The translations under genes and the position numbers were made by a program. A stretch of 8,704 nt of DNA from a virus. Its lineage: Duplodnaviria; Heunggongvirae; Uroviricota; Caudoviricetes. This document shows, in pieces, positions 1 through 8,704 of the stretch. How positions within the stretch are numbered: the stretch's first letter is position 1; each line of letters begins with the position of its first letter. The stretch is taken from positions 1-8,704 of IMG/VR virus record IMGVR_UViG_2713896905_000005; one strand, written 5' to 3'. The notes under the pieces were generated by a model, which worked only from the letters and a program-made list of their open reading frames with translations, was not told the origin of the DNA and did not search any database.

Positions 1-6435: not shown

Positions 6436-6531
6436 TCAAATAAGTGGTTTGCTGCCTAATTTCATTTTCTGGCGACCAACACAAGTCACACCCATTTCAC
6501 TGCGTGGCTTGCGGTAGTAAATTAGGTTTGT
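6436..6531 (-). pseudogene. Remnant of an N antiterminator 3' end (…IYYRKPRSEMGVTCVGRQKMKLGSKPLI*), without the 5' part
   Basis: Minus-strand frame between the tL1-like terminator and orf28 encodes a peptide very like the lambda N C-terminus as recalled (…GITCSGRQKIKGKSIPLI) and the intact N here (…IYYKDSNPLGNKIHAVQKIKLYSKLP). The frame is closed by TGA at 6532-6534, so no N-terminal part or start is present. Confidence 0.5.
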
Positions 6532-6536
6532 TCAGA

Positions 6537-6561
6537 CAATAAAAAACCCACCGAAGTGGGC
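6537..6561 (-). terminator. Rho-independent terminator (tL1-like), minus strand
   Basis: Hairpin CCCAC-CGAA-GTGGG (6547-6560) immediately after the ORF stop at 6561-6563, followed on the minus strand by UUUUUUAUUG (6546-6537). Confidence 0.65.
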
Positions 6562-6899
6562 TATGACCATTTTTTATTTGGATTTCGTTGGTGAGCGTGA
6601 TTAACAACTCTGTGCATTACATCCTCATATTTTTCATCTTCAATTTTTTCGACATCGCGAGGAAATGGTGTTGCTAATGCTTTGTCAACTTTGTCCATTG
6701 GGTCTTCATTAATCTTATATTCAGGGCCATCATCTATAGCATTAAATCCAGGTGTTACACCGTTTTTTAATGCATATGCTATCCTTTTTTCCCATCTCGC
6801 TATTCTCCTCCTGTCTCGAGATGTAAGACCTCTATCAGATACTTTTCTGTTTTGTCCGCGGTCAGGATTAACATAAATAGTCTTTTTCACCATAAGCAT
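6561..6899 (-). CDS. Hypothetical protein, about 112 aa, basic N-terminal half (RDRRRIARWEKR) and acidic C-terminal half, located between N and the tL1-like terminator
   Basis: Open frame begins 2 nt after the N stop. The track start is TTG at 6905; first ATG is at 6899 (MLMVKK…), second at 6893. No strong SD, so likely coupled to N translation. Stop abuts the terminator hairpin. Confidence 0.55.
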   Translation of the reverse strand: MLMVKKTIYVNPDRGQNRKVSDRGLTSRDRRRIARWEKRIAYALKNGVTPGFNAIDDGPEYKINEDPMDKVDKALATPFPRDVEKIEDEKYEDVMHRVVNHAHQRNPNKKWS

Positions 6900-6901
6900 A
6901 C

Positions 6902-7207
6902 TCAATAAGCACCGTACGGTAGTTTACTGTACAATTTTATTTTTTGGACTGCATGTATTTTGTTTCCTAATGGGTTTGAATCTTTGTAATAAATACTTCT
7001 ATTTTTTCGAACGACTTCTTCTTTCTTCTTGCAGCAAAGGCATCCTAGCGATGCTGCTTTGTCTGCTCTGACGCAACCAGAGAGCTTTAGCGCAATTTTT
7101 CGCGCCAGTGCTTCATTACTGCGTCGCTCGGCAATAAGTTCTGCTCTGCGAGCTTTGTAGCGGCTTTTTGCCGTACCTTTGGATTCTTTCCAGACAATGG
7201 TTACCAT
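6902..7207 (-). CDS. N: N-type transcription antiterminator, 101 aa, with a phage-21-type arginine-rich motif
   Basis: ATG at 7207 with AAGGAG about 8 nt upstream. N-terminus MVTIVWKESKGTAKSRYKARRAELIAERR contains the phi21 N ARM peptide as recalled. Located just downstream of nutL and PL. The track's 10-codon extension (ATG 7237) has no SD. Confidence 0.8.
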   Translation of the reverse strand: MVTIVWKESKGTAKSRYKARRAELIAERRSNEALARKIALKLSGCVRADKAASLGCLCCKKKEEVVRKNRSIYYKDSNPLGNKIHAVQKIKLYSKLPYGAY

Positions 7208-7317
7208 GATGGTCTCCTTTAAGTGGCTTTGGCGCATGACGCGTCGAGGTGCTTATCTTCTCGATCGCTGTCTTGCAGCTGCAATTCGCGCCATCCCCAA
7301 AACCACTCAAGTTCTGG

Positions 7318-7358
7318 TCTCAACGGTTAGGTTGAGAGTCCGTCGATGTTAAAGAGCC
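7318..7358 (-). promoter_or_regulatory. nutL: boxA (GGCTCTTTAACA) plus boxB hairpin (UCUCAAC-CUAACC-GUUGAGA)
   Basis: Minus strand reads GGCTCTTTAACA (7358-7347), a 9-nt spacer, then a perfect 7-bp stem with a 6-nt loop (7337-7318). Sits between the PL candidate and N. Confidence 0.6.
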
Positions 7359-7403
7359 TGCCAATCTGTTCCGTTTGGCTTCCAGCGTCCTGCTGATGGC
7401 TTA

Positions 7404-7457
7404 AATTTAAGACTTCTTAATTTATTGGTCAAGTGCATTTTTGAAGAAAACTTAATT
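7404..7457 (-). promoter_or_regulatory. PL promoter candidate with OL operators of P22 type
   Basis: Minus strand: -35 TTGACC (7432-7427), 17-bp spacer, -10 TAAATT (7409-7404). Two 18-bp sites fit the P22 operator pattern ANTNAAG-N4-CTTNANT: ATTTAAGACTTCTTAATT (7405-7422) and, with one mismatch, TTTGAAGAAAACTTAATT (7440-7457). Confidence 0.5.
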
Positions 7458-7501
7458 TTATGGGCGTGAATTTAGTTTGTCTTTGATTTTTAACGGGAAA
7501 T

Positions 7502-7521
7502 AAAAAAGGGGCGAAAGCCCC
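7502..7521 (-). terminator. Rho-independent terminator directly after the repressor gene, minus strand
   Basis: GGGGC-GAAA-GCCCC hairpin (7508-7521) abutting the cI stop (7522-7524), followed on the minus strand by UUUUUUA (7507-7501). Confidence 0.6.
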
Positions 7522-8172
7522 TTAAGGAAGGTTTGCTAGCTTGGCATCAACGACAACGCCAATGATTTTACAGTTCCCATTGATTTCAATCATTGGGTAT
7601 TGTGGATTGAGTGGTTTCAGGAATTTTCTACCGGCATCAATAACTAACTTTTTGAATGTCGCCTCGTTTTCTCCTTCAAGTTTGGCGACTACCAACTTTC
7701 CATTACGTGGTTCGACTTCTGGGTCGACGAGAATAATCATCCCCTCAGGAATACTCAGTCCTGCCGGGGCAGTCATTGAATCGCCTTTAACGTCGAGCCA
7801 AAAAGAGTCTTCAGAACAATCTACCGTTGTGTCGTACCAGTTATCTATTGCACGCCTATGATATGGCTCTACAGCTTCCATCCAACATCCTGCGCTTACC
7901 CAACTAATTAGAGGATACGAACCTCTTGGATCATGCCTGCTGTGATAGGCAATGTTTGAAAGACTATCCTCTCCTTTCAACAGGTAATCAGGGGAGCACT
8001 GCAAAGCCTTGGCTAAGGCCAATAGGTTTTCGCCATTGGGCTCAGTTTCAGATCGCTCCCATTGGGAAATAGCAACATTAGACACGCCAACCATCTTGCC
8101 AAGGGCAGCCTGCCTAATCTTGAGTTCTTTTCTGCGAGCGCGAATACGCTCACCCATCAGTTGTGTATTCAT
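7522..8172 (-). CDS. cI: Prophage repressor, P22 c2 type, 216 aa (N-terminal HTH domain, C-terminal LexA-like self-cleavage domain)
   Basis: Near-identical over its length to the P22 c2 repressor as recalled (MNTQLMGERIRARRK…QAALGKMVGVSNVAISQWERSE… and …GDSM…KLANLP). Divergent from cro across an operator region. Confidence 0.93.
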   Translation of the reverse strand: MNTQLMGERIRARRKELKIRQAALGKMVGVSNVAISQWERSETEPNGENLLALAKALQCSPDYLLKGEDSLSNIAYHSRHDPRGSYPLISWVSAGCWMEAVEPYHRRAIDNWYDTTVDCSEDSFWLDVKGDSMTAPAGLSIPEGMIILVDPEVEPRNGKLVVAKLEGENEATFKKLVIDAGRKFLKPLNPQYPMIEINGNCKIIGVVVDAKLANLP

Positions 8173-8238
8173 AGTTAAGACATCTTAAATAAACTTGACT
8201 TAAGATTCCTTTGGTGGATAATTTAAGTGTTCTTTAAT
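8173..8238. promoter_or_regulatory. OR operator region with PR (rightward) and presumably PRM (leftward)
   Basis: Three sites fitting ANTNAAG-N4-CTTNANT: AGTTAAGACATCTTAAAT (8173-8190), ACTTAAGATTCCTTTGGT (8198-8215, imperfect right half), ATTTAAGTGTTCTTTAAT (8221-8238). PR: -35 TTGACT (8195-8200), 17-bp spacer, -10 ATAATT (8218-8223), upstream of cro. PRM hexamers were not individually located. Confidence 0.7.
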
Positions 8239-8252
8239 TTCGGAGCGAGTCT

Positions 8253-8438
8253 ATGTACAAAAAAGATGTTATTGACCACTTCGGAACCCAGCGTGCTGTT
8301 GCTAAAGCACTAGGCATTAGCGATGCAGCAGTCTCTCAGTGGAAAGAAGTTATCCCAGAGAAAGACGCCTATCGATTGGAAATCGTTACAGCTGGCGCCC
8401 TGAAGTATCAAGAAAGTGCTTACCGCCAAGCGGCATAA
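8253..8438 (+). CDS. cro: Cro repressor, P22 type, 61 aa
   Basis: ATG at 8253 with GGAG 7-8 nt upstream. Sequence MYKKDVIDHFGTQRAVAKALGISDAAVSQWKE… matches P22 Cro as recalled; divergent from cI. Confidence 0.9.
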   Translation: MYKKDVIDHFGTQRAVAKALGISDAAVSQWKEVIPEKDAYRLEIVTAGALKYQESAYRQAA

Positions 8439-8445
8439 GCAAATT

Positions 8446-8487
8446 GCTCTTTAACAGTTCTGGCCTTTCACCTCTAACCGGGTGAGC
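8446..8487 (+). promoter_or_regulatory. nutR: boxA (TGCTCTTTAACA) plus boxB-like hairpin with a CUAACC loop
   Basis: GCTCTTTAACA (8447-8457) is identical to the nutL boxA core. Ten nt downstream a stem (8468-8474 with 8481-8487, including G-U pairs) encloses loop CUAACC (8475-8480), identical to the nutL boxB loop. Lies between cro and the cII-like gene. Confidence 0.55.
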
Positions 8488-8553
8488 AAACATCAGCGGC
8501 AAATCCATTGGGTGTGCCGCTATAACTCAATATCAATATAGGAAAATTAACAA

Positions 8554-8704
8554 ATGGCACAAGCAAGCTACAGCAAGCCAACACAGCGAGAAATTGATCG
8601 CGCAGAAACAGATTTACTCATCAACCTGTCAACGCTTACACAGCGCGGTCTGGCAAAGATGATTGGCTGTCATGAATCGAAGATAAGCAGAACGGACTGG
8701 AGAT
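8554..8704 (+). CDS. cII/c1-like transcriptional activator, N-terminal 50 codons (partial, continues beyond the window)
   Basis: ATG at 8554 downstream of cro and nutR. HTH-like segment …LSTLTQRGLAKMIGCHESKISRTDW resembles the lambda CII DNA-binding region (…TEKTAEAVGVDKSQISRWKRDW, recalled). Confidence 0.65.
   Translation, partial: MAQASYSKPTQREIDRAETDLLINLSTLTQRGLAKMIGCHESKISRTDWR

Follow-up and report, generated by a model that had tools for sequence, protein, structure and literature searches.

A stranded N gene end downstream of nun as the probable scar of a moron in an imm21 lambdoid prophage

Why should a lambdoid phage with a complete N gene carry, behind a further reading frame and a terminator, the 3′ end of a second N? 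The question is raised by an 8,704-nucleotide stretch of a Caudoviricetes record (IMGVR_UViG_2713896905_000005), here called the window; coordinates refer to this stretch, and all features lie on its minus strand unless stated otherwise. Translation of 6436–6531 gives TNLIYYRKPRSEMGVTCVGRQKMKLGSKPLI*, with the stop codon at 6436–6438, the last sense codon at 6439–6441 and the first sense codon at 6529–6531. The longer translation of 6433–6600 reads ...KMVIAHFGGFFIV*TNLIYYRKPRSEMGVTCVGRQKMKLGSKPLI*G and confirms an in-frame TGA at 6532–6534, directly upstream of the peptide and beside the terminator (6537–6562), where an earlier note on this DNA had seen the frame cut. The same note had taken the peptide for the remnant of an N 3′ end, to be checked by alignment against the N genes of lambda, phage 21 and related prophages, and the similarity found in that alignment is significant. 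In BLASTP the 31-residue peptide is identical to phage 21 N at 27 of 30 positions (E 2e-19) and to lambda N at 16 of 27 (E 2e-8), whereas the C-terminus of the intact N agrees with lambda N at 9 of 29 (E 0.057), so that the remnant does lie closer to the lambda N C-terminus than the complete gene does, as had been claimed. On these values the resemblance to N is far beyond chance, and at the DNA level the piece is about 96–97% identical to the phage 21 N 3′ end.

The relic, referred to below as the stub (6436–6531), corresponds to the last 31 or so codons and the stop of a phage-21-type N. It covers only N codons 69–99 and has no start codon, ribosome-binding site, arginine-rich boxB-binding motif or NusA-binding middle region; it thus reads as a fragment of an N gene and not as a gene. 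Its nearest relative is phage 21 N, or, put more precisely, a 3′ block common to many N alleles, and not lambda N specifically. The stub stop overlaps the Shine-Dalgarno sequence GAGGTGA of the orf28 homologue that follows (6341–6427; phrog_16060, E 7e-19), exactly as the N stop does in phage 21, and beyond orf28 lies the restriction alleviation gene ral (6157–6357), 97% identical to ral of both lambda and phage 21.

The decisive reference proved to be phage 21 (OL657228; N gene at 33641–33940). The window is 98.7% identical to it, ungapped, over 6985–8704 (N, nutL, pL, operators, repressor and cro) and 97% identical over the 409 nt of 6125–6532 (ral, orf28 and the N end), where the homology stops at 6532. 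These two BLAST matches overlap by 21 nt in phage 21, while 452 bp of the window (6533–6984) have no phage 21 counterpart. Mismatches to phage 21 number 16 in the 73 positions of 6989–7061 and one (at 7276) throughout 7062–7400; within the stub they cluster on the junction side, at 6513–6528. The GC content falls to 37% in 6533–6984, from 49% in the N 5′ part; that of the stub is 43%. The phi21-type pL/boxA-L/nutL leader (7318–7432) comprises a promoter-like site at 7404–7432, boxA at 7350–7357 and a boxB stem-loop at 7318–7337, with coordinates carried over from the annotated phage 21 record through the 98.7% alignment and with a promoter scan also used. The LexA-type repressor gene (7522–8172) is followed by a terminator, and cro lies on the opposite strand. 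When phage 21, lambda imm21 and the DE3 region are considered together, the match of 98.7–100% to phage 21 extends over the window's N 5′ part, nutL, pL, cI and cro, and the window is an imm21 early region of a lambdoid prophage.

The left junction, between the nun cassette described below and the resident N 3′ end, is placed at 6529–6536 (about 6532/6533) by the end of phage 21 homology, inside the interval of 6520–6537 proposed earlier. Its sequence, TTTTTTATTGTCTGAAC followed directly by AAACC..., is common to all loci that carry nun together with the relic. The density of mismatches to phage 21 changes at 7061/7062, and there we place a right junction, a probable homologous crossover inside N; it had gone unseen in the first reading of the DNA. 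Because of this mismatch pattern and of the point at which homology ends, the foreign, AT-rich DNA is limited to 6533–7061, a segment of 529 bp inside N. Since both match phage 21, the 5′ two-thirds of the intact N and the stub are the two halves of one phi21-type N. In phage 21 the gene is uninterrupted, whereas in the window the foreign DNA stands between codon 48/49 and codon 69. The segment supplies a diverged last third of N, the annotated nun promoter, nun and an intrinsic terminator.

The extra reading frame at 6561–6893 had been reported as a 112-residue ORF; the frame is real, it has 110 codons, and it can be given an identity. Its PHROG match is to 'Nun-like transcription termination factor' (phrog_5632, E 2.2e-69), and the 110-residue product, a homologue of HK022 Nun, differs from it at one residue. 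The nucleotide sequence of 6544–7019 shows 96.8% identity to HK022 and spans the terminator stem, nun with its annotated promoter, and 39 N-like codons ahead of the gene. Neither the arginine-rich motif (ARM) of Nun, RDRRRIARWEKR, nor its arrest tail at the C-terminus, ...NHAHQRNPNKKWS, is disrupted, and the arrest contacts in RNA polymerase are made by H98, K106, K107 and W108 of Nun (PMC5386594). Homologous frames are annotated as Nun in mEp235, mEpX1 and O276. By homology, then, the frame is nun, the transcription-arrest and exclusion gene of the HK022 type. Pfam gave no match for nun and only a sub-threshold N_peptide match for N, and PHROGs identified both.

The putative nun promoter (6926–6954) consists of a –35 hexamer ATGCAG at 6949–6954 and a –10 hexamer TACAGT at 6926–6931 separated by a 17-nt spacer, its coordinates having been transferred from the O276 annotation (MH547045) via the BLAST offset. 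HK022 has the same two hexamers, and in the window the promoter falls inside the last codons of the intact N; a consensus promoter scan of the window did not pick up this weak promoter. The nun terminator at 6537–6562, with AGCCCACTTCGGTGGGTT+TTTTATTG at 6545–6562, has a 7-bp GC-rich stem, a UUCG loop and a U-tract, and a related terminator follows nun in HK022 and HK75. The HK022 nun gene has reportedly been described with a promoter and a terminator. Read-through or frameshifting from nun into the stub was considered and rejected, as the nun frame meets TAA 11 codons past its stop and the stub lies in a different frame.

The intact N (6902–7207; 101 codons; phrog_271, E 1.2e-29) is a hybrid, with the phage 21 ARM GTAKSRYKARRAELIAERR and a C-terminus derived from the cassette. 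In the cassette-derived last third (6902–7061), 6985–7061 is about 79% identical to phage 21 N and 6902–6984 encodes the diverged C-terminus KDSNPLGNKIHAVQKIKLYSKLPYGAY; BLASTP against phage 21 N shows the whole third, ...KKKEEVVRKNRSIYYKDSNPLGNKIHAVQKIKLYSKLPYGAY, to be homologous to the standard end but diverged from it. Among the phages of the collection, only nun carriers have this alternative N 3′ end, as would be expected if the nun promoter lies within it. The hybrid N probably works, because it is the sole annotated N gene in the immunity regions fetched for the isolated phages mEp235 and mEpX1 and because Kapi1 matches the N-nun-stub stretch at 97.7%.

These features recall the morons of lambdoid phages (Juhala et al. 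2000, as summarised in PMC3594210), which are added units with a promoter and a terminator, of deviant GC content and absent from a close relative. The segment is absent from phage 21, whose flanks are 97–99.9% identical; it has its own intrinsic terminator; and its base composition deviates from that of its neighbours. The likeness extends to expression from the prophage, which is predicted here, and to a gene fragment left at a novel joint. The segment does not lie between genes, however: it is lodged within an essential regulator, N, for which it provides a new 3′ end, and its promoter is embedded in the codons of that end. We would therefore class the segment as a moron that, unlike most, also brings a replacement end for the gene it interrupts, the promoter resting on the O276 annotation. 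The stub, in turn, is in our judgement probably a non-coding scar, some 96 nt of the standard (phage 21 / lambda-type) N end that were stranded before orf28-ral when the nun moron joined.

The arrangement is not peculiar to the window. The order N-nun-terminator-stub recurs at 91–99% identity in Lambdavirus PDP110P1, mEp235, mEpX1, Kapi1, PA28 and many Stx1a phages, all with the same hybrid N, nun, terminator, junction and stub, so that the window is no different in kind; 3′ of the stub, the window has orf28-ral, whereas mEp235 and mEpX1 have other genes. Among complete E. coli genomes, 194 of 5426 (about 3.6%) contain at least 80% of 6340–7260. The stub is unannotated in the annotation tables of mEp235, mEpX1, PA28 and E. 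coli BR1220; PGAP labels both nun and N 'hypothetical' in BR1220 (RefSeq), and in PA28 nun is miscalled as a 45-residue fragment. Scanning IMG/VR with the nun 3′ end returned 102 loci, a redundant sample chosen by our own search patterns. The stub is present in about 70 related loci, and every locus with a terminator of the window type carries it behind one junction, TTTTTTATTG(T/G)CTGAAC(A/T)AACC, a single joint shared by 50 IMG/VR and reference loci. Because all of these loci have the same junction, it points to one origin of the nun/stub joint.

The N type beside nun could be read across 71 nun-bearing loci: 59 have the phi21 ARM, one another ARM and nine putL, two are too short, and none has an N with the lambda or P22 ARM. 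Nun is specific for lambda nut RNA (PMC5386594, PMC4496710), and the absence of lambda-ARM N beside nun fits this specificity, since Nun would arrest the transcription of any carrier that itself had lambda nut sites. In HK022, HK75 and O276, nun occurs without the stub and putL replaces the N 5′ part. HK022 has no N gene; there putL abuts the 39 N-like codons, which are an untranslated relic, whereas in the window the same codons complete an N that probably works. Downstream of nun, HK022 has IS903 or other DNA and no stub, where the window has a second relic. Two further loci (L018 and L054) combine putL, nun and the downstream stub, and so hold two N relics and no N.

A second IMG/VR scan, with 23 nt of the stub as query, showed how widely its sequence is used. 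The block of about 90 nt closes the coding sequence of intact N genes that between them have four ARMs, those of lambda, phi21 and P22 and a fourth, NARNRRRARRQAQRE. It also occurs stranded behind other inserts: behind an N with the P22 ARM and an 88-residue ORF (L145), behind a 147-residue ORF with an HK022-like terminator (L152) and in a lambda-like arrangement (L143 and L199). The DNA found between a complete N and the stranded block thus includes nun, the lambda sieB region, the 88- and 147-residue ORFs and others. Where N has a P22-type C-terminus (...YRKSKQLTAR*), the stub is shorter, about 50 nt, and the allele terminates at a TGA within the GTGACTTGT of this stub. Lambda itself retains a vestige of the block directly before orf28, with a complete N and the sieB region to its right; the vestige reads ...CTTTACTACCGCAA joined to TCCACTATTTAAGGTGATATATG, also written ...GGCACAATCTTTACTACCGCAA joined to TCCACTATTTAAGGTGATATATG, and shows the L199-type junction; 61 nt within it have been deleted between the repeats GCAAGCCAC and GCAAACCAC. 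Lambda differs from the window in its junction, in the inserted DNA and in those 61 nt lost from the remnant. The clustering of independent junctions at one point of N is not put forward as evidence for a hotspot: those of the terminator type (nun, L145 and L152) could be of common descent, and only two long-stub junctions would then be clearly independent.

The frame of the stub is open to its stop in all of the roughly 70 copies, and its distal 69 nt are nearly invariant, with a pi of 0.0125 against 0.12 (about tenfold higher) in the 23 nt next to the junction. Comparison of the window with the PA28 lineage gives identities of 98.8% for the stub, 93.5% for nun and 86.9% for the alternative N 3′ end (Fisher p 0.013). 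Such values are what one might expect if the stub still had a function, be it as a cis-acting RNA or DNA element for orf28-ral or through a small peptide such as MGVTCVGRQKMKLGSKPLI, the N tail that contacts RNAP. We nevertheless think this very unlikely. The stub has no Shine-Dalgarno sequence and no conserved start, its sole internal ATG being ACG in the PA28/Stx1a lineage; most copies have an in-frame stop upstream of it, and it is out of frame with nun. An Rfam scan of the whole window gave no match, and the stub RNA folds no better than its shuffles (z –1.27), so that the searches for a start and Shine-Dalgarno sequence, for a fold and in Rfam gave no sign of function for the stub itself. 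It also appears dispensable, being absent from HK022 and HK75 and mostly deleted in lambda, where the 61 nt are missing. Only its last 10 nt visibly matter: they make up the ribosome-binding site of orf28, an arrangement also seen in phage 21. The ratio of non-synonymous to synonymous polymorphism, 17:9 in the stub and 20:14 in intact N ends (p 0.79), does not set the two apart, their sequences being too similar and exchanged by recombination. Exchange with intact N genes explains the uniformity equally well. Two 3′ variants of the stub, ...QKMKLGSKPLI* and ...QKQRGKSIPAYYD*, switch at different points, and the latter also ends an intact N (L136). Because of these visible crossovers, of the variant shared with L136 and of the clustering of mismatches at 6513–6528, we read the uniformity as repeated replacement by recombination with intact N genes, though purifying selection may also have produced it. 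The crossovers inside the stub suggest that it serves as a homology arm.

How the stub came to lie where it does could be told in other ways. According to the earlier note, the resident N had lost its 5′ part in a single step to a foreign allele that comprised the whole intact N together with nun and the terminator. Part of this stands: the DNA right of the junction does contain an additional ORF, a terminator and another N 3′ allele, to which the N 3′ third (6902–7061) truly belongs, and a single illegitimate crossover is the simplest origin of the left junction. The N 5′ portion is not foreign, however, as 7062–7400 departs from phage 21 at one base, the immunity region up to 8704 is 98.7% and the stub with ral 97% phage 21, and the sharp change at 7061/7062 marks a second junction; these observations contradict replacement of the whole gene, and the N 5′ part and the stub therefore belong to one allele. 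One-step replacement is a good model for the ancient event that created the left junction and an improbable one for the N of this genome. Only slightly better placed, and still unlikely, is the reverse direction, in which N-nun-stub is ancestral and phage 21 N arose by deletion of the cassette between two N 3′ ends. What distinguishes phage 21 from the window is indeed only the segment; few loci of the IMG/VR sample combine an intact phi21-ARM N with the standard end (one, against 34 with nun); and loss of the cassette through recombination surely occurs too. Against this, N alleles with four ARMs, the lambda type included, have the standard 3′ block in one piece, and phage 21 N is collinear with the stub up to the junction. 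Deletion becomes less parsimonious with an alternative end found only in nun carriers, and the two ends are too diverged to register as repeats, so that recombination between them would be rare and would yield chimeric ends. The codons NxIYY that flank the inserted segment on both sides might finally recall the target-site duplication of a transposable element; yet no terminal inverted repeats, exact direct repeat or transposase were found for ends at 6533, 6984 or 7061, and the NxIYY stretches stem not from a duplication but from two N alleles, in which these codons are homologous and have diverged; this leaves a transposon with next to no credibility.

On the reading of the stub as a scar of the nun moron, the order of events would be as follows, inferred as it is from the comparison of genomes. 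An old illegitimate crossover would have joined the terminator end of nun to about codon 69 of a resident N before orf28-ral. The cassette would later have spread among lambdoid phages by homologous recombination, with the N middle as its right arm and the stub as its left. For the window, one crossover would fall at 7061/7062 and the other between 6463 and 6513; the rest of the phage is nearly identical to phage 21. It is possible, if rather doubtful, that this reflects something more general, namely that the last 90 or so nt of N before orf28-ral are a standing landing pad and left homology arm, that cassettes hop between heteroimmune lambdoid phages by homologous recombination, and that the promoter-bearing N codons of the nun cassette have a dual use. 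What may allow such hopping is the near identity of the block among many N alleles.

In a lysogen pL would be repressed, and nun would be transcribed from its own promoter up to the terminator at 6537–6562; because its transcript would end there, the stub and ral should be silent. Nun would then arrest the RNA polymerase of superinfecting phages with lambda nut sites. The resident phi21-type N/nut pair would not be a target; Nun is said to spare phi21 nut sites. During lytic growth, N-modified polymerase from pL would pass the terminator and the stub into orf28-ral, and the stub would add only the orf28 ribosome-binding site at its very end.

A gene fragment left by a moron at a mosaic joint is of a well-known kind, and the N-nun arrangement is already in GenBank, partly annotated. 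In the full-text literature covered by our search, outside which Oberto et al. 1989 and Juhala et al. 2000 lie, the stub, the co-occurrence of N and nun, the lambda vestige and the promoter inside N are not described, and an earlier description is possible. The locus is an ordinary recombination scar of lambdoid phages and reveals no new mechanism. What it offers is a view, at the level of base pairs, of how a prophage defence gene, nun, may have been fitted into the essential gene N without breaking it, the cassette bringing a replacement N end and leaving the old one behind. This would explain why nun travels with the phi21-type N and nut and, in our sample, never with those of the lambda type. 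It also corrects annotation, both of nun and the hybrid N that are called 'hypothetical' in BR1220 and of the nun fragment in PA28, and a stranded N end may serve as a simple marker for cassette insertions at this hotspot.

The HK022-type phages, in which putL replaces the 5' part of N, are without an N gene, although 39 N-like codons (…EVVRKNRSIYCKDSNPLGNKIHAVQKIKLYSKLPYGAY) are retained between putL and nun in HK022 and HK75, and it is within these codons that the annotated nun promoter is located. Two loci, L018 and L054, carry both an upstream N relic and the downstream stub, i.e. the last codons of a phage-21-type N (lying before orf28-ral in the window), and so have two N remnants and no N. 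A vestige of the shared N 3' block, the end of about 90 nt common to many N alleles, is also seen in lambda (NC_001416) at ~34358–34400, immediately 5' of orf28. An internal deletion between two repeats, GCAAGCCAC and GCAAACCAC, has removed 61 nt from this vestige, and between the vestige and lambda N lies the sieB region. Among the IMG/VR loci retrieved with 23 nt of the stub, those N alleles whose C-terminus is of the P22 type (...AAGYRKSKQLTAR*; L117, L176 and ~25 others) have as their stop the TGA inside GTGACTTGT of the shared block, and a stub of ~50 nt of the lambda/phi21-type end, in a different frame, therefore follows them.

Intact N with the arginine-rich motif (ARM) of phi21 and the standard end of the shared block is rare among the IMG/VR loci of both scans (one locus, plus phage 21 itself), and the same ARM joined to the nun cassette, the foreign segment bringing an alternative N end, nun and its terminator, is common (at least 34 loci), in a sample that is biased by the search patterns used (nun 3' end and 23 nt of the stub). 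In PA28 (locus L008, NC_041935, 1501–2333) nun is a 45-aa fragment according to RefSeq, but the full 110-codon ORF is intact. Here, and in the Stx1a phages matching the window, which are in the same state, a 1-nt deletion close to the 3' end of N alters its last residues and makes N run into nun; the stem of the nun terminator is degraded and the TGA 5' of the stub is lost. In E. coli BR1220 (locus L221, NZ_CP093068, 1722–2368) nun and the hybrid N, which ends within the cassette, are both labeled "hypothetical protein" by PGAP, and no Pfam model reaches threshold for either.

The window has another insertion at 5633–6124, where 492 bp stand in place of 9 bp relative to phage 21 and lambda alike. 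Just downstream of the ral terminator (6147–6168) it holds two small minus-strand ORFs of 62 aa (phrog_10407) and 98 aa (phrog_1273), to neither of which PHROG assigns a function.

Outside the window, the scan with the nun 3' end returned a 289-aa protein (phrog_12139, annotated by PHROG as of unknown function) that terminates in the Nun arrest tail ...NPVNHAHQRNPNKKWS in IMG/VR UViG_2728369607_000002 and ~30 other loci. Its gene is homologous to nun only over the last 13 codons before the stop and is followed by the HK022-type nun terminator; in the named locus it is directly preceded by a lambda-ARM N gene. The 289-aa protein represents either a further mosaic joint within nun or a distinct protein with an RNA-polymerase-jamming tail taken over from Nun.

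Follow-up and report, generated by a model that had tools for sequence, protein, structure and literature searches.

The window, i.e. the entire 8,704-nucleotide stretch of DNA analysed here, corresponds to the early-left region and the immunity region of a lambdoid prophage. A repressor gene is followed on the minus strand by pL, nutL, N, nun, a hairpin, an acidic ORF and ral, in that order. The features on which the analysis draws are listed below.

8172-7522, minus strand: P22-c2-like repressor gene
7404-7432, minus strand: pL (TTGACC, 17-bp spacer, TAAATT)
7318-7357, minus strand: nutL of phage-21 type, with boxA at 7347-7357 and, as folded, a boxB hairpin with a 6-nt loop at 7318-7337
6902-7207, minus strand: N-type gene, 101 codons, TGA stop at 6904-6902
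6544-7019, minus strand: HK022-like module of 476 bp, comprising an alternative N 3' end, the nun promoter, nun and the terminator
6926-6954, minus strand: probable nun promoter, with −35 ATGCAG at 6954-6949 and −10 TACAGT at 6931-6926, inside the last codons of N
6561-6899, minus strand: nun ORF, 112 codons plus the stop codon
6759-6836, minus strand: Arg-rich motif, the predicted boxB RNA-binding part of the product, ORF residues 22-47
6564-6623, minus strand: C-terminal arrest tail DVMHRVVNHAHQRNPNKKWS, ORF residues 93-112
6539-6562, minus strand: predicted intrinsic terminator directly after nun, CCCAC-UUCG-GUGGG and then a T run, forming a 7-bp G+C-rich hairpin
6436-6531, minus strand: orphan phage-21-type N 3' end just after the terminator, 32 codons including the stop
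6157-6357, minus strand: ral, anti-restriction gene
8446-8485, plus strand: nutR of phage-21 type, with boxA at 8446-8456 and, as folded, a boxB with a six-base loop at 8468-8485

The pL region of the window is identical to that of phage 21. The N-type gene matches PHROG 271 (E = 8.7e-31), and ral, which shows a strong match to Ral (E = 1.6e-48), is the actual anti-restriction gene of the window, located about 200 bp further left of nun. A 28-codon acidic ORF (MEEEFEEFEEHPQDVMEQYQDYPYDYDY; window 6341-6427, minus strand) overlaps the start of ral and occupies the position of lambda orf28. An Rfam search, in which nut and put RNAs have no model, returned no families in the window or in six related loci.

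The nun open reading frame

The ORF that follows N runs on the minus strand from the ATG at 6899-6897 to the TAG at 6563-6561 and is real and intact; a program-made ORF list had extended its start to a TTG at 6905. A reading made earlier from the sequence alone had placed a 112-aa ORF between the N stop codon and a terminator, and this holds, the hairpin at 6562-6539 being the terminator in question. The TGA of the N-type gene (6904-6902) precedes the ATG of nun by two bases. With respect to the start site, the 109-residue form of Nun used in the literature corresponds to initiation at V4 of the ORF (GTG 6890-6888), and the mass computed for it (12,732.16 Da) agrees with the value expected for Nun in the structure paper (12,732 Da), whereas the conserved Met of diverged homologues aligns with M3 (ATG 6893-6891). 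Inspection of the sequence upstream of the three candidate starts revealed no good Shine-Dalgarno at any of them, in agreement with the earlier remark that the ORF lacks a strong one of its own.

The same reading described a basic N-terminal half and an acidic C-terminal half. The former is evident, with 14 K+R and 5 D+E among residues 1-56; the latter applies only roughly, residues 57-112 containing 10 K+R and 13 D+E, with the last 18 residues basic again.

Identification of the product as Nun

Only the searches of PHROGs and of PDB sequences identified the product of this ORF. It matched PHROG 5632, 'Nun-like transcription termination factor', over the full length of the profile (positions 1-112 of 112; E = 4.5e-71), and ORF residues 4-112 matched chain N of PDB 6ALG, the cryo-EM structure of Nun on an E. 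coli elongation complex (E = 2.5e-71). Scans against Pfam, NCBIfam and PADLOC gave no match at E <= 1, and the profiles of lambda-type N (Pfam PF25694 N_peptide; PHROG 271) did not match either. Compared directly with HK022 Nun, 111 of the 112 residues are identical, the sole difference being S14R, which lies outside both functional segments; R at position 14 is found also in mEp235, HK75 and PA28.

Both functional segments are identical to those of HK022. The Arg-rich motif agrees at 26 of 26 positions with the peptide of PDB 1HJI, i.e. the Nun peptide solved with boxB RNA, and by this exact match it would be the RNA-binding part of the protein. In the tail, all residues that by cryo-EM touch RNA polymerase, RNA and DNA are present, namely, H93, R94, N97, H98, H100, R102, K106, K107 and W108 in the 109-residue numbering, of which N97, H98, H100, R102, K106, K107 and W108 are the inserting ones (PMC5386594, PMC4124055). 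The GenBank records of mEp235, mEpX1 and HK75 already label the same gene Nun. Judging by these sequence matches, the ORF is very probably (we would put it at about 0.9) the transcription-arrest and superinfection-exclusion gene nun of HK022, carried here by an mEp235-like prophage with phage-21-type immunity. The gene, the structure of the protein, its mechanism and the N-nun arrangement itself (the latter through the GenBank label in mEp235) are already known, and the description of the ORF as a gene of unknown function has to be given up, given that it encodes HK022 Nun with one substitution.

The relationship of Nun to N proteins is distant. An alignment of Nun residues 25-75 to residues 1-52 of lambda N has 29% identity (pairwise E = 7e-4); it is weak, spans the Arg-rich motif and the segment after it, and is confined to the N-terminal half. 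Like lambda N and phage 21 N, Nun binds boxB and depends on Nus factors (PMC5386594, PMC4124055), but it differs from them in having the arrest tail in place of the N C-terminus and in causing arrest rather than antitermination.

Known activity of Nun and the proposed anti-defence role

Nun, the product of a prophage gene, excludes superinfecting lambda by arresting its transcription (PMC5386594, PMC4124055). Its Arg-rich motif binds the boxB hairpin of the nascent lambda nutL or nutR RNA in competition with lambda N, and its C-terminal segment enters the active-site cleft of the paused elongation complex, where the tail is in contact with beta, beta', the RNA/DNA hybrid and DNA; because the enzyme is thereby tied to the hybrid and the DNA, Nun-bound RNA polymerase can move neither forward nor back (PMC5386594, PMC4124055). 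In vivo, Nun requires NusA, NusB, NusE and NusG; the complexes that it arrests are removed by Mfd. The early genes of lambda and of lambda imm434, which have NUT sites in common, are not expressed in a nun lysogen. At high concentration or when overproduced, Nun acts nonspecifically and is toxic. Mutations in HK022 nun affect neither lytic growth nor lysogenisation, and no biological function of Nun besides lambda exclusion has been described (PMC5386594, PMC4124055). The unimpaired growth and lysogenisation of the mutants imply that Nun serves the resident prophage rather than the infecting phage.

These data bear on the function that the sequence-only reading had suggested, namely, an immediate-early anti-restriction or other anti-defence factor that is made with N to disarm the defences of the host. 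The position of the gene is compatible with such a role: nun is promoter-proximal in the pL operon, no intrinsic terminator is predicted between pL and the nun stop codon, and the region also carries an anti-restriction gene, ral. Expression from pL together with N, as proposed, is indeed plausible: with N ahead of nun and the first leftward terminator behind it, the gene would be part of the pL transcript. However, the product shares 99% identity with a protein for which transcription arrest on lambda templates is the only activity known, it shows no Pfam, NCBIfam or PADLOC similarity, and HK022 nun mutants are normal in both lytic and lysogenic growth (PMC5386594, PMC4124055); the documented role is, in fact, the reverse, i.e. 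exclusion by a prophage. An anti-defence function therefore appears extremely improbable. Nor is immediate-early timing what counts for the known function, because nun mutants lysogenise and grow normally and the gene has its own annotated promoter. Involvement in phage conflict is the element of the proposal that survives, Nun being an exclusion factor aimed at another phage and not at the host. Overall, then, the earlier interpretation is partly supported.

Exclusion genes are annotated near N in other phages as well. In lambda, sieB, annotated as a superinfection exclusion gene, lies in the DNA directly left of N and thus shares both the slot and the general purpose of nun, but the two proteins are unrelated and differ in mechanism (sieB is considered here on the basis of its annotation). 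PA28 and Hafnia phage Pocitis76 likewise have annotated exclusion genes near N.

An HK022-like module inside a phage-21-type N gene

The region around nun is a mosaic. Homology to HK022 extends over 476 bp (6544-7019; 96.8% identity, 0 gaps) and stops at both ends, and homology to phage 21 (96-97% identity) covers 6985-7450 and 6301-6532, two pieces that abut in phage 21. Thus, the HK022-like module sits inside a phage-21-type N gene, and it follows that N is chimeric, that the nun promoter lies within N coding sequence and that the 21-type N 3' end has been displaced. The suggestion that nun is a cargo gene on a segment delivered by recombination is well supported by this layout, with HK022 homology between two stretches of phage 21 homology. 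Approximately the first 62 codons of N, with the Arg-rich motif, are 21-type, and the remaining 39 or so are supplied by the module; annotations of the viable phages mEp235, mEpX1 and Kapi1 include the same N.

The displaced, orphan N 3' end (6436-6531) reads TNLIYYRKPRSEMGVTCVGRQKMKLGSKPLI up to its stop codon. Together with the downstream DNA, it is 97% identical to phage 21, and a related locus (L014) carries the window-type sequence. The orphan end and the N 3' end of the module (7019-6902) flank nun as a diverged direct repeat. Translation of the orphan end was considered and rejected: it has no start codon, there is an in-frame stop directly upstream, and it is located after the terminator. 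The module may have been inserted into a 21-type N gene or, alternatively, the N gene of phage 21 may have arisen by deletion of the module between the N 3' repeats.

In HK022, as in the window, nun lies on the left side of the immunity region as part of the pL operon and is preceded by the same 120 bp, with the annotated nun promoter, and directly followed by a terminator. In HK022 and HK75, however, nun comes after putL without an N gene, whereas in the window it comes after a complete N with a 21-type Arg-rich motif. The same 120 bp encode the N C-terminus in the window, where an orphan N 3' end lies downstream; in HK022 they are non-coding and so look like the remnant of an N gene in which putL has taken the place of the 5' part. 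The N-nun-terminator-orphan block of PDP110P1, mEp235, mEpX1 and Kapi1 is 98-99% identical to the window over about 1 kb, and that of PA28 and Stx1a-converting phages is 91% identical; none of these N-nun regions differs substantively from that of the window. The gene is labelled Nun in mEp235 and mEpX1 but 'hypothetical protein' in Kapi1 and PA28.

The position of the nun promoter was mapped from the 'nun gene promoter' features of MH547045 (O276, HK022 immunity). The promoter sequence is conserved in full, the hexamers being identical in HK022/O276 and the window; judged against the consensus, the promoter is weak, and a consensus promoter scan of the window did not detect it. Going by the GenBank annotation and the title of a paper, nun probably has its own promoter for expression from the repressed prophage, and we infer from the conserved sequence that this promoter is active in the present context.

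Downstream of nun, the hairpin at 6562-6539 is the only terminator-like site that a scan of the minus strand found from pL through to the end of the ORF. Its counterpart at this position in HK022 is CCCGC-UCAG-GCGGG, in which G-C replaces an A-U pair of the window stem in a compensatory manner, and hairpin-plus-T-run sequences unrelated to that of the window follow many diverged nun-like genes. The compensatory change in the stem and the hairpins behind diverged homologues support the predicted terminator beyond its shape. In the loci of the Stx1a/PA28 type (L063-L068), the terminator stem after the nun stop codon is degraded (CCCACTTCGGTAGATTTTATTG), and the annotated N of PA28 runs 32 bases into nun; hence, expression signals may differ in that lineage.

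nut sites and compatibility with the resident N

The nutL of the window is, base for base, the annotated boxA-L and nutL of phage 21. The nutR was typed by eye, not by alignment; boxA-R and nutR of phage 21 are annotated at the equivalent position. No lambda-type boxB was found in the window with up to 3 mismatches allowed, and among 95 nun-bearing loci, none has a lambda boxB and 62 have a 21-type nutL boxB. The N and Nun proteins of the window share no detectable similarity. From these comparisons, the resident N and the resident Nun would read different RNA hairpins, and the phage would not arrest itself because its nut sites are 21-type and lambda boxB is absent.

In the repressed prophage, low-level transcription of nun would start at its own weak promoter in the last N codons and stop at the hairpin right after nun; upon infection or induction, nun would also be part of a pL-N-nun transcript. 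By analogy with HK022, the Nun of this prophage would exclude lambda through boxB binding and elongation arrest, and the phage itself, with 21-type nut sites, would be spared.

Conservation and distribution in Escherichia coli

We found nun in 221 of 5426 complete E. coli genomes, always on the chromosome. In comparisons with five homologues, dN/dS ranged from 0.03 to 0.15. Considering these values and the presence in 221 genomes, nun is more than a chance ORF, and the sequence comparison indicates that it is subject to purifying selection. The match covers at least 80% of the gene in 219 of the 221 genomes. Occasional broken copies do exist, such as a frameshifted one (L071) and a scrambled version that represents a protein cluster (P0004), as would be expected if nun were a passenger without current function, inherited along with the recombinant N. 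However, strong purifying selection, the coverage of at least 80% of the gene in nearly all carriers and the conservation of the promoter and the terminator are hard to reconcile with this explanation, which we consider scarcely credible.

Of the 5426 genomes, 213 contain the entire N-nun-orphan block at a coverage of at least 80%, which amounts to approximately 96% of the 221 nun carriers. Accordingly, N-nun is the common arrangement and the N-less put-nun of HK022 and HK75 is the minority. Thus, in nature nun is mostly found behind a working N, in contrast to the N-less HK022 arrangement in which Nun was studied, and this raises a testable question, namely, what keeps N and Nun, which share Nus cofactors, from interfering with each other. 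A limited literature search found no paper discussing either the N-nun arrangement or the wider Nun-like family.

In most complete RefSeq E. coli genomes, nun and the chimeric N are annotated as 'hypothetical protein' (e.g. NZ_CP093068.1, 1908849-1909187), including nun copies in Stx-phage-bearing O26, O103, O111 and O145 strains. Because Pfam, NCBIfam and PADLOC have no model for Nun, approximately 4% of complete E. coli genomes carry nun as 'hypothetical protein'. A family model would mend these labels, including those in Stx1a prophages of pathogenic strains.

Diverged Nun-like proteins

Searching IMG/VR and one genome per species for diverged relatives, we identified Nun-like genes with 34-66% identity in phages and prophages of Escherichia, Shimwellia, Hafnia, Providencia, Proteus and Photorhabdus. 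The family is small, given that an exhaustive HMMER scan of 1.84 billion representative proteins yielded 13 clusters only. All members have a common tail, D-x-M-x-[RKH]-VVNHA-x-Q-R-x-x-x-K-K-W, with L in place of the second-to-last K in one member; N97, H98, K107 and W108 are invariant across the diverged homologues. The N-terminal Arg-rich motifs differ widely among these proteins.

In some cases, the origin of the motif is recognizable. A lambda-N-like N-terminus (MDAQARRREKRKEKQEEWK...) is joined to the Nun arrest tail in L076-L081 and in Hafnia phage Pocitis76 (L007, 2001-2267), and these genes adjoin an N gene with an unrelated Arg-rich motif; in L076-L080 and in the first of the two Nun-like genes of Pocitis76, residues 1-52 share 54% identity with lambda N 1-52 (E = 1e-17). 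The Nun-like motif encoded in L083, L084 and L095 (the last from Proteus vulgaris) shares 67% identity with the motif in the N of L085, which is a different phage. The motif of the resident N and that of the Nun-like protein are unrelated in 10 of 12 loci. L085 is the clear exception, its own Nun-like motif resembling the motif of the resident N (Smith-Waterman score 88), a likeness that the idea of targeting a rival leaves unexplained.

Nearly all diverged Nun-like genes sit directly after an N-type gene or a put site. Orphan 3' ends of several N types (RQKMRGKSIPLI or ...CLPNVAVFSGVKTKQPSSEFGVTAR, each running to a stop codon) follow Nun-like genes in at least five diverged lineages, being located just after the Nun-like stop codon in L072, L076-L080, L083-L086 and L089. 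The recurrence of these ends in the sequences of diverged lineages suggests a cassette bracketed by repeats.

We infer from these sequences that the family consists of N mimics that would have been retargeted by motif exchange on a module between N 3' repeats. In its full form, which we advance tentatively and regard as somewhat less than an even bet, this reading holds that nun is a portable exclusion cassette that lies between diverged N 3' repeats and is gained by, or lost from, heterologous N genes through homologous recombination, its arrest tail having been joined to the N-type Arg-rich motifs of other phages so as to target the nut types of rivals. If this is correct, Nun is one member of a small 'N-mimic' family, and the window copy is the common natural form, with HK022 as the atypical one. 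The swapped motifs in the diverged relatives further suggest that an arrest factor can be given a new target through exchange of its RNA-binding peptide of 25 residues, a possible tool.

The association with N could also be taken to mean that Nun has a further or a different main role in N-bearing phages, such as damping or timing the antitermination by their own N, or acting on transcription in the host, lambda exclusion then being a by-product. About 96% of the E. coli nun copies (213 of the 221 genomes) directly follow a functional-looking N, with the N stop codon 2 nt from the nun ATG in the window; moreover, Nun acts nonspecifically at high concentration (PMC5386594, PMC4124055), and the Nun-like Arg-rich motif of L085 resembles that of the resident N. 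This role is nonetheless unlikely, even if less so than the anti-defence and passenger explanations: the window N and Nun lack detectable similarity and the nut sites are 21-type, the N and Nun-like motifs are unrelated in 10 of the 12 loci, and lambda exclusion is the only function described for Nun (PMC5386594, PMC4124055).

Two further observations concern the arrangement of the diverged genes. Nun-like genes with 58-66% identity lie directly after sequence closely similar to HK022 putL in L072 (300-470) and L073 (1330-1510); therefore, the put-nun arrangement is old as well and extends beyond HK022 and HK75. Some phages have two tandem Nun-like genes after N, the second one being located at 2375-2680 in L007, 1695-2081 in L078 and 1863-2180 in L081; this second gene combines the same arrest tail with a different N-like Arg-rich motif (MATIIYGKSLPPKTSKGRRRLRR... 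in L007 and L081).

What the first reader, a model, noticed from the sequence alone, without database searches (positions are those of the whole stretch)
7318..8487. Hybrid immunity region: P22-type repressor, Cro and operators combined with phi21-type N and nut sites
The repressor, Cro and the operator pattern are P22-like, whereas the N protein carries the phi21 arginine-rich motif. Both nut sites share an identical boxA core (GCTCTTTAACA) and a CUAACC boxB loop, unlike the pentaloop boxB of lambda and P22. N and its two RNA targets therefore agree with each other but are of a different lineage from the repressor module.
Basis: partly seen in the sequence, partly recalled or inferred. Interest (0 to 1): 0.45.

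Follow-up and report, generated by a model that had tools for sequence, protein, structure and literature searches.

The report
Ordinary phage 21 immunity region (imm21)
This stretch is the well-known immunity and early-control region of the classic E. coli phage 21, the same one carried by lambda imm21 and by BL21(DE3), so the P22-like repressor next to a phi21-type N protein is phage 21's normal make-up and not a new hybrid.

Summary
The region holds a P22-like repressor, Cro and operators, an N protein with the phi21 arginine-rich motif, and two nut sites that share boxA GCTCTTTAACA and a CUAACC boxB loop. The "hybrid" reading does not hold. Window ~7060-8704 is essentially identical to the phage 21 reference genome (OL657228), lambda imm21 and prophage DE3. 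Repressor is 216/216, Cro 61/61 and the first 50 aa of cII 50/50 identical to phage 21. Both nut sites match the nutL and nutR annotated in that record base for base. N residues 8-29 are 22/22 identical to the phi21 N peptide in PDB 1NYB. Phage 21's own repressor and Cro are simply P22-like (93.5% and 98.4% to P22). P22 DNA homology runs only from boxA-L to boxA-R. E. coli phages N7 and CUS-3 pair the same cassette with a third N-motif/boxB type, which is classic lambdoid module shuffling. At least 80% of window 6500-8704 is present in 178 of 5426 complete E. coli genomes. The only local junction relative to phage 21 lies inside N, outside the finding's coordinates. The C-terminal third of N belongs to a module that continues into an HK022-type nun gene, as in phages mEp235, mEpX1 and Kapi1. 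Verdict: real, functional-looking, already known, low interest.

The parts
6902..7207 (-). Antiterminator gene N (101 aa plus stop). Residues 1-55 are identical to phage 21 N, and this stretch includes the arginine-rich motif GTAKSRYKARRAELIAERR. The C-terminal third diverges from phage 21 and matches the N of mEp235, mEpX1 and Kapi1.
   Evidence: 76/98 identical to phi21 N, with residues 1-55 identical; 22/22 identical to PDB 1NYB; 98-99% to N of mEpX1, mEp235 and Kapi1. The RBS AAGGAG upstream of the 7207 start corresponds to the RBS annotated in the phage 21 record.
7225..7310 (-). Long hairpin predicted in the N leader RNA, between nutL and the N ribosome-binding site.
   Evidence: the 203-nt leader folds at -71 kcal/mol, z -4.57, and 0 of 200 shuffles fold as well. 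The DNA is identical in phage 21.
7318..7337 (-). nutL boxB: UCUCAAC-CUAACC-GUUGAGA, a 7-bp stem with a hexaloop.
   Evidence: z -5.8. It is identical to the stem_loop annotated 'nutL' in OL657228.
7347..7357 (-). nutL boxA, GCTCTTTAACA.
   Evidence: It is annotated boxA-L in the phage 21 record. P22, N7 and CUS-3 homology ends just beyond it, on the boxB side.
7404..7432 (-). PL promoter (-35 TTGACC, -10 TAAATT). The transcript starts near 7397.
   Evidence: The pL start annotated in phage 21 maps to window 7397 (offset +5484).
7405..7486 (.). Operators OL1 (7405-7422), OL2 (7440-7457) and OL3 (7469-7486).
   Evidence: Positions come from the phage 21 annotation. All three are identical to phage 21 and differ from P22 by 0, 1 and 4 bases. 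TTAAGN4CTTAA matches are listed.
7506..7523 (-). Intrinsic terminator immediately after the repressor gene.
   Evidence: (-12.1 kcal/mol, z -2.7). It is annotated as a terminator in phage 21.
7522..8172 (-). Prophage repressor (phage 21 CI, P22 c2 type): an HTH DNA-binding domain plus an S24 self-cleaving domain.
   Evidence: HTH_3 6.4e-17, Peptidase_S24 1.2e-30. (216/216 to the phage 21 ORF, 202/216 to P22 c2)..
8173..8238 (.). Operators OR3 (8173-8190), OR2 (8198-8215) and OR1 (8221-8238), named by their position relative to PR.
   Evidence: identical to phage 21; 1, 2 and 0 differences from P22.
8195..8222 (+). PR promoter (-35 TTGACT, 16-nt spacer, -10 GATAAT).
   Evidence: 10 of 12 consensus matches.
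8253..8438 (+). cro (61 aa, P22_Cro family).
   Evidence: 5.7e-28. (61/61 to phage 21, 60/61 to P22). (PDB 1RZS).
8446..8456 (+). nutR boxA, GCTCTTTAACA.
   Evidence: It is annotated boxA-R in phage 21.
8468..8485 (+). nutR boxB: UCACCU-CUAACC-GGGUGA, a 6-bp stem with a hexaloop.
   Evidence: It is identical to the stem_loop annotated 'nutR' in phage 21. The CUAACC hexaloop is the phi21 boxB loop of PDB 1NYB (PMC12550061).
8554..8704 (+). 5' part of cII, which runs off the window. The CII-binding repeat TTGC-N6-TTGC of pRE lies at 8563-8576 (-).
   Evidence: Phage_CII 1.7e-17. (50/50 to phage 21 cII; 27% to P22 c1). (pRE and CII site annotation).
6561..6899 (-). nun, an HK022-type transcription termination factor, lying directly downstream of N. 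It is a neighbour in the pL operon, not part of imm21 proper.
   Evidence: 108/109 identical to HK022 Nun, PDB 6ALG_N. (annotated Nun in mEp235)..

Best explanation
The locus is the canonical immunity and early-regulation region of coliphage 21 (imm21), sitting in a lambdoid phage or prophage of the mEp235/Kapi1 kind.

Inferred mechanism, from established lambda, P22 and phage 21 biology:
- The CI repressor (P22 c2 type) binds three operators at OL and three at OR. This shuts the divergent promoters PL and PR and maintains lysogeny.
- Its S24 domain lets RecA trigger self-cleavage, which induces the prophage.
- Cro binds the same operators to commit the phage to lytic growth.
- PL and PR transcripts carry nutL and nutR. 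The arginine-rich N-terminus of N binds the CUAACC hexaloop boxB hairpin. boxA recruits host NusB/NusE, and together with NusA and NusG the polymerase becomes termination-resistant and reads into the delayed-early genes.

The P22-like character of the repressor, Cro and operators is native to phage 21. P22 and phage 21 share one homologous immunity cassette, bounded on both sides by boxA. N specificity (the RNA-binding motif plus both boxB sites) is an independently exchangeable module.
For: - Megablast: phage 21 (OL657228), lambda imm21 and DE3 match window 6985-8704 at 98.7%. mEp235 and Kapi1 match 6850-8704 at 99.4-99.5%.
- Proteins: repressor 216/216, Cro 61/61 and cII 50/50 identical to phage 21. 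N residues 1-55 are identical.
- nutL, nutR and both boxA sequences equal the features annotated in the phage 21 record. DNA identity to phage 21 is 97-100% across 7060-8704, apart from alignment-gap columns.
- The N motif is 22/22 identical to the phi21 N peptide of PDB 1NYB. CUAACC is the published phi21 boxB hexaloop (PMC12550061).
- Both boxB sequences fold as predicted.
- P22 homology (83.6%) is confined to window 7343-8453, that is boxA-L to boxA-R.
- N7 and CUS-3 have the same cassette (repressor 97.2%, Cro 96.7%) and the same boxA, but a different N motif and a different boxB.
- All reading frames are intact, and promoters and terminators sit where expected.
- At least 80% of window 6500-8704 is found in 178 of 5426 complete E. 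coli genomes.
Against: Nothing contradicts the identification. There are three caveats.
- N diverges from phage 21 N after residue 55 (77.6% identity overall), so strictly the N gene is a variant of phage 21's.
- Function is inferred from identity to characterised phages and was not tested here.
- The statement that P22 and phage 21 share immunity specificity rests on my memory of the older literature and on the identical recognition-helix region and OL1/OR1 operators. I found no paper on it in the held library.
Confidence: 0.95

Rival explanations
1. One reading: a novel recombinant in which a P22-lineage repressor/Cro/operator module has recently been joined to a phi21-lineage N/nut module.
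For: P22 homology covers only boxA-L to boxA-R. N and boxB are phi21-type and unlike P22's.
Against: Phage 21 itself, isolated in the 1950s, has the identical arrangement with 100% identical repressor, Cro, operators and nut sites. The repressor is 100% phage 21 against 93.5% P22, so it is not a P22-derived allele. No junction relative to phage 21 lies within 7318-8487.
Confidence: 0.03
2. The region is uniformly P22-like, so that gp24 and the P22 nut sites match.
For: c2, cro and the operators are very similar to P22.
Against: N against gp24 gives only 26/76 identities in a gapped alignment. P22 boxB loops are GACAA pentaloops in different stems. cII against P22 c1 is 27% identical.
Confidence: 0.01
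3. The region is a decayed remnant in a cryptic prophage and no longer functions as an immunity and antitermination switch.
For: The window's origin is unknown. No single phage or complete E. coli record matches at least 80% of the whole 8.7-kb window.
Against: All genes (N, nun, the repressor, cro, the start of cII) are intact. The control sites are identical to those of viable phages 21, mEp235 and Kapi1.
Confidence: 0.07

Closest known systems
Coliphage 21 immunity region (imm21), as in phage 21 OL657228, lambda imm21 OM418625 and prophage DE3 of BL21(DE3)
   Same: The repressor, Cro, the first 50 aa of cII, six operators, PL/PR, the terminator after the repressor gene, and boxA and boxB of both nutL and nutR are all identical. 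N residues 1-55 are identical.
   Different: The C-terminal ~45 residues of N diverge (77.6% overall). Left of N the window carries nun, which the annotated phage 21 stretch does not show: ral follows N there.
Phages mEp235, mEpX1 and Kapi1 (E. coli lambdoid and P22-like phages)
   Same: mEp235 and Kapi1 match window 6850-8704 at 99.4-99.5%. That stretch holds the end of nun, N, nutL, the repressor, cro, nutR and cII. All three have the same full-length N variant (98-99%). mEp235 has Nun annotated directly after N.
   Different: The early-left region beyond nun differs. The window has ral and a 98-aa ORF where mEp235 has a 207-aa hypothetical gene. mEp235 covers only 50% of the whole window.
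Salmonella phage P22 immC region (c2-cro) with gene 24 and the P22 nut sites
   Same: The immunity cassette is homologous: c2 93.5%, Cro 98.4%, OL1 and OR1 identical, DNA 83.6% from boxA-L to boxA-R. boxA is nearly the same.
   Different: The N-type protein differs: gp24 carries a different arginine-rich motif. The boxB loops are GACAA pentaloops, and c1 is different (27%).
E. coli P22-like phages CUS-3 and N7
   Same: They have the same immunity cassette (repressor 97.2%, Cro 96.7%), the same boxA, and a phi21-like central and C-terminal part of N.
   Different: They carry a third N arginine-rich motif (DDNARNRRRARRQAQREQ) and a third boxB (CCCGCCGAAAUGCGGG) at both nut sites.
Lambda N/nut antitermination system
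   Same: [quoted passage not shown]
   Different: The boxB loop differs (hexaloop against the GAAAA pentaloop) and so does the N motif, so specificity differs. The Pfam N_peptide match is below threshold (18.1 bits against a cut-off of 27.9).

Membership tests
Phage 21 immunity region (imm21) | CI repressor of phage 21 | tested here: met
   216/216 identical to the phage 21 ORF. The GenBank CDS is annotated from an internal Met, but the full 216-codon ORF is intact in that record.
Phage 21 immunity region (imm21) | Phage 21 Cro and the OL/OR operator sets | tested here: met
   Cro is 61/61 identical. All six 18-bp operators have 0 differences from phage 21.
Phage 21 immunity region (imm21) | Phage 21 nutL and nutR (boxA plus the CUAACC-hexaloop boxB) | tested here: met
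   They are identical to the annotated nutL, nutR, boxA-L and boxA-R of OL657228. The hairpins fold as expected. The loop matches the published phi21 boxB.
Phage 21 immunity region (imm21) | Phage 21 N protein (RNA-binding motif and the rest of the protein) | tested here: inconclusive
   Residues 1-55 are identical and the motif is 22/22 to PDB 1NYB. Residues 56-101 diverge, giving 77.6% overall. This C-terminal variant is shared with mEp235, mEpX1 and Kapi1.
Phage 21 immunity region (imm21) | Immunity phenotype: a lysogen is immune to phage 21 and lambda imm21 | not testable with these tools
   This needs plating tests. It is predicted from the 100% identity of the repressor and operators.
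P22 immC plus gene 24 early-control region | c2-type repressor, P22-type Cro and P22-type operators | tested here: met
   93.5% and 98.4% identity. Pfam P22_Cro 5.7e-28. PDB P22 c2 and P22 Cro are the top hits. OL1 and OR1 are identical.
P22 immC plus gene 24 early-control region | gp24 antiterminator with its GACAA-pentaloop boxB sites | tested here: not met
   26/76 identities in a gapped alignment. The boxB stems and loops differ.
Lambdoid N/nut processive antitermination | boxA followed within about 10 nt by a boxB hairpin, once downstream of PL and once downstream of cro | tested here: met
   boxA to boxB spacers are 9 nt (nutL) and 11 nt (nutR). Positions relative to PL, PR and cro are as expected.
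Lambdoid N/nut processive antitermination | [quoted passage not shown] | tested here: met
   The motif is identical to the peptide solved in complex with phi21 boxB (PDB 1NYB).
Lambdoid N/nut processive antitermination | Nus-factor-dependent read-through of terminators | not testable with these tools
   This requires reporter or in vitro transcription assays.
LexA/CI-type S24 self-cleaving repressors | An N-terminal HTH domain plus a C-terminal S24 peptidase domain with an Ala-Gly site and a Ser/Lys dyad | tested here: met
   HTH_3 6.4e-17 and Peptidase_S24 1.2e-30. The sequence shows SAG-CW and GDSM motifs (translation).

The most novel reading that the evidence does not exclude
The most novel reading left open concerns the neighbourhood, not the finding itself.

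The N gene here is a natural chimera. Its phi21-type RNA-binding and central part (aa 1-55) is joined to a C-terminal part that belongs to the same DNA module as an HK022-type nun gene. HK022 retains just that 3' N fragment, unannotated, upstream of its nun. This would suggest that the N-less, put-RNA-dependent arrangement of HK022 arose from an N-nun ancestor like this one, by replacement of nutL and the 5' part of N.

It would also mean that one pL operon encodes two arginine-rich boxB readers of different specificity. One would antiterminate the phage's own transcripts and the other would abort those of lambda.

The N-nun pair is already annotated in mEp235, so at most the evolutionary inference might be undescribed.
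Probability: 0.15. Interest if true: 0.3.

Novelty: already known. Interest (0 to 1): 0.07.

Why it matters
It matters little as a discovery. This is one of the oldest characterised lambdoid immunity regions. It is present in lambda imm21, in every BL21(DE3) strain, and in about 3% of complete E. coli genomes.

Its value is as a clean textbook example. The immunity cassette (operators, repressor, cro) and N specificity (the RNA-binding motif plus both boxB hairpins) assort independently among lambdoid phages. The exchange points sit right at the conserved boxA. N and its two RNA targets always travel as a matched set: three different sets are seen here on one cassette.

Tried and rejected
- Rfam gathering scan of the whole window gave no family. 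nut sites are not a curated Rfam family, so this says nothing either way.
- Pfam N_peptide hit N only below threshold (18.1 against 27.9 bits). NCBIfam has no model that hits N or Nun. Identification therefore rests on identity to phage 21 and to PDB 1NYB and 6ALG.
- I looked for a citable statement that P22 and phage 21 share immunity specificity. Two searches found nothing in the held library, so that point is marked as recollection plus sequence inference.
- Cilley & Williamson 2003 (PMC1370434) is not held. The CUAACC hexaloop was confirmed instead from PMC12550061.
- The half-site pattern TTAAGN4CTTAA at up to 2 mismatches is only modestly enriched window-wide (10 against 4.3 expected; 2 of 200 shuffles reach 10). 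The operator call therefore rests on position and on identity to the phage 21 and P22 operators, not on that count.
- A three-sequence RNAalifold of the N leader (window, P22, N7) was misaligned for P22 and gave no usable covariation.
- I considered an N start at ATG 7237 (the longer ORF) and rejected it. The start at 7207 is preceded by AAGGAG and corresponds to the phage 21 and mEp235 annotations.

Full report
**What is in the sequence**

Around the finding the window encodes the following, read leftward on the minus strand from a PL promoter (-35 at 7432-7427, -10 at 7409-7404):
- nutL, made of boxA GCTCTTTAACA (7357-7347) and boxB UCUCAAC-CUAACC-GUUGAGA (7337-7318);
- a structured leader;
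- the antiterminator gene N (7207-6902);
- a nun gene, starting two bases after the N stop codon (6899-6561), followed by an intrinsic terminator.

Right of PL lie three operators (7405-7486) and a strong terminator (7523-7506). Next comes a 216-aa repressor gene on the minus strand (8172-7522), with HTH_3 and Peptidase_S24 domains. Then come three more operators (8173-8238) interleaved with PR (8195-8222). After these come cro (8253-8438; Pfam P22_Cro, 5.7e-28) and nutR. nutR consists of boxA GCTCTTTAACA (8446-8456) and boxB UCACCU-CUAACC-GGGUGA (8468-8485). The start of cII (8554 onward) follows.

**Checking the observation**

- The 11-mer boxA occurs exactly twice. With one mismatch allowed there are 3 hits against 0.18 expected, and no shuffle reached that number.
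- Both boxB sequences fold into the stated hairpins with a CUAACC loop.
- The repressor is 93.5% and Cro 98.4% identical to their P22 counterparts. Their best solved-structure matches are the P22 c2 N-terminal domain and P22 Cro.
- OL1 and OR1 are base-for-base identical to P22's operators.
- N residues 8-29 are 22/22 identical to the phi21 N peptide in PDB 1NYB. The literature gives CUAACC as the phi21 boxB hexaloop in that structure (PMC12550061).
- P22 gp24 aligns only poorly (26/76). P22's own nut sites, read from the P22 genome, have GACAA pentaloops in unrelated stems.

**What it really is**

A megablast of window 6850-8704 against phage genomes finds phage 21 itself (OL657228), lambda imm21, lambda h434 imm21 and prophage DE3 at 98.7% over window 6985-8704. 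It also finds mEp235 and Kapi1 at 99.4-99.5% over the whole query.

Comparison with phage 21 gives these results:
- Repressor 216/216, Cro 61/61 and the first 50 aa of cII 50/50 identical. N is identical through residue 55.
- Both nut regions are identical to the features annotated nutL, boxA-L, boxA-R and nutR in the phage 21 record.
- All six operators are identical to phage 21.
- A 40-column sliding comparison shows 97-100% identity to phage 21 from about 7060 to the window end. The exceptions are windows that contain alignment-gap columns.

The region is therefore uniformly phage-21. The "P22-type" repressor, Cro and operators are what phage 21 has always had. Because lambda imm21 matches over the same span and carries the same N, everything in the finding lies inside the classical imm21 substitution. 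The region is also common. At least 80% of window 6500-8704 is present in 178 of 5426 complete E. coli genomes.

P22 DNA homology (83.6%) covers only window 7343-8453, running from boxA-L to boxA-R and stopping on both sides just beyond boxA. The E. coli P22-like phages N7 and CUS-3 carry the same cassette (repressor 97.2%, Cro 96.7%) and the same boxA sequences. Immediately beyond boxA, on the boxB side, they switch at both nut sites to a third boxB (CCCGCCGAAAUGCGGG). Their N has a third arginine-rich motif, fused to a phi21-like central and C-terminal part.

N specificity, meaning the motif plus both boxB hairpins, therefore behaves as a coordinated module that exchanges independently of the immunity cassette, with boxA as the junction. 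This is the well-established modular mosaicism of lambdoid phages. The CUS-3 record even annotates a "boundary sequence" in this interval. It is not a new observation.

**Mechanism (inferred from identity to characterised systems; not tested here)**

- The repressor bound at OL1-3 and OR1-3 shuts PL and PR and maintains lysogeny.
- RecA-stimulated self-cleavage through the S24 domain induces the prophage. The Ala-Gly and GDSM motifs are visible in the translation.
- Cro competes at the same operators.
- On PL and PR transcripts, N's arginine-rich helix binds the boxB hexaloop. boxA recruits NusB/NusE, and the modified polymerase reads through the downstream terminators.
- The N-terminal DNA-binding domain differs from P22 c2 at only 3 of 68 positions, all of them outside the GVSNVAISQWERSE stretch, which is identical between the two. 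Together with the identical OL1 and OR1, this predicts shared or overlapping immunity with P22. I recall this from the older genetics literature but could not find it in the held papers.

**The one real junction nearby**

Relative to phage 21, N diverges from about residue 56. The last ~38 codons, together with nun, are 96.8% identical to HK022 DNA (window 7019-6544). HK022 thus retains an unannotated 3' fragment of an N gene upstream of nun (hits H66-H68).

The Nun protein here is 108/109 identical to HK022 Nun (PDB 6ALG). mEp235, mEpX1 and Kapi1 share the same full-length N variant, and mEp235 has nun annotated directly after N. This lies outside the finding's coordinates, and in mEp235 both genes are already annotated.

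**Verdict**

The feature is real and functional-looking but already known, so interest is low.

Noticed in passing
window 6561-6899 (-): There is an HK022-type nun gene (transcription termination factor that excludes lambda). It is 108/109 identical to PDB 6ALG chain N. It starts 2 nt after the N stop codon and is followed by an intrinsic terminator at 6562-6545. N (phi21 boxB specificity) and Nun (lambda boxB specificity, from the literature) therefore sit in one pL operon, as already annotated in mEp235.
   Followed up: partly
window 6902-7042 (-); L004 (HK022) 1500-1614: The N gene is itself mosaic: aa 1-55 equal phage 21 N and the C-terminal third diverges. HK022 homology (96.8%) begins inside N at window 7019 and runs through nun. 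HK022 and HK75 thus keep an unannotated 3' N fragment upstream of nun, which hints that HK022's N-less arrangement derives from an N-nun ancestor.
   Followed up: partly
window 7208-7357 (-): The N leader RNA is predicted to form a long hairpin between nutL and the N ribosome-binding site (z -4.57). In the minimum-energy fold boxA-L (GGCUCUUUAA) pairs with the Shine-Dalgarno region (UUAAAGGAGACC). This recalls the RNase III-sensitive N leader of lambda. A three-sequence covariation test was inconclusive.
   Followed up: partly
L001 (phage 21, OL657228) 2038-2754: The phage 21 GenBank record annotates CI as 190 aa, starting at an internal Met. The full 216-codon ORF, colinear with P22 c2, is intact there. 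The record also labels two of the three right operators 'OR2'. These look like annotation slips, not biology.
   Followed up: yes
L005 (phage N7) 797-1110 and 2028-2100; L006 (CUS-3) 797-1317 and 2235-2300: The same P22/21-type immunity cassette and the same boxA are joined to a third N arginine-rich motif (DDNARNRRRARRQAQREQ) and a third boxB (CCCGCCGAAAUGCGGG) at both nut sites. The rest of N is phi21-like. The junctions lie within a few bases beyond boxA, on the boxB side.
   Followed up: partly
window 1-6500: The early-left region holds ral (6157-6357), a Rad52-type annealase (4315-5022), SSB (3808-4314) and many small ORFs. It is a different mosaic from any single record: no phage or complete E. 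coli genome covers at least 80% of the whole window (best: mEp235 50% among phages, 62% among E. coli genomes). Where mEp235 has a 207-aa hypothetical gene between cIII and nun, the window has ral plus a 98-aa ORF (5821-6117) with no Pfam match.
   Followed up: no
window 8563-8576 (-): A TTGC-N6-TTGC CII-binding repeat (TTGCTGTAGCTTGC) lies inside the start of cII. It marks the pRE establishment promoter, as annotated in phage 21.
   Followed up: yes
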